Of a stretch of DNA of 64,000 bases, positions 1 through 64,000 are shown piece after piece. Positions within the stretch are counted from its first letter, which is position 1. Each line of letters starts with the position of its first letter. Origin of the DNA: Parvibaculaceae bacterium (GTDB taxonomy: Bacteria > Pseudomonadota > Alphaproteobacteria > JAPOUT01); NCBI GenBank assembly GCA_963457525.1, contig OY734805.1, forward strand, positions 982,984 through 1,046,983, written 5' to 3'. The position numbers and the translations under genes are program-made. Below the pieces are notes generated by a model. It had not been told where the DNA came from, ran no database searches, and saw only the letters and a program-made list of their open reading frames with translations.

Positions 1-297
1 TTGAAGCCGCTGCTTCAAATCCTCAATCAGGACTTCATCGTCCTGGAGAAAGACGCGGCCGTCCTTGGTGACGGAGACGGTGAGTATCTGCTGGTCGGCG
101 GGAAGCGAAGAGCTCTCGTTGCTTTTGGGAAGGTCGATGGGGACGCCGATGCTCAACAGCGGCGCGGCAATCATGAACACGATTAACAGCACCAGCATCA
201 CGTCGACAAAGGGCGTAACGTTTATCCGGCTCATCGGCGCGGGACGAATGCCCCGTCCGGCTCCCCGGCGACTTCTTCCTTGTGCGCTTAGCGACAT
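1..297 (-). CDS. tolR: TolR/ExbD biopolymer transport protein (partial, runs off window start)
   Basis: Minus-strand translation from ATG at 297 gives MSLSAQGRSRRGAG...MSRINVTPFVDVMLVLLIVFMIAAPLL, a typical ExbD/TolR TM helix. It lies immediately downstream of tolQ. Confidence 0.7.
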   Translation of the reverse strand, partial: MSLSAQGRSRRGAGRGIRPAPMSRINVTPFVDVMLVLLIVFMIAAPLLSIGVPIDLPKSNESSSLPADQQILTVSVTKDGRVFLQDDEVLIEDLKQRLQ

Positions 298-301
298 GTG
301 A

Positions 302-1003
302 TTAACGCTCCACGTTTTCGTAAAACAGGATGCCGGTGAACTCGTCGCAGAAAAGCTCCAGGCGTGCGACATACTCCCCGACCCGCTCGTTGAAGCGGTT
401 GTAGAACACCACCGCGGGAATCGCGACGAACAATCCGAGCGCCGTGGCAAAAAGAGCTTCGGCAATTCCCGGCGCAACGACGGCGAGCGAAGTGTCGCTC
501 GAAGTCGCTATCGCCTGAAAACTGTTCATGATTCCCCAAACCGTTCCGAACAATCCGACGAAGGGGGCGGTCGCGCCGATCGTCGCCAGCGACAGCAATC
601 GTTTTTGCAGGGGGTCGGTTTCCTTCGCCAGCGCAACGCTCAAAGATCTCTCAATGTGTTTGTCGAACGTCTGCCAGCCGACATCGACTCGGACGTTTTG
701 CACGCGTCTCCATTCGCGCATCCCCACCACGAACAACATTGCCATCGGATGCGATTTGCCCTGCGTCAGGGGCTTGTATAATTTTTCCAAGGGATGTCCC
801 GACCAGAACATCTCCTCGAAATCATCCGCGAGCAGGTGAAGCCGCCGCAATTCCATGTGCTTCTGCACCACGACCGCCCACGACCACACCGATGCCGCCA
901 GCAATCCAATCAGCACCGCCTTGATGAGCAGGTCCGCCTGGAGAAACAGGGACCATATGCTTACGCCCTCAATGCGGTTTAGAGAATCCGTTATTACTTC
1001 CAT
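302..1003 (-). CDS. tolQ: TolQ/ExbB proton-channel protein
   Basis: The 233-aa product shows MotA/TolQ/ExbB motifs ([13 protein letters not shown]-like ...[19 protein letters not shown]). It forms the conserved ybgC-tolQ-tolR order. Confidence 0.85.
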
Positions 1004-1079
1004 GTTTGACCTATCGATATTGGTTGAAAGACTCCGCTTGGTTGTTTATTGCCGAATCTCGCGCTCGAAGCAAGGGTTT

Positions 1080-1535
1080 TCACGGTTCCACGGGCGAATT
1101 CCCGCGCTCCAGCGCCGCAACGAGCGCCTCGGGGAATCGTTGCGCCCGGCCGCCCGGAATCGCCGCTACCACCACCACTTTCATGCGGCAGAGGAGGTCG
1201 CTTCCGCGTCGAATCGATTGGGCCATCTCCATGCGCGCCTTGGTGAGGCGGGCGACGCGCGTTTCCACTTCCAGCATGTCCGAGATTCGAGCCGCGCCGA
1301 GGTAGTCAATCTCCATTCGATAGACCATCAGCGCGACCGCCGGAGATGTCTCGCGCATCGCGGTGTGGTCGTAGCCGCACGCGCGTAAAAAGTCCGAACG
1401 GCCGCGCTCGGCGAAGCGCACATAGGATCCGTGGTAGACGACTCCGGTGTAGTCGGTGTCCTCGTGGTACACCCGCAGCCGGAGAACATGCACGCCGTTT
1501 TTTACGGCGCCTTCGGGATTATTCGTCCGGTTCAT
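1080..1535 (-). CDS. ybgC: Tol-Pal-associated acyl-CoA thioesterase YbgC (4HBT fold)
   Basis: [29 protein letters not shown] is the 4HBT/YbgC signature. The full ORF 1080..1667 overlaps ruvB, so the internal Met (MNRTNNPEG, 35 bp upstream of the ruvB stop) was chosen. Confidence 0.7.
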
Positions 1536-2601
1536 CGTCGCCGTCCTCGAAATCCAGCATCGGCGTACGCCCGGACGCCTCCGATGCAAGTGAAGCGGGA
1601 GGATCAATGCGCAGATATTCATAGGCGCTGCGCGCGGCCATTCGTCCGCGGGACGTTCGCAGCACAAACCCCTGCTGCATCAGGTAGGGCTCGATGATGT
1701 CCTCAACGGTGTCGCGCGGCTCGTTCAACATCGCCGCGAGAGTTTCGCCGCCGACGGGCCCGCCGTTAAAAGTATCGGCAAGGGCGCGCAGGTAGTTTCT
1801 GTCCATCTCGTCGAGGCCGCGCTCGTCGACTTCCATGCGCCGCAGCGCTTCATCGGCGATGGAGGCGTCAATCTCGGTCTTCCCGCCGACAAGCGCGAAG
1901 TCCCGAACGCGTCGAAGCAGCCTGTCGGCGATGCGCGGTGTTCCGCGCGCGCGCCGCGCTATCTCGGATACGCCCTCGGATGTAATCCGGATGTCGAGGA
2001 TGTTCGCGCCCCTTGCGACGATGCGGCACAATTCGGCTTCATTGTAGAAGTTAAGCCGTATGGGTATGCCGAAGCGGTCGCGCAGAGGCGTTGTCAGCAG
2101 GCCGGTTCGCGTCGTTGCGGCTATCAGCGTGAAGGGCGCGAGGTCGATGCGCACCGAACGCGCTCCCGGCCCCGAGCCGAGAATAAGATCGAGCTGCCGG
2201 TCTTCCATTGCGGGATAGAGCAGTTCCTCGACGCTGGGGGAAAGCCGGTGAATCTCATCGATGAAGAGAACGTCGCGGCGGTTTAAATTCGTCAGCAGCG
2301 CGGCAAGGTCGCCGCCTTTCTGCAGCACCGGTCCCGAAGTCGCATGAAGGTTTACGCCCAACTCGTTGGCGACAATGCGTGCAAGAGTCGTCTTGCCGAG
2401 TCCGGCGGGCCCGACCAGCAGAAGATGGTCCATCGCCTCGCCGCGCGAGCTTGCCGCCTTGATGAAGACGCCGAGGTTTTCCCGCGCGCGTTCCTGCCCG
2501 AGAAATTGCTCCAGCAATTGCGGCCGCGTGGTCATCTCGGCGGCGACGTCCCCCGCGCCCTCGCCGTCATGATTCTCGGGACTTACCAAACGCTCGGACA
2601 T
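1519..2601 (-). CDS. ruvB: Holliday junction branch-migration ATPase RuvB
   Basis: Walker [23 protein letters not shown] and Walker [11 protein letters not shown] are present. The length is 360 aa. Confidence 0.95.
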
Positions 2602-2611
2602 GGCTGCTTTC

Positions 2612-3229
2612 TCACGACGCCTTCGACAACAGTCGCAAACCCGCGCGAATCAACTCGGCGATGTTGATGTCGCCGTCCGCTTCGTCCGACTGCAGCACCC
2701 GCGCAATCGCGTCATGGGCCTGCGCGCGCGGATAGCCCAACCCTATCAACGCCGCGACGGCATCCTTGCGCTTGCGCACGCCGGCTTCGTCTTCCGCGTA
2801 AACCGCGGTATCGCCGCCGGGAGTTTCGGGAAGGTCCTTGTCTTTCAACTCGCTGGTGATGCGGCGGGCGAGGCGCGGACCGATGCCCGGCGCGTTTGTG
2901 AGGCGCGCCGAATCGTCCGCCCGCACGGATTGTGCCAGCGCCTCGGGCGAGAGCATTCCCAGCAGTGCGAGCGCCATGCGGGCGCCGATGCCCTGGACGC
3001 CCAGCAGCAGCACGAACCAGTCGCGCTCGCCCTCGTCGCTGAAACCATACAAGCGCGCCCTGTCCTCCTGCGTGATTTGCTCGGTCAGCAGACTGGCTTC
3101 TTCGCCGGCGATGGGCAGCGCGCTTAAAGTTCGCGCGGAACATTCCACCCGGTATCCGACGCCGCCGACGTCAAGAATGGCAAAGTTCGCGCCAATCTCG
3201 TCAATCCGGCCGCGCAGTTTCGCGATCAT
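2612..3229 (-). CDS. ruvA: Holliday junction DNA helicase RuvA
   Basis: [28 protein letters not shown]... matches the RuvA N-terminal OB domain. HhH motifs are present and it sits in ruvCAB order. Confidence 0.9.
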
Positions 3230-3759
3230 CGTGCCGCCGCCGATGCCGCCGCCCGGGCGGCTTGCTTTGCGCGCTCAAGGGGACGATGCTGCGCGTGACA
3301 GATGGCGACCGCGAGCGCGTCGGAGGCGTGCTCCGAATCCCCCGCAACGCCTGCAAGCAAACGCGCGACCATGTGGCGCACCTGCTGCTTGTCGGCGTGA
3401 CCGTAACCGACCACGGAGCTCTTGACCAGATTGGGCGCATATTCGCGTATGGGAATGCCGGCTTTTCCCGCGGTGATCATGCAGACGCCGCAGACTTTGC
3501 CGAGTTTCAATGCGGCGTTGGCGTCCAGATGGAAAAAACTGCTCTCCATTGCAATCTCGCTCGGCCGGAAGCGTTCGAAGACTTCCTGCAGCTTGTTGGA
3601 GATTTCCAGCAGGCGCGCCGATGTATCTTCGCCGCGCTTGGAGCGTATCGTTCCGTCGGATACGTGGCGCAGCCGCGTGCCTTGCGCCTCGATAACCCCC
3701 CAGCCCGTCGCCTGCAGGCCCGGATCGAGTCCCAACAATAACAAACCGTCCTTAGCCAT
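3226..3759 (-). CDS. ruvC: Crossover junction endodeoxyribonuclease RuvC
   Basis: LGLDPGLQATGWGVIE and the catalytic-Asp context are present. It overlaps ruvA by 4 bp. Confidence 0.9.
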   Translation of the reverse strand: MAKDGLLLLGLDPGLQATGWGVIEAQGTRLRHVSDGTIRSKRGEDTSARLLEISNKLQEVFERFRPSEIAMESSFFHLDANAALKLGKVCGVCMITAGKAGIPIREYAPNLVKSSVVGYGHADKQQVRHMVARLLAGVAGDSEHASDALAVAICHAQHRPLERAKQAARAAASAAAR

Positions 3760-4501
3760 CCGCCGAGATTCTCTCCATTATTTCGTCCGACATATCGAAG
3801 TTTGAATAAACTTGCTGGACGTCGTCGCTGTCTTCAAGGGCATCCAGCAATTTGAGCAGCGGGGCCGCATCCTCTTCGCCGACCGCAACGGACGTGTTCG
3901 CGCGCCATGCCAGACGGGTCGACTCCGCCGAACCGAAGCGCGACTCCAGCGCGCCGGAGACATCGTGGAGCGCGTCCGGCTCGCAGAAGAATTCGCAGGA
4001 CCCGTTCTCCAAAACATAATCGCTTGCGCCCGCGTCAATGGCCGCCTCGAGCATTTCGTCGCCTTTGGCGTCTTTGATCGAATGGACAATCGATCCGACC
4101 TGCTCGAACAGGAACGACACCGAACCCCTCTCTCCCATCGAGCCGCCCAGTTTGCCGAAGATGGCGCGCAACTCTCCCGCGGTGCGGTTGCGGTTGTTGG
4201 TGAGCGCTTCGACGATGACGCCGACGCCTCCGGGGGCGAAGCCTTCGTAGCGAATCGATTCATAATTGGCGGCATCGTCGTCGCGGGAGCGCTTGATGGC
4301 GCGCTCGATGTTGTCGTTGGGCATGTTGCACCCGCGCGCGTTGGCAATGGCCGAGCGCAGTCTCGGGTTGGCGGCGGGATCCGGGTTGGAGCGCGCGGCC
4401 GCGGTGATTTCGCGGGCGATCTTGCCGAACATGCCCGCACGTTTTTTGTCTTGCGCGCTTTTGCGGAATTGAATGTTTTTGAACTTTGAATGTCCCGCCA
4501 T
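3752..4501 (-). CDS. yebC: YebC/PmpR-family transcriptional regulator
   Basis: MAGHSKFKNIQFRKSAQDKKRAGMFGKIAREI is the hallmark YebC N-terminus. The position upstream of ruvC is conserved. Confidence 0.9.
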   Translation of the reverse strand: MAGHSKFKNIQFRKSAQDKKRAGMFGKIAREITAAARSNPDPAANPRLRSAIANARGCNMPNDNIERAIKRSRDDDAANYESIRYEGFAPGGVGVIVEALTNNRNRTAGELRAIFGKLGGSMGERGSVSFLFEQVGSIVHSIKDAKGDEMLEAAIDAGASDYVLENGSCEFFCEPDALHDVSGALESRFGSAESTRLAWRANTSVAVGEEDAAPLLKLLDALEDSDDVQQVYSNFDMSDEIMERISADG

Positions 4502-4503
4502 GG

Positions 4504-5325
4504 TTATGCCTCCCAGCGGGGGACGTTCTCGACGAGGTTGGCGCCGATGCGCAAAGGTTCAATTCGAACGGCGAGTCCCGTGCGGTCGTCGGTTTCGATC
4601 AACACGCCGCACAAAGTCGCCTCTCCCAGCGCCGGCGAGAAACTTCCCGAGGACATGGAACGGGTGAACCGCCGCAGGGGTTCGTCGATGTTCATGCCGA
4701 TGACGGAGTTGTAATCGCCGCACATGCCCGCATCGGTTTGGTATGCGGTTCCTCCGGGGAGGATTTGCGCGTCCGCGGTCGGAACGTGGGAATGGGTTCC
4801 GACCACCAGGGAAACATGGCTGTCGCAGAAATGCCCCATTGCCATTTTTTCGGCGGTGGCTTCGGCGTGAAAGTCGACGATGACGGCGTCGCAGTCGCGT
4901 CCGAGTGCGTGGTGTTTCAAGATTTCCTCCATGACCTGAAAGGGGTTGTCGAGAGCTTCCATGAAGATGCGGCCCATCAGATTGACGGTAAGCACGCGCT
5001 TGCCCGCCGCGGTTTCAAGGAGATGGTATCCGGACCCCGGAGTTCCCTGCGGGAAATTCGCCGGACGCAGCACCCGGGGCTCGCGCTCCATGTAGGGGAT
5101 GATTTCGCGCCTGTCCCAGACGTGGTTGCCGGTGGTGATGATGTCGATGCCGGCATCCAGCAGGTTTTCGGAAATTTTTTCGGTGATTCCGAATCCGCCC
5201 GCGGCGTTTTCGCCGTTGGCGATGACGAACTCGGCGCCGAGACGCTTGCGCAGACCGGCAATGCGTTGCAACAGCAACCCCCGGCCGCTTCGCCCCATGA
5301 TGTCTCCGAGAAAAAGAATCTTCAT
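4504..5325 (-). CDS. YmdB-like metallophosphoesterase (TIGR00282 family)
   Basis: MKILFLGDIMGRSGR...GNHVWD...VDFHAE are calcineurin-like motifs. The family assignment is by resemblance. Confidence 0.7.
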   Translation of the reverse strand: MKILFLGDIMGRSGRGLLLQRIAGLRKRLGAEFVIANGENAAGGFGITEKISENLLDAGIDIITTGNHVWDRREIIPYMEREPRVLRPANFPQGTPGSGYHLLETAAGKRVLTVNLMGRIFMEALDNPFQVMEEILKHHALGRDCDAVIVDFHAEATAEKMAMGHFCDSHVSLVVGTHSHVPTADAQILPGGTAYQTDAGMCGDYNSVIGMNIDEPLRRFTRSMSSGSFSPALGEATLCGVLIETDDRTGLAVRIEPLRIGANLVENVPRWEA

Positions 5326-5933
5326 GCGCGGTCCTCCCGTACGGAAACGACGCCGTCGGGCGTGAGGACGGCATCAAGGGGCTGGTCGTGCGGCTCGCGG
5401 GGAACCGCATCGATTTCCTGCTCGTTGAACGCCAAACCGAAGGCGCGCACGCGGGGATTTTTTGCGCGCATTTTTTCAAGGGCGCGGTCGTAATAGCCTC
5501 CGCCGTAACCGAGACGGAATCCGTCGCGGTCGAACGCCAGCAAGGGCACCAGCAAAATGTCGGGCTCTTTTAGAATTCCGTTTTCGGCGGGGGGAACGGG
5601 AATGTCGAACGCGCCGTCCGTCAAAGACGCGTCCGGAGTCCAAAAACGAAATTCCATCTCCGGCGTGTCCGCCTCGATGATTGCCGGAAGCGCAAGGGTG
5701 AATCCTTTTTGATGGAGAGCGTTCAAAAGGGGACGCGAGTCTATCTCGCCGCGCACGGGCAAATAACCGGTGATGTTTTTATCCGTCCCGGAACCCTCGA
5801 GCATGCCGAGTCCCGTCCGTGCGAGGCCTTCGGCGGCGGCATCAACGTTCCGTACGGATTTGCGCCGTTCGAACGCCTCGCGGCGCAATGCCTTCTTGTC
5901 GCGTTTGAGATTGGCTGGTACGGGCGAGAGCAT
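5322..5933 (-). CDS. 5-formyltetrahydrofolate cyclo-ligase
   Basis: The GYGGGYYDR motif is present in a 203-aa product. It overlaps the upstream gene by 4 bp. Confidence 0.8.
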   Translation of the reverse strand: MLSPVPANLKRDKKALRREAFERRKSVRNVDAAAEGLARTGLGMLEGSGTDKNITGYLPVRGEIDSRPLLNALHQKGFTLALPAIIEADTPEMEFRFWTPDASLTDGAFDIPVPPAENGILKEPDILLVPLLAFDRDGFRLGYGGGYYDRALEKMRAKNPRVRAFGLAFNEQEIDAVPREPHDQPLDAVLTPDGVVSVREDRA

Positions 5934-5936
5934 CCG

Positions 5937-6353
5937 CTAATCCGTGCGCTCTTCGTCCCGTGCCTCCTCCTGTTCGAGCAGATCGCTGAGGGTCTCGAGG
6001 CGTTGCGATGTGGCCTGGATGCGCTCGGCGATTTCGCTGTCGCCGCCTTCCTCTCCGCCGCCCCCGCCATTGCCATTGCCGTCAAAGCGCATTTGGTCGG
6101 GATTTTCCCCGTCGTCGGATTTTTTCTTGCCGCCGACGCGCTGGAGTTTCTCCTGGGCTTCGAGCAGTTCGTCGGCGACGGTCATGCCCGTCATTAACAG
6201 AAGTTGCGCATCGGGCATGTTTCCCAGCCGGGCGACCAACCGTGCTGCATGGCGATTGATGTGTGCCGCAAGAAAATGCGCTCTGCGCTCTTCACCTTCC
6301 GGACATTCCACCGAGTAGGATCGTCCTTGAATGCGGATGTCCACCTGCGGCAT
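5937..6353 (-). CDS. zapA: Z-ring-associated protein ZapA
   Basis: MPQVDIRIQGRSYSVECPEGEE...L..AA.IN is a ZapA N-domain followed by a coiled-coil tail. Synteny with 5-FCL matches E. coli zapA-(ssrS)-ygfA. Confidence 0.75.
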   Translation of the reverse strand: MPQVDIRIQGRSYSVECPEGEERRAHFLAAHINRHAARLVARLGNMPDAQLLLMTGMTVADELLEAQEKLQRVGGKKKSDDGENPDQMRFDGNGNGGGGGEEGGDSEIAERIQATSQRLETLSDLLEQEEARDEERTD

Positions 6354-6356
6354 GTC

Positions 6357-6614
6357 TTAAGCCTCCGATAGAGCCGTGCGAATTTCCCGGGTTGCCTGAA
6401 TGATTCGTCCGCCGTTTTCATGCGCACGTTTGCGTTCGCGATCGAGTTCGCTTTGCAAATGCGAGACTCGATTCTCCAAAGTCTCCTTGCTCGAGCGCAG
6501 GGATTTTATTTCTTGTGCGTCTCTTTCACGCGCTTGGAGTGCTTTCTCCAAACTCGTTGCGGCTCGCTCCAATGCTTTAAGCGCGTTGGTGTTTATGTCA
6601 TCGGGGGCGTTCAT
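6357..6614 (-). CDS. Small coiled-coil protein (DUF4164/ZauP-like zapA neighbour)
   Basis: The 85-aa product from the internal Met is heptad-rich (LEKALQARERDAQEIKSLRSSKETLENRVSHLQSELDRERK). The longer ORF overlaps the upstream gene. Confidence 0.4.
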   Translation of the reverse strand: MNAPDDINTNALKALERAATSLEKALQARERDAQEIKSLRSSKETLENRVSHLQSELDRERKRAHENGGRIIQATREIRTALSEA

Positions 6615-6705
6615 GGCTAGGGGAGAGCATACCCTCCATAGTTCCATTGCGTCAAGATGGAAACGTAGGGCGTGGGAGCAAGCGAGCCGCGCGCAAAATT
6701 GCGCC

Positions 6706-7926
6706 TTATATGACCTGCCCGGTTTGACGTTGCACGAACTCGGCCATGAGAGGTAACGCAAGGGCGTATTTGCCGTGACGATTGCGTTGGACAAATCCCT
6801 TTTGAATTAACAGATTCAGCATTTGCACGACATGGCTGGCGGAAAAACTTTTTTCCAAATCTTTTCCGGATTGTTCGGCAATTTCTTGAGCCGTAAATTC
6901 GCCTTCCAAAGTTTCTATGTTTGCAATGACCCGTATGAAATCACGTTGCCTGTCCGTCATCCGATCCCATCTTGGTGCAAAAAAATCTTGATCAAGTTTG
7001 CTTATGATTTCCCGGAACGGAATAGCGGGTTCTTGAAAAACGTCACCTCCGAGTATGTCAAATATCTCTTTGCAAATATATTGCAGGAAATAAGGATAGC
7101 CTCCGGAAAATTGAACGATGCCGTCTATGGTTGGCGCGGAAAGTCGAACCGGATTTTTTGTGAGTTCTATCGGCTTTTCGATTGCATCGCGAGCATCGCG
7201 GTCACTCAATTTGTCGAGGGTCAGAACTTCGAACATTCGCTCCGTATAGGTTCTCGCCTCATTAAGCCTTGGGAATAATACGGGCAACCCGGAAAAAATT
7301 ATCATAACCGGTGTGGTGCTGTGGTCGCGTTGCAGGGTTGAAAAGACATCCAGTAGCGTAGAAAGCGGGTACTGGCCGTTTTTTTCTTGATCCGATAGAT
7401 TTTGCGCTTCATCGTAAGCAAAAATAATCCCCTGTACGCTGCCGCCGTCCAGGAGATTCCGGGCGGTTTGAATCACCGCTTTGAGCTTGTCCCCCGTCAG
7501 CCCCGGCGTGCTTTCATAAATTCCCCATAAATCGCCGAAATCCAGGGGTATTTCGGTTTCCGTCTTCTCGGCGTTTTGGGAAGATGAGAACCCTACCGGG
7601 TTTTTTGATTGCCGTTTGCTGATGCGCGGGGTGAGGACCGAGGTCAGATCCGCCACAATGCGGCGAGCCATGTTTTCTTCCGTCATGCTTGCGGATTCGG
7701 AAATTTCGTTGTTTGCCCAGAGCCAGTGCTGCTCGTATGCAATCGGTTTGAACTCCTCCAACAAAACCGTTTTTCCGATACCGCGCAATCCCGTCAATAT
7801 CAGGTTCTTAAGAACCGGTCTTTGCTCGAGGATTTGCTTGAATTTATCCCGCTCTTTTGTTCTTCCGGCCAGGTAAACGGGTTGCTGCCCTGCCCCCGGA
7901 CGAAAGGGGTTTTGGTGTATTGCCAT
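6706..7926 (-). CDS. AAA+ ATPase of the PF01637/AAA_16 family with C-terminal wHTH-like region
   Basis: It contains NPFRPGAGQQPVYLAGRTKE, Walker A LTGLRGIGKT and Walker B IIFAYDEAQNL. The internal start at 7926 was chosen over the ORF start at 8388. Confidence 0.6.
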   Translation of the reverse strand: MAIHQNPFRPGAGQQPVYLAGRTKERDKFKQILEQRPVLKNLILTGLRGIGKTVLLEEFKPIAYEQHWLWANNEISESASMTEENMARRIVADLTSVLTPRISKRQSKNPVGFSSSQNAEKTETEIPLDFGDLWGIYESTPGLTGDKLKAVIQTARNLLDGGSVQGIIFAYDEAQNLSDQEKNGQYPLSTLLDVFSTLQRDHSTTPVMIIFSGLPVLFPRLNEARTYTERMFEVLTLDKLSDRDARDAIEKPIELTKNPVRLSAPTIDGIVQFSGGYPYFLQYICKEIFDILGGDVFQEPAIPFREIISKLDQDFFAPRWDRMTDRQRDFIRVIANIETLEGEFTAQEIAEQSGKDLEKSFSASHVVQMLNLLIQKGFVQRNRHGKYALALPLMAEFVQRQTGQVI

Positions 7927-8475
7927 GTCTGTGCCCGTTATTAAGTAAAATGTTGAGTAGAGCCTAAATTTAGCACAAATACTAAATTTGTCTAATAAAA
8001 AAATCGAACGCGAAAAACCGCGAAATTCCGAGGAAATATACCCTTCTTCAGCCAAAATCCGTTGCGATTCGCATTTCGACTCTGATTCGCAGAGGCATGT
8101 TTGCAGCCTGATTCGGCGGGCGAAGGGGACCGATTCGCCCCCCGGCCGGATGGTGTTTCGCCGTGGCGGGAATCGCGGGAGCGCAACCAAATCAGGGGTC
8201 TTGGCTCGGACGGGGCTTCTTGGTTGGAGTCGCATCTCAATCCGTCCGCGTCCTTTCCTCGCGCCGGAAAAAGGAGAAAGGAACCCGCCTTTTCGGACCG
8301 GCTTCCCCTTGACTTGCGTGGCTGTTGGGTTCACTCTTATGGGGTGAGACCTCGAATGTCCAAGGAACTCGGGGAACTCGCGCATCACACCACCGCCAAC
8401 GCATTCGGGTTACCTTAACACTGTGAGTATTTCCTCCTGCGCTTCTCTTTCGGATTTTGACGCCGCTTCTCGAAA
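7927..8475. other. 550-bp non-coding region upstream of tkt (AT-rich 5' part, GC-rich 3' part; candidate promoter, leader or sRNA)
   Basis: No credible ORF is present. The segment 7930-8000 is AT-rich and the rest is GC-rich with stem-forming runs. Confidence 0.3.
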
Positions 8476-10491
8476 ATGAACGAATCCCCTAACGAAGCAA
8501 GCGCGATTTCACACGCCGATATGGCGAATGCGTTGCGTGTTCTCGCCGTTGACGCGGTCGAGCGTGCCGCGAGCGGGCATCCGGGCATGCCGATGGGGAT
8601 GGCGGATGTGGCGTGTGTTTTGTTCACGCGATTTTTGAAATTTGATTCCCGGGCACCCGACTGGCTTGACCGTGACCGTTTTGTTTTATCGGCAGGGCAC
8701 GGTTCGATGCTGTTGTATGGATTGTTGCATTTGTGCGGCTATGAGGACATGCCGATGGACGAGATTGAGAAGTTTCGCCAGTTGAACTCGAAAGCCGCCG
8801 GACATCCGGAGTGGGGGGTGGCAGGAGGCATCGAGACCACCACCGGACCGCTCGGGCAGGGGCTTGCCAACGCCGTCGGGATGGCTTTGGGCGAGCGCGT
8901 CCTGAACGCCCGATTCGGCGATGACATTGTGAATCATCGCACATACGCGCTGGTTTCGGACGGAGACCTGATGGAAGGAATTTCCCATGAGGCGATTGCC
9001 CTTGCGGGGCATCTAAAGCTCGGCCGCCTGATTGTTTTGTGGGACGACAATCGCATTTCCATTGATGGCGAGACTTCATTGGCGGACAGCTCCAATGTCG
9101 GCATGCGTTTTAAATCCGCAGGCTGGCATGTTGCAGAGGTGGACGGACATGATCCCGAAGCAATCGAAGCCGCAATCGCCGCAGCCATCAAGACGGATGA
9201 ACCAAGCCTTGTGGCGTGCCGGACGATTATCGGTTACGGCGCGCCGAGCAAGCAGAACACCGCGGCTTGTCACGGGGCGCCCCTGGGAGAAGAAGAAGCC
9301 GCCGCCGCACGCAAGCAGCTGGGATGGCAGCACGTGCCGTTTGTCATACCCGAGCGGATTGTCGATGCATGGCGGTTGGCGGGCTTGCGGGGAGGACGCG
9401 ATCGTTCCGCCTGGCAAAAGCGCTTCGATGCTTTGCCCGAAGATGTCAACGAATCGTTTCGACGCATGATGGAGGGCGATTTGCCGTGCGGTTTGCCGGA
9501 AGCGTTTCGCAAGCACAAGAATGCGGTCGCACAGGCGAAGGAGGCAATTGCGACTCGCACGGCGTCACTTAACACGCTCGAAGCCATCGCGGACGTTGTG
9601 CCGGAACTGCTGGGCGGCTCGGCGGATTTGACCGGATCAACGGCGACATGTCCCGCAAAAATGTCGGCGATAACGCCGCAGGATTTTTCCGGAAGTTTTA
9701 TTCATTACGGCGTTCGCGAGCACGGGATGGTCGCGGCGATGAACGGCCTGGCGTTGCACGGGGGATGTATTCCCTACGGCGGAACCTTTCTTGTATTCGC
9801 GGACTATTGCCGGCCGGCTTTGCGCCTGGCGGCTTTGATGGGCGTGCGCGTGATATTGGTCGCAACGCATGATTCCATCGGCGTCGGCGAGGACGGACCA
9901 ACGCACCAGCCGGTCGAGCATCTCGCGAGTTTGCGCGCGATTCCAAACTTGCTCGTATTACGTCCGGCGGACGCTCTTGAGACCGCCGAATGCTGGGAAG
10001 TTGCACTCGCGCAAAAACATCGTCCGTCGGTTTTGGTGTTGTCTCGGCAGAAATTGCCGGCGGTTCGAACATCCATTCCGGACGAGAATCCCTGTTTGCG
10101 GGGGGCTTATGAATTATCGGGTTCGAGCGGGAACGCGCAAGTGAGTTTGCTGGCATCGGGATCGGAAGTGTCCATCGCACTCGAGGCCCAGGAAATTTTG
10201 CTGGGACGGGAGATATCGTCTAGGGTTGTTTCCGTTCCGTGTTTGAATCTTTTTGCCGAACAGGAACAGGCCTACCAGGAGGACGTGCTGGGTCCGGGGA
10301 CGATTCGCATTGCGGTGGAGGCCGGTGTTCGTTACGGCTGGGGCGCGTATGTCGGGGTTGAAGGCGACTTTTTGGGCATGCGTTCGTTTGGCGCGAGCGC
10401 GCCTGCGGGGGATTTATACAAGCACTTCGGCATCACCGCCGAAGAATTGGCAAAGTTGGCGCAAGAGCGTCTTGAGCGACGTTCAACTTAA
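8476..10491 (+). CDS. tkt: Transketolase
   Basis: TPP-binding GHPG, LGQGLANAVGMALGE and the full 671-aa length are present. Confidence 0.95.
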   Translation: MNESPNEASAISHADMANALRVLAVDAVERAASGHPGMPMGMADVACVLFTRFLKFDSRAPDWLDRDRFVLSAGHGSMLLYGLLHLCGYEDMPMDEIEKFRQLNSKAAGHPEWGVAGGIETTTGPLGQGLANAVGMALGERVLNARFGDDIVNHRTYALVSDGDLMEGISHEAIALAGHLKLGRLIVLWDDNRISIDGETSLADSSNVGMRFKSAGWHVAEVDGHDPEAIEAAIAAAIKTDEPSLVACRTIIGYGAPSKQNTAACHGAPLGEEEAAAARKQLGWQHVPFVIPERIVDAWRLAGLRGGRDRSAWQKRFDALPEDVNESFRRMMEGDLPCGLPEAFRKHKNAVAQAKEAIATRTASLNTLEAIADVVPELLGGSADLTGSTATCPAKMSAITPQDFSGSFIHYGVREHGMVAAMNGLALHGGCIPYGGTFLVFADYCRPALRLAALMGVRVILVATHDSIGVGEDGPTHQPVEHLASLRAIPNLLVLRPADALETAECWEVALAQKHRPSVLVLSRQKLPAVRTSIPDENPCLRGAYELSGSSGNAQVSLLASGSEVSIALEAQEILLGREISSRVVSVPCLNLFAEQEQAYQEDVLGPGTIRIAVEAGVRYGWGAYVGVEGDFLGMRSFGASAPAGDLYKHFGITAEELAKLAQERLERRST

Positions 10492-10494
10492 GAG

Positions 10495-12015
10495 ATGGAG
10501 AAAATAATGGTCACAGAAGCACCTTCGATGATGGATATGACTATGGATTTGCTTGGAAAAGCGGGCAAGAATGGAATGACAGTTTTAGACATAGCGACGA
10601 CTCTTTCACGACAAAATCAAAAAATTATTACAAAAAAACAGATTGGAGGAGTGTTTCATAGATTGCGCCGTGATTATCCCGTAGATATTAAAAATTTAGG
10701 AGGGGGAAAATTTGCTCTGTATCCAAAGAAAATGCCCTCGATAATGGATGAAGTTATGCATTTTCTTGATGTTGCAGGCGAACGCGGGCGGACGATTTCG
10801 GATATGGCGGATATACTTTCGCGGCAAAGAAAAAAAATCGTTACAAAGAAGCAAATCAGAAATGCGATTGATAGGTTGCGTGAATCCAGTAAACTCAGCG
10901 GTAATAAAGAACTCATCGAAAGCAACGGAGGGGAAGTGTTTGCTCTACGTAAAAAGAAAACCTCACGTAAAAGTGCGCATAAAAACACCTTGAAGACAGT
11001 GCCTATAAGAGTTGCGATTAACGGTTTTGGCAGAATCGGCCGGATGGTTGTGCGCGCAATAGTCGAGAGCGGGCGCAAGGACATTGAGGTTGTTGCGATT
11101 AACGATCTCGCGCAACCGCAGCAGGCGGCGCATTTGTTGCGTTATGATTCCGCCCATGGAGCGTTCTCCCATCCCGTATCTTTAAGCGGCGATGTTTTGA
11201 GCGTTGGCACGGCGTGCAAGAAGGCGAAGCTTTTCTCCGAGAGGGACCCGTCCAAACTTCCCTGGGGAAAGCTGAAGGTGGATGTGGTTCTCGAATGCAC
11301 CGGACGTTTCACCGCCCGCGACAAGGCCGCCGCGCATCTGGACGCCGGAGCCAAGCGCGTGCTTGTCTCGGCGCCGGCGACCAACGCCGATCTCACCGTC
11401 GTTTACGGGGTTAATCACAAATTGCTGCGCAAGGATCACCGGATTGTTTCGAACGCTTCGTGCACGACCAATTGCCTTGCGCCGGTCGCGCAGTTGATGC
11501 ACCAGCTCTGCGGCATTGAGCACGGACATATGACGACCATTCATGCGTATACCGGCGACCAGGCCCTCGTGGACATGCCGCACTCCGATCCGCGCCGCGC
11601 CCGCGCCGCCGCAGCCTCGATGATTCCGACGACCACCGGGGCCGCCCGCGCGGTCTCTCTCGTGCTGCCCGAACTCAAAGGCCGTCTGGACGGTGCCGCG
11701 GTGCGTGTTCCGGTGTTGAATGTTTCCGTTGTCGACCTCACTTTCCGTTCGGCAAAGGACACGGATGTTGCCTCGGTCAACCGCGCGATGAAGCGCGCCG
11801 CATCCTCGAAGAAGTGGCAGGGCATTCTGGGCGTCGTGGAGGAGCCGCTGGTATCGGTGGACTTCAACCACAATTCGCACTCTTCCATCTTCGATACCAC
11901 CCAAACGCAGATGCTCGGCAAGCGGCTGGTTCGTGTTGTTTCGTGGTACGACAACGAGTGGGGCTTTGCCAACCGGATGGGGGATGTTGCGGTGTGCCTG
12001 GGCGCACTGGGATAG
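10495..12015 (+). CDS. gap: Glyceraldehyde-3-phosphate dehydrogenase with ~165-aa N-terminal tandem winged-helix (H1/H5-like) extension
   Basis: The C-terminal 335 aa carry INGFGRIGR ... SNASCTTNCLAPV ... WYDNEWG, canonical for GAPDH. The N-terminal part is AT-rich, stop-free and contains two repeats. An alternative start is ATG 10507, which has a better SD. Confidence 0.85.
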   Translation: MEKIMVTEAPSMMDMTMDLLGKAGKNGMTVLDIATTLSRQNQKIITKKQIGGVFHRLRRDYPVDIKNLGGGKFALYPKKMPSIMDEVMHFLDVAGERGRTISDMADILSRQRKKIVTKKQIRNAIDRLRESSKLSGNKELIESNGGEVFALRKKKTSRKSAHKNTLKTVPIRVAINGFGRIGRMVVRAIVESGRKDIEVVAINDLAQPQQAAHLLRYDSAHGAFSHPVSLSGDVLSVGTACKKAKLFSERDPSKLPWGKLKVDVVLECTGRFTARDKAAAHLDAGAKRVLVSAPATNADLTVVYGVNHKLLRKDHRIVSNASCTTNCLAPVAQLMHQLCGIEHGHMTTIHAYTGDQALVDMPHSDPRRARAAAASMIPTTTGAARAVSLVLPELKGRLDGAAVRVPVLNVSVVDLTFRSAKDTDVASVNRAMKRAASSKKWQGILGVVEEPLVSVDFNHNSHSSIFDTTQTQMLGKRLVRVVSWYDNEWGFANRMGDVAVCLGALG

Positions 12016-12019
12016 GACG

Positions 12020-13255
12020 GTGCGTTCGTGGGGATTTTCGACGTTTGACGACCTCTTGAAAAGGGGCGCGTCGCAGGGGGATCGATGCTTGCTGCGTGTC
12101 GACTTAAACGTTCCGATGGACGGCTCTCGCGTTCTGGACGCCACCCGCTTCGAACGCGTTGCCCCGACCATCAAGGAACTTCGTGCGGCGGGTTTTCGAA
12201 TTGGACTGCTTTCGCATTTCGGCCGTCCGAAGGGGGAGGCGCGCGCGGACATGAGTCTCGAGCCGGTGGCAAAAGCGCTGGCCGGTCATCTTGGGCATCC
12301 GGTGGCATTCCTCGGCGATTGTGCCGGCGAGACGGGCGCGCAGGCGTTTTCAAAACTGTCGGCGGGTGATGTCGGCGTGTTCGAGAACACCCGTTTCCAC
12401 AAGGGTGAAAGCGACAACGATTCCGCTTTCGCGCAGGCGCTTGCGGGCAATGGCGATGTCTATGTCAATGATGCGTTTTCCGCGAGTCATCGCGCCCATG
12501 CTTCAATAGTCGGATTGGCCGGGCTGCTCCCGTGTTATATGGGGCGCGCGATGATGGGGGAGTTGGAAAGCCTCGAGCGTTACCTCGGCGGCAGCCTGTC
12601 GCGTCCGGCGATTGCATTGGTGGGCGGGGCAAAATTGACCGGCAAACTTTCGTTGCTGAAGGCGCTGGTTGAGCGTTTTGACGTATTGATACTGGGCGGG
12701 GGGATGGCGAATCTGTTTCTGGCGGCACGGGGAATCGGTGTCGGGTCGTCTTTGTACGAGCCCGAGCGCATCGGGGATGCGAAGGCTTTGGAGTTGTCGG
12801 CGCAAGAGCGTGGATGTAAATTATTGCTGCCCCGCGATGTGATAGTCGCGCGTGAATGCGTTGCGCACACGCCGACGCGTTCGGTGGATTTGTCGGAGGA
12901 TGCAGTTGGCGATGATGAAAAGATTTTGGATGTCGGCGAGGAGTCTTTGCGCGTGATGGCCGGGCATTTTGAGACGGCTTCAACGTTTGTGTGGAACGGG
13001 CCTTTGGGCGTGTTCGAGGTTCCGCCGTTTGACCAGGGAGGCGAGGTTGCCGCGCGACATGTTGCAATGCTGACGAGGCTGGGCTCAATGGTTTCGGTTG
13101 CGGGCGGAGGCGAGACGGCGATGTTGCTGGAACAGGCCGGTGCAATGGAAGATTTTTCTTACGTGAGCGCAGGGGGCGGGGCGTTTTTGTGCTGGCTTGA
13201 GGGTAAAGGTTTGGCGGGGGTGGACGCGGCACGGGCCGCTTGTGCAATCAACTAA
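12020..13255 (+). CDS. pgk: Phosphoglycerate kinase
   Basis: The product contains FDDLL...RVDLNVPMDG...FENTRFHKGE. A GTG start at 12020 with AGGA upstream was chosen, because the ORF start at 11933 overlaps gap. Confidence 0.85.
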   Translation: MRSWGFSTFDDLLKRGASQGDRCLLRVDLNVPMDGSRVLDATRFERVAPTIKELRAAGFRIGLLSHFGRPKGEARADMSLEPVAKALAGHLGHPVAFLGDCAGETGAQAFSKLSAGDVGVFENTRFHKGESDNDSAFAQALAGNGDVYVNDAFSASHRAHASIVGLAGLLPCYMGRAMMGELESLERYLGGSLSRPAIALVGGAKLTGKLSLLKALVERFDVLILGGGMANLFLAARGIGVGSSLYEPERIGDAKALELSAQERGCKLLLPRDVIVARECVAHTPTRSVDLSEDAVGDDEKILDVGEESLRVMAGHFETASTFVWNGPLGVFEVPPFDQGGEVAARHVAMLTRLGSMVSVAGGGETAMLLEQAGAMEDFSYVSAGGGAFLCWLEGKGLAGVDAARAACAIN

Positions 13256-13280
13256 TCATAGGAGTAAAGGAGTAAAGAAT

Positions 13281-14300
13281 ATGTCTGAGATGGATGAAAT
13301 AGCGCTGCGCATGGTTGCGCGAGGCAAGGGGATATTGGCCGCGGATGAAAGCAGCGGCACGATTGCCAAGCGTTTTGCCTCGATAAAAGTTGACTCGACG
13401 GAAGAAAAGCGCCGGGAGTATCGGGAACTGCTGTTCCGGTCGAACGATGCGTTGCGGGAGTGCATATCGGGAGTGATATTGTTCGATGAGACGCTGCGCC
13501 AAAACGCCGGGGACGGAACGCCGCTGGTTGACGTCATCCGCGGCACGGATGTTCTCGCCGGCATCAAGGTTGATCAAGGGCTCGTGCCCATCAAGGACGG
13601 CGACGTCGAAACCGTCACCAACGGTTTGGAGGGTCTGCCGGACCGTCTCAAAGAATATCGAGAGCTGGGCGCGGTGTTTACAAAGTGGCGCGCCGTATTC
13701 CACATCGGCGAGTCAACGCCTTCGAAGGACGCAATAACCCGAAACGCCGACCTTCTTGCGAAATACGCGAAATGCTGCCAGCAGGCCGGACTGGTTCCCA
13801 TCGTTGAACCGGAAGTGCTGATGGAAGGCGGCCACGACATCGAGAGTTGCAGCGATGCGAGCACTTCGGTTTTGCGCGAAGTTTTCGGAGCGCTCGGGCG
13901 CGAGGGCGTTCGTCTGGAGGCGACCGTGCTGAAGCCGAACATGGTGACGCCGGGGGATGCCTGCGCGCGCCGTGCCACGAGCGAGGAGATAGCCGAGAAG
14001 ACTCTCGCCTGTTTTCATAACACGGTTCCCGCGGCCGTTCCGGGCATAGCGTTTTTGTCGGGCGGGCAGAAGGATGTCGAAGCGACGGAAAACCTGAACG
14101 CCATTAACGCCCTTGCAAACGCTTCGGGCAAGGCGCCCTGGGCTTTGACCTTTTCGTTCGGACGCGCCCTTCAGGCCGGAGCGCTGCAGGCGTGGGGAGG
14201 CGAGGAAGCGAACATTCCGGCGGCGCAGGCGGAGTTTCACAAGCGCGCGCAGATGAATTCGAAGGCTTCCGTCGGGGAGTGGTCGGCCTCGATAGAATGA
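13281..14300 (+). CDS. fba: Fructose-bisphosphate aldolase, class I
   Basis: GKGILAADESSGTIAKRF is the class-I FBA Schiff-base family motif. The RBS is aaggagtaaag. Confidence 0.9.
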   Translation: MSEMDEIALRMVARGKGILAADESSGTIAKRFASIKVDSTEEKRREYRELLFRSNDALRECISGVILFDETLRQNAGDGTPLVDVIRGTDVLAGIKVDQGLVPIKDGDVETVTNGLEGLPDRLKEYRELGAVFTKWRAVFHIGESTPSKDAITRNADLLAKYAKCCQQAGLVPIVEPEVLMEGGHDIESCSDASTSVLREVFGALGREGVRLEATVLKPNMVTPGDACARRATSEEIAEKTLACFHNTVPAAVPGIAFLSGGQKDVEATENLNAINALANASGKAPWALTFSFGRALQAGALQAWGGEEANIPAAQAEFHKRAQMNSKASVGEWSASIE

Positions 14301-14962
14301 GCGTACGCGCCCGCCGACGGTTCACAAAAAATGACGGCGGGTTGTACCTTCTCACGCCGCCGCGTGTTTGCTTGCAAACGTTTCCCGACGCCTTGTCCCG
14401 GGCGTTGGAGGCGGGAGGCGTTTCGTGCCTGCAGATTCGCCTGAAATTCTCCCAAGATGAATCCCGGGATTCCGGGCGCGTTTGGCGTGAATGCGTCGGG
14501 GTTCTTGCGCCCCTGGCCCGGCGCTACGGCGTTTCGGTTTTGCTGAACGACGATGCGCGTCTTGCCGGCGCGTTGGGAGCGGACGGCGTTCATATCGGGC
14601 AGCAGGACGACGGCATGGATGCAGCGCGTGCATCGGTGGGCGAGGGCATTGTCGGCGTGACCTGCCATGACTCCCCGGAGCTGGCGCACGCGGCACAGGC
14701 TTCGGGGGCGGATTATGTTGCGTTTGGATCTTTTTTTGCGTCCCGCAACAAACCGGACGCGGTGCGCGCGCCTCTCGGGATTTTGTCGCACTGGCGCGAG
14801 AAGGGAAACATTCCCTGCGTTGCGATAGGGGGAATCACGGCGGGGAATGCGGCGGATTTGCTGCGTGCGGGCGCAGACTACCTAGCGGTGTGCGAGGGCG
14901 TATGGGGACACGCGGACGGGCCCGCGGCGGCGGTTGAAGAATTCGCGGTGCTGTTCGGTTAG
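14297..14962 (+). CDS. thiE: Thiamine-phosphate synthase ThiE
   Basis: The TMP-TENI fold (GADGVHIGQQD...VAIGGIT) is present. Its ATG overlaps the fba stop (ATGA). Confidence 0.85.
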   Translation: MSVRARRRFTKNDGGLYLLTPPRVCLQTFPDALSRALEAGGVSCLQIRLKFSQDESRDSGRVWRECVGVLAPLARRYGVSVLLNDDARLAGALGADGVHIGQQDDGMDAARASVGEGIVGVTCHDSPELAHAAQASGADYVAFGSFFASRNKPDAVRAPLGILSHWREKGNIPCVAIGGITAGNAADLLRAGADYLAVCEGVWGHADGPAAAVEEFAVLFG

Positions 14963-17940
14963 AAGTCGTATCGCAAACCGAAATTGACCCGGTAGGATTC
15001 GATCTCGTCGCCTTGCGAGGTTTCGAAGTCGCCGAAGAGAATCGCGCCGTTCCCTTTCGATAAAAAATCAACGGGATAGTTGAATCCCATACCGAGATCG
15101 ACGGCGACGTCTTCGATTTCATTGACGAAGGTTACGCCTGAAACATCGACGCTCGTCCTTCCGTCCAGGGGCACGCGCAGGTTGGCATCGGCGCGGAAGA
15201 ACGCGCCTGCCGCCGATGCGCCGATGCGCCCGACGAGCGTGTTTCCGTCTTTGAGCGAAACGCTCTGCCCCGCGGGCGCTTCGAACCCATTAAAGCCGAC
15301 GCGGCTCCATATGAGTTGCACCTGCGGCGTCAGGGTGACGGTTTCGAATTCGAAGTTGTATCCGATTTCTTGCGCCGCGCTGAATGCTAGAGCGCTGTTT
15401 CCGGATGCGAGGGTTCTGTTTTCGGCGCGGAGGTTGTTGTCGAAGGTTGCGAATCGGGTTTGCATGTCGGCGTAGAAGTCCTTGTACTTCCATAGCGCGT
15501 TGAGAGAGGCCGTAACAGTGTCGGTTTCGATTTTTCCCTTGCCGGTGGTCGCGGCAAGGTTCGTTTTCGCCGAGCCTATCGTGATGTCCGCATCGAGATT
15601 GAGTGTTTGCACAACGGGCATGTCCACGCCGAATCGCGCGCGTGAGTGCTCTATATCGAAGTCGGAGCCGAGCGTGGATCCGTTCGGCTCGAGACGGGTG
15701 TGCCTGGTTTCGACTTTCCCCCAGAAGGTTCTGCGGTTTGCATCCGCCCATTTACGCGCACTGAAGCGCCGGAGCATGGAGGAGGGCTGTGCAAGCTGTG
15801 TGAGGATAGCGGGATAGGCTTCGTGATTCTGAAGGCTTGGAGCGAATCCGCTTTCGTTCAGCGACCATGATTTTGCCGTCGCGTCATAGACGAGTTCGTA
15901 GGCGAAGGCTCCGTGGGAGAAGTTATCGACGCTGAAAGCATCGGCGCGGGAGGCTCCCCGGACGGAGATGATATTGTTGATATCGGTTCCGGGATCAATG
16001 CGGCCGTTTGCCCGGATTTCGAGGCTGCCGGTTTCATTGCCGGTGATGTCTCCGGTGATGATGAAGTGTCCGGGATTATCGAGTTGGAGGTCGATTGCCA
16101 GATCTCCGCCGGCCTGGAAGTTGCCGTCCAGTGTCGTGTCGCCGGCGACTTCGAGCACGCCGCCGTCGGGAACGGCGAGGCTTGCATCGCTTGCAAGCCG
16201 CAGGGTTGCACCGCGGAGTCGCAGCCGCCCGGAGGTGAAAGAGACGGCGTCGAATTCTTCACCGGCCTGCATTGCCCCGGTGAGTTCCCAGAGGCCGTTT
16301 CCGGTTTTCTCGAGGGTGCTGAATCCGTTGAGGGTCGAGAGATCGAATCCGCCTGCGTGCGCCGGGAGCGATGGAGTTCCGTTCCCGCTTTGTCCGTGCA
16401 GCATCGGGTGGTATTCGTTTGCCTGTGCGTTGACTGCATCGGCGAGTTCGAGGATTGCATCGCCGGATGCCGTGATAGCGTCCTCGATGCTGCTGCCGGG
16501 GCGCACAATGAGTCGTTGTGTTGTCCCGCCGCTCATGGAAATGCCGTCTCCGGAGTTGCTTTTGATTCGTCCGCCGACCTCAACGAGAATGTTTCCGGCT
16601 CCCCGGTGGTTGATGTCGATGCCTGCGTTTTCGGCATGGATGTATTCGTTTGCCGTGACGAAGATGTCTCCGGTGCTACTGTCTTTGTACGCATGGATTC
16701 CCCTGTCTCCTGCGTGAATTTGTTCGTTTGTCGTGATGGAGATGTTTCCGCCGTTGATTTGGCGCGTGTGTATGGCGCTTTCAATGTTTGTTTGGATGCG
16801 TCCGTTTGCCGTAATGAAGATGGATTCATTGCTCTCGTGCTGCACGTATATTCCGTCTTTTTCCGCGGTGACGTCGTTTGCGATGATATTGACGGTGCTC
16901 GAGCCTTGCTGTCTAACGTTGATTCCGTCTTCTTGTGCCGCGGTTATGCGTCCGTAGGCTTCGATGTTGACGGCTTCTGCGGTGGGGTCGTTTATGACTT
17001 TAATGGCATGGTCGCTGTTGGCGGCAAGAGTCGCGTTTTTTTGGATGGTAATGTTGACGTCTCTTCCATAACCGTGTGCGTAGATGACGTTTTTCTCGGC
17101 GGCGAGGTTTCCACCTTCCACCGTGACGTTGACGTCCTCCGAGTTACTGAGGGCATAAGCGTAGATTGCGCCGGCTCTTGCAGTGATGTTGTTATTTGTT
17201 GTGACATTGTTGCTCCCTGAAGCGGCGTGTCGTGCCATGATGGCGGGAGCGATCGTGCTTGCACTGTTCATGTCCCCGCTGACGTAAATGTGCGAATTCG
17301 TTCCGTATTGGTTGTAGGTGTAGACGAGGTTTCCGGTGCGGTCCCCCTCGCTTGACGTGTCTCCGGCCACGGTTAGCGTTAAAGTTCCCGTTCCTGCGTG
17401 TTCCAGCCGGACGGCGTGGCCGGCGGTGGTAATGATTCCATCGAAAAAGATTGCGGAGCGGCTTGTTCCGTTGATTGCGGCGGTCAAGTTTGCGGATTCC
17501 CGCCGGGTTTTAATCAGGATTCCATCGCGTCTGCCCGAGGCGTTTGTGTTGGTGGTGACGGTGACATCCCCGCTCCCCTGGTGGTCGAGGTGGATTCCGC
17601 GCAAGTTTCCCGTGATGGAGCCGCCGCCGTCCAGGTGGATGTTTGCGCCCGTGGAGTTCGTTGAGGTTGTAATAACCAGGCCGGAGCCTTGCTGTGTATG
17701 ATGGGAGAATTCCTCTTCGTCCGTGATGGAGAAAATTCCATCATGCGTGCCGGAGATCATTTGCGTCGTATCGGTTTGCATGTTCGCCGGGCCCGTGCAT
17801 GTGTAGGAACCGGCCGTTCCGGTGCATGTTCCCGCGAATGCGTCCGGGAGTGCCGCGCCGAGAAGGATGGGTGCGAAAGTTATGATTCCACGGGCTGTTT
17901 TGCGAAGGCGTCCGCCGCGCATGTTTTTGTTGGGGGTCAT
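14959..17940 (-). CDS. Large autotransporter (type Va) with β-helical passenger and C-terminal β-barrel
   Basis: The signal peptide is MRGGRLRKTARGIITFAPILLGAALPDAFA. Passenger repeats follow, and the C-terminus ...NFGLRYDF ends in Phe. The stop overlaps the thiE stop by 2 bp in convergent orientation. Confidence 0.75.
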   Translation of the reverse strand: MTPNKNMRGGRLRKTARGIITFAPILLGAALPDAFAGTCTGTAGSYTCTGPANMQTDTTQMISGTHDGIFSITDEEEFSHHTQQGSGLVITTSTNSTGANIHLDGGGSITGNLRGIHLDHQGSGDVTVTTNTNASGRRDGILIKTRRESANLTAAINGTSRSAIFFDGIITTAGHAVRLEHAGTGTLTLTVAGDTSSEGDRTGNLVYTYNQYGTNSHIYVSGDMNSASTIAPAIMARHAASGSNNVTTNNNITARAGAIYAYALSNSEDVNVTVEGGNLAAEKNVIYAHGYGRDVNITIQKNATLAANSDHAIKVINDPTAEAVNIEAYGRITAAQEDGINVRQQGSSTVNIIANDVTAEKDGIYVQHESNESIFITANGRIQTNIESAIHTRQINGGNISITTNEQIHAGDRGIHAYKDSSTGDIFVTANEYIHAENAGIDINHRGAGNILVEVGGRIKSNSGDGISMSGGTTQRLIVRPGSSIEDAITASGDAILELADAVNAQANEYHPMLHGQSGNGTPSLPAHAGGFDLSTLNGFSTLEKTGNGLWELTGAMQAGEEFDAVSFTSGRLRLRGATLRLASDASLAVPDGGVLEVAGDTTLDGNFQAGGDLAIDLQLDNPGHFIITGDITGNETGSLEIRANGRIDPGTDINNIISVRGASRADAFSVDNFSHGAFAYELVYDATAKSWSLNESGFAPSLQNHEAYPAILTQLAQPSSMLRRFSARKWADANRRTFWGKVETRHTRLEPNGSTLGSDFDIEHSRARFGVDMPVVQTLNLDADITIGSAKTNLAATTGKGKIETDTVTASLNALWKYKDFYADMQTRFATFDNNLRAENRTLASGNSALAFSAAQEIGYNFEFETVTLTPQVQLIWSRVGFNGFEAPAGQSVSLKDGNTLVGRIGASAAGAFFRADANLRVPLDGRTSVDVSGVTFVNEIEDVAVDLGMGFNYPVDFLSKGNGAILFGDFETSQGDEIESYRVNFGLRYDF

Positions 17941-18378
17941 GTTGTCTCCGTTTGAAATTGGTTCGATGGATGAACGAACGGACGACAATTGAGCGCTTAA
18001 TTTTGGATGTTATACGCACCCGGAAACTTAACGGGATGAAACTCCCCCTAGCAGGGCCGGGGAAAATAACCGCCGATTTTGCTTGTTTGTTTTTCTTAAA
18101 AGATTGGCAGGCGTCGCGAAACGCAACCATGCCGATCCGTAAAAAGCAAACAAGTAAAAAGACCGAGCAACCAACTCGAAAATTTTGACATGTTACTGAT
18201 TTGATTCGCGCGGGACGCGCACTTGGACGAATTCCGCTACGACTCGCCCTGCCCGATTCGCATTTTCCGAAGAAAGCGAAAATGCGTCCGCAAAGAGGCT
18301 TGGCCCGCAAATCCCGGCGGGGAAAGCCCGCTCCCCATATTCCCTAATTACAGGGAAAAGGGGACAACGTCAAGCCTT

Positions 18379-20814
18379 TTAAGTCCGCAGTCTCTCGTTC
18401 TCGGGATCAAAGGGCGATTCTTCCAGCACCGTCGCCTTGTGACGCTTGGAGAAAATCTCCACTTCCAGTTCGTTCCCGACGGTTTCGTTCCCCCGCTCGA
18501 CCATGGCCAGTGCGAGGGATTTGCCCAGGCGCCATCCGTATCCCCCGCTTGTGCAGCGCCCGACCATCTTGTCCCCGGAGAAGACGGGCTCGCTTCCCCG
18601 TGTATCGGTGTCCTCAATGCCGTGCACTTCAAGGGTCGCGAAAGCATAGCGGAATCCGCGTTCTTTCCATGCCAGGAGGCCCTCCCTTCCAATGAAGGCG
18701 TTTTTGTCGAGGCGCACGAAACGGTCCAGTCCCGATTCCAATGCCGCATATTCGATGGACAGCTCGCGCGGAATCAGCCGGTAGGATTTTTCCAAACGCA
18801 GCGAGTTCATCGCACGAATTCCGAACGGGCGGATGTCGAATTCTTTTCCGGCTTCCATGAGCAGGTCAAAAATGTGGTTTTGCATTTCGATGGGATGGTG
18901 AAGCTCCCAGCCCAGTTCCCCGACGAAGTTAACACGCAGGGCGTTTGCGTTTGCAACGCCCACATCAATGCGCTTGCCGGACAGCCACGGGAACGCTTGT
19001 GTTGATAAATCCGCGTCGGTGACTTTGGCGAGAACGTCCCGGGAACGGGGCCCCGCCAGCACCAACACGCCTTGCTGCGTTGTGATTTTATTGAGTTGCA
19101 CGCTTCCGTCGGACGGAAGCAGGCGCTCAAGGGTGTCGAAGTCGTGTCGTTCGAAGGCGCCGGCGGAGACGAGATAGAAGTTTTCCTCCCCGATTTTATA
19201 GACGGTGAATTCCGAGCGCACGCCCCCGTTGGTTGAGAGAAGATGGCACAACCCGAGCCGTCCGATTTTGCGCGGGATCCGGTTTGCGAGAATCGAATCA
19301 AGCCATCCCGCCGCTCCCGCGCCGGTGACTGTGAATTTGGAGAACGCCGACATATCGAGCAGCCCGACGTGTTCATGGACATGCTTGCATTCGTTTCCGA
19401 CATGTTCGAAATAGTTGGAGCGGCGGAAACTCCATTTGTCCTTAGCCTCAACGCCCTTGGGGGCGAACCAGTTGGGTCTTTCCCATCCGTAGACATGTCC
19501 GAACACGGCGCCGAGGTTTTTCATTCTGTCAAAACACGGCGTTTGCTTGAGCGGCCGCGCGGCGGCGCGCTCCTCGTCGGGGAAGTGAACGGTATAGACG
19601 TTGCGATAGGCTTCCTCGTTTTTTTCGCGCAGATATCCGCGCGTTGCATACGGACCGAATCGCCTCGGGTCGACGTCCATCATATCGATGCTGGGTTCGC
19701 CTTCGGTGATCCATTCGGCGAGCTGCCAGCCTGCGCCGGCCGCCGCCGTAACGCCGAAAGAGTGTCCTTCGTTGAGCCAAAAGTTTTTCAGGCCCCATGC
19801 CGGCCCGACGATTGGAGCGCCGTCGGGCGTATAGGGAATGGCGCCGTTGTAAACTTTCTTGACGCCGAGTTCGCCGAAGATGGGCACGCGTTCGATTGCG
19901 CCTTCGATGTGGGGCTCGAGTCGTTCCAGGTCTCCCTGGAAGAGTTCGTATTCGGCCTCGTCGTCCGGCCCGTCGACATAGCAGCACGGGGCGCCGACCT
20001 CGTAGGGACCGAGGATGAGCCCGCCTGCTTCTTCGCGCATGTAGAAGGCGGCCTTGGTGTCGCGGAGGACGCCCATTTCGGGTTCGCCGTTTGCCTTGCG
20101 TTCCTGGAGCGCCGGATGGGCTTCGGTGACGATGTATTGGTGTTCAACGGGGATGACGGGGATGTCGAGTCCGACCATGGCACCAGTCTTGCGGGCGAAG
20201 TTGCCGGTGGCGGTAATGACGTGTTCGCAGGTGATGTCGCCGCCTTCGGTTCGGACGAGCCACTCGCCCGAGGGTTTTTGTTCAATGGCGCGCACGGGAG
20301 TGCTTCGGTGGATTGTTGCGCCGTTTTCCCGTGCATAGTGGGCCATTGCCTGCGTGACCTCGTTGGGCTGGACGTATCCGTCTTTCGGGTGCCGGATGGC
20401 GCCGATGAGATCATCGGTCGTACAAAGGGGCCAGAGCTCCTTGACCTGTTCGGGCGTGAGAACTTCGACTTCGACTCCGATGGTTTTTGCGATGCCGACA
20501 TAGGCCATGAATTCGTCCCATCTGTCCTGTTCGGCTGCAAGCCGGATGTTGGAGACAAGACGCAGTCCCGTGTCCATTCCGGTTTCTTCTTGAAGCTTCG
20601 GGTAGAGGTTGAGGGTGTATTTGTGGATTTGGCCGACGGAGTAACTCATATTGAAAAGCGGAAGGAGTCCCGCGGCGTGCCAGGTTGAGCCCGATGTCAG
20701 TTCTTTCCGCTCGAGGAGCACGATGTCGCTCCAGCCCTTTTTTGCGAGGTGGTACAGGGTTGCGACACCGATGACTCCGCCGCCGATGACGACGGCTCTG
20801 GCTTGTGTTTTCAT
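18379..20814 (-). CDS. Dimethylglycine/sarcosine dehydrogenase family (FAD DAO domain + GcvT-like domain)
   Basis: The N-terminal VVIGGGVIGVATLYHLAKKG FAD motif and an 811-aa length with a C-terminal aminomethyltransferase-like domain are present. Confidence 0.85.
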   Translation of the reverse strand: MKTQARAVVIGGGVIGVATLYHLAKKGWSDIVLLERKELTSGSTWHAAGLLPLFNMSYSVGQIHKYTLNLYPKLQEETGMDTGLRLVSNIRLAAEQDRWDEFMAYVGIAKTIGVEVEVLTPEQVKELWPLCTTDDLIGAIRHPKDGYVQPNEVTQAMAHYARENGATIHRSTPVRAIEQKPSGEWLVRTEGGDITCEHVITATGNFARKTGAMVGLDIPVIPVEHQYIVTEAHPALQERKANGEPEMGVLRDTKAAFYMREEAGGLILGPYEVGAPCCYVDGPDDEAEYELFQGDLERLEPHIEGAIERVPIFGELGVKKVYNGAIPYTPDGAPIVGPAWGLKNFWLNEGHSFGVTAAAGAGWQLAEWITEGEPSIDMMDVDPRRFGPYATRGYLREKNEEAYRNVYTVHFPDEERAAARPLKQTPCFDRMKNLGAVFGHVYGWERPNWFAPKGVEAKDKWSFRRSNYFEHVGNECKHVHEHVGLLDMSAFSKFTVTGAGAAGWLDSILANRIPRKIGRLGLCHLLSTNGGVRSEFTVYKIGEENFYLVSAGAFERHDFDTLERLLPSDGSVQLNKITTQQGVLVLAGPRSRDVLAKVTDADLSTQAFPWLSGKRIDVGVANANALRVNFVGELGWELHHPIEMQNHIFDLLMEAGKEFDIRPFGIRAMNSLRLEKSYRLIPRELSIEYAALESGLDRFVRLDKNAFIGREGLLAWKERGFRYAFATLEVHGIEDTDTRGSEPVFSGDKMVGRCTSGGYGWRLGKSLALAMVERGNETVGNELEVEIFSKRHKATVLEESPFDPENERLRT

Positions 20815-20904
20815 TGTTCTACTCCGTGATTTGTTCCGGACGAAATATATTAATATCGAAGTCTAGGATGTTGTCAAAACTTTTGTCGGTCGCCCGGCTC
20901 AAAT

Positions 20905-21123
20905 CTATAACGTGCCATTCCTGCGCTTTCGCGCGATGACGGCATCCATTATTTCATCGAGTGTGCGCGTGCTTACGCCGCTTCTTTCACCTTCTTCAAG
21001 GGCGGCGCGAATGGCGGCAATCTCGGCCGGTGTTTCCTGTTTCCGAAGTCGGCGTTCGTGCATCAACGCCCGGCGCTTTTCGCTTTTATAATCAAAACGG
21101 CCGGGATGTTTCTCGTCAACCAT
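20905..21123 (-). CDS. Small protein resembling the C-terminal half of a ParD-type antitoxin (orphan)
   Basis: AAIRAALEEGERSGVSTRTLDEIMDAVIARKRRNG resembles the ParD/CC2985 C-half. No RHH N-half and no ParE toxin are adjacent. Confidence 0.3.
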   Translation of the reverse strand: MVDEKHPGRFDYKSEKRRALMHERRLRKQETPAEIAAIRAALEEGERSGVSTRTLDEIMDAVIARKRRNGTL

Positions 21124-21173
21124 TGGCGCTGTCCGCCTCCCGGCAACGGATTTGTTGAATTCGCGGGAAATTC

Positions 21174-21359
21174 CTAGCTTGCATCCTTCGGCTCGCGGAC
21201 TTTCCTGCCTCGGTACATTCCGGTCTTGAGATCAATATGGTGCGGACGGCGGAGCTCTCCGCTCTCCGCATCCTCAATATAGGCGGGACGCAGGAGTGCC
21301 ATGGAAGAGCGCCGAAGCCCTCGTTTGGAAGGGGTTGTTTTACGCTTGGGGACTGCCAT
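21174..21359 (-). CDS. rpmF: 50S ribosomal protein L32
   Basis: [18 protein letters not shown]...[18 protein letters not shown] is present. Confidence 0.9.
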
Positions 21360-21393
21360 TGTCTAAACTCCGGTTGATTCGCTATGCCCGATG

Positions 21394-22518
21394 TTACACC
21401 GCTTTCTTCAACAAGTCGAGAGGCTCGACCGCCTTCTCCCCGAGCGCGGCCCCGACGGCTTCATGCGCAATCTTTCCGCCCATCACGTTGAGGCCGTTTC
21501 GAAAATGAGGATCATCCAGCAAGGCCTTCGCATACCCCTTGTTGGCGAGGGTGACGACAAACGGCAGCGTTGCATTGTTGAGGGCGAGAGTTGAACTGTT
21601 CGCAACCGCCCCGGGCATGTTCGCGACGCAATAGTGGACGACGTCTTCAACGTTGTAGGTCGGATTGTCATGCGTGGTCGGCTTGGAAGTCTCGAAGCAT
21701 CCGCCCTGGTCAATGGCGATGTCGACAACCACCGTGCCCGCTTTCATCTCTTTGAGCATTTTGCGGGTGACAAGTTTCGGCGCGGAAGCTCCCGGCACCA
21801 ACACCGCGCCGATAACAAGATCGGCTTCAAAAACATAGCGTTCGATGTTTTCGATGGAACTGAAGATGGTTCGAAGGTGGGGTCCGAAGGCTTGATCGAG
21901 TTCGCGCAACCGGTGCGCGGAAATGTCGAGGATGCTCACATCCGCGCCAAGCCCGAGCGCCATGCGTGCCGCATTGGTGCCTGCAACGCCCCCGCCCAGG
22001 ATTGCAACCTTCGCAGGCGCGACACCGGGCGCGGCTCCGAGCAGCACGCCCCGTCCGCCCTGGTGGATTTCAAGGGTGTGGGCGCCGGCGTGCACGGACA
22101 TTCGTCCGGCGATTTCGCTCATGGGTGCAAGCAAGGGGAGTCCGCCGCGATCGGACGTGATGGTTTCGTAAGCAACGGCGATGCAGTTCGCATCCTTGAG
22201 TCCTTTCGCAAGTTCGGGTTCGGCGGCAAGGTGCAGGTAGGTAAAAAGAATCTGCCCGTCTCGAAGTTTTTTCCATTCGACTTCCTGGGGTTCCTTAACC
22301 TTGACGATCATCTCGGCCTTTTCGAAAACTTCGCTTGCATCGGCCGCGATGGTTGCGCCGATGTTTTTGTATTCCTCGTCCGTCATGCCGAGTTTCGCCC
22401 CCGCGTTTGTTTCAACCAGCACCTTATGTCCGTGATGGATGAGCTCACGCGCGCTTCCCGGCGTAAGTCCGACACGATACTCATGGGGTTTGATTTCCTT
22501 GGGCACTCCGATCAGCAT
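21394..22518 (-). CDS. ald: Alanine dehydrogenase
   Basis: MLIGVPKEIKPHEYRVGLTP...FTYLHLAAEPELA...IAIDQGGCFETS is present. Confidence 0.9.
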   Translation of the reverse strand: MLIGVPKEIKPHEYRVGLTPGSARELIHHGHKVLVETNAGAKLGMTDEEYKNIGATIAADASEVFEKAEMIVKVKEPQEVEWKKLRDGQILFTYLHLAAEPELAKGLKDANCIAVAYETITSDRGGLPLLAPMSEIAGRMSVHAGAHTLEIHQGGRGVLLGAAPGVAPAKVAILGGGVAGTNAARMALGLGADVSILDISAHRLRELDQAFGPHLRTIFSSIENIERYVFEADLVIGAVLVPGASAPKLVTRKMLKEMKAGTVVVDIAIDQGGCFETSKPTTHDNPTYNVEDVVHYCVANMPGAVANSSTLALNNATLPFVVTLANKGYAKALLDDPHFRNGLNVMGGKIAHEAVGAALGEKAVEPLDLLKKAV

Positions 22519-23540
22519 GGCGAATCCTTTCTTGTTTTGTTGGCCGCGCGGGCGCGCGGATGCGACTCCTCATATACACGCAAGAGGCTGTTGGTTTCCA
22601 GCTCCGTATAGACCTGCGTGCTCGAAAGGCTCGCATGTCCGAGAAGCTCTTGTATGGTTCTAAGGTCTCCGCCCGCATTTAGCAAATGCGTCGCGAAGGA
22701 ATGCCTCAGCGCATGGGGCGTTGCCTGGGGGGGCAATCGCAAATTCTCGCGCGCCCGAGCCATGCTCGCCCGCACGGCTCTCGTGCCGAGCCGCCGTCCT
22801 CGTTTGCCGAGAAAGAGGGGTGATTCGGGGTTGAGCGCAAACGGGCAGATTGCAACATATTGTTTGAGAGATTCGCGCACGGCAGGCAGCACCGGGACGA
22901 TTCGCTCCTTATCTCCCTTTCCGGTGACGGTGAGTCGCTCGCCCAGCGGCAGGATGTCCGCGTTCAGGCTCAACGCCTCGAAAGTTCGCAGGCCGCATCC
23001 ATACAACATCGCAAAGACGGCAACATCGCGCGCCGCGCACCAATCTTCCCTGGTTGAATTGTCGATGTCGGATTTTTCCAAAAGCGCGCGGGCATCTTCC
23101 TTGTCGATGGGCTTGGGCAGCAGGCGCGGAAGTTTCGGCATGCGGATGGCGTCCAGCGCGGACGCATCAATGCGGTCCTGCCGGTGAAGCCATCCCAGCA
23201 GAGAACGAATTCCGGACATTGATCGTGCCAGTGTGCGTGCGCCCAAGCCGTTGTATCGTCGTTGCGCAATAAAGGCGCGGATGTCCGATACAAGAATCTT
23301 TTTGGGCAGGTCGGGCGAGCCGCGATGGTCTTGCAGGAATGCAAGGAAGTCCCGCGCGTCCCCTTGATACTTCTGCACGCTTCCGGGAGCGAGCCGCTGC
23401 TCGATGGCAATGTATCGAAGCCATGCGGCAAGATCTTTGTGCGAGGACTTCTTTGCCGTCGGCGCAAGTGCGCGCGCCCGCTCGTCAAAGTCAAAATACG
23501 GAGATGAATCGATTGGAGGTGTTTTTGCGGAAGCTTTCAA
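22512..23540 (-). CDS. Tyrosine recombinase XerC/XerD family
   Basis: The C-terminal catalytic motifs ...HALRHSFATHLL...LGHASLSSTQVYTEL are present. The start is uncertain; TTG 23540 was chosen because the ATG at 23669 overlaps the upstream gene by ~120 bp. Confidence 0.8.
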   Translation of the reverse strand: MKASAKTPPIDSSPYFDFDERARALAPTAKKSSHKDLAAWLRYIAIEQRLAPGSVQKYQGDARDFLAFLQDHRGSPDLPKKILVSDIRAFIAQRRYNGLGARTLARSMSGIRSLLGWLHRQDRIDASALDAIRMPKLPRLLPKPIDKEDARALLEKSDIDNSTREDWCAARDVAVFAMLYGCGLRTFEALSLNADILPLGERLTVTGKGDKERIVPVLPAVRESLKQYVAICPFALNPESPLFLGKRGRRLGTRAVRASMARARENLRLPPQATPHALRHSFATHLLNAGGDLRTIQELLGHASLSSTQVYTELETNSLLRVYEESHPRARAANKTRKDSPC

Positions 23541-23550
23541 CTTTCTCGCC

Positions 23551-24210
23551 CTAGGGTATCGGCATATTTTGCCCGGTTGCTTTCCAGTCCTGCAAAAACT
23601 TTTCAAGACCCTTGTCCGTGAGAGGATGCTCAATGAGCGCTTCGAAGATTTTCGGCGGCAGGGTCGCAACGTCCGCGCCGATCAGCGCGGCATTCTTAAC
23701 ATGTTCGACATTGCGGATGGACGCGGCAAGAATTTCCGTTTCGAAACTGTAGTTGTCGTAAACCGATCGAATCTCCTCTATCAACTCCATGCCGTCGGCG
23801 CCGGTATCGTCAATGCGTCCGATGAAGGGCGAGATGAACATCGCGCCGGCTTTGGCCGCAAGCAACGCCTGATTCGCCGAAAAGCACAAAGTGACATTCA
23901 CGCCGATGTTTTCATCCGCGAGTTTGCGGCACGCGGTCATTCCTTCCCACGTGCAGGGCAGTTTCACCACGATGTTGTCGGCAAGGCTTGCAAGGTAGCG
24001 TCCCTGCCGATACATCTCCCCGGCTTCGGTCACAACGACCTCGGCGCTCACCGGTCCTTCAATCAGCGTGCAGATGTCACGCAAGACTTCTTCGAATCCT
24101 TTGTCCGATTGCGCCATCAGGGAAGGGTTGGTGGTGATGCCGTCTATCATCCCCGTCGGACGCAGTCGCGTGATATACTCAATGTCGGTGCTGTCGAGAA
24201 AAATCTTCAT
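23551..24210 (-). CDS. tal: Short-type transaldolase / fructose-6-phosphate aldolase (Fsa/TalC family)
   Basis: It contains [13 protein letters not shown] and has the 219-aa length typical of this family. Confidence 0.85.
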
Positions 24211-24273
24211 TGCCTAACTCCCTTGTGTATTGTCACATAAGTCTAGGGGAATCAGGAGGCTTGCGCTAGGGGT

Positions 24274-26508
24274 TTGTCGTCACTCATGAATGCTTCGAAA
24301 AAACCGCAGGTGAGGGTGCTCGTGCCGCTGGCCGTGCCCAAAGCCTACAGCTACGCCCTTCCCGAGGGCATGACCCTCGCCCCCGGCGACGTAGTGCGCG
24401 TGCCCCTGGCTTCGAAGGTGTGCACGGGGGTCGTCTGGGACGGTGCCGGGGACGGGGATATTGATGAAAAGCGGCTGCGGTACGTTCAGGAACACCTGCC
24501 GGTCCGACCCATCCCGAAGGAACTGCGGACGTTCATCGAATTCGTTTCGAAATACACGCTCCATCCTCTCGGCACCGTGTTGCGCCTCACATTGAGTGCG
24601 CCGAACGCGCTCAAGCCCCCTCCCGAGCGATTCGGATATGTCGCAACCGCAACAGCACCCAAGCCGATGACGCAAACGCGAAAACGGGTTCTTGACGTCC
24701 TCGAGCAGGAAAACGGCCCCATCGAACAAAGTGACTTGGTTAAGCGCGCAAAAGTCCGCGCCGAAGTGCCGCGCGCGATGGCGAAAGCCGGATGGCTGCG
24801 GCAGGTTCAAATGGACGGCGCGAGCGAAACCGCGCCGCACGATGCATACCAGCTCGCCCGGGAGAAAAGCGCTTTGCCTTCGTTGTCCCCCGATCAAGAA
24901 TCGCTCGTCTCCGTATTGCGCGAGGCGCTGAAAGACGGGGACGGCTGGGGGAAGGACGGCGCACGCGGCAACGGCTTCCTGCTGGACGGCGTCACGGGCT
25001 CGGGTAAAACCGAGGTTTATTTCGAAGCGATTGCTTCGATTTTGGAAGCAGGCAGGCAGGTGCTTGTGCTGCTGCCGGAAATCGCGCTCACCGAACAATT
25101 TCTCAAACGTTTCACCGCGCGCTTCGGCATCGAGCCTCTCGTATGGCACTCGGGGCTGACGCAGGCGCGACGGCGCGACGGCTGGAGGGCGGTTTCGAAC
25201 GGTTCGGCGCGCATGGTCGTCGGGGCGCGCTCGGCCCTGTTTCTTCCGTTCGAAACACTCGGGCTTATTGTTGTCGATGAAGAACACGAGCAGGCCTTCA
25301 AGCAAGACGACGGCGTTCTCTATCACGCGCGGGACATGGCCGTTGCGCGCGCTTGGCTCGGCGGCTTTCCGATTCTGCTCTCTTCGGCGACGCCGAGTTT
25401 GGAATCGCTGGAAAATGTCGAGCGCGGACGTCTGCAGCATTTGCGTCTGGGGGAGCGCTTCGGCGGCGCGTCGCAGCCGGATATTTCCATCATTGATTTG
25501 CGCGGCGAAACCACCGATTCGTCCCATTGGCTCGGCGAATCACTGGTTTCACTCATGCGCGAGACCCTCGAGCGGGGAGACCAGAGCCTTTTGTTTCTCA
25601 ATCGCCGGGGCTATGCGCCGGTTTCGCTGTGTCGCGCCTGCGGCGAGCGAATCACTTGTCCCAATTGCGATACATGGCTCGTTGAACATCGCTCCCGCGG
25701 CGGACTCTTGTGCCATCATTGCGGTTTTCGGCGCGCCTTGTTGCTCGAGTGTCCCGCCTGCGGAGAAAAGGAAAGTCTCGTGGCGTGCGGCCCCGGAGTC
25801 GAGCGCATTGCCGAAGAAACCGCCGCCTTGTTTCCGCAGGCGCGAATCGAGATTCTCTCTTCGGACAAAGTTTTCGGCGCGCGGGGTTACCAGGGCGCCA
25901 TCGAGCGAATCCTCGGACGCGAGGTCGATATCATCATCGGCACGCAAATCATTGCCAAAGGCCATCACTTTCCGCATCTCACGCTGGTCGGCATCGTTGA
26001 CGCCGACATCGGGCTTGGAAATGCGGACATGCGCGCAAGCGAGCGAAGCTATCAGCTGCTTCACCAGGTCATCGGACGTTGCGGGCGGGAGGAGCGCCCC
26101 GGACGGGCCTTGTTGCAAACCTGGATGCCCGAGCATCCCGTCATCCAGGCCCTTGCGCGCGGCGATCGCGACGGCTTCATAGAACAGGAGCGGTTTTTCC
26201 GCGAGCGCGCGGGTTTGCCGCCCTTCGGGCGGCTGGTTGCGGTGATTCTCTCCGATACCAGCGAGCAGAGAGTCAAGGACGCGGCGCAGGCTTTGAGCAA
26301 AGCCGTTCCCAGGGGGGAGGGTTTTGTGCTGCTGGGTCCCGCGCCGGCGGCCTTATACCGCCTGAGGGGGAAATTCCGGTATCGTTTCCTGTTGAGGGCG
26401 GGCCGAAACATCAACGCGCAGAGGCTGATTAGCGACTGGCTTGCCGGCGCCCGCCTGTCTTCCGGCACGCGTTTGGTTGTGGATGTCGACCCCTATTGGT
26501 TCGGTTGA
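24274..26508 (+). CDS. priA: Primosomal protein N' (PriA helicase)
   Basis: The helicase motif GVTGSGKTEVY and DEEH are present. The Cys-rich Zn motif CRACGERITCPNCDTWLVEH...CHHCG is also present. Confidence 0.9.
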   Translation: MSSLMNASKKPQVRVLVPLAVPKAYSYALPEGMTLAPGDVVRVPLASKVCTGVVWDGAGDGDIDEKRLRYVQEHLPVRPIPKELRTFIEFVSKYTLHPLGTVLRLTLSAPNALKPPPERFGYVATATAPKPMTQTRKRVLDVLEQENGPIEQSDLVKRAKVRAEVPRAMAKAGWLRQVQMDGASETAPHDAYQLAREKSALPSLSPDQESLVSVLREALKDGDGWGKDGARGNGFLLDGVTGSGKTEVYFEAIASILEAGRQVLVLLPEIALTEQFLKRFTARFGIEPLVWHSGLTQARRRDGWRAVSNGSARMVVGARSALFLPFETLGLIVVDEEHEQAFKQDDGVLYHARDMAVARAWLGGFPILLSSATPSLESLENVERGRLQHLRLGERFGGASQPDISIIDLRGETTDSSHWLGESLVSLMRETLERGDQSLLFLNRRGYAPVSLCRACGERITCPNCDTWLVEHRSRGGLLCHHCGFRRALLLECPACGEKESLVACGPGVERIAEETAALFPQARIEILSSDKVFGARGYQGAIERILGREVDIIIGTQIIAKGHHFPHLTLVGIVDADIGLGNADMRASERSYQLLHQVIGRCGREERPGRALLQTWMPEHPVIQALARGDRDGFIEQERFFRERAGLPPFGRLVAVILSDTSEQRVKDAAQALSKAVPRGEGFVLLGPAPAALYRLRGKFRYRFLLRAGRNINAQRLISDWLAGARLSSGTRLVVDVDPYWFG

Positions 26509-26850
26509 GGGAATTGCACGCTTCCTTTTGAAAAACGCCGATTTTTGAGGGAGGCGCCTTATGGAGACGGCAAAGCAAAACCCCGGGCGCTTGCTAGGCA
26601 GAGGCTATCCCGGGGTGCACGAGCCGAGTATAAATGTGGAAAGAAAAAAAGTCAATGGCAACCCAAAAGAACCCGACCCCCATTTCCAAGATTCCGTTCC
26701 GCAACGTCAGGCGCTTTTTCGCGCCCGGGGCTGTTTATTTCGCTTGCGGGAGCCGGAAAATCCCCCCGAATCTCCTCCTTGCCCCAAACGCCCCGCTGTG
26801 CTATCCCATACGCACAACCACCTATTCCAAACGAACCAGAGTGCAGGCCC

Positions 26851-27411
26851 TTGTCCACACCAAATATCGCAATTGCATCCGCGCCCGGACGATACGCAGC
26901 CGCCCTTTTCCAGCTCGCGAAAGACGGCAACGCCCTTGAGGCCGTTGCCGATGACATGGCCGCTCTTGAGAATCTTATCAAGGACAATCCGGACCTTCAT
27001 TTTGCCTTGACCAATCCGGATTTTCCAAAAACGCAAAAATACAAAACCCTCCAGACCATCTGCGACAAGCTTGATGCGCACAAACTTACACGAAACACCA
27101 TCGGCGTGCTCTCGCAAAACTCCCGCGTTGCCCTTATTGGCGAAGTTGCCGCCAGTTTTGCAAATCTTCTCGCCCACCATCGAAACCAGCAGCATGCCGA
27201 GGTCATCTCCGCCGCTCCCCTCAATCCGCAGCAGCAATCCCAAATTCGGGACTTGCTCGAGAAAAACATTGACGGCAAAATCAAACTTTCCCTCCTGACC
27301 GACCCGAAGATTCTCTCGGGAATCATCGTCAAGATCGGGAGTTTCATGATCGACACGTCGCTCAAAACAAAACTCGAAACCCTTGAAACCACAATGAAAG
27401 AAACAAACTAG
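26851..27411 (+). CDS. atpH: ATP synthase F1 delta subunit (OSCP)
   Basis: Translation from TTG 26851 gives [20 protein letters not shown]...; the 186-aa length is typical of delta. The longer ORF from 26545 is unlikely to be coding. Confidence 0.75.
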
Positions 27412-27412
27412 T

Positions 27413-28945
27413 ATGGACATCCAGACCGCCGAAATCTCCAAAATCCTCAAAGAGCAAATCCAGAACTTCGACCAGTCGCAGGCGCAAGTCGCCGAAATTG
27501 GACGGGTTCTCTCCGTTGGCGACGGCATCGCGCGGGTGCACGGACTTGATAACGTGCAGGCCGGTGAAATGCTCGAGTTCCCGAACAACGTCCGCGGAAT
27601 GGCGCTCAATCTCGAGCATGACAGCGTCGGAATCGTTCTCTTCGGACAAGACCAGAAGATCCAGGAAGGTGACACCGTCAAACGCACCGGCGAAATCGTC
27701 GAGGTTCCCGTGGGGCGCGGACTGCTCGGGCGGGTCGTGGACGCGCTTGGAAACCCCATTGACGGAAAGGGCCCCATCCAATCGGACGAGATGCGCCGTG
27801 TTGACGTCAAGGCGCCGGGAATCATCGCGCGGCAATCCGTTCACGAACCCATGCAGACGGGACTCAAAGCCGTGGACGCGCTCATTCCCATCGGAAGGGG
27901 GCAGCGCGAACTTATCATCGGCGACAGGCAGACCGGCAAGACCGCGGTTGCCATTGACGCCATCCTCAACCAGAAAGCGGTCAACGAAGGAAGCGATGAA
28001 TCCAAAAAACTCTACTGCATCTATGTAGCCATCGGACAGAAGCGCTCGTCCGTTGCAAACATCGTTCGCACCCTTGAAGAAAACGATGCCATGAAATACT
28101 CCATCGTCGTTGCCGCCACCGCGTCCGATCCGGCGCCGCTGCAGTTCCTCGCGCCCTTTACCGGATGCGTCATGGGGGAGTATTTCCGCGACAACGGTAT
28201 GCACGCACTCATCATTTACGATGATTTGTCCAAACAAGCCGTTGCGTACAGGCAGATGTCCCTGCTTCTGCGCCGTCCGCCCGGACGCGAAGCCTATCCC
28301 GGCGATGTTTTCTATCTGCATTCGCGCCTGCTTGAGCGCGCCGCCAAGCTCAACGAAGAGCACGGCTCCGGTTCCCTTACCGCCCTGCCCATCGTTGAAA
28401 CGCAGGCCAACGACGTCTCCGCTTACATTCCGACCAACGTGATTTCCATTACCGATGGACAGATATTCCTGGAAACCGATCTCTTCTATCAAGGCATCCG
28501 TCCCGCCCTGAACGTCGGGCTTTCGGTTTCGCGTGTGGGATCCTCCGCCCAGGTGAAGGCCATGAAGCAGGTCGCCGGACGCATTAAGGGCGAGCTCGCG
28601 CAATATCGGGAAATGGCCGCCTTCGCACAATTCGGCTCCGATTTGGACGCATCCACGCAAAAGCTTCTCGCCCGGGGATCGCGTCTGACCGAGCTTTTGA
28701 AACAGGCGCAGTTTTCCCCCCTCTCCATGGAGGAGCAGGTGGTCGTCATATTTGCGGGCGTCAACGGATACCTTGATGACCTGCCGCTCGAGAACGTCGG
28801 GCGCTTTGAAGAAGAGTTGTTGCGGTTTGTCCATGCCGAACACGGCGGTCTTATTGAAGACATTCGCAAGGAGCAGTCGCTCTCGGATGAAATCGAAAAC
28901 CGTCTGCGCGAGGCCGTAACCGCATTCGCCAAAACTTTCGCGTAA
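27413..28945 (+). CDS. atpA: ATP synthase F1 alpha subunit
   Basis: The P-loop [15 protein letters not shown] is present and the product is 510 aa. Confidence 0.97.
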
Positions 28946-28979
28946 ACACGGATCCACTGCAGGCACACGGGCACGAACA

Positions 28980-29876
28980 ATGGCAAGCCTCAAGGAATTG
29001 CGTAACCGCATCTCCTCGATTCAATCGACCAGAAAAATCACGCGCGCCATGCGCATGGTTGCCGCTTCCAAGCTGCGCACCTCGCAAGAGGCCGCGCAAG
29101 CCGCCCGTCCTTACGCGCAGCGCATGCGGGACCTTCTCGCCAAGCTCAGCACCCACATTGACGGCGGCGGCGCGTTGGCCGAGATGCCCTTGTTCGCCGG
29201 AACGGGCAAGGAAGAGAAGCATCTTTTCATCATTGCGACCGCCGACAGGGGCCTTTGCGGCGGCTTCAACACCTCGATCGTGCGCCTTGCCCGCGAGCGC
29301 ATCCGGCAGGTCGAGAACACCGGCGGGAAAGTCCAGGTCATCTGCGTCGGGCGCAAGGGTTTTGACATCCTCAAGCGCGAGTTCGGAGACCGCATTATCG
29401 AAAACTGGTCGCTCGCCTCGACGCGGCATGTCGAATACAAGCAGGTGCAGCAGATTTCCGCGCGCGTTGAGGAGATGTTCGAAGCCGGAGAGGTTGATGT
29501 CTGCGAACTCTTCTATGCGCATTTCCATTCGGTTTTAAGCCAGAAGCCCACGGCGCACCGTCTCATCCCCATGCGCTTGTCGCCGGAATCGGACGGGGAG
29601 GGCGCGCCGGAGTCGTCGGAGGCATCCGTTGAGTTCGAACCTTGGGAGGAAGAGCTTTTGGAGGCGCTTTTGCCGAAGGCGCTGCGCTCGCAGGTCTTTC
29701 AGGCGCTCCTCGAAAACGCCGCGAGTGAACAAGGCGCGCGCATGAGTGCTATGGACAATGCCACGCGGAACGCCGGCGAAATCGTTGACCGCCTGACCAT
29801 TGTTTACAACCGCACACGGCAAGCGGCCATTACCAAAGAGTTGATCGAGATCATTTCGGGCAGCGAGGCGCTCTAA
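28980..29876 (+). CDS. atpG: ATP synthase F1 gamma subunit
   Basis: MASLKELRNRISSIQSTRKITRAMRMVAASKLR is present. Confidence 0.95.
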   Translation: MASLKELRNRISSIQSTRKITRAMRMVAASKLRTSQEAAQAARPYAQRMRDLLAKLSTHIDGGGALAEMPLFAGTGKEEKHLFIIATADRGLCGGFNTSIVRLARERIRQVENTGGKVQVICVGRKGFDILKREFGDRIIENWSLASTRHVEYKQVQQISARVEEMFEAGEVDVCELFYAHFHSVLSQKPTAHRLIPMRLSPESDGEGAPESSEASVEFEPWEEELLEALLPKALRSQVFQALLENAASEQGARMSAMDNATRNAGEIVDRLTIVYNRTRQAAITKELIEIISGSEAL

Positions 29877-29878
29877 CC

Positions 29879-30544
29879 TTGCGGCAAATGAAGACATCGG
29901 GCGTCGAGGACCCGGAGGCGCAGATGGCACTGGCTTCGTGGCTGTGCAGTTGCATGGGGCACGACCTCGTCAATCCGCTCGCGGCCCTGCGCAACGGGCT
30001 TGAACTCCTTGAAGAAGAAGACGATGCCGAGATGCGCGCCGAAGCGCTGCAGCTGGTGGGCGCTTCGGCGGAACGCGCCCTTTCAAAACTGAATTTTTTC
30101 CGCTTGGCGTTCGGCGCGGGCGCATCGCTTCGAGCAACGACATCGCGCGAAGATGTTCTCGAGGCGACGGAGTGGATGCATGAGGAATCTTTTGATCTTC
30201 ACATCGACTCCTGGCGCGAGGAGATTCCCCGGGACATGTTGAAACTTCTGTTGCAAATGCTTTTGCTTGTGCGCGGATGCATTCCGCGCGGCGGCAGGCT
30301 TTGCGTTGCCGCCCTTGAGTGGGAAAACGGCAAGGGGCTTGTGGTAAGCGCGGAAGGCGCCGGTGCGGCGGCTCCCGAGAACATGGCGGAGCGTTTGAAG
30401 GAACCGTCCGCCCTGCCGGAAGACCTTCGCGGGTCGTTGCCGGCGTTTACGGCCAGGCTGCTCGCATCGAAGGGGATGCGCCTTGACGTGGAGAGCGCCG
30501 CCGACAAGGTGGCGTTGCGCGCGTATAAGGAGTCGGCGGCATGA
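29879..30544 (+). CDS. ChpT-like histidine phosphotransferase (HPT with degenerate HK-like fold)
   Basis: LCSCMGHDLVNPLAALRNGLELLEE...FFRLAFGA matches the ChpT H-box region. It starts 2 bp after the atpG stop. Confidence 0.65.
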   Translation: MRQMKTSGVEDPEAQMALASWLCSCMGHDLVNPLAALRNGLELLEEEDDAEMRAEALQLVGASAERALSKLNFFRLAFGAGASLRATTSREDVLEATEWMHEESFDLHIDSWREEIPRDMLKLLLQMLLLVRGCIPRGGRLCVAALEWENGKGLVVSAEGAGAAAPENMAERLKEPSALPEDLRGSLPAFTARLLASKGMRLDVESAADKVALRAYKESAA

Positions 30545-31239
30545 AAAGATTCCTGTCGGTTGCGTTGCTGTCGGTTGCGTTGTTGGGTTTTTCGGGTGCG
30601 ACGAAACTCTTTGCCGACATGCAGGTCTGGGAGGGCTGGGGAAGTTTCGGGATCTTCGGAGAACCGAAACCGGAGGTTTCCATGTCCGCGTGCGATGCCA
30701 TGGACATCACCGCCGTTAACGCCATTGGATTTATTTACCATCAAGTCTCCGAGCGCGCCCGCAATGCCACGCACATCGGATGGCGGTGGCGCGTTGACGA
30801 GGGCCCCGAGCCGACTTTTCTCGGCAAACGGCGGCAGGACCGTCCGATTTCCATCCATCTTCTCTTCGAGCCGCCCGAACTTGAGGGCGCTTACAGCGAA
30901 TGGCAATTGTGGCTTTCGGGCTTTCCCGAAGAAGCCCATGTACTCACTTATGTGTGGGGGAGTGCGAATGCGCCCGGATCGGTCCTGCTGAATCCGTACC
31001 ACGAACGCGGCAGACTCATCGTCCTGCGAAACGGCCTCGGCAATTACGGCGAGTGGCAGAACGAGCGCATCGATATTCGCGATGATTTCGAAACCCTGTT
31101 CGGCAAACCACTTCAGGAACTCGCATACATCGTTGTCTCGTCCGACACCGATGACAGCGATTCGGTCGCCAAGGTCTTGTTGCGCGAATTCTTTTTTGAA
31201 GACGAGACGGGCGAGCGTTTTTCTCCCTGCGAGGGCTAG
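30541..31239 (+). CDS. Secreted hypothetical protein (signal peptide; possibly DUF3047-like)
   Basis: The signal peptide is MKRFLSVALLSVALLGFSGA. It overlaps the upstream HPT gene by 4 bp. Confidence 0.45.
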   Translation: MKRFLSVALLSVALLGFSGATKLFADMQVWEGWGSFGIFGEPKPEVSMSACDAMDITAVNAIGFIYHQVSERARNATHIGWRWRVDEGPEPTFLGKRRQDRPISIHLLFEPPELEGAYSEWQLWLSGFPEEAHVLTYVWGSANAPGSVLLNPYHERGRLIVLRNGLGNYGEWQNERIDIRDDFETLFGKPLQELAYIVVSSDTDDSDSVAKVLLREFFFEDETGERFSPCEG

Positions 31240-32342
31240 AAGCCGCCGCCTTTATAGAGCCATCCCAACCGGGCATCGCGGAGTTGCTGCGGGGCAAGGC
31301 GTGCGAGGAATGCCGCCGACCGGCTCCAGGCCAGACGTCCCCAAAATCCCCGGCGATGAAAGACACGCCCCTGAAACAAAATCGCGCGGCGAACTTTTTT
31401 CAAGCGTTGGATCCGGTCCGGCGCGTCCAGCCCGCGCAGCCCTTCGCCTTTTTCCAAACTTTGCGCCAGGGCAAAGGCATCCTCAATGGCCATGCCCGCG
31501 CCTTGTGCAAGAAAGGGAAGCATCGGATGTGCGGCATCCCCCAGCAATCCGACCCGCCCGCGCGAGAATCGCTCCAAGATTTCGCTTTCAAACAATGTGT
31601 ATTTTTTCCAGGAAAGTTCCGGCAATCCTTTCAACCAGGTTTCAACGGGCGGGCGCTCATCTTCTTGCGCGAGCGCAACGAGATTGATGCGTTCTTTTCC
31701 GCGCATCGTATCGGGGAGCCGATAGGCAACCAGATGGCATCCCTTCGAACACCAGGCGCGGACATTGTTGTCCGGGACGACGGCGCCGTCGTCTGTCTGC
31801 GCGCGCCATGCGACATGCCCGCCGGGCAGGGGCGTCGTCTGTCGGGGAAACAGTTGTTTTCGAATGATTGAACCGACGCCGTCGGCGCCAAGGAGATAAT
31901 CGCCTTCGACGGTGCTGCCGTCGGTGCAATGGACGACAACGCCTTCATTTTGTTCTTCAAAGCCGGCGGCTTGTTTATGAAGCGGGGGATGTTTTAATTG
32001 CTGCCGCAGAATGTCGAGCAGATCGCCCCGGTGCAGGACAAGATAGGGCGCGCCGTAGAGTTTCTCGAGTGATTCTCCCAGGGGGATTCGATATGCCAAA
32101 GCGCCGGAGGCGGCATCGAGAATCTCGATTGCTTCGGGCTCAAAGGCGGCCGCACGCAAACGCGGTTCAACGCCGAGCGCTCGAAGGTGCCGGGTCGCAT
32201 TGGGAGCAAGCTGGATTCCGGCGCCCGCATCCTCGTCCGCATCGCGTTGCTCGAGCAAGACGCTCTCGATGCCTTTTGTCTGCAACGCCAGCGCCGCACA
32301 TAAGCCCGCAACACCGCCGCCACAGATGACAATCCTGCCCAC
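31236..32342 (-). CDS. FAD-dependent aromatic-ring monooxygenase (UbiH/salicylate-hydroxylase-like)
   Basis: The motifs are GRIVICGGGVAGLCAALAL, DG..S..R and GDAAH. Confidence 0.8.
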   Translation of the reverse strand: MGRIVICGGGVAGLCAALALQTKGIESVLLEQRDADEDAGAGIQLAPNATRHLRALGVEPRLRAAAFEPEAIEILDAASGALAYRIPLGESLEKLYGAPYLVLHRGDLLDILRQQLKHPPLHKQAAGFEEQNEGVVVHCTDGSTVEGDYLLGADGVGSIIRKQLFPRQTTPLPGGHVAWRAQTDDGAVVPDNNVRAWCSKGCHLVAYRLPDTMRGKERINLVALAQEDERPPVETWLKGLPELSWKKYTLFESEILERFSRGRVGLLGDAAHPMLPFLAQGAGMAIEDAFALAQSLEKGEGLRGLDAPDRIQRLKKVRRAILFQGRVFHRRGFWGRLAWSRSAAFLARLAPQQLRDARLGWLYKGGGF

Positions 32343-32351
32343 GAGCGCGTC

Positions 32352-33203
32352 TTAGATGGAGTAGTCCGGTTCTTGCGGGAACATGTGGTCCATTTCCAGT
32401 GCGGGCTCTTCGGATTGGTCGGGACAGTGAATGAGCCGCGCGGGAACGCCGACGGCGGTGCAATAGGGCGGGACGCTGCGCAGCACTATTGAGCCCGCGC
32501 CGATGCGCGCGCACTCGCCGATTTCGATGTTGCCCAATACCGTTGCGCCCGCCGAGAGCAGAACACCCCGACGAACTTTCGGATGGCGGTCGCCGCACTC
32601 CTTGCCGGTGCCGCCAAGTGTCACGCCGTGCAGCATGGAGACATTGTCCTCAACAACGGCGGTTTCGCCGATGACGACGCCGGTGGCGTGGTCAATCATG
32701 ATGCCCTTGCCTATCCGTGCGCCCGGATGGATGTCGACGCCGAAGCGCTCGGAGGAGCGGCTTTGCAAATGCAGCGCCAGCGTGCGTCGTTGTGACAGCC
32801 ATAGTTGCCGGGTGATTCGGTAGGCCTGCAGCGCGTGGAAGCCTTTGTAATAGAGGAAGGGCGTGAGTCGTTCGGTGCAAGCCGGATCGCGGTCAAGGAC
32901 GGCGTCCATGTCCCCGAGGCAGGCGTCCAGAATGCTTGCGTCGGTTTCGAGGGAGCCGGCGAGGTCGGCCCGTAACGTGTCTGCATCAAGGATGTCGTCG
33001 GCAAGTTTTCCGGCAAGGAGGTATCCGAGGGCGTCGGCGAAATTTTCGCGCTCGAGAATGGAGTCGCTCAAAAACTTTTTCAACTCCTTCTCGCGGTCGA
33101 TAATCTCGCGGGCTGCGTCTTGGAGCTCGCGCCAAAGCGAGTCCGCCGCTGCGGCCGGCGCGTGTGCGTTCTGCTTGCTCTGTTCGGGTATGGAAAGGGA
33201 CAT
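32352..33203 (-). CDS. cysE: Serine O-acetyltransferase
   Basis: The SATase N-domain and the hexapeptide repeat region GARIGKGIMIDHATGVVIGETAVVEDNVSMLHGVTLGG are present. Confidence 0.85.
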   Translation of the reverse strand: MSLSIPEQSKQNAHAPAAAADSLWRELQDAAREIIDREKELKKFLSDSILERENFADALGYLLAGKLADDILDADTLRADLAGSLETDASILDACLGDMDAVLDRDPACTERLTPFLYYKGFHALQAYRITRQLWLSQRRTLALHLQSRSSERFGVDIHPGARIGKGIMIDHATGVVIGETAVVEDNVSMLHGVTLGGTGKECGDRHPKVRRGVLLSAGATVLGNIEIGECARIGAGSIVLRSVPPYCTAVGVPARLIHCPDQSEEPALEMDHMFPQEPDYSI

Positions 33204-33430
33204 GCGCTTACCTCGTTCACCCCCTCTGTCGTTTTATACGTCTATCATAGACCAGAATGGCTTCGAAGGGAAATTGTTTTCGAGGAGGGAAAAATATCCG
33301 CGCTGTGAAAACCTCTTATGCTCCGAAATTTGATATGTAAGGCGAGGCATTCGGGCCTCTGTTCACAAAATGTAGAATCTGCCATTTTTGGATTCGCCAT
33401 CTTAGGTTGCGAAAGAGTGTTTGGTGTTTG

Positions 33431-33742
33431 TTATTGTTTTTCTTTTTCATCTCTTCCAAAAGCAACAGTAATACGCTGAAACACTCTCATTACAGGAGAA
33501 AAGAAAACAACGAAAAAAAGTATCTGAAGAATCCCTATTACCAAAGGGGCGCCCAAATTTGTTGCATCCGGTAAATATACAATGTCAATGCCAATGACAA
33601 TTGGGAGTAAAAATACAAGAGCTACATTGTAAAATTCTTCTTCCCATCTCTCATTATCGTTAGATTTTTCACTAATAGCCTTGTCTTCTTTACCCGGTTT
33701 TTCTGAATCGAGGTCGCTCAATATTCCATCGGTGTTAGCCAT
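33431..33742 (-). CDS. Small 2-TM membrane protein (candidate toxin partner of the Panacea protein)
   Basis: The 103-aa product has an acidic N-terminus and two hydrophobic helices, VALVFLLPIVIGIDIVYL and LVIGILQILFFVVFFSPVM. It overlaps the Panacea gene by 8 bp and lies in AT-rich DNA. Confidence 0.5.
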   Translation of the reverse strand: MANTDGILSDLDSEKPGKEDKAISEKSNDNERWEEEFYNVALVFLLPIVIGIDIVYLPDATNLGAPLVIGILQILFFVVFFSPVMRVFQRITVAFGRDEKEKQ

Positions 33743-34190
33743 TGTGTTTCCGCCTTTTCATTCGATTTTCATATTCTTTCTTAATCAGGTCACGAGGTAT
33801 TGCAATTCCGCGTTTCCTTTTTTCGTACACCTCGTGCCAAGCACCTTTTTCCCAGTGAGTGAATGACACGAGTGCCGCATCTGTTATTCCTTCGGCCGCA
33901 TCAATGGTTTCTTTCAAAATTTCAAATTCGTCTCCCTTGGTTACGCCACCATTTTTAGGAAATATATGACCGATAGAACTGGCGCCGTAAACTTTGCAGT
34001 AATGATATAACTCCGGTTCTACAGGTCCATGCTGCCACGCTTCAAAATTTTCCCTTATGAGATCTTTATCCGTCCTGCCCAGATAATACATGTGCGCGAT
34101 ATACAAGAGTTTTTGCAGCCTCAGGTTGGTTATTTTCCAGCCCGACAAATTGCAAAGTGTCTTGCCTGCGTCGATAGATGAAATTGTCAT
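33735..34190 (-). CDS. Panacea-domain (DUF4065, SocA-like) protein
   Basis: LRLQKLLYIAHMYYLGRTDKDLIRENFEAWQHGPVEPELYHY closely matches the Panacea/SocA core. The later motif ...FTHWEKGAWHEVY is also present. Confidence 0.75.
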   Translation of the reverse strand: MTISSIDAGKTLCNLSGWKITNLRLQKLLYIAHMYYLGRTDKDLIRENFEAWQHGPVEPELYHYCKVYGASSIGHIFPKNGGVTKGDEFEILKETIDAAEGITDAALVSFTHWEKGAWHEVYEKRKRGIAIPRDLIKKEYENRMKRRKHNG

Positions 34191-34234
34191 GTCGTTTCCT
34201 TTTTACAGATTCTACAGTGATTCGATGCAGGATG

Positions 34235-35164
34235 TCATTGTATCAGGCGGGTGAATCCATTCGCCGAATGGAGAGCGCATCGTGTGTTCCTTTTGTAGTG
34301 GTGACCATCCAAAAGGCTGCCGTATCGGCGAATATTCTCGCTTAGTTCTTCTTTCTCTCCATAGTCGTTGATTGCGAGGTGAATATCTCCATCGCGCAAC
34401 TCCCGCATCGGGATGCTATACCCGTGAGAATGCCATCTCGATATGCTTCCCAAGATTTCGGCGATGCTTTCGGCTCTTTCTTGTTTCATTTCCAGGGTTA
34501 CATCTTTCTTTTTGGTTTCCGTCTTTGCCCAATTTTTAAATTTATATTCGACCAGCCACTTTTTTATCAGTTCTTTTGAGCGTTCCATTGCTTGTTTAAC
34601 AGCAAACATATCTGCGGGGTCAAAGTTTTTAATCAAGAATAAAAGCTCCGCATCGCTCAAATCCCTTTCCTTGCTTTCCTTGATTAATTCGTCGTACTGA
34701 CGAAGATATCCTGCTCCGCGGATCCATTGTCCCTCGTCGTTTCTAAAGTACGGGTCTATCGGCCCCAATACGGAGTGATAATCCATGTATATGTTGTCGC
34801 CTGAAAGAACCAGCACCGTGCCGGCGGAATAAGCGTGGTTTGGAACGATGAAATCGACAATTTCAAAGTTATGCCGAAATACACGGCAGATGCGCTCTGC
34901 AACTTCTACGAATCCTCCGGGTGTTGCAATCATCACGACGAGGCGTTTGCTTAGCTCCCCCTTTTGTTTTTTCAAGAATTCAATATCGCGGCGAATCATG
35001 TCATCCAACCCTTGGTCAATGTGTCCGCAGATGGATATGACCTCTCCTTCGAGAATGTTTTCTATTTTTTCCCGAAATTGCGACAACGAAAATTCAATGA
35101 ATTGATGGACTTTTATGGTGTTTTGCATGGTTTTCTCCTTCCTGGAACGCGAGCGTATGGGCAT
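34235..35164 (-). CDS. SDH-family serine protease (PF01972 serine-dehydrogenase proteinase; ClpP/S49 fold)
   Basis: VVMIATPGGFVEVAERICRVFRHNFEIVDFIVPNHAYSAGTVLVLSGDNIYMDYHSVLGPIDP carries the nucleophile in the A-Y-S-A-G context. An alternative start is ATG 35128. Confidence 0.7.
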   Translation of the reverse strand: MPIRSRSRKEKTMQNTIKVHQFIEFSLSQFREKIENILEGEVISICGHIDQGLDDMIRRDIEFLKKQKGELSKRLVVMIATPGGFVEVAERICRVFRHNFEIVDFIVPNHAYSAGTVLVLSGDNIYMDYHSVLGPIDPYFRNDEGQWIRGAGYLRQYDELIKESKERDLSDAELLFLIKNFDPADMFAVKQAMERSKELIKKWLVEYKFKNWAKTETKKKDVTLEMKQERAESIAEILGSISRWHSHGYSIPMRELRDGDIHLAINDYGEKEELSENIRRYGSLLDGHHYKRNTRCALHSANGFTRLIQ

Positions 35165-35484
35165 CCCTACCCGAGATTAAGCAAGTATATTTATTTGCAG
35201 GGAGCGCCTCCGCCGACTCAAAAAGACACAACGTCTTTGCGCGGCGGTTCTTGGCAATTTATTCGCAGTGTGAAGTTCTAATCTTCTTCTGATTCTCCGA
35301 ATTTGAAGGAAACCCTACCTCGAAAAGATTCAAAAGTCAAGATCTTTTTTTTTGGTTGATGGCGCTTGGCAGAATTTCTACGGCTTGTTGATGCGAATTG
35401 GCTTGATTGGCGCCGTTTCCATTTTTTGCAGATATTCGGGGAAGATGATATAATGCATGTAATTGAAATAAAATCCATGGTAGA

Positions 35485-36489
35485 GTGATTCCTATGAATA
35501 CAATACGAATGGTTGTAGCGACCCTGCCGATGGCGTTTCTAACCGCATGCGGCGGCGGAGGCGGCGGAGGGGGTGCGGCATCGGCTCCTGCTCCTGCTCC
35601 TACTCCTACAATAGACGATGATAGCGTTCCCCCAGACTGGAGCTTGCTGACCGAGTTTGCAGAGCACGCGGATTCTCCAGTCCTGGAAGCCGTTAGAGGG
35701 ATCACAAGAGCGATGGGCGCGGATTTATTTTTAAGTCCGTTTGCGGAAGCGGGAAATTTAAACGAGACAAACCATACGAAGAATCTTGGAGTTTACTTTA
35801 CTACGTTGCCAGGTGGCGGTAATAGTCTGGTATTTAACATAGGTGTTTACGATGATATTTCCCTGGTGGAAGCCAATAATTTTTGGGCTACTAGAGATTA
35901 TACCTCCGTGACTACAACCGGTGTAGTCGTTGGTGATGTTACTCTTGCACGAAACAGATTAACCGGAACAAGATACCAAGGCATGTCTCGCATGGCAATC
36001 CAAACCTTTTCAGGGTGGTTGGACGGCAGTGTTTTTGGAACTTCGCGAATAGCGTTTGCGTATAGAACACCTGCTGAAGACTACAGGTTTGTTTCTCATA
36101 CTTCCGGTGTGCCCAGCAATTCTAGGCCAAGCGCAACGGGAACGGAAACTTCGGCAACATGGGAAGGTGTCACTGTCGCCTCAATAAAAGCCGATAGGGA
36201 ATTCATTCGAGGTGATGCAACTATTACTATCTCGGACCTTACAAATGCAGATGTCAATTTGAGGTTTGATAATTGGCATGATTTGGATAACGAAGAGTTA
36301 TCAACTATGCCGGCAATCACTTATGACAATTTGACGCTTACCAACGGGAGTTTTGGAGGATCCTCTCCCGACCAGGTCTTCGGACACTTTTATGGAACAG
36401 ACCATAACGAGGTCGGTGGATACTTCAACACTATGGATGTTACGGGAGCTTTTGGCGGGACGAGGCAACCGGCGGAATCATCCGAATAA
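35485..36489 (+). CDS. Surface lipoprotein with TbpB-C-lobe-like (PF01298-type) β-barrel domain
   Basis: The lipobox is AFLTAC, followed by a Gly/Pro-Ala linker. The C-terminal motif GHFYGTDHNEVGGYFNTMDVTGAFGGTRQ resembles the G.FYG...E.GG.F....GAFG.KRQ signature of TbpB, fHbp and HpuA. GC content is ~47%. Confidence 0.55.
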   Translation: MIPMNTIRMVVATLPMAFLTACGGGGGGGGAASAPAPAPTPTIDDDSVPPDWSLLTEFAEHADSPVLEAVRGITRAMGADLFLSPFAEAGNLNETNHTKNLGVYFTTLPGGGNSLVFNIGVYDDISLVEANNFWATRDYTSVTTTGVVVGDVTLARNRLTGTRYQGMSRMAIQTFSGWLDGSVFGTSRIAFAYRTPAEDYRFVSHTSGVPSNSRPSATGTETSATWEGVTVASIKADREFIRGDATITISDLTNADVNLRFDNWHDLDNEELSTMPAITYDNLTLTNGSFGGSSPDQVFGHFYGTDHNEVGGYFNTMDVTGAFGGTRQPAESSE

Positions 36490-36524
36490 AACCGTTAAAA
36501 ATTTTTTCGATGTGCGGTTTTGCC

Positions 36525-37742
36525 TTAATCCAGTAAAAGCGCATCTATGCTCTCGCCTTTGTCGCGGGCTTTGTCAAACGGGGGACGGACGGCAAACGCA
36601 TCGGCATGCGCGAGCATCGACAGGCGCGCGCTGTCCTGGCTTTCGAATGGCGTAATAAAATAAGCCTGTTCGTCGGCATCCCATATAAGTTTTGCGCGCA
36701 TATATTCCTGTCGCTCGTTGTTGGCGGGGAGCGAACGAGTCAAACGCGCGCAAACGCGGGAAAGTCCGTTCACGGTTGCGCCTTGCATTTTCGCAAGCGC
36801 CGGCCGTAAAAATATCTCGGCGCACACCATCGTCGATACCGGATTGCCGGGCATTCCAAGCGCACGTGTTTTCTCCCGCATTGCAAACAACAAGGGCTTT
36901 CCCGGGCGCACGGCAACGCCGTGAAAGCAAATGTCAAAGCCGCTTGCCTCAAGGGCGGAGCGGGTGAGATCGTGCTCGCCGACGGAGGCGCCTCCCATGG
37001 TCACGAGGAAGTCACAGTCTTTCGCCTTATCGATGGCTTTGCCGATGGCATTGACGTCGTCGGGCGCGATGCCGATATCGAGCGCATCGCAGTCGAGTTT
37101 TTCGAGGAATGCAACCATCCCGATGCTGTTAGAAGAGGGCAGTTTGTTTTTGTTGTTTTCTTCAACGGCCGCAAGCTCGTTGCCGAGCGCGAGCACCGCG
37201 ACCCGGGGTTTGCGGCGCACATCCACATCCACATGTCCCATTGCCGCAAGAAGAGCGAGATCGCGTTCGCGCAGACGATGTCCGGCGTTGAGGAGTTCGT
37301 CGCCTTCGGCGAAGTCGCTGCCCTTACGGCGGACATAACGGCCGGTTTGCGCGGCTTGTGAAAAAGTGACGCGCTTGCCGTCCTGTCGCGCGTTTTCCTG
37401 GATGAGTATGGCATCGGCGCCGCGGGGTAGCCGCGCACCGGTAAAGATGCGCATGGTTTCGCCCGCCTGAATGGCCGCATCGGTTTGTTCGTCTCCGGCT
37501 GCAATCGATCCGGCAAGCGAAAGACTCGCGCCCGTTTGCGCGACATCTTCGCTGCGAACGGCGTAGCCGTCCATAGCGGAAACATCAAAGGCGGGGTGGC
37601 TTCGATGCGCGCATGCGTTCTCGCACAAGACTCTCCCGCGCGCCCGCACAAGCGAGACGCTCTCCGGGGGCAATGGCTCGATGCTCTCCAGCATCTGCTC
37701 GAGAGCGGCGTCCACCGACAACAACTTGCGTGCCTGTGTCAT
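36525..37742 (-). CDS. moeA: Molybdopterin molybdotransferase MoeA
   Basis: MoeA N, MoCF-binding (MGGASVGEHD-like) and C-terminal domains are present in a 405-aa product. Confidence 0.9.
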   Translation of the reverse strand: MTQARKLLSVDAALEQMLESIEPLPPESVSLVRARGRVLCENACAHRSHPAFDVSAMDGYAVRSEDVAQTGASLSLAGSIAAGDEQTDAAIQAGETMRIFTGARLPRGADAILIQENARQDGKRVTFSQAAQTGRYVRRKGSDFAEGDELLNAGHRLRERDLALLAAMGHVDVDVRRKPRVAVLALGNELAAVEENNKNKLPSSNSIGMVAFLEKLDCDALDIGIAPDDVNAIGKAIDKAKDCDFLVTMGGASVGEHDLTRSALEASGFDICFHGVAVRPGKPLLFAMREKTRALGMPGNPVSTMVCAEIFLRPALAKMQGATVNGLSRVCARLTRSLPANNERQEYMRAKLIWDADEQAYFITPFESQDSARLSMLAHADAFAVRPPFDKARDKGESIDALLLD

Positions 37743-37745
37743 TAA

Positions 37746-38222
37746 TTAAGGAGCGCTCCATTCACCGCTTTTACCGCCGGATTTTTTCAACAAGCGGATG
37801 TCACCGATGTGCATGGCGCGGTCAACGGCTTTCGCCATGTCGTAGACGGTCAGGCATGCGACTGTGACCGCATGCAGCGCTTCCATCTCCACGCCCGTGG
37901 GCCCCTTGGAGCGAACGGTCGCGGTTACCTCGATGGCGGGGACATCCTTCTCGCAAGCGGCGAGTTGGAGTTCGACGGATGTCAGCGTGAGCGGATGGCA
38001 TAGGGGTATCGCATCGCTCGTGCGCTTGGCCGCAAGGATGCCGGCAAGCCGCGCGGTCGCAAGAACGTCTCCCTTGGCGATGCCGCCGCCCTGAATCTGC
38101 TCGAGAGTTTCGCGCTTCATGGTGATGCGTCCTTGGGCAACGGCAGTGCGATGGGTGTCGTCTTTGTCGGAGACATCAACCATGCGCGCGGCGCCGTGTT
38201 CATCGAGGTGGGAGAGTTTCAT
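37746..38222 (-). CDS. moaC: Cyclic pyranopterin monophosphate synthase MoaC
   Basis: [16 protein letters not shown]...[14 protein letters not shown] is present. Confidence 0.9.
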
Positions 38223-39010
38223 CGGGGTAAAAGCGTTCGTGTTGCGGTTTCGATGTTGTCGGCGCGCATGAGGCTCTCGCCCACGAGCGCACAGTGAATG
38301 CCGGCCCCGGCGAGGCGCTTGATGTCGTTGGCGGTTTCGATGCCGCTTTCGGATATGACGAGTCGTCCGTCGGGAATATGCGCGCGCAGGCGCTCGCTGA
38401 CTTCAAGCGAGGTATGAAAGGTCTTAAGGTCGCGATTGTTGATTCCGATGAGAGGCGTTTTCAGTCGCAAGGCGCGTTGGAGTTCGTCTTCATTGTGAAC
38501 TTCGACCAGCACGTCCATGCCATGGCCGTGCGCGGCTTCTTCGAGTTCCGCGGCTTGCGCATCCGAGAGCATTGCAAGGATCAGGAGAACGCAGTCGGCA
38601 TGAAGCGCCCGGGCCTCGTGAATTTGGTACGGCTCGAAAAGAAAATCCTTGCGCAGCACGGGAAGGGCGCACGCTTGCCGGGCGCGGGTGAGGTAGTCCG
38701 GCGCACCCTGGAAGTAGCGGCTGTCCGTCAACACTGAAAGACATGCGGCGCCGCCTTCGGCATAGGCGCGGGCGATGTCTTCGGGAACAAAATCGGGGCG
38801 CAAGAGTCCCTTCGAGGGACTCGCCTTCTTGCATTCTGCAATCAGCCCGAGCCCGCGCTCGCGCACGCCCGTCTCAAGAGCGGCGCGAAAAGAACGAACT
38901 TTCGGCGCGGCTTTCGCGGCTTCCATGATGTCGTTTTCGCCGCGCGCCTGCTTTGCCGCATCAACCTCCGTGCGCTTGTGGGTGACGATTTCTTCAAGCA
39001 GGGAATTCAT
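38219..39010 (-). CDS. trpC: Indole-3-glycerol-phosphate synthase
   Basis: [14 protein letters not shown]...LVEVH motifs are present. Confidence 0.9.
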
Positions 39011-40026
39011 GAGTCTTCATTCGAGACGGAAACAAGCAGTTCCAGGCGCCGCTTTGCTTCGCCGCTGTCGAGAGCCTCGGTTGCGCGTTGGAAACTATCG
39101 CGGATGTCGTCGCTGTCGCCGGCAACGGTCAAGGCCGCCGCGGCGTTGAAAAGCACGACATCCCGATAGGAGGACTTTTCCCCATCGAGAAGGGATTCGA
39201 GCGCCTTGGCGTTTTCGGCCGGTTCGCCTCCGCGAAAATCATTAATGTCGGCGCGGGCCAATCCGACCTCTTCGGGCGCGAGTTCGAAATTTCGAATTTT
39301 TCCATCGCGCAATTCGGTGATGTCGTTGACGCCGGAGGTGGAGAGTTCATCAAGGCCGTCGGCGCCGTGAACGACCCATGCGCGCTCGCTTCCGAGATTT
39401 GAGAGCGCATGTGCAAGATGCGGCAGCCACGCTTTGGAAAACACCCCCAGCAGTTGCCGTTTGGCGGAAGCCGGATTGCAGAGCGGTCCGAGCAGGTTGA
39501 AGATGGAGCGCGTTGCAAGTTTTGCGCGCACCGGTCCGACATGCTTCATAGCGGGATGATGATTGGGCGCGAACAGGAATCCGATGCCGGCTTTGTTCAT
39601 GCATTTTTCAATTTTTTCAAGGGGGATGTCGGGACGCACGCCAAGCGCGCGCAACACGTCCGCCGAACCGCACTTGGAGGATGCCGCCTTGTTTCCGTGC
39701 TTGGCAACGGGCACTCCGCATGCGGCAACGACGAAGGCTACGGCGGTGGAGATGTTGTAGGTGTTTTGGCCGCTTCCCCCGGTTCCGCAGGTATCGATTG
39801 CGCCGGGAGGAGCCTGCACTTTGAGGGACTTTTCGCGCATGACCCGGGTTGCGGCGGTGATCTCGTCAACGCTTTCGCCGCGGGTTCGAAGCGCCATGAG
39901 GAAGCCGGCGATTTCGACTTCTTCGGCCTCGCCCGACATCAGGTAAGCGAAGGCTTGTTCGGCCTCTTCCTGGGAGAGCATGCTGCCGTCTGCGACTTTG
40001 TTGAGCAGGGGCGTGAGGATGCTCAT
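39007..40026 (-). CDS. trpD: Anthranilate phosphoribosyltransferase
   Basis: DTCGTGGSGQNTYNISTAVAFVVAACG is present. Confidence 0.9.
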   Translation of the reverse strand: MSILTPLLNKVADGSMLSQEEAEQAFAYLMSGEAEEVEIAGFLMALRTRGESVDEITAATRVMREKSLKVQAPPGAIDTCGTGGSGQNTYNISTAVAFVVAACGVPVAKHGNKAASSKCGSADVLRALGVRPDIPLEKIEKCMNKAGIGFLFAPNHHPAMKHVGPVRAKLATRSIFNLLGPLCNPASAKRQLLGVFSKAWLPHLAHALSNLGSERAWVVHGADGLDELSTSGVNDITELRDGKIRNFELAPEEVGLARADINDFRGGEPAENAKALESLLDGEKSSYRDVVLFNAAAALTVAGDSDDIRDSFQRATEALDSGEAKRRLELLVSVSNEDS

Positions 40027-40640
40027 GCCGGTTCGGGCGTGTTGATGCCGACAAGGGCGGCGAAGTTTGTAAGAATTTGGCGTCCGTGTTGCGAGGCGAT
40101 GGACTCGGGATGGAACTGTACGCCAAACAGCGGGAATTCCTTATGGCGCAATGCCATGAGAATGCCGTCCTGGTTGCGTGCGGTGATTTCGAGTTGCGGC
40201 GGGACGCTTTCAGGATCAACTATCAAGGAGTGGTAACGCGTTGCCTCGAACCCGCCTTCGATGTTTTCGAAGATGCCGCTGCCGTCATGCCGGATGACAT
40301 CGAGTTTGCCGTGCATGGGTTCCGGACCGCGGATAATGTTTGCGCCGAATGCCTGCGCAATGGCATGGTATCCGAGGCACACGCCGAAGAAGGGGAAGCG
40401 TCCGTTGCTTTCGCGCACGAGGTCGAGACAGATGCCGGCATGGTCGGGGTCCTTGGGGCCCGGCGAAAGAACGACCGCCCGGGGTTTGAGTGCGAGCGCT
40501 TCTTGGACGCTCAGGGCGTCGTTGCGCTCAACGCGGGTTTCAAGTCCGATGTCGCCGAGGAGATGGACGAGGTTATAGGTGAAACTGTCGTAATTATCGA
40601 TGAGGAGAATCATGGCGTGAGCGGTGTTGTTGCTTGACAC
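40023..40640 (-). CDS. trpG: Anthranilate/aminodeoxychorismate synthase glutamine amidotransferase component
   Basis: MILLIDNYDSFTYNLVHLL...GVCLGYHAIAQAFG...QFHPES forms the triad GATase. Confidence 0.85.
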   Translation of the reverse strand: MSSNNTAHAMILLIDNYDSFTYNLVHLLGDIGLETRVERNDALSVQEALALKPRAVVLSPGPKDPDHAGICLDLVRESNGRFPFFGVCLGYHAIAQAFGANIIRGPEPMHGKLDVIRHDGSGIFENIEGGFEATRYHSLIVDPESVPPQLEITARNQDGILMALRHKEFPLFGVQFHPESIASQHGRQILTNFAALVGINTPEPA

Positions 40641-40671
40641 CTATTTGTAGCACATTAATCCCCTGAAGCCC

Positions 40672-41466
40672 TTATGTTTTGTGAACGTCAAGGTTTCGGA
40701 TGCTTGGATTGTTTCCGGTCAGCGGATTTGCGGGATCCCATCGCAGGCGAATGATTCGAACGCGTGCGTCCAGGGCGTCGTAAAGAAGCAGCCGTCCGAC
40801 AAGGCTTGTGCCAAGGGAAAGAATTTCCTTGATCGCCTCCAGCGCCTGCATTGAACCCATCACGCCGGTAAGGGCGCCGAGAATGCCTTCTTGCTCGCAA
40901 GGCGTTTCGGGTTCGCCGGTGTCCGGCACCAGGCAGCGGTAGCAGGGATTCGGGTTGCCGTCCGCGTCTTTTTCGTAGGCGCGGATGGTGGTGAGCTGTC
41001 CTTCAAACGCACCGACCGCCGCCGATATCAACGGACGTTTTGCAAAATAACATGCATCATTCACAAGAAAGCGCGTGGCGAAATTATCGCAACCGTCCAG
41101 CACCACATCGTAACCGCCGACAAGATCAAGGGCATTGCCGGCATTGATGCGCATCGTGTGCGCTTCAACCTTCACTTCGGGGTTGAGACGCTTGAGCGTT
41201 TGTTGCGCGCTTTCGGTTTTTGTTTGTCCGACGGCATCGGTGTCAAAAAGAATCTGCCGTTGCAGGTTGGAAAGGGCGACGGTGTCGTCATCGACAATGC
41301 CGATGGTGCCGACGCCCGCGGCCGCAAGATACATTGCCGCCGGCGCTCCCAGGCCTCCCGCTCCGATTAGCAGGACCTTCGAGCGCAGAAGTTTCTCCTG
41401 TCCCTCGCCGCCGACTTCGCGCAGGAGTATATGGGGAGCGTAGCGCTCGAGTTGTTCGGGGCGCAC
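40672..41466 (-). CDS. moeB: Molybdopterin-synthase adenylyltransferase MoeB (ThiF/MoeB family)
   Basis: VLLIGAGGLGAPAAMYLAAAGVGTIGIVDDD and CxxC motifs are present. Confidence 0.8.
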   Translation of the reverse strand: MRPEQLERYAPHILLREVGGEGQEKLLRSKVLLIGAGGLGAPAAMYLAAAGVGTIGIVDDDTVALSNLQRQILFDTDAVGQTKTESAQQTLKRLNPEVKVEAHTMRINAGNALDLVGGYDVVLDGCDNFATRFLVNDACYFAKRPLISAAVGAFEGQLTTIRAYEKDADGNPNPCYRCLVPDTGEPETPCEQEGILGALTGVMGSMQALEAIKEILSLGTSLVGRLLLYDALDARVRIIRLRWDPANPLTGNNPSIRNLDVHKT

Positions 41467-41469
41467 GAC

Positions 41470-42399
41470 TCAAAGGCCCTCGAACAGCGCGGTGGAAAGA
41501 TAACGCTCGGCGAACGAGGGCAGGATGACGATGATGCGCTTGTTCGCCATCTCCGGGCGTCCGGCAATCTCCATCCCCGCCGCAACCGCGGCGCCCGACG
41601 AGATGCCGCAGGCGATGCCTTCTTTTTTTGCCAGCTGTCTTGCGGTTTCAAAAGCGGTCTCGTTGCCGATGGTGATGATTTCGTCGATGAGGGAGGAGTC
41701 CATGTTCGCGGGAATGAAGCCCGCGCCAATGCCTTGAATCTTGTGCGGGCCCGGGGGGCTTCCGGAAAGAACGGCGCTGTCTTCGGGCTCGACCGCGACC
41801 ATGCGCAGGCTCTCGCGGCGGGGTTTCAACGCGCGGGCGAGTCCCGTGAAGGTTCCGCCGGTTCCCACTCCTGCAACGATGGCGTCTATGTTGCCGTCGG
41901 TGTCGCGCCAGAGTTCTTCGGCGGTGGTGTCGAAGTGGACGCGCGGATTGGCGGGATTGTCGAACTGTTGGGGCATGACCGAATCGGGGTGCGTCTTTAA
42001 CAATTCATGCGCGCGCGCGACCGCTCCGGCCATTCCCTCTTTCGCGGGCGTGAGCTCAATCTCGGCGCCGAGCAGTACAAGCATTTTGCGCCTCTCCACC
42101 GACATGCTCTCGGGCATGCATAAGATGAGACGGTATCCTTTTGCCGCGCACACGAAGGCGAGGGCGATGCCCGTATTGCCGGAGGTCGGCTCGATGATGC
42201 ATGTGCCGGCATTGATGCGGCCGTCGCGCTCAAGGGATTCGATCAGGGCGAGGCCTATGCGATCCTTGACGCTCGACATGGGGTTGAAGAATTCAAGCTT
42301 GAGAAGAATCTCACCGGCAAGGTTTGCCTCCCGGGCCATCCGGTTGAGGCGCACAAGCGGAGTGTTGCCGATGGTCTGGGTGATGTCTTCGTAAATCAT
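41470..42399 (-). CDS. cysK: Cysteine synthase (O-acetylserine sulfhydrylase)
   Basis: [19 protein letters not shown]...SVKDRIG...GTGGT are present. The internal start was chosen over the ORF start at 42471. Confidence 0.85.
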
Positions 42400-42409
42400 C
42401 TCGGAGGGG

Positions 42410-42853
42410 TCAGATGGTGAAGTCGAAGCCTTTGGTGTCGGCGTTTTCCTGTTCGGCGCAGAGATCCTCAATGGTGATGTTGTCGAGGCGCGCGAGGAAG
42501 TCGGTTTCCGCCTCCGCGCAGATTTTCTCGAGAATGGTCATGCCGCAATTTACGTTTTTGCTTTTGGCGGGTTTGCCGTCGGGGCCGAAAGTCTGCGTGG
42601 CCGCGACGATGCGCAGGATTTCGCCCACGGGAATGCGTCTGCGCTCGCGCGCGAGCATGTATCCGCCCTTGGGTCCGCGAACGCCCTTGAGGATGCCTTC
42701 GTTTGCAAGTTGCTGCATGACTTTTTCGAGATAGCGCTGCGGCCGTCCGATTCGCGCGGCGATTTCGCTCGAGCGCACCGGGTCGGGACGCGCATTGCAC
42801 GCGATATCGAGAATTGCCTCGAGGGTCGAGACGGCTTTGGTTGAAAGCAGCAT
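42410..42853 (-). CDS. Rrf2-family transcriptional regulator (IscR/CymR-like)
   Basis: An N-terminal wHTH and a 147-aa length are consistent with this family. The position upstream of cysK suggests a CymR-like role. Confidence 0.8.
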
Positions 42854-43347
42854 TATGAACCGCCTTCCCGGTCGGACGCGGCCAGCGGGACATCGCCGCC
42901 GGCCATGTCGCCGCCGGTGGAGCCGAAGCCCTTGTCGCCGCGCGCGCTTGTCGGGTCAAACCGCTCGGTCCATTTGATGTGTTCGACGCGGGCCAGCACG
43001 AGCTGGGCGATGCGCATGCCGCGGGTGATTTCAAGCGTCTCGTCGCCGTGGTTAATGAGAAGCACTTGCAACTCGCCCCGGTAATCGGAATCGATGGTGC
43101 CGGGCGCGTTCAAAACGCTTACGCCGTGCTTGCGTGCGAGTCCCGAACGCGGGCGAATCTGCGCTTCGTGTCCCGGGGGCAGGGCGATTGCAACGCCGGT
43201 GGGAACGCATGCGCGCTTGCCCGGCTGCAGGGATATCGCCGCGTCCACGGCGGCGTGTAGATCCATTCCCGCGGCGCCTTTCGAATGATAGTCCGGCAGC
43301 GGCAATCCCTCGCCGTGGGGAAGTCGTTGAATGCCCACTTCGATCAT
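42853..43347 (-). CDS. dut: dUTP diphosphatase
   Basis: Motifs [14 protein letters not shown] and C-terminal [10 protein letters not shown] are present. There is a 1-bp overlap (TAATG) with the rrf2 start. Confidence 0.85.
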
Positions 43348-44588
43348 GACGCTTTTGCAAACCTCTCGGCAATGCGGTCCACCAGGCGGCGCGCGACCAG
43401 TCTCTTGTCGCCGGTGAATTCTTCGAAACTGTCGTCGTTCGAGGTAACGAGTTGCAACCGCGTGTTCTCGCTTCCCATCGCATCGATGGAGTTGGCAACG
43501 ATCCAGTCGCATCCTTTGCGCTCGCGCTTGGCGCGCGCGTATGCGAGAACTTCCTGCGCATCGCCGCTTTCCGCGGCGAAGCCCACCACCAGTTCGGGGC
43601 GGCCGTCTTTGCGTTTTGAAAGTTCCGCGAGAATGTCGGGATTTTCCACCAGTTCCAAAGTCACCGGCGCGTTGTTGCCGCGCTTGCGAATCTTGCCGTC
43701 AAAGGGCTCGCGCATGCGCCAGTCGCCCACCGCCGCCGTCATCACGGCGACATCAACGGGCAGGGCCCGGGTGCAGGCGTTGAACATTTGCGTTGCGCTC
43801 TCGACATCGAGGGTTTCGACGCCCTTGGGAGCGGGCTGCCCGCAGGGGCCTCTCACCAGAAGCGTGTCCGCGCCCGCCTGCGCCAGGGCCGAAGCGATTG
43901 CATGGCCTTGGCGGCCCGACGAGCGATTCGTGATGTAGCGGAGCGAATCGATCGCCTCGAAGGTCGGGCCCGCGTTCACCAGCGCCCTGCGTCCCGCAAG
44001 GGGTTTGTGCGCGGGCGCCACCATTGAGGCGGCGGCGCGGAGAATCTCGTCCACTTCCGCCATGCGCCCGACCCCGACATCGCCGCAGGCGGTATCGCCC
44101 TCGTTGGGACCGACGAGATCAACGCCGTCGCCGAGCAAGCGCGCGAGATTGCGCTGTGTTGCGGGATGGCTCCACATGTTCGGATTCATTGCGGGCGCGA
44201 GCAGGAGGGGCGCATCGCTTGCCAGCAGCGTTGCAGCGGCGAGGTCGTCGGCCGCGCCCGATGCCATCCGCGCAATGAGGTTGGCGCTCGCGGGTGCGAC
44301 AATCACCACGTCGCCGAAGCGTGCGAGTTCGATGTGACTCATTCCCGTGCTGTCGGATTCGGCGGACGCATCAAAAAGTTCTTCGCGCACCGGCGCGCCG
44401 CTCAAGGTTGCCAGCGACAAGGGCGTGACGAATTCCCTGCCTCCCGGGGTGAGAATGGCTTGGACTTTCGCTCCGGATTCCCGAAGCCGCCTTGCGAGTT
44501 CGAGACTCTTGTAGGCGGCAATGCCTCCGCCGACAATTAACAGAATGTTTTTACCGCTTAGCGCTTTCAACGCCAATGCCTTTTCCAT
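43344..44588 (-). CDS. coaBC: Bifunctional phosphopantothenoylcysteine decarboxylase/synthetase
   Basis: The flavoprotein N-domain [15 protein letters not shown] and a CoaB C-domain are present. The internal Met at 44588 was chosen over the ORF start at 44879. Confidence 0.9.
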
Positions 44589-44589
44589 C

Positions 44590-46122
44590 TCAAGACATCC
44601 TTCCCAAAAACCATCCGGCGACTCCCATGAGCACGCCCCCCGACAACAAGCCTCCCAGCCAGATGATAGCATAAACGATGCGGCTTTCCCGTACGTCGGA
44701 AACAGGGGCCGCGCGTTCTTCCATGCGCCGCAGAATTTGCGCGAGGGTTTCCATGGCCGCGGGCGCTTCGCGCAGCACATCCGAGAACTGCGACAGGCGC
44801 GCCTGAAAGCCGAGATTCCTTTCCATCCACCGCCGTGCGACCGGCGTTGCGCTCTCCCACATGTTGTGTTCCGGATCAAGGCTGCGCGCCACGCCTTCGA
44901 CCACGACCATTGTTTTTTGCAGCAACAGCAGCCGCGGCTGCGTGGGCATGTCGAAGCGCGCGGTGACCTGGAAGAGCTGCAGCAGCAGACGGCTCATGGA
45001 GATGTCGGTTGCGTCCTTGTCGGTGATGGGCTCGCCGATGGAGCGCAGCGCCAGGGAGAAGTCGTCAATGTTCTGGTGGTTCGGCACGTATCCCAGACGG
45101 AAGTGAAGTTCGGCGACGCGCCGATAGTCGCGCTGCAGGAATCCGTGCAGAACGCCGGCGAGGAATTGCCGCTCGAGCACATCGAGCCTGCTCATGATTC
45201 CAAAATCAACGGCGACAATTTTACCGTCGTTCTCCACGAACAAATTGCCCGGATGCATGTCGGCGTGGAAGAAGCCGTCTTCCATCGCCTGCCTGAGAAA
45301 GATTTGAATGATTCGGGCGGCGAGTTCCTTGGTGTCGTGACCGGCCGCGCGTATCTCGTCGATGTCGGAAAGCGGGATTCCCTCGACCCAGTCGGTCGTC
45401 AAAACCCGTTGCGAAACCCTTTGCCAGTCGGGTGCGGGGACGCGAAAGCCGCTGCCGGGCTCGATGTTTTCGGCGGCTTCGCTCAGGGCCGCGGCCTCCA
45501 TGCGCAGGTCCATTTCCTGTCGGACGCTTGCCGCGAGGGTTTCCACGACTTGAACCGGGCGCAGCCGGCGCGCGGGTTTGGACAGTCTCTCGATCCAGCG
45601 CGCGATCCAGAAGAAATCCGACAAGTCGCGTTCGAAACGTTTCTCGATTCCCGGGCGCAGCACTTTCACGGCGACTTCGCGTCTTTTGCCGCCTTGCACG
45701 GGCAGGCGGCAGCGGTGCACCTGCGCTATCGAGGCGGCGGCGACCGCGTCGCCGATTTCGCCGAACAGGGTTTCGGCGTGGGTGCCGAATTCCTGCTTGA
45801 TGGTTTCGACGGCTTTCTCGCGCTCGAAGGGCGGCAACCTGTCCTGCAGCACGCTTAAATCCTCGGCGAGCGTTTCGCCGATGATGTCCGCGCGGGTGGC
45901 AAGGAATTGTCCGAGTTTAACGTAACTGGGGCCGAGTCTTTCGAGTGCGTTGGAAAGCCGAATCACGCGCGCGCTTGTCTTGGTTGATCGTTTCGCCAGC
46001 AGGCGTGCGAGTATTTGCAGCGAGCGCGGCGGCTTTATCTGCGCATTGTCGTTAAGGAAGTCAAAAGCATCCAGGCGCAGCATCACGAAGGCGGCGCGTA
46101 TGAGACGTGCTATGGCAAACAT
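44590..46122 (-). CDS. ubiB: Ubiquinone biosynthesis protein kinase UbiB (ABC1/ADCK family)
   Basis: GPSYVKLGQFLATRAD...IAAASIAQVH...FFHADMHPGN are present. Confidence 0.9.
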   Translation of the reverse strand: MFAIARLIRAAFVMLRLDAFDFLNDNAQIKPPRSLQILARLLAKRSTKTSARVIRLSNALERLGPSYVKLGQFLATRADIIGETLAEDLSVLQDRLPPFEREKAVETIKQEFGTHAETLFGEIGDAVAAASIAQVHRCRLPVQGGKRREVAVKVLRPGIEKRFERDLSDFFWIARWIERLSKPARRLRPVQVVETLAASVRQEMDLRMEAAALSEAAENIEPGSGFRVPAPDWQRVSQRVLTTDWVEGIPLSDIDEIRAAGHDTKELAARIIQIFLRQAMEDGFFHADMHPGNLFVENDGKIVAVDFGIMSRLDVLERQFLAGVLHGFLQRDYRRVAELHFRLGYVPNHQNIDDFSLALRSIGEPITDKDATDISMSRLLLQLFQVTARFDMPTQPRLLLLQKTMVVVEGVARSLDPEHNMWESATPVARRWMERNLGFQARLSQFSDVLREAPAAMETLAQILRRMEERAAPVSDVRESRIVYAIIWLGGLLSGGVLMGVAGWFLGRMS

Positions 46123-46126
46123 TCGG

Positions 46127-46882
46127 TTAGATCCTCCACGCCTGGTGCAGCGTGACGATGCCCCCGCTGAGCCGCCGGTATTTGGCGTGTCGAAACCCGG
46201 CGGCTTCGACCATCGCGTTGAAGCGGTGCGGGGAGGGAAACCGCTTGATGCTCTCGACCAGATAGCGGTAGGGCTCGCGTTCGCCGACGACGATCTCGCC
46301 GAGTTTGGGAATCACATGCTCGGAATAAAGCGAGTAGGCCTGTTCGAGTCCGGGAAGACGGGGCTGTGAAAATTCCAGGCAGAGGAACCTGCCGCCCGGG
46401 CGCAGCACCCGGAATGCTTCTTCGAGGGCGGTCTCAATGCAGGCGGCGTTGCGGATGCCGAAGGCGACGGCGTAGACGTCGAAGCTGCATGCCGCAAACG
46501 GAGTTTTTTCCGCGGGCGCGCACAGCAGCCGCAGTCGCGCGCGCGCGTCTTCCTCGAGCGGCATTGCGTCGATGCGCTTGCGCGCGATGTTGAGCATTTC
46601 GGGGTTGGGGTCGCACAGGGTTATCGAGGTTTTGCGTCCGGCGCGCTCGAAGCATCGAAGCGCGATGTCGCCGCTGCCGGCGGCCATGTCGAGAATCTCG
46701 CGCTTGGCGGAGATTGCGCCGCGCGGAATTATCTTCTCCACGAAATTTTGCTTCCATGCGCGGTGCAGTCCCAGCGACATGAGATCGTTCATGAGGTCGT
46801 AGCGCTCGGCGACGCGCTCGAACACCCCGTGGATGTATTCGCGTCGTTTTGAGGGTTCCGGAAAGGCTTTATCGGGGGACAT
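46127..46882 (-). CDS. ubiE: Ubiquinone/menaquinone C-methyltransferase UbiE
   Basis: VFERVAERYDLMNDLMSLGLHRAWK...DMAAGSGD are present. The internal start was chosen. Confidence 0.9.
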   Translation of the reverse strand: MSPDKAFPEPSKRREYIHGVFERVAERYDLMNDLMSLGLHRAWKQNFVEKIIPRGAISAKREILDMAAGSGDIALRCFERAGRKTSITLCDPNPEMLNIARKRIDAMPLEEDARARLRLLCAPAEKTPFAACSFDVYAVAFGIRNAACIETALEEAFRVLRPGGRFLCLEFSQPRLPGLEQAYSLYSEHVIPKLGEIVVGEREPYRYLVESIKRFPSPHRFNAMVEAAGFRHAKYRRLSGGIVTLHQAWRI

Positions 46883-47152
46883 GGGGGGCTGGCTCGGGGG
46901 TTGAAAACTCCGGTTTTGTGATGAATGCGGCCCTCGGGCGCGGGAGAATCGCGGGAGAATCGCGCATGCCCGCAAGCATAAGGCAGGTGGGAGGGTAATG
47001 CTAGACGGCAAATTTGGGAATTTTCGAGGGAAAATCTGCCTTTAGCGGTTGCAAATTAGTGTTTTGGGGGGTAGATTCGCCTTTATCGCAACAGCGGGGC
47101 GGGGAAGGTGTGTGGGGAATTTCCCCTTTAGGACAGGTATCGGAAGTAGCTG

Positions 47153-50100
47153 GTGAGAAAGATGAAACAAGGTGGTGTTTTGCGAAATCGGATGTGTCTG
47201 CGGGCACCAAAGCTGCCGCTCGCCCTTTCGCTTGCGGCAATTTTGCTGGCCGGCTGCGGCGGGAGCGGAGGGGATCGCTTCGTCGGCCCGGGCAGTCCGC
47301 CGCCGCGCGAGCCGACTACCGAGGATCGCGAGGGACGTGCGGAGGAGATTTTGAAGGGGCTGGAGTTTCTCAACCAGACGGACATGCGGCTCGTGTTTGT
47401 GGAAGAGATGGAGGACGAAGACGGGGACGGAAACGGTGACGGGACCGGGAATGGCAACGGAAACGGCAACGGCAACGGCAACGGGGACGAAAACGAGGAA
47501 GAAGTCATGCGGAAGGTGTCGCCTTCCGAGTTGCAACGCATCAACGCGCATCATGCTTACGGATACACCCACAGGGGAGCCGAGTTGCTGGACGAAACCG
47601 GAGACATCAGCGGTTTCGGTGTTTACGTTGGCGTAGGCGGATTGGGACTGGAGCACAACCACGAGAAAATCCTGGGACGCTTATTCCAATCGGCTGTGCC
47701 CTATCCCGAGGATGCTTTTGACGTGTTGCGCATAGACACGGACGCTATGGCGAACCAGGAGTTCAGCGCCCAGGAACTGCTGGCGAGTCTCGATAAGTTT
47801 GGCGACATTGATGCCGTTGAAGAAAGTTTCGAAGCGCGCAAAAAGGCTTTGGTGCGCTCGCTTACCTCCCAATACTACAGTGATGACGAGGCCGCCAATA
47901 GTTATCCGGATCAGGATCGGGTTCATGCGGATTACATCATTCATATCGATGACATCAAGGACCTGACCGATGACGGTTTCGATGACCAGAAGCGATTCAC
48001 ATACCTGCGCAACATTTTGAACTGGGCGGAAGAAAATGATTTCACCGGTCCGGACGACTTCGATCCCGAAGACCCTACCGCGGATCCCCCTATCGCGGGC
48101 GACGGCACAACGGACAAGGACCTGACAGACAACTTCCGTTATATCCAAGCGGTGTGCGCGGACAAGGGAAACTACTCAAGCGGGGCGGTTACGGATTGCC
48201 CCTCCGACAGGCCGCATTTTATCGACTTCGGCGACCGTACGCCGGGGGGTCGTGATTTGCGTTTGATTCCCGATTTTTCGCAACGGCTTCTCGGTTCGCA
48301 GGCCCCCGGACTGATAGCGAACGAGCGCAACATTCACCTTGCCAATCTCTCCTCCCTCCCCGTTGAAGAAGAGAACGAAGACCTTACGGACGACCTTACG
48401 GAACTTCTGGCATTGAGGGCAATAGACGACCTTACGACCCCCGAGGAAAAGATTGAGCGCGCGCGCGAACTGCTCCCCGACCGCATCACGGAAGCAACGC
48501 CGCAGGAGCCGGAAGATATTGACGGCATTCAGAGCATTATCAACGTGCGCATCCGAGAGTTGCTGAAAATACTCGAGGTAGCGCTGGATATTCCGGAAGA
48601 CCCGGAAGCCGATCCATCCAACACGGAGAGCGAGTTAAGCCCGAAGGCTCGCATTGACAGGCGCATTGAGATTTTGTTCGCGAACCTGCGGTTCACGCCT
48701 GCGGAAGGGCCGGTGCACGGCGTCGCCTTTGGAAGCAGGATCGTTCCCCACGTCGCCAACGCCGTGCTCAGAATCGAGTGCGCCGGCGACAATGAAGAAA
48801 CCACCCCTTGCCTGGTGGCGGGCGATATTCGCAAGCCGGACGACCCGCGCACCGATCCGGACATTGACCTCGACAAATTATTCGCCGACTACATCAATGC
48901 CATTCCCGGTCCCACCGATGAGGCGGTGGATGCCGGCACGAGCGGTGACGGTGTCGAGCGGGGGGTGGATATCTTTCTGCTGGACGCGGTGGTCGAAGGC
49001 AACGGCATTGTGGGAGGCGATAGTAGAAAGACTTTCCTCAATACCCATCTTGATGAAACGCTGGCGGCGATTGAAGAATTCCTTGAACGGCGCAACAATC
49101 CGGTCATGGTCGTGCGCTCGGGTTACGGCGGTTTCGAGGGAAAACCCGATCCCGCATCGCCCGATCCCGATAACGTCATACGGGGGCCCCGAACCCTCGC
49201 CGCGCTGCCCTATCGTTACGAGACCTGCACGCAGGAAAATGTTGATGTGGACTGCCGAAACTTCCGCGGGCGAATGCTTACGGCAGCGGCCCTCAACATG
49301 CACAACAACGAGCTTCACGAAAACTCGCCGCGTTGTGGAAATCTGCCGAACGATTGGATCTCCAGAATCCACGGACGTCACTACTGCCTAACCGCTCCCG
49401 GCGACCGTCTCCGCATCAACGGCATGCTTGCATCGGACGACAACGGTGACGAAACCGTCGATCTAACCGCGGGATTCCGCAACGGCAGCAACGAGAAGCA
49501 GCCGGACGGCAGCGACGAGGATCCGGACGAATACCAGGTCGATCTGGGAGCGGCCTCCTTTGTCGCCGGATCCCTGGCGGTGCTGTCCGAGCGGTTTCGC
49601 GGACAACTCTCCGGACGCGAACTTGCATTGCGTCTCGTCAACACAGCCGACCAGGACATCTTCTACGACGACGACACACTGCTTACCGATACACCCCGTC
49701 CCACCGAGGAAGAAATGAATGATCCCGACATCATGGCGGCAGTGGAACAGGAACGCCGCACGGCGATTGAAGAGACTTATGGCGCGGGCTTGATTGATTT
49801 GGAAGCAGCGAGTGAAGTCATCGGCGAAGAGGTTGTGCGCATCCCCTCGTCCTCGGCAAGCAGGAACAAGCCGGCTTCGGCGGTGTCAACATACACGGCC
49901 ACCAAGGTGACAGCGAGCCCGGCATTCGGCGACAGCCTCGCCCTGGCGCTGTACGGCCGCGAAATCGTCACCTTCGATGAATGGGACGCGCCCTTCTGGC
50001 GTCCGTTGTCGTGGCTGGTTTCAACATCAACGAACCGGCGCTCCCTGCTCGAGCGTCGCGAGGGCGCTTCCGCTTCCGGTGCGCGCTTCGTGCCGCTGGA

Positions 50101-51067
50101 GGACGGCGGCCTGCTGGCGTTCACGACCTATCAGGACGACAAATTGTTTTCGGATGATCGCGGCAGCGGGCGCTGGGCGGAGCGTTACCGGGACGATGAT
50201 TTGGCGCAAGAACACAAGATCGAACTCTCCCTGCGCCAGCCCGTTGACGACGGCTTTGAAACCGAACTGCTTTTTGCAACCGGCCAAATCGCCGAACTGC
50301 CGCTTGGCCTGAACGCCGAGCAGGACTTCACGCATCCCTATCTCGGTTTTGCCGGCGAGGGAGTCGGTGCGGGAGGTTCGATGGCATTGGGCGCGGGCCG
50401 CGTCACCGCGCTGGGATTTTCCGGCAGCCAGGACGAAGGCGAGGAAACCTACGCCGCGCACGGCGGCCTGCTGGAATACTCCTTCGCGCCGTCCCCGTCG
50501 CTGAAAGTCGGAATGCAAACCGGTGCGCTTATTGAAGAGGAGCGCGCATTGGGATTGCGCTCGAGCGGCGCCTTCGGAAAAATAGGCACCACTTCCACGG
50601 TGTTCGCCGGTGTTTCCGTGGAAGGCGAGTTGGATGCGAACTGGCGTTTTCGTGCGCAGGCCCTGGGCGGACGGGCAAACCTGTCCGCGCCCTCCGTTGG
50701 CTTGGTGGACGATTTTTCGGGCGTTGCGACCAGTGCGTTCCGGCTGGGCATCGAGGGCTTCGGGCTGTTGCGTGAATCGGATGAATTCTCGCTGTTTGTC
50801 TCCCAGCCCCTGCGCGTCGAGAGCGGTTCGGTGGCGCTTGTCGTTCCTGTCGGGCGCACGCGGGACGGCGCGTTGCTGTCCGAGCGCATTGAAGGCGTCT
50901 CGCTTGCACCGGGCGGACGCGAGATTGAGGTTTCCGCCCGCTACGAGTTTAACCTCACCAGCGACCTTGCCTTGGGATTCGATGCCGGCATTGTCCGCGA
51001 CGGCGGGCATATCCGAGCACAGGCAATCGAGTTTTACGGCTTGGGAGACCTGCACTTCCATTTTTAA
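47153..51067 (+). CDS. Lipoprotein autotransporter, subtilase-like (S8) paralog with degenerate catalytic Ser motif and acidic repeat-rich N-region
   Basis: The lipobox is LLAGC. The region RCGNLPNDWISRIHGRHYCLTAPG...LGAASFVAGSLAV is homologous to the downstream gene, but GTSFASP is replaced. The last ~280 aa are a paralogous β-barrel-like domain ending ...LHFHF. Confidence 0.7.
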   Translation: MRKMKQGGVLRNRMCLRAPKLPLALSLAAILLAGCGGSGGDRFVGPGSPPPREPTTEDREGRAEEILKGLEFLNQTDMRLVFVEEMEDEDGDGNGDGTGNGNGNGNGNGNGDENEEEVMRKVSPSELQRINAHHAYGYTHRGAELLDETGDISGFGVYVGVGGLGLEHNHEKILGRLFQSAVPYPEDAFDVLRIDTDAMANQEFSAQELLASLDKFGDIDAVEESFEARKKALVRSLTSQYYSDDEAANSYPDQDRVHADYIIHIDDIKDLTDDGFDDQKRFTYLRNILNWAEENDFTGPDDFDPEDPTADPPIAGDGTTDKDLTDNFRYIQAVCADKGNYSSGAVTDCPSDRPHFIDFGDRTPGGRDLRLIPDFSQRLLGSQAPGLIANERNIHLANLSSLPVEEENEDLTDDLTELLALRAIDDLTTPEEKIERARELLPDRITEATPQEPEDIDGIQSIINVRIRELLKILEVALDIPEDPEADPSNTESELSPKARIDRRIEILFANLRFTPAEGPVHGVAFGSRIVPHVANAVLRIECAGDNEETTPCLVAGDIRKPDDPRTDPDIDLDKLFADYINAIPGPTDEAVDAGTSGDGVERGVDIFLLDAVVEGNGIVGGDSRKTFLNTHLDETLAAIEEFLERRNNPVMVVRSGYGGFEGKPDPASPDPDNVIRGPRTLAALPYRYETCTQENVDVDCRNFRGRMLTAAALNMHNNELHENSPRCGNLPNDWISRIHGRHYCLTAPGDRLRINGMLASDDNGDETVDLTAGFRNGSNEKQPDGSDEDPDEYQVDLGAASFVAGSLAVLSERFRGQLSGRELALRLVNTADQDIFYDDDTLLTDTPRPTEEEMNDPDIMAAVEQERRTAIEETYGAGLIDLEAASEVIGEEVVRIPSSSASRNKPASAVSTYTATKVTASPAFGDSLALALYGREIVTFDEWDAPFWRPLSWLVSTSTNRRSLLERREGASASGARFVPLEDGGLLAFTTYQDDKLFSDDRGSGRWAERYRDDDLAQEHKIELSLRQPVDDGFETELLFATGQIAELPLGLNAEQDFTHPYLGFAGEGVGAGGSMALGAGRVTALGFSGSQDEGEETYAAHGGLLEYSFAPSPSLKVGMQTGALIEEERALGLRSSGAFGKIGTTSTVFAGVSVEGELDANWRFRAQALGGRANLSAPSVGLVDDFSGVATSAFRLGIEGFGLLRESDEFSLFVSQPLRVESGSVALVVPVGRTRDGALLSERIEGVSLAPGGREIEVSARYEFNLTSDLALGFDAGIVRDGGHIRAQAIEFYGLGDLHFHF
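47450..47488 (+). repeat. Hexanucleotide (AACGGC/AATGGC)n microsatellite encoding (GN)n
   Basis: The tract aatggcaacggaaacggcaacggcaacggcaacgg lies in frame inside the subtilase-like lipoprotein. Confidence 0.6.
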
Positions 51068-51093
51068 TAGAAACGCTATAGGCTTGCCGTATT

Positions 51094-54000
51094 ATGTTCT
51101 TTTATAGCATGGACAAATTAGCGAGACGCTTACACTTGGGAGGGGGCTTTTTCATTGCCTCTCCGGCGAAGGGGCGGAGGACGGTAGAACGCGCGCCAAG
51201 GGCAAAAAAGGCGGTTTTCCTTCCGGTTGTTGCGGGTCTGGCGTTTTGTCTGCTCGTCGGTTGCGGCGGAGGCGGAGGGGACATCACGGGCGCGCATATT
51301 GGCACGGGTTTGCCCGGCGGGGATGAAGACGCCCGCCAGCTGACCGATCTTCCCGCCCGGCCCGGTCCTCCCGAGGACAGGGGGGATGTTGAACTGTCCC
51401 TCATTAATCCCGCTCGTCCGGACGGTGCAGGGAGAGGTTTGCTCAATTGGAGAAATGTGTATCAGATCCAAGCGCCGTTTGCGTGGCTCCGTTGTCCGGA
51501 TGGACAGTATAAGTGCAGTGCAGCCGGCCCAGGGATTGTCGTTGGCATTATGGAAGAGGTGAATCATTTCCACGAGTCTTTTCTTTTTGATAACCCAGAT
51601 GTGACGGGTGAGGTGGTTTACCCACAAACAAAGGTTCACCTAGCCAGCGTTTTCGGATCACCTTATCCGACGAATGCACCCGCGCCAGCCGAAAACCTCA
51701 TTGTTAACTGGGAGGATTTCACCTTTGATAGGGGGGGAGAATATCCCGAATATCCCTGTTTGTTGGAGTACGGCATTCCTTGTCCCGTGCAAGACGGCAC
51801 CCAAAAATATTTTCTGCGGCTTGACGCGAGCCGCGGCGGCGGGCTTCAAGTGTTGCCGGGCAAGAACAACACAATTGAATCCATTGAATGTTACAATGAA
51901 AGAGGACAACCCAATCTGGGCAATCCGCGATGCAGATTTGATTCCCAGGGAAACCTTCGTGTTATTTTTGTTCAAGATGTATGTCCCGTATTTAATGGCA
52001 GTTACGCATGTCCCGAGTTCGGCGCATCCCACGGCACCGGCGTTGCAGGCACCGCCGTGTCTCATTCTATTACGCTAGGAATGCGAGACGAAACCGGTTT
52101 CCGAGGCGTTGCCTATCACGCGACGCTTCTCGTCTATGCGCGACCTTTGCGGATTGCCGGGCTTCCCGCCTCTTTTGCCGACCACGCCAGGTATCTCCTG
52201 GACGCTCCGGCCGCGGCCGATGTTTATAATTTCTCGCATACCTTCGGCACGCAAGTCCAAGGAACCTCCGGTGCTTTCGCGGACCGGGTGCGCTCGCCCC
52301 GGAGCGGTTTCTCCCAACTCGCTGTCGCCTTAAGATGTTTGGGCACATCTCAAACAAGTTCGTGCTCCAATGAAGAGGCCACGCCCTTTATTGCGGCATC
52401 CGGCAACGACGGCGAAGCTTTTCCGCGCTTTCCGGCGGCACTGCCGGTGTTCTTTGATTATTTACGCGGGCAGGTTCTCGCGGTCACGGCGACGGACAAT
52501 ACCGGCGTAATTACCCCCTATGCGAATCGTTGCGGCGCGTTGCCTTCGGACTGGAACAGGAACACTCAGGGACGACATTATTGCCTCGCGGCTCCCGGAG
52601 GCGCTAATGTGGCCCCCATCGGGCAAAATCGGTTTTGGGTGTCGGGCCCCGCAGAAGGGGTGTATTCGCCGGTCTTGGGAACCTCCTTTGCCTCGCCGGT
52701 GGTTGCGGGAGGGTTTGCTGTCGTGAAGGAACATTTTCGCGACGATGACGGTATGGATACCATGAGCGATCGGGAACTTCTCCTTCGTCTGGTAAATACG
52801 GCAAATAACACGAATTGTGCAAGGGAGGCGAACCGTAACGAAGACGGCCCGTGCGACGTTTGGGGTCCCGGCGTCCTGATGGGTGATTACAGCAACGAGG
52901 CGGTCTATGGTGCCGGCCTGCTCGACCTTAATGCAGCGACCGCTCCGGTCGGGATGCAGCGCATGTCCGCCTTCGGCGACGTCAACGGGGGGATCACCTA
53001 TGATTTCGATGTGACATCATTGACGACATCGGCGGCCTTCGGCGACGCGTTCCAACGGGCATTGCACGCCCAGAAGATTGCCGTCTTCGATGAACTTAAT
53101 GCCCCGTTTTGGTATCCGCTCGCTACGCTCATGACAACGACGGCAAGCCGTGAAACCCTTCAAGAGCGCCACGCGCGCCTGTTCGATCGCGACAATGCGC
53201 CGATCGAGACGGCGTTCGGCGGCCGGCTTGCGCTGACATCAACGCACACCGGCTCGTCCGAACAAATCGATATGTCCCTGCGGCAGCCCGTCGATTCGAT
53301 CGCGCAGACGGAACTGCTGCTGACGGCGGGAGATCTCTCCACCGCGCCGCTCGGACTTCACGACGACAAATCCTTCGCACATCCCTATCTCCACTTTGCC
53401 GGCGAGGGCGTCGGCCTAGGCGGTTCGTTGCAACTCGGCGCGGGACGGCTCACGGCGATGGGATTCACAAGCGGCAGCGCGAGCGTTCCCGAGGACATAC
53501 CCGTTGAAGCCCACGGGGGCATGGTAGAATACGCACTCGAACCACTCGAGGGTGTTGCGCTCGGCGTGCAAGCGGGTGCAATGGTGGAGGGCTCGCGTGC
53601 GCTGGGACTGCTTCCGGAAGGCGGCTTCGGCGCGTTGGGCGAATCTTCCACGGCGTTTGCGGGAGTCTCCCTGGACGGCTCGTTGGAGGACGGCTGGCGC
53701 TTTCGCGCAAGCATGCTCTTCGGACGCACGAATCTTGATACGCCCTCCATCGGTTTGCTTGCGACAAGTTCGAGTCTCGAAAGTTCGGCGTTTCGTTTTG
53801 CCTTTGAGGGAAGCGATGTTCTCCTGGATGCGGACCGGGTAGACGTTTTCGTCGCGCAACCCTTGCGCATCGAAGGCGGCGATGCGGATTTCATCGTTCC
53901 TGTTTCGCGCACGCCTTCGGGTTTGGTCACGCGCGAGCGGATCTCCGGCGTTTCGCTTGAGCCGGGCGGCCGGGAGTTGGAATTCGGCACGCGCTACGAG

Positions 54001-54120
54001 ATGCAAGTGCGCGAAGACATTGTTGCAACCGGGGGCGTCGGCATCGTTCACGAGGGCGGGCATTCGAAGTGGCAAGAAACCGAGCTTTACGGCTTGGCAA
54101 ATCTGCGCATCGAGTTTTAA
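51094..54120 (+). CDS. Lipoprotein autotransporter subtilase (S8; NalP/SphB1-like)
   Basis: The lipobox is LLVGCGGGGG. The His motif SHGTGVAGTAV and Ser motif LGTSFASPVVAG are recognisable. The C-terminal β-barrel-like domain ends ...LRIEF. It starts 26 bp after its paralog. Confidence 0.75.
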   Translation: MFFYSMDKLARRLHLGGGFFIASPAKGRRTVERAPRAKKAVFLPVVAGLAFCLLVGCGGGGGDITGAHIGTGLPGGDEDARQLTDLPARPGPPEDRGDVELSLINPARPDGAGRGLLNWRNVYQIQAPFAWLRCPDGQYKCSAAGPGIVVGIMEEVNHFHESFLFDNPDVTGEVVYPQTKVHLASVFGSPYPTNAPAPAENLIVNWEDFTFDRGGEYPEYPCLLEYGIPCPVQDGTQKYFLRLDASRGGGLQVLPGKNNTIESIECYNERGQPNLGNPRCRFDSQGNLRVIFVQDVCPVFNGSYACPEFGASHGTGVAGTAVSHSITLGMRDETGFRGVAYHATLLVYARPLRIAGLPASFADHARYLLDAPAAADVYNFSHTFGTQVQGTSGAFADRVRSPRSGFSQLAVALRCLGTSQTSSCSNEEATPFIAASGNDGEAFPRFPAALPVFFDYLRGQVLAVTATDNTGVITPYANRCGALPSDWNRNTQGRHYCLAAPGGANVAPIGQNRFWVSGPAEGVYSPVLGTSFASPVVAGGFAVVKEHFRDDDGMDTMSDRELLLRLVNTANNTNCAREANRNEDGPCDVWGPGVLMGDYSNEAVYGAGLLDLNAATAPVGMQRMSAFGDVNGGITYDFDVTSLTTSAAFGDAFQRALHAQKIAVFDELNAPFWYPLATLMTTTASRETLQERHARLFDRDNAPIETAFGGRLALTSTHTGSSEQIDMSLRQPVDSIAQTELLLTAGDLSTAPLGLHDDKSFAHPYLHFAGEGVGLGGSLQLGAGRLTAMGFTSGSASVPEDIPVEAHGGMVEYALEPLEGVALGVQAGAMVEGSRALGLLPEGGFGALGESSTAFAGVSLDGSLEDGWRFRASMLFGRTNLDTPSIGLLATSSSLESSAFRFAFEGSDVLLDADRVDVFVAQPLRIEGGDADFIVPVSRTPSGLVTRERISGVSLEPGGRELEFGTRYEMQVREDIVATGGVGIVHEGGHSKWQETELYGLANLRIEF

Positions 54121-54218
54121 GAAAAGACGCCGCAGGCCGGCCGTGCCTGTTTCCATGATACGGGACGTGCAGAGGACGCCCTCCTTTGAGGCGTCCTTTC
54201 TTTTTATCCGAAATTCAT

Positions 54219-54440
54219 CGAAAGAAGCCCCGGCAAAATCTTTTGGATGATGCCGAGGCTTCTCCCCTTCGAGTTGAGTTCTTTGGTTTGCAGACAACCA
54301 CGAAGGTTTATTCGTAACTAATAGATTCTAGTTTAACGGGAAACTCAAGACTTTTTTTCCTTAAATCCGCCTATCCGTTAATTGCCAACGGAAAACGGGG
54401 GGATTTCAAATGTTGATTTTTGCCTTGCCGGACGTCTTGC
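54219..54440 (+). repeat. Copy A of a ~230-bp conserved non-coding element (hairpin block plus downstream blocks)
   Basis: Four to five collinear blocks are shared with 62708-62960, e.g. gaaagaagccccggcaaaatcttttggatgatgccgaggcttctccccttcgagttgagtt and aattgccaacggaaaacgggg. Confidence 0.65.
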
Positions 54441-54787
54441 TAATTCCGGCAGAGTTACTTTTAGGACTCAGCCATGAGCAAAATTACGAAAAAGACAGCC
54501 TGGCGTAATATAACCGGTTTGGCGGTGAGGGGTTTTAGAACCTCCATATACCCAATCTATCCCCCTCGCCGCCTCTTCTCCGATAATTCCTGCCAAGGTC
54601 CGTAATAATCCCGTAAGGCATTTCATCACAGTCATTGCATTGTTCGGGTTGGTGTTTTTGTCCGCGGATTTCGTTCAAGCTCAACGCCGGATTTTGCCGA
54701 ATCGGTTGAATTCTGCTACAAATAACCCGTTCGCGACTGCATTGAAAACGGCAATCGGGACGCTAGAGTGGGAATCGGAGGCACCGC

Positions 54788-56320
54788 ATGGAGTTTCTCG
54801 AATATTCCGGGGCAGTTTTTACTCCTTGGTCCATGCTGATTCTTGTAATCGGCACCGTTGGCGGACTCATACTCGGGGCAACGCCGGGGTTAAGCCCGAC
54901 GATGGCGGTCGCGCTTCTCATACCCTTCACCTTCAAAATGGAACCCGCCCACGGCCTTATTTTGTTGGGCGCGGCCTACACCTCTTCGGTTGCCGGGGGC
55001 GCAATCAGCGCAATTCTCCTTAAAATTCCGGGGGCGCCTGCAAATATCGCGACCGCGCTGGACGGTTTTGCAATGGCTCAAAAAGGCGAAGCCGCAAAAG
55101 CCTTGCAGATGTGTTTTTTGTCTTCGGCCTTTGGTGGCATCATCGGAATATTCGTGCTGATATTCCTGACCCCCATACTGGCCGCCTGGGCGCTGAAGTT
55201 CGGGCCGTCGCATCTGTTCTGGATTGCCATTTTCGGCGTGACGATCATCGCGACGCTTGATTCAAAATCGGTGGTCAAGGGTCTTCTTTCCGGCTGTCTC
55301 GGTCTTTGGATATCGACCATAGGCTTTGATCCGATACAAGGCGTCGAACGTTTTACCTTCACGGAACATTTGGACGGCGGCGTTCATGTCATTGCCGCGT
55401 TAATCGGCCTGTTCGCAATTCCGCAAATCGTGGAGATGCTGGAAACCGGCCGGAAGAAAAAAGACATGACGCTAATGAAAACGTCGCATCACAGCATATG
55501 GGCTTCCGTGCGGGAGGTCTTTGGAAAAGTACGGGCCCTTTTCATCGGGAGCTTCGTCGGTGTTTTCATAGGTTTGATTCCCGGTGCGGGCGGACAAATT
55601 GCAGGCATCGTGTCCTACGACCAGACTCGAAAATTCAGTCCGAATCGCAAGGCGTTCGGCACCGGAGAAAGCGAAGGCGTCGTAGCCGCGGAGTCGGCGA
55701 ACAACGCCATGGTCGGGCCGTCGCTCGTGCCGCTGTTGACGCTGAGCGTGCCCGGAAGCCCCACCGCCGCCGTTCTGCTCGGCGGATTGTTAATCCACGG
55801 AATCTTCCCGGGACCCGACTTGTTCACGGTACACGCGGACGTCACCTGGACTTTCATTAACTCCATGTTGATCGGCCAGATTCTCATGCTGTTGTTCGGT
55901 CTCTATATCGCGCGCCTGGCAGCCAAGATTGTCTTGATACCGCCGCCCTTTCTCGCCGCCGGCATTTTAATACTCGCCGTATTCGGGTCGTATTCGGTGC
56001 AGCATTCCCTTTCCGATGTCTTCGTCATGTTCACCCTCGGACTGGGCGCGTATTTTCTGGAAAAATTCGGGTTTACCGCTACGCCCATGGTGCTCGGGAT
56101 TATTCTGGGACCGATCGCCGAAGCCAATTATATCCAGGGCAGGATTATCGCCCAGGTGGGCGACGGCATGGTGTCGTACTTCTTAACGGGCCCCCTGAAC
56201 ATCACCCTTTATGTTCTTTGCCTTGCCTCGATTGCTTATAGCGTGTTCATGGAAATCCGCTCCGGCAGGCAAACGGCCCTCTCCGGAAAAACGAAGCAAA
56301 GAAAAACGAGGCGAAAATGA
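54788..56320 (+). CDS. tctA: Tripartite tricarboxylate transporter large permease TctA
   Basis: The 510-aa polytopic product carries TctA family motifs GATPGLSPTMAVALLIP...IPGAPANIATALDG. Confidence 0.9.
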   Translation: MEFLEYSGAVFTPWSMLILVIGTVGGLILGATPGLSPTMAVALLIPFTFKMEPAHGLILLGAAYTSSVAGGAISAILLKIPGAPANIATALDGFAMAQKGEAAKALQMCFLSSAFGGIIGIFVLIFLTPILAAWALKFGPSHLFWIAIFGVTIIATLDSKSVVKGLLSGCLGLWISTIGFDPIQGVERFTFTEHLDGGVHVIAALIGLFAIPQIVEMLETGRKKKDMTLMKTSHHSIWASVREVFGKVRALFIGSFVGVFIGLIPGAGGQIAGIVSYDQTRKFSPNRKAFGTGESEGVVAAESANNAMVGPSLVPLLTLSVPGSPTAAVLLGGLLIHGIFPGPDLFTVHADVTWTFINSMLIGQILMLLFGLYIARLAAKIVLIPPPFLAAGILILAVFGSYSVQHSLSDVFVMFTLGLGAYFLEKFGFTATPMVLGIILGPIAEANYIQGRIIAQVGDGMVSYFLTGPLNITLYVLCLASIAYSVFMEIRSGRQTALSGKTKQRKTRRK

Positions 56321-56793
56321 ACGGATTGCAAAACCTTCTAAAGCGGTTGCCGGATGCTGTTCCCGTGGGACTGGTGCTGGTTTTTTCCCTCTGGGTCGCA
56401 TTTGTCAGCTTCAATGTGGAAGACCCGATGCCTTATCTGTTTCCAAGGCTTATCTCCGTCGCCTTGGTGGCTCTCTCGGCGCTGGCATTGGTTCGATGCC
56501 TGCAGGGCAAGGAACAAAGCAACCGAACCGTTACGACCGGGCTGATCAAAAACGTCTCCGCGGGAATTGCGGTGATGGCCGTGTTCGTTTTCTTCGCCGC
56601 CGAGTTTCTCGGGTTTTACGCCGCGTCCGCCTTGGCGTTTCTTGCAATTGTCACATTTTACGACCCTTCCTCCCATGCCGAATTGCGCACATGGGTCAGG
56701 CGGGTCGGCGCAATGATCGGCTTTCTCGCCGTCATGTACGGACTTTTCACCCTTCTGCTGAAAGTCCAAATTCCCCGGGGGCTGCTCATATGA
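56317..56793 (+). CDS. tctB: Tripartite tricarboxylate transporter small permease TctB
   Basis: The 158-aa product has 4 TM helices. It overlaps tctA by 4 bp. Confidence 0.7.
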   Translation: MNGLQNLLKRLPDAVPVGLVLVFSLWVAFVSFNVEDPMPYLFPRLISVALVALSALALVRCLQGKEQSNRTVTTGLIKNVSAGIAVMAVFVFFAAEFLGFYAASALAFLAIVTFYDPSSHAELRTWVRRVGAMIGFLAVMYGLFTLLLKVQIPRGLLI

Positions 56794-56839
56794 GAGCGGT
56801 CTCAATTTCCAACAACATCCCTAAAAGGAGGACATTACA

Positions 56840-57799
56840 ATGAAACGTATACTTACATTAATAGTCGCGATGCTCGCTGTTTCATACGGCGGCGCTGCTC
56901 TTGCCCAGGATTATCCCGACCGTCCCATCAGCGTCATGGTTTCATACGGCGCGGGCGGCGCGACGGATTTTCAAGCGCGAATCGTAACAATGGTTGCCGG
57001 CAACGAGGAATACCTCGGCCAGCCGATTGTCATTTTGAACAGGCCGGGCGCCGGCGGCAGGGTCGGGTGGAATCATTTCGCCTCGAAAGCCAAAGCGGAC
57101 GGTTATGAAATGGCCGCCTACAACGTGCCGCACTTTATCGCCCAGTCGATAAAATTTGACACCAAGTACAACATCGACAATCTCGAACCGATTGCCAATT
57201 GGGGCGCGGACCCCGCCGTGTTTGTCGTGGGCAAGGACAGCCCGTTTGACACGATGGCCGATGTTGTGGAGTACGCCAAAGCCAATCCCGAAAAGATCAC
57301 GGTCTCGGGCGCGGGACTCTTTGTCGGCCATCACATCGCGTTTCTTCAAATTCAAAAGGAAACAGGGGTGAAGATGACTTACGTGCCGTCCAAAGGCGGC
57401 GGAGCGGCCGCCCTTAAATCCGTCATAGGCGGACAAGTCATGGCGGGCATCAACAATCTGTCCGACGCATTCCGCAGCCGCGACAATTTGAAGATTCTCG
57501 GCGTTGCCGACAACCGGCGGGACAAGGAATTCCTGCCCGACGTTCCGACCTTCAAGGAGCAAGGGTTCAACGTGGATGATTCTTCGGTGAATTACCGCGG
57601 CATCATGGTTCGCAAGGGCACGCCGCAGGAGGTTATCGACAAATTGGCGGCGCAAGTTCCCAAGATGTTTGAGAACGACCGCGTCAAAAAGCAAATGGCG
57701 AAAGCCGGATCTCCGCTTCGTGTTTTAAACCGCGATCAAGTGAAAGCGATGTGGGAAGAGCGTCAGGTTTTTCTCACCGAATTGCTGAAAGGGTTGTAA
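56840..57799 (+). CDS. tctC: TctC/Bug-family periplasmic substrate-binding protein
   Basis: The signal peptide is followed by YPDRPISVMVSYGAGGATD, the Bug-family N-motif. Confidence 0.85.
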   Translation: MKRILTLIVAMLAVSYGGAALAQDYPDRPISVMVSYGAGGATDFQARIVTMVAGNEEYLGQPIVILNRPGAGGRVGWNHFASKAKADGYEMAAYNVPHFIAQSIKFDTKYNIDNLEPIANWGADPAVFVVGKDSPFDTMADVVEYAKANPEKITVSGAGLFVGHHIAFLQIQKETGVKMTYVPSKGGGAAALKSVIGGQVMAGINNLSDAFRSRDNLKILGVADNRRDKEFLPDVPTFKEQGFNVDDSSVNYRGIMVRKGTPQEVIDKLAAQVPKMFENDRVKKQMAKAGSPLRVLNRDQVKAMWEERQVFLTELLKGL

Positions 57800-57981
57800 G
57801 CGCCCCGTCCGACGAGCCCGGGATTTCGTAAAAATTATTTTTACCGAACTCCCGGGCCGGATGCGGTTCTTGTCGTCGACAATTTTTGCCGGCCGCGTTG
57901 CGCGGGCGGCTGTCGGCGATTGCCCCGGGACAAAGAAACATCAAACGTGAATATGACTGCATAACGGGAATCAATAGAACA

Positions 57982-59379
57982 ATGCCGACAGAAAAAGAAA
58001 TTATTAATGCCCTTGTCCTCAAGGCCCGCGCCGCCATGGATGCGTTCTCCGGAGCCGGCCAGGCGCGTGTGGACGAGGCGGTTACCGCCTTGGCGTGGTC
58101 CATTTACGAACCCGGGCGCGCACGGGAGCTGGCGGAGCTTGCCGTCCGGGATACGGGGCTCGGCAATGTCGAAAGTAAAATAACCAAGAACAGGCGTAAA
58201 ACATTCGGCTGCTTGCGCGATTTAATGCGGGTCAAAACCATCGGCCTGATCGAGGAGATTCCGGAAAAGGGACTCGTCAAATACGGCAAGCCGGTCGGCG
58301 TCGTTGCCGCCGTCACGCCGTCTACAAATCCTGCGGCAACGCCGGTCAACAAGGCCATGTTTGCGGTTAAAGGGGGCAATGCGGTAATCATCGCCCCTTC
58401 GCCCGCCGGTCTGGAGACCACCACCGCGACGGTAAAATACATGCGGGAGGAGTTGGAGAAAATCGGATTGCCCGCCGATCTTGTCCAGGTGCTGCCCGCG
58501 CCCGTGAACAAGGCGTTGACCCGGGAGCTCATGGAAGTCGCGGACCTGGTGGTGGTGACGGGATCGCAGAACAATGTCCGGGGCGCTTATTCTTCCGGCA
58601 CGCCGGCAATCGGCGTCGGCGCGGGCAACGTGCCGGTGGTAATTGATGAAACCGCTGATTTTAAGGCGGCCGCTGAAAAAATCTGCGCCTCCAAGATTTT
58701 TGACAATGCGACTTCATGTTCGTCGGAGAATTCCTTGATCATCCTGGACAGCGCATATGACCGGGCGATGGACGCGCTCAAGAACGCCGGCGGGTATCTC
58801 TGCTCGGCCGAAGAAAAGGAAGCGGTTCGAAATTCCCTGTGGGTGGACGGCCATCTCAATCGGCGCGTAATTGCAAAAGACGCACCGGTTCTCGCGGAAG
58901 TGTTCGGACTGGGCAAGGGCGCGGCGGAATCGAAATTTTTCATGGTGGAAGAAGGCGATGTTGATCCGAAAAGCAAATTTACCGATGAAAAACTATCGCT
59001 CGTCCTGGCGGTCTATCGCGCAAAGGACATGGACGAGGTTGTGAGGCAGCTCAACTCGATTCTCGCCGTATGCGGCAGGGGGCACTCGGTGGGGATTCAC
59101 ACCGAAACGCCGGAGCACGCCGCAAGGCTTGCCGAAGAAATCGATGTCGTCCGCGTTCTTGTAAACCAGGCCCACACGTTCGGGAACGGGGGCAGCTTTG
59201 ACAACGGGTTGAACTTCACGCTGTCGATGGGATGCGGAACCTGGGGCGGAAATTCGATTACCGAAAACCTCAACTACAAGAATTTCATCAACGTCACCCA
59301 TCTCGCCAAAACCATCCCCGAAGACAAGCCGACCGAAGAGGAGATGTTCGGCGGGCACTGGGCGAAGACGGGAAGATAG
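57982..59379 (+). CDS. CoA-acylating aldehyde dehydrogenase (SucD/EutE/SauS-like)
   Basis: This is an ALDH-superfamily protein with the catalytic Cys context TSCSSENSLII. The internal Met at 57982 follows an RBS-like aatagaacaATG. Confidence 0.8.
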   Translation: MPTEKEIINALVLKARAAMDAFSGAGQARVDEAVTALAWSIYEPGRARELAELAVRDTGLGNVESKITKNRRKTFGCLRDLMRVKTIGLIEEIPEKGLVKYGKPVGVVAAVTPSTNPAATPVNKAMFAVKGGNAVIIAPSPAGLETTTATVKYMREELEKIGLPADLVQVLPAPVNKALTRELMEVADLVVVTGSQNNVRGAYSSGTPAIGVGAGNVPVVIDETADFKAAAEKICASKIFDNATSCSSENSLIILDSAYDRAMDALKNAGGYLCSAEEKEAVRNSLWVDGHLNRRVIAKDAPVLAEVFGLGKGAAESKFFMVEEGDVDPKSKFTDEKLSLVLAVYRAKDMDEVVRQLNSILAVCGRGHSVGIHTETPEHAARLAEEIDVVRVLVNQAHTFGNGGSFDNGLNFTLSMGCGTWGGNSITENLNYKNFINVTHLAKTIPEDKPTEEEMFGGHWAKTGR

Positions 59380-59383
59380 CGGC

Positions 59384-60514
59384 ATGAATTTTGAAGAACA
59401 TGCCGCAAAGCCGCTTCTCGCGGCCGCGGGAATCAAAATACCGGCAAGCGTGCTTGTCCGGGACGGCGAGGCGGCCGCCGAGGCCGCCCGGAAGCTCGGC
59501 GCTTGCATCGTCAAGGCCCAAGTGCCGACCGGCAAACGCGGCAAGGCGGGCGGCATCAAGCCCGCGGATACGCCCGCGGAGGCAAAAGCCCGCGCGGCTG
59601 CCATTCTGGGAATGGAAATAGACGGCCATGTCGTGGAGAAGGTTTTGATTGAGGAAAAATCCGACATCAAGCGCGAATACTACGCGGCGGTGTTGAACGA
59701 TCCGTCCAGCAAGGGACCCGTAGTCCTATTTTCGACCGAGGGCGGGATGGACGTTGAAGAAATTGCCGCAAAGACCCCGGAGAAGCTGCGCAGGGCGGCG
59801 GTGGATGTTCGGCGGGGGTTTTCCCGCGAGGAGGCCTTGGCGCTGCTGGACGGTCTGGATCTTTCGGGCATCGAAGAGGTTGTTTCCGACACGCTTGAAA
59901 AACTCTACCGGGCATATGCGGCCGGTGATGCGGAATTGCTGGAAATCAATCCGCTCGCCGTTACGGAATCGCGTGAAGTGGTCGCGTTGGATTGCAAATT
60001 TGTTTTGGATGATTCCGCGATCAAGCGCCGGGAGGAACTGGCCGGACAAGGAACTCCCGAAAAACTTACAGGGCTGGAGGCGCGGGGCGAAGAAGCGGGA
60101 ATCAAATACATAGAACTGGACGGCGACGTTTGCGTGCTGGCGAACGGCGCGGGTCTCACCATGACGACCATGGATGTCGTGCGGCATCACGGCGGCGCGC
60201 CGGCCAACTTTTGCGAAATCGGGGGCGAGGCCTACACCAAGGCCGCGACCGCTTTGGACATCGTGCTTTCCAAACCGGGAATCAAAACCCTGGTGGTTAA
60301 TTTTTGCGGCGCGTTTGCAAGGTGCGATGTCATGATGGACGGCTTTTTGGCCGCGTGGGAATCCCTGCAACCGGAAATCCCGGTGTTTTTCTCGATCGCC
60401 GGCACCGGCGATGAAGAAGCAATCAAAATGCTTAAAGAACGGCTTTCCATGGAGCCGTTGCCCGACATGGACATGGCCTGCGAGGCGGCCGTCCGTTCCG
60501 CCCGGGAGTCTTGA
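59384..60514 (+). CDS. ADP-forming acyl-CoA synthetase β-subunit (succinyl-CoA synthetase β-like, ATP-grasp)
   Basis: An N-terminal ATP-grasp domain (MNFEEHAAKPLL...GKRGKAGGIK) and a C-terminal CoA-ligase domain are present. Confidence 0.85.
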   Translation: MNFEEHAAKPLLAAAGIKIPASVLVRDGEAAAEAARKLGACIVKAQVPTGKRGKAGGIKPADTPAEAKARAAAILGMEIDGHVVEKVLIEEKSDIKREYYAAVLNDPSSKGPVVLFSTEGGMDVEEIAAKTPEKLRRAAVDVRRGFSREEALALLDGLDLSGIEEVVSDTLEKLYRAYAAGDAELLEINPLAVTESREVVALDCKFVLDDSAIKRREELAGQGTPEKLTGLEARGEEAGIKYIELDGDVCVLANGAGLTMTTMDVVRHHGGAPANFCEIGGEAYTKAATALDIVLSKPGIKTLVVNFCGAFARCDVMMDGFLAAWESLQPEIPVFFSIAGTGDEEAIKMLKERLSMEPLPDMDMACEAAVRSARES

Positions 60515-61386
60515 AAATGATAATCCCCCGAAAGGACACGCGCATCATCGTCCAGGGAATTACGGGCAAGCAGGGAAGTTTTTGGACCGAACGAATGCAG
60601 GAATACGGCGCCGCCGTCGTGGGCGGCGTTAATCCGAAAAAAAGCGGCACCATCCATTGCGGCGTGCCGGTTTACGGCAGCGCCGGGGAAGCCGCGAACG
60701 ACGGGTTTGATGCGTCCGTTCTGTTTATTCCGCCTTTGGGCGTCAAGGCTGCGGTTCTTGATGCAATCGAAGCGGGTGCGAAAATGGTGCTTGTCCTTAC
60801 GGAACATGTTCCGGTTCAAGATGTCATGTATGTCCTGGCCGCCGCGAAGGAAGCCGGCACCCGGATCGTTGGACCGAACACCGCGGGATGCGTAACGGTC
60901 GGGGAGACCTTCATGGGTTTCATGCCGGCTTTCAATCAACGAATTTTCAAGAAGGGAAGCGTTGGTGTTCTGTCCCGGTCCGGCAGTCTCGGAACTCTCT
61001 TGTGCCAAAATATTGTTTCGGCCGGTTTTGGACAATCGGCCTTTGTCGGCATAGGCGGCGATACAATCATCGGCACGACCACCCGGGACGCCGTTGAGGC
61101 GCTGGATAAACTTCCGGGAACCGAAGCGATTGTCCTGGTGGGAGAAATCGGCGGGGACATGGAGGAAAGCGCCGCCGAATACATTGCGGGCATGGAGAAG
61201 CCCGTTGTCGCATTCATTGCGGGCAGTGCGGCTCCGAGCGGTAAAAAAATGGGACATGCCGGCGCCATCATCAGCGGCGGCAGAGGTACATACGGGTCCA
61301 AAAAAGCCGCGCTGGAATCCGCAGGCGTGCACGTGTTGGCGACTCCGGTTCATGTCGGCGACGCCTTGCGGGAAGCATTGGGTTAA
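60511..61386 (+). CDS. ADP-forming acyl-CoA synthetase α-subunit (SucD-like)
   Basis: IIVQGITGKQGSFWTE...SRSGSLGTL...MGHAGAI (phospho-His loop) is present. It overlaps the upstream gene by 4 bp. Confidence 0.85.
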   Translation: MKMIIPRKDTRIIVQGITGKQGSFWTERMQEYGAAVVGGVNPKKSGTIHCGVPVYGSAGEAANDGFDASVLFIPPLGVKAAVLDAIEAGAKMVLVLTEHVPVQDVMYVLAAAKEAGTRIVGPNTAGCVTVGETFMGFMPAFNQRIFKKGSVGVLSRSGSLGTLLCQNIVSAGFGQSAFVGIGGDTIIGTTTRDAVEALDKLPGTEAIVLVGEIGGDMEESAAEYIAGMEKPVVAFIAGSAAPSGKKMGHAGAIISGGRGTYGSKKAALESAGVHVLATPVHVGDALREALG

Positions 61387-61540
61387 AATTGAATCTGTCC
61401 GCCAAAACGCGGCGATTTGCGAGGGTTTTTCCAGCTTGAAATTTAAATCTTGCAATTAATCATAGCAGTTTTTGCGATGATTAATCTTGATTTTGCGGGG
61501 AATAGCCCCCATAATCGTCTTAAATTTTGCGGTGATTGAC

Positions 61541-62683
61541 ATGTGGATCCACGAACACCAAAACTGGACGGACCTTATATGGGAAGCCGAAGCCCTTGCT
61601 TCTAAATTGGCGGATGTAAGCCACCGCCAGGGGGTTCTGCTTGGTCGAATGGAAGGGCTAGGGTTTGAATTAAAACGCGAGGCCAACCTCAATACGCTGA
61701 CCAATGATGTGGTTAAATCCTCGGCCATCGAAGGTGAAATTCTAAATCCGGAAGAAGTTCGATCTTCCATTGCCCGCAGGCTGGGCATGGACTTTGCCGG
61801 GCTTGTTCCCGCAAGCCGTGACGTGGAAGGCATTGTTGAGATGATGCTGGATGCCACGCAAGAGCTTTCCAAGCCATTGACGAGGAAGCGCATGTTTGCC
61901 TGGCACGCAGCCATGTTTCCGACGGGGATGAGTGGAATGCATCGGATCACAGTTGGCAATTGGCGTACCGCGGAGGTGGATCCCATGCGGGTTGTTTCCG
62001 GTCCTATCGGCAAAGAAAAGGTTCATTTTGAAGCACCGGGCGCAGACCGCCTGGACAAGGAAATGAAAACGTTTCTGGATTGGTTTAATAGCAGAAGAGA
62101 CATCAACCCCTTGATTAAAGCGGGCATTGCCCACCTGTGGTTTGTCACCATTCATCCTTTTGAAGACGGCAACGGGCGTATTGCCAGGGCGATCAGTGAC
62201 ATGGCAATGGCTCGCGCCGATGGAACGAAAGATCGTTTTTACAGTTTGTCCTCCCAGATCGCGGCAGAACGCAAGCACTATTACAATCAGCTTGAGAAGC
62301 AGCAACGTGCGACACCTGATATCACGGGCTGGCTTTCATGGTTTTTGGATTGTTTTGGGCGGTCCATTGCCAATGCCGATATCACGCTCGGCAATGTTCT
62401 TTTCAAGGCGCGTCTCTGGGATTTTATCAACCGGAAGCCCGTGAATGATAACCAACGTTTAATCGTTAACCGGATGCTTGAGGATAATTTTGAAGGCTTC
62501 ATGAACACCTCCAAATACGCCAAGATGGCCAAATGCTCAAAAGACAAGGCATACCGGGATATTCAGGAATTGAAAGAAAGAAAAATTTTCATACAAAACC
62601 CCGGTGCCGGACGCAGTACGAGTTACAGATTGCCGGATCGAGAGGAGACGCGGCATTTGCTTGGCGGGACCTTAAATGAATGA
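61541..62683 (+). CDS. Fic-family protein with DUF4172 N-terminal domain
   Basis: The Fic motif HPFEDGNGRIARA is present. The N-terminus MWIHEHQNWTDLIWEAEAL is DUF4172-like. Confidence 0.85.
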   Translation: MWIHEHQNWTDLIWEAEALASKLADVSHRQGVLLGRMEGLGFELKREANLNTLTNDVVKSSAIEGEILNPEEVRSSIARRLGMDFAGLVPASRDVEGIVEMMLDATQELSKPLTRKRMFAWHAAMFPTGMSGMHRITVGNWRTAEVDPMRVVSGPIGKEKVHFEAPGADRLDKEMKTFLDWFNSRRDINPLIKAGIAHLWFVTIHPFEDGNGRIARAISDMAMARADGTKDRFYSLSSQIAAERKHYYNQLEKQQRATPDITGWLSWFLDCFGRSIANADITLGNVLFKARLWDFINRKPVNDNQRLIVNRMLEDNFEGFMNTSKYAKMAKCSKDKAYRDIQELKERKIFIQNPGAGRSTSYRLPDREETRHLLGGTLNE

Positions 62684-62707
62684 CTGCCGATTTGTCTGTG
62701 TGTTCGC

Positions 62708-62960
62708 CGAAAAAGCCCCGACAAAATCTTTTGGATAATGCCGGGGCTCCCTTCGAGTTGGGTTTGTCCGTTTGATTGGTTTACAGACGTGTGCCATCTG
62801 TTCGTACTCCGGCAACGTAATCAAGCTGTTTTTCCGGTAAATCCGGGCACTTATGCAATTGCCATCGGAAAACGGGTGGTTTCGGGGAGTGGAAAAACCG
62901 CCGGAACGCGGGAAAAAATTGCGAATCGCTTGTGATTTTTGCCGGAAATGCGCCGGTAAT
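62708..62960 (+). repeat. Copy B of the ~230-bp conserved non-coding element
   Basis: The blocks gaaaaagccccgacaaaatcttttggataatgccggggctcccttcgagttgggtt ... ggtttacagac ... tttttccggtaaatccggg ... aattgccatcggaaaacgggtgg ... tgatttttgccgg are shared with copy A. Confidence 0.65.
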
Positions 62961-63435
62961 TCGGGGATCTTCGATGCGGCTTGGGGCGTGGACGCGCCCC
63001 ATAACGACCGGGCAACGGGAATCATGCCGATTCGCCCGCCTCCGGAGATGCAAAAAACGGCCGATAACGCCGCTTCCATCGTCAAATATCCCGACCAAAC
63101 ACGGGGGGCGCTCCTGCTGTTTCACGGGTCGCGATTTTCTTGGTCGCACGCTCACGGGCATGTTGTAAATTCCCCGGATTTTCGCCGGAAATCGCGCTAA
63201 CTTCCCCGAAATTATCGCAAAAACAGGCGGTTTTCCGTCGCCGGTTGCCGCACGCCCCGCGCCCCAGGGTGAATTCATACCGGTTAAAACTGTGTCATTC
63301 TTGCCACACGATTTTGATAAAAATACGATTCGGGCGTTTTTCTGTTGGCATTGCGCGGAAAATTGCACATTGTGTATGTGTGGCAAGTAAGCCACGATTC
63401 TTACCTAACCAAAATATGAGGATGGAGAAATACAA

Positions 63436-64000
63436 ATGAGAAAAGTTTTACTAGGAACAACGGCTTTCGTCGCTGCCTCTGTGGTTGCTTCGGGAGCCTC
63501 TGCGCAGTCCCTTGAGGACCGCATTCGCACTCTTGAAGAGTCCATGCTGATGGGTTCTCCCGGATCCGGCTTTGATGTCGGCGTGTCGGGTTACATGCAC
63601 GGTGGATTCTTCCTCGTGGACATTGACGACAACCCCGCAACCACGGCGGAAGAGGATTACGGCAGCACCGATGTCAAAATCGGTGCAACGGAGATCCACT
63701 TCACCGCAACAGGACAGCTCGACAACGGAATCGAAGTCGGTGGTCGTGTTGAACTTGAAGGCACAACGCAAACCGACCAGATTGACGAAACCTACATCTG
63801 GGCGGAAGGCGGTTTCGGTCGCATGGTCATCGGTGCCGAAAACGGCCCCTCGTACCTGATGCACTACTCGGCCCCCTGGATTGCCGGCGTCAACGGTGTT
63901 GACTCCCCGAACTACCGCTACACGACGCATGGCGGAGCTGCCCGCACCAACACGCAAACCCTGATTGCGTCGGATGCGAATAAGATCACTTATTTCACTC
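63436..64000 (+). CDS. Alphaproteobacterial general porin (partial, runs off window end)
   Basis: Signal peptide MRKVLLGTTAFVAASVVASGASAQS and LEDRIRTLEE...SGYMHGGFF are present. The RBS is gaggatggag. No stop is seen within the window. Confidence 0.65.
   Translation, partial: MRKVLLGTTAFVAASVVASGASAQSLEDRIRTLEESMLMGSPGSGFDVGVSGYMHGGFFLVDIDDNPATTAEEDYGSTDVKIGATEIHFTATGQLDNGIEVGGRVELEGTTQTDQIDETYIWAEGGFGRMVIGAENGPSYLMHYSAPWIAGVNGVDSPNYRYTTHGGAARTNTQTLIASDANKITYFT

Follow-up and report, generated by a model that had tools for sequence, protein, structure and literature searches.

Two related segments in long intergenic regions

The question raised by this locus is what kind of feature recurs in two long intergenic regions of the window, i.e. 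the whole 64-kb stretch of DNA under analysis, where a segment behind an autotransporter gene resembles a segment behind fic. The original prediction described a structured non-coding element and offered a shared 5′ leader, an sRNA family, a regulator-binding module or a MITE-like mobile repeat as its identity. By blastn within the 64-kb window, positions 54214–54405 and 62703–62882 aligned with 67% identity over 197 columns (E-value ca. 4e-14), and no other match came near this score; the window holds no third full copy. The element is ca. 200–250 nt in length, and the two copies, A and B, are composed of the following features.

54214..54445, minus strand: copy A (nhmmer match 54207–54443, E-value 1e-53)
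54218..54225, minus strand: copy A U-rich tail UCUUUCGA, immediately after the hairpin in minus-strand reading
54226..54260, minus strand: copy A hairpin, minus-strand reading AGCCUCGGCA..(AUC.....GAU)..UGCCGGGGCU
54265..54295, minus strand: copy A blocks 2–3, on the plus strand CCCTTCGAGTTG (54265–54276) and GGTTTGCAGAC (54285–54295)
54353..54402, minus strand: copy A blocks 4–5, on the plus strand TTTTTCC..TAAATCCG and AATTGCCAACGGAAAACGGGGGG
54414..54445, minus strand: copy A block 6, TGATTTTTGCC TTGCCGGA .. TAATTC, right limit of similarity
62703..62957, minus strand: copy B (nhmmer match 62695–62957, E-value 3e-80)
62706..62713, minus strand: copy B U-run UUUUCGGC, directly 3′ of the hairpin, five U including the closing pair
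62714..62748, minus strand: copy B hairpin, minus-strand reading AGCCCCGGCA..(AUC.....GAU)..UGUCGGGGCU
62749–62760 and 62778–62788, minus strand: copy B blocks 2 and 3 (motif positions)
62829..62879, minus strand: copy B blocks 4 (TTTTTCCGGTAAATCCGGG) and 5 (AATTGCCATCGGAAAACGGGTGG) (motif positions)
62885..62930, no strand: segment common to B, C and inferred copy E, missing from A (alignment)
62933..62957, minus strand: copy B block 6 TGATTTTTGCCGGAAATGCGCCGG, right limit of B/C similarity

The motifs shared by the two copies are positioned as follows.

54235 (A) and 62723 (B): hairpin loop AAAATCTTTTGGAT
54265 (A) and 62749 (B): block 2 CCCTTCGAGTTG
54285 (A) and 62778 (B): block 3 GGTTTRCAGAC
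54362 (A) and 62838 (B): block 4 motif TAAATCCG
54380 (A) and 62857 (B): block 5 motif AATTGCCAWCGGAAAACGGG
54414 (A) and 62933 (B): block 6 motif TGATTTTTGCC

Copy A is situated between the 3′-end of an S8 autotransporter-like gene (stop codon 54120), which has its own plus-strand terminator at 54170–54206 upstream of the copy, and tctA (ATG 54788). Copy B starts 20 nt past the stop codon of fic (62683) and ends ca. 480 nt before the ATG of a porin gene (63436). Both copies have the layout of collinear conserved blocks separated by variable spacers, and all the blocks originally listed were recovered, each of them exclusive to the A and B loci within the window. Conservation between A and B is concentrated in blocks: identity in 10-nt windows had a variance of 8.8, versus 2.3 for permuted columns, and none of the 5000 permutations reached the observed value. 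Moreover, columns conserved between A and B were preferentially conserved in a third copy as well (odds ratio 2.8, p = 0.003). Overall identity among the copies is 60–70%, with block 5 near-invariant across all of them.

Coding potential and known RNA families

The two intergenic regions, 667 and 752 nt in length, had been considered free of ORFs, which does not hold for a minus-strand ORF of 204 codons (62781–63395) that is called by annotation pipelines. This ORF had no family match, its only “homologue” was another copy of the element, and three of the nine strain SNPs within it fell at third codon positions; judged by these features it looks spurious. Gene callers thus turn copy B and a related copy into “hypothetical proteins” of 204 and 139 aa, i.e. 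into a spurious protein family. Plus-strand ORFs (MPGL...) starting from the ATG in the 3′ arm of the hairpin were rejected, since a 4-nt indel between block 2 and the hairpin separates copies A and B and shifts the frame in which blocks 2 and 3 are read. A minus-strand ORF of 4–5 codons within block 5 was discarded as a gene together with the other coding candidates. The element is non-coding.

No match to Rfam 15 at the gathering threshold was obtained in the whole window, and sensitive Rfam scans of both intergenic regions returned noise only (E-values 0.46–10, bit scores far under gathering). When positions 1–1400 of the related metagenome contig L040 were queried against Rfam, the tmRNA was matched and the element copy on that contig (copy C, below) was unmatched. 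An integron attC site was rejected, as the arms AGCCCCGRCA/TGCCGRGGCT do not include the GTTRRRY core (expected RYYYAAC ... GTTRRRY). On sequence inspection, resemblances to IHF, CRP/FNR, LysR and IclR boxes and to a tRNA-like 3′-end were likewise considered, and none of them fits.

The hairpin and its strand

The hairpin arms are located at 54226–54235/54251–54260 in copy A and at 62714–62723/62739–62748 in copy B, enclosing a loop of 15 nt. It had been described as an imperfect 10-bp stem with a single mismatch at a different position in each copy, which is correct for the plus strand; the consensus given for the 5′ arm was wrong, as the variable position is G/A at stem position 8 (agccccgRca) and not Y at position 5. 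On the minus strand both copies form an unbroken 10-bp stem, because both plus-strand mismatches turn into G-U pairs. In copy A the minus-strand stem has one G-U pair and −20.2 kcal/mol, versus −17.2 kcal/mol with a C·A mismatch on the plus strand; in copy B the minus-strand stem, again with one G-U pair, has −21.4 kcal/mol, versus −15.8 kcal/mol with an A·C mismatch. The minus-strand hairpin stability corresponds to z-scores of −5.7 and −6.0 in the two copies.

The minus-strand stem is GC-rich, 10 bp in length or 13 bp when the inner helix is counted, and right after it follow the tails UCUUUCG or UUUUUCGG, so that a stable GC-rich stem-loop with a subsequent U-tract is present on the minus strand in both copies. 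No T-run was found after the hairpin on the plus strand in either copy. Similarity between A and B ends at the U-run, within 10 nt of the hairpin. Read together, the minus-strand hairpin, the U-run and the similarity boundary have the anatomy of an intrinsic (Rho-independent) terminator. The simple terminator scan did not flag this hairpin, its loop being longer than 8 nt.

The wobble-pair argument for the strand rests on two substitutions, an outcome expected by chance in about one case in four. Applied to the terminator of the neighbouring autotransporter gene, the same logic gives the correct strand: a variant among the strains retains a G-U pair on the plus strand, which is the strand of that gene. 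Folding z-scores were −4.0 and −5.0 on the minus strand versus −2.8 and −1.0 on the plus strand, and the consensus fold reached −34.6 kcal/mol on the minus strand versus −23.1 kcal/mol on the plus strand, with the hairpin lost from the plus-strand consensus. The hairpin loop is near-invariant between copies that are otherwise ca. 67% alike. A hairpin that did no more than terminate transcription would not normally be kept so constant in its loop, and a sequence-specific role may be suspected.

The designation “structured” thus applies to the hairpin and not to the rest of the element: in the four sequences A, B, C1 and C2, RNAalifold recovered neither conserved structure nor compensatory pairs beyond the hairpin (−5.6 kcal/mol). 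The segment at 62885–62930 includes a 4-bp hairpin (62898–62901/62908–62911) followed by GCGAATC; in this hairpin B has CCGC/GCGG where C has CCCG/CGGG, the sole compensatory change observed. A strain SNP in the same hairpin (62909 C>T) keeps the pairing, as G-U, on the plus strand only, an observation that runs against the minus-strand sRNA reading discussed below.

Relation to the tctA and porin genes

Two promoter-like sites were recognized proximal to the downstream genes.

54742..54769, plus strand: tctA promoter-like site TTGAAA-16-TAGAGT, also kept in the closest relative; outside the element
63301..63329, plus strand: porin promoter-like site TTGCCA-17-TACGAT, also kept in front of porin paralogues; outside the element

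The elements had been placed directly upstream of the transport genes, when in fact they adjoin the preceding genes and lie ca. 340 and ca. 480 nt from the downstream start codons, and ca. 300–450 nt upstream of the promoter-like sites. Because these conserved proximal sites stand downstream of the element, copy A is not a leader of tctA and copy B is not a leader of the porin gene. The element was absent upstream of tctA in L021–L023, and relatives with 81–93% TctA identity either are without it or their sequence ends before the element site; in the closest tct relatives the element is missing, and tctA is preceded by a gene for an IclR-type regulator. It was also absent upstream of the porins in L035–L037 (paralogues and an orthologue), where only the proximal promoter is common. 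The suggested 5′ leader was therefore abandoned, since the proximal promoter-like sites are kept in relatives and paralogues where the element is absent.

The same evidence makes a broader version of this reading unlikely, in which the element would be a plus-strand cis-regulatory module of tctA and the porin gene. Such a module would be consistent with the orientation of the copies, which is the same everywhere relative to the downstream plus-strand gene (tctA, porin, ssrA), and with right-half motifs found again closer to the porin promoters as well as close to that of tctA (e.g. GATTTTGCCGA at 54690). In addition to the distance from the conserved promoter-like sites, it is contradicted by the strong terminator that cuts copy A off from upstream plus-strand transcription, and no Rfam cis-regulatory match was obtained.

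Further copies and range of the element

At least two more copies were found in close relatives, all within one uncultured marine Hyphomicrobiales lineage. Copy C is diverged and lies at positions 1–218 of L040, ca. 500 nt upstream of the tmRNA gene ssrA; both contigs carrying it end inside the copy, so that the left flank and the full hairpin are outside the sequence. Two independent assemblies break within copy C, and all six differences between two 3.4-kb contigs are confined to a 42-nt stretch of it. Copy E is B-like and was inferred on a related metagenome contig from the spurious ORF P0256. Copies C and E have conserved ends and a variable centre, in the same pattern as A and B, and the block order is identical in all full copies. 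A candidate fourth copy, D, at L036 15846–16044 beat 2000 shuffles of its own region and obtained an E-value of 0.28 in the whole search; its assignment as a copy of the element is doubtful.

Partial modules were identified in addition to the full copies.

63166..63250, plus strand: partial right-half module (blocks 5–4), inverted relative to B and facing the porin gene

Within this module, 63174–63244 was 68% identical to 62876–62809 of copy B over 71 positions, and GATTTTCGCCGGAAAT at 63177 matched the sequence at 62934 in 15 of 16 positions. Another partial right-end module is located at L040 3102–3178, upstream of the porin gene on that contig. Sub-modules that recur in partial or inverted form are expected of a mosaic repeat more than of an sRNA gene.

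Twelve strain-level contigs carried A and/or B with 99.3–100% identity, i.e. too alike for covariation, and no presence/absence polymorphism of A or B was observed among them. Among nine strain contigs the core of copy B (62700–62899) had no polymorphic site, when fic had 2–10 and the porin gene 5–10 polymorphic sites per 100 nt in the same contigs. Exact-word searches produced chance matches only, as limited to the words searched, for loop plus 3′ arm in 185,579 species-representative genomes, for block 5 in JGI metagenomes, and for two patterns in viral contigs; such scans are insensitive to diverged copies, and the block-5 word would miss copy C. Copies A and B had no blastn match among PLSDB plasmids. 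The word GATTTTGCCGG with at most one mismatch occurred 14 times versus 3.45 expected, mostly within genes, an excess that is probably an effect of codon usage.

A functionless relic of an old local duplication was the least probable of the readings weighed. It would suit copies A and B, which are 8.5 kb apart in direct orientation on either side of one operon block, and the genome, metagenome, viral and plasmid searches recovered no homologue beyond the lineage. Neutral decay would be uniform rather than blockwise, the core of copy B is free of polymorphism while its flanks vary, and the blocks are kept in copy E and at another locus, next to ssrA, in copy C. The similarity is hence not confined to the two window loci as a local duplication would have it.

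That the element is a MITE or non-autonomous mobile DNA of another kind, or one end of an integrative element, is very unlikely as well. Like MITEs, the element is short, non-coding, multi-copy and intergenic; it is restricted to one lineage, lies beside accessory genes, and contigs break at copy C. A weak inverted similarity also relates the left arm CCGGCAAAATC to the right end GATTTTTGCCGG. Unlike MITEs, the element has neither convincing terminal inverted repeats nor target-site duplications, its copies are only 60–70% identical with indel-rich centres, and A and B were present without polymorphism in the 12 strain contigs. No transposase or integrase gene lies beside the copies, and no tRNA gene was found in the window. 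The MITE proposal thus finds no support in this comparison.

Candidate minus-strand sRNA genes

Our tentatively preferred interpretation is that the full copies are paralogous sRNA genes on the minus strand that have a module of motifs in common upstream. An sRNA family had been among the original suggestions and remains plausible, on the strand opposite to the orientation then assumed. The copies are intergenic, non-coding and independent of the downstream genes, and the putative RNA would be read toward the 3′-ends of the upstream genes.

Each full copy would be a candidate sRNA gene transcribed from right to left in window coordinates. The right half, with blocks 6, 5 and 4 and rich in TTTTCCG/CGGAAA(A/T) words, would serve as promoter and regulator-binding region; in copy A, blocks 4–5 read CCCCGTTTTCCGTTGGCAATT ... 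GGATTTAAGGAAAAA on the minus strand. Transcription would then cross a rapidly diverging central spacer and reach two conserved short stretches, GUCUGYAAACC and CAACUCGAAGGG (blocks 2–3 of copy A, minus-strand reading GUCUGCAAACC ... CAACUCGAAGGG, immediately 5′ of the hairpin), before stopping at the hairpin and U-run, presumably by Rho-independent termination, opposite the 3′-end of the upstream gene, which is convergent with it. The predicted RNA would be ca. 120–210 nt in length, depending on the start site. We infer transcription and its start site from this arrangement; co-regulation with porin genes may be suggested, and trans-acting base-pairing would be the likely mode of action. The recurrence of right-half modules upstream of porin genes (63166–63250 and L040 3102–3178) fits a shared regulatory module, and a regulator-binding module, as originally suggested, may apply to this half of the element.

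No sigma-70-like −35/−10 pair was found at an aligned minus-strand position in A, B and C, which counts against this interpretation, as canonical promoter-like sites precede tctA and the porin gene in the same organisms. Minus-strand promoters of sigma-54, EcfG/ECF-like and RpoH-like type were also considered and rejected, with nothing at aligned positions and inconsistent spacings. Duplex scans for target complementarity returned no consistent outlier among 56 neighbouring translation-initiation regions, and whole-RNA duplexfold output was physically meaningless.

Comparison with known sRNA genes and intergenic repeats

OmrA and OmrB are encoded by sibling genes of trans-acting sRNAs with a conserved upstream region, a 3′ terminator and a variable body; in the micF-ompC pair of enterobacteria, an sRNA gene is divergent from a porin gene; and AbcR1 and AbcR2 are paralogous sRNAs of Rhizobiales. 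Like OmrA/OmrB, the element is intergenic, has a conserved upstream region, a 3′ terminator and a variable body, and occurs in at least two diverged copies per genome. Similarly to micF-ompC, copy B lies upstream of a porin gene in opposite orientation. Unlike OmrA/OmrB, micF and AbcR1/AbcR2, the element has no similarity to any Rfam family, including alphaproteobacterial sRNAs, and the candidate RNA of 120–210 nt is longer than most such sRNAs. With a minus-strand hairpin of ca. −20 kcal/mol and a U-run directly after it, the element resembles intrinsic terminators; unlike typical terminators, its loop with the inner helix (15 nt) is large and near-invariant.

The main rival reading is a mosaic intergenic repeat acting at the DNA level, which is possible, though we hold it less probable than an sRNA gene family. 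Short palindrome or dyad motifs (the large hairpin, CCGG-N5-7-CCGG and GATTTTNGCCGGAAAT) would be combined variably in intergenic regions beside surface-protein genes and, in place of encoding a dedicated RNA, would bind proteins, terminate transcription, insulate or anchor recombination. Like RIME/Sm-repeats of rhizobia, BIME/REP of enterobacteria and NIMEs of Neisseria, the element is intergenic and lineage-specific and would be a mosaic of palindromes and conserved boxes, and its copies are located at gene 3′-ends, as such repeats often are. The absence from A of the ca. 45-nt segment found in B, C and E, the inverted partial copy of blocks 5–4, the partial right end upstream of the L040 porin gene and the possible decayed copy in L036 all point in this direction, as do the conserved loop sequence, the two assembly breaks in copy C, and the combination of no conserved RNA structure by RNAalifold with no promoter found at aligned positions. 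The neighbours of the copies are autotransporter, fic/toxin-antitoxin, porin and OmpA-like genes, some of them strain-variable. Rhizobial genomes hold dozens of such repeats, which mimic sRNA genes and confound sRNA prediction (PMC2573895).

The copy number may be low for a repeat of this kind, with only two full copies in 64 kb and ca. 4 complete or decayed ones (A, B, C and the doubtful D) in a sample of ca. 100 kb of the lineage that was biased toward porin loci. Unlike mosaic repeat families, full copies of the element have a fixed block order and are far more diverged, the likeness shown being one of anatomy; copies 60–70% alike with strongly constrained blocks differ from recently spreading repeats, nor does the model call for a clean terminator layout restricted to one strand, with similarity ending at the U-run. 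On the sequence evidence, the element looks most like an ordinary kind of feature that is lineage-specific, with the sRNA-gene family as the favoured reading.

If the minus-strand RNA is real, the element would represent a lineage-specific sRNA family in poorly studied, uncultured marine and probably host-associated Hyphomicrobiales, and its porin and envelope neighbours would suggest regulation of the envelope by sRNA as in enterobacteria, independently reached. If it is a mosaic repeat, it would be a further case of repeats between genes that mislead the prediction of sRNAs in Rhizobiales-like genomes. In neither case does the element make a long-standing question testable.

A further, improbable reading is that the element, as a mosaic module particular to this lineage, delimits strain-variable cassettes of surface-protein genes (autotransporters, fic with toxin-antitoxin, porins, OmpA-like) and would act as a recombination or integration anchor in cassette exchange and not primarily as an RNA gene, by analogy with the NIME/dRS3 or Correia-type repeats of Neisseria, in an uncultured host-associated marine Hyphomicrobiales population. 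Hints of such a role are that the copies lie beside the most polymorphic genes of the region, that assemblies break in copy C, and that the differences within copy C are clustered.

Relatedness of the two copies

Copies A (54214-54445) and B (62703-62957) of the intergenic element were aligned by blastn over 54214-54405 and 62703-62882 with 67% identity in 197 columns (E-value about 4e-14), and no other match within the 64-kb window came near this score. The original prediction of two related segments sharing blocks was borne out by this alignment, and all the blocks named in it were found at both copies and at no third place in the window. Also confirmed was the hairpin (block 1), which on the plus strand has a single mismatch per copy, at differing positions.

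Hairpin arms
54226-54235/54251-54260, copy A, 15-nt loop
62714-62723/62739-62748, copy B, 15-nt loop

Conservation between the copies is concentrated in blocks rather than spread evenly at 67%: identity in 10-nt windows had a variance of 8.8 versus 2.3 for permuted columns, with 0 of 5000 permutations reaching 8.8. Columns identical in A and B were preferentially retained in a third, diverged copy C on the related contig L040 (odds ratio 2.8, p = 0.003).

Genomic setting and downstream genes

Genes and signals around the copies
54120, stop of the S8-peptidase autotransporter-like gene preceding copy A
54170-54206, plus strand, strong terminator of that gene (-17.3 kcal/mol)
54742-54769, promoter-like site of tctA
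54788, start of tctA, following copy A
62683, stop of the DUF4172-Fic gene preceding copy B, which begins 20 nt later
63301-63329, promoter-like site of the porin gene
63436, start of the porin gene, following copy B by about 480 nt
L021 8786-9559 and L022 2926-3717, IclR-family regulator genes directly upstream of tctA in relatives

The organism is an uncultured marine Hyphomicrobiales, a name borne by its TctA cluster in NCBI MAG records. Each copy is separated by more than 300 nt from the promoter-like site downstream of it (that of tctA or of the porin gene). In the closest relative (L009/L010, TctA 93% identical, contig labelled TARA) the last ~100 nt before tctA are 80% conserved, and this proximal promoter region includes GGATTTTGCCGAATCGGTTGAATTC at 54688-54712. 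In more distant relatives (TctA 81-85%) tctA is preceded by an IclR-type regulator gene and the element is absent, and porin paralogues and one orthologue have only the proximal promoter-like region in common with the porin locus. Thus the suggestion of a 5′ leader shared by tctA and the porin gene did not hold, since the proximal sites are conserved in relatives without the element, and an origin as a leader of downstream genes is considered highly improbable. Where the relatives have the IclR gene, the window organism has the autotransporter-like genes and copy A. After its sucD-like gene, the closest tct-operon relative carries an IS3-family transposase OrfA-like gene (L009 6913-7510) instead of fic and copy B.

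Strand and terminator anatomy

On the minus strand both stem mismatches become G-U pairs and the stems are unbroken, with energies of -20.2 (A) and -21.4 (B) kcal/mol, versus -17.2 and -15.8 kcal/mol on the plus strand. Directly 3′ of the minus-strand stem runs a tail of UCUUUCG or UUUUUCGG, and the similarity of A and B ceases within 10 nt of this U-rich tail. Over the 130-150 nt that end with the hairpin, the minus strand folded with z-scores of -4.0 and -5.0 and the plus strand with -2.8 and -1.0; the two-sequence consensus fold reached -34.6 versus -23.1 kcal/mol, and the plus-strand fold loses the hairpin. The wobble argument for the strand involves two substitutions only; at the autotransporter terminator, where a strain variant retains G-U on the plus strand, the same logic picks the correct strand. 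The only SNP of a second small hairpin (62909 C>T) keeps pairing on the plus strand only.

By their sequence, hairpin and tail have the anatomy of a Rho-independent terminator, which would serve a transcript on the minus strand that converges on the upstream gene. The earlier proposal of an sRNA is therefore plausible as to an RNA gene, but the G-U stems, U-rich tail and folding z-scores would place it on the opposite strand. Because no credible minus-strand protein gene is present there, the putative transcript would be non-coding.

Coding potential

62781-63395, minus strand, 204-codon ORF over the copy B region, called as a gene by annotation pipelines

Owing to a 4-nt indel between block 2 and the hairpin, and further indels between A and B, blocks 2 and 3 stand in different frames in the two copies (plus-strand ORFs from the ATG in the 3′ arm). 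The 204-codon ORF is rich in Arg, Pro and Gly, had no NCBIfam match and no Pfam match recorded in the gene tables, and had only 3 of 9 strain SNPs at third codon positions. Among 1.84 billion representative proteins its product (P0255) had one other match, the 139-aa P0256, which aligns with precisely the stretch that the ORF and the element share. On account of this coincidence P0256 is taken as the translation of another copy, E, in a related organism, and since the similarity runs on into the right flank of B, copy E is probably the orthologue of B. We infer that P0255 and P0256 are a spurious protein family from gene-caller translation of non-coding DNA. A protein-coding element was rejected on the inconsistent frames, the missing family match, the SNP positions and a sole homologue that is itself an element copy.

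Further copies and strain variation

L040 1-218, copy C, 69.7% identical to B over 221 columns (E-value 6e-25)
63166-63250, partial inverted copy of blocks 5-4, directed at the porin gene, in the intergenic region of B

Rfam held no match for the element, and word scans of 185,579 species-representative genomes, JGI metagenomes and viral contigs, as well as blastn against plasmids, returned chance matches only. The element is lineage-specific and unclassified, although of a familiar kind of feature; that it is a MITE, another of the origins first proposed, we hold to be very unlikely.

In strain-level contigs (from ENA metagenome assemblies, Logan assemblies of public runs and one NCBI MAG) copies A and B were 99.3-100% identical, in surroundings 0.5-3.5% different. 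No polymorphic site was present in the core of B (62700-62899) across nine contigs; the densities per 100 nt were 2-10 for fic, 5-10 for the porin gene and about 2 for the remaining B intergenic region (62960-63440). Beside these figures, a neutral relic is given little credence.

Copy C has blocks 2-6 conserved, a variable centre, and an extra 45-nt segment in common with B. It lies ~500 nt upstream of an alphaproteobacterial tmRNA gene (L040 713-1021), and genes for an OmpA-like protein and a porin are 3.2 kb away. Both contigs with copy C terminate within it, and all six substitutions of their 3.4-kb overlap fall within 42 nt of its variable centre (L040 43-84 versus L041 1-44), at the very end of one contig; the contigs come from different samples, and the differences may reflect heterogeneity among strains, a boundary of recombination or an artefact of assembly. 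An A+B+C profile search of 449 kb of sequence gave, upstream of the L040 porin gene, a partial module that is 79.6% identical to the right end of C, and a doubtful decayed copy at L036 15846-16044.

Outside the terminator essentially no conserved structure was found by RNAalifold among A, B and two variants of C (-5.6 kcal/mol, 0 compensatory pairs). The element is conserved mainly as primary sequence, and therefore its initial description as structured fits the hairpin but not the remainder. The 4-bp hairpin CCGC/GCGG, changed to CCCG/CGGG, sits in a segment of B, C and E that is missing from A.

Interpretation

The best-supported reading, although a tentative one, takes the copies for paralogous sRNA genes on the minus strand that form a small family. 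In such a gene the promoter and the binding sites for regulators would lie in the right half (blocks 6-5-4), which abounds in TTTTCCG/CGGAAAW words and small CCGG-N-CCGG dyads and has relatives upstream of porin genes; a fast-evolving spacer and two short conserved blocks would make up the RNA body, and the conserved terminator its 3′ end. Sibling sRNAs have conserved ends and a variable middle; the element, with conserved ends and a variable centre, appears similar, and its arrangement near a porin gene may be likened to micF-ompC. Against the sRNA genes weigh the failure to find a promoter at aligned minus-strand positions or a target signal among nearby genes, and the almost invariant hairpin loop is a weak point.

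The main rival, somewhat unlikely in our estimate, is a mosaic intergenic repeat acting at the DNA level, like the RIMEs and Sm-repeats that mimic sRNA genes in rhizobial genomes (PMC2573895). It is favoured by the partial and inverted sub-copies of element modules and by the segment missing from copy A.

Dyad-like word GATTTT(N)GCCGGAAAT (T-run, GC core, A-run)
62934-62949
63177-63192
54415-54433
54690-54700
L040 3096-3115

This word stands at the right end of the element, with further occurrences closer to the promoters of tctA and the porin gene, and is a possible regulator site; GATTTTCGCCGGAAAT occurs at 63177 as a repeat of the word at 62934. The apparent enrichment of the first 11 nt of the dyad-like word in the window (14 occurrences versus 3.45 expected) is due mostly to intragenic matches.

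Neighbouring loci

The large tandem genes at 47153-51067 and 51094-54120, of which the second is the S8 subtilase, have diverged but similar 3′ segments (50299-50418 versus 53346-53465, 74%; 51020-51072 versus 54073-54125, 75%), which suggests tandem paralogous autotransporter-like genes. Some strains (L012 13895-15110, L013, L014, L015) have 1.2-1.9 kb of additional DNA between fic and the sucD-like gene (window about 61386-61457), which is absent from the window strain, L011, L016, L017 and L018; it encodes a SocA/Panacea-domain protein and a ~105-122-aa ORF, which look like a toxin-antitoxin pair. The porin locus is strongly strain-variable (window 63436-64000; porin genes of L011, L038 and L041), the porin 1 protein being 85-92% identical between contigs whose tct operon DNA is about 99% identical, and the nearby gene content differs (ssrA, an OmpA-like gene and an HTH gene in L041). 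The tmRNA gene of L040 (plus strand) is a two-piece one (RF01849, 63.6 bits; RF04321, 77.4 bits) within a 1.1-kb stretch without a prior gene call. Finally, 90 nt at L038 5178-5266, just upstream of a gene at 5284, are 73% identical to window 54122-54208, which follows the autotransporter stop and includes the terminator.
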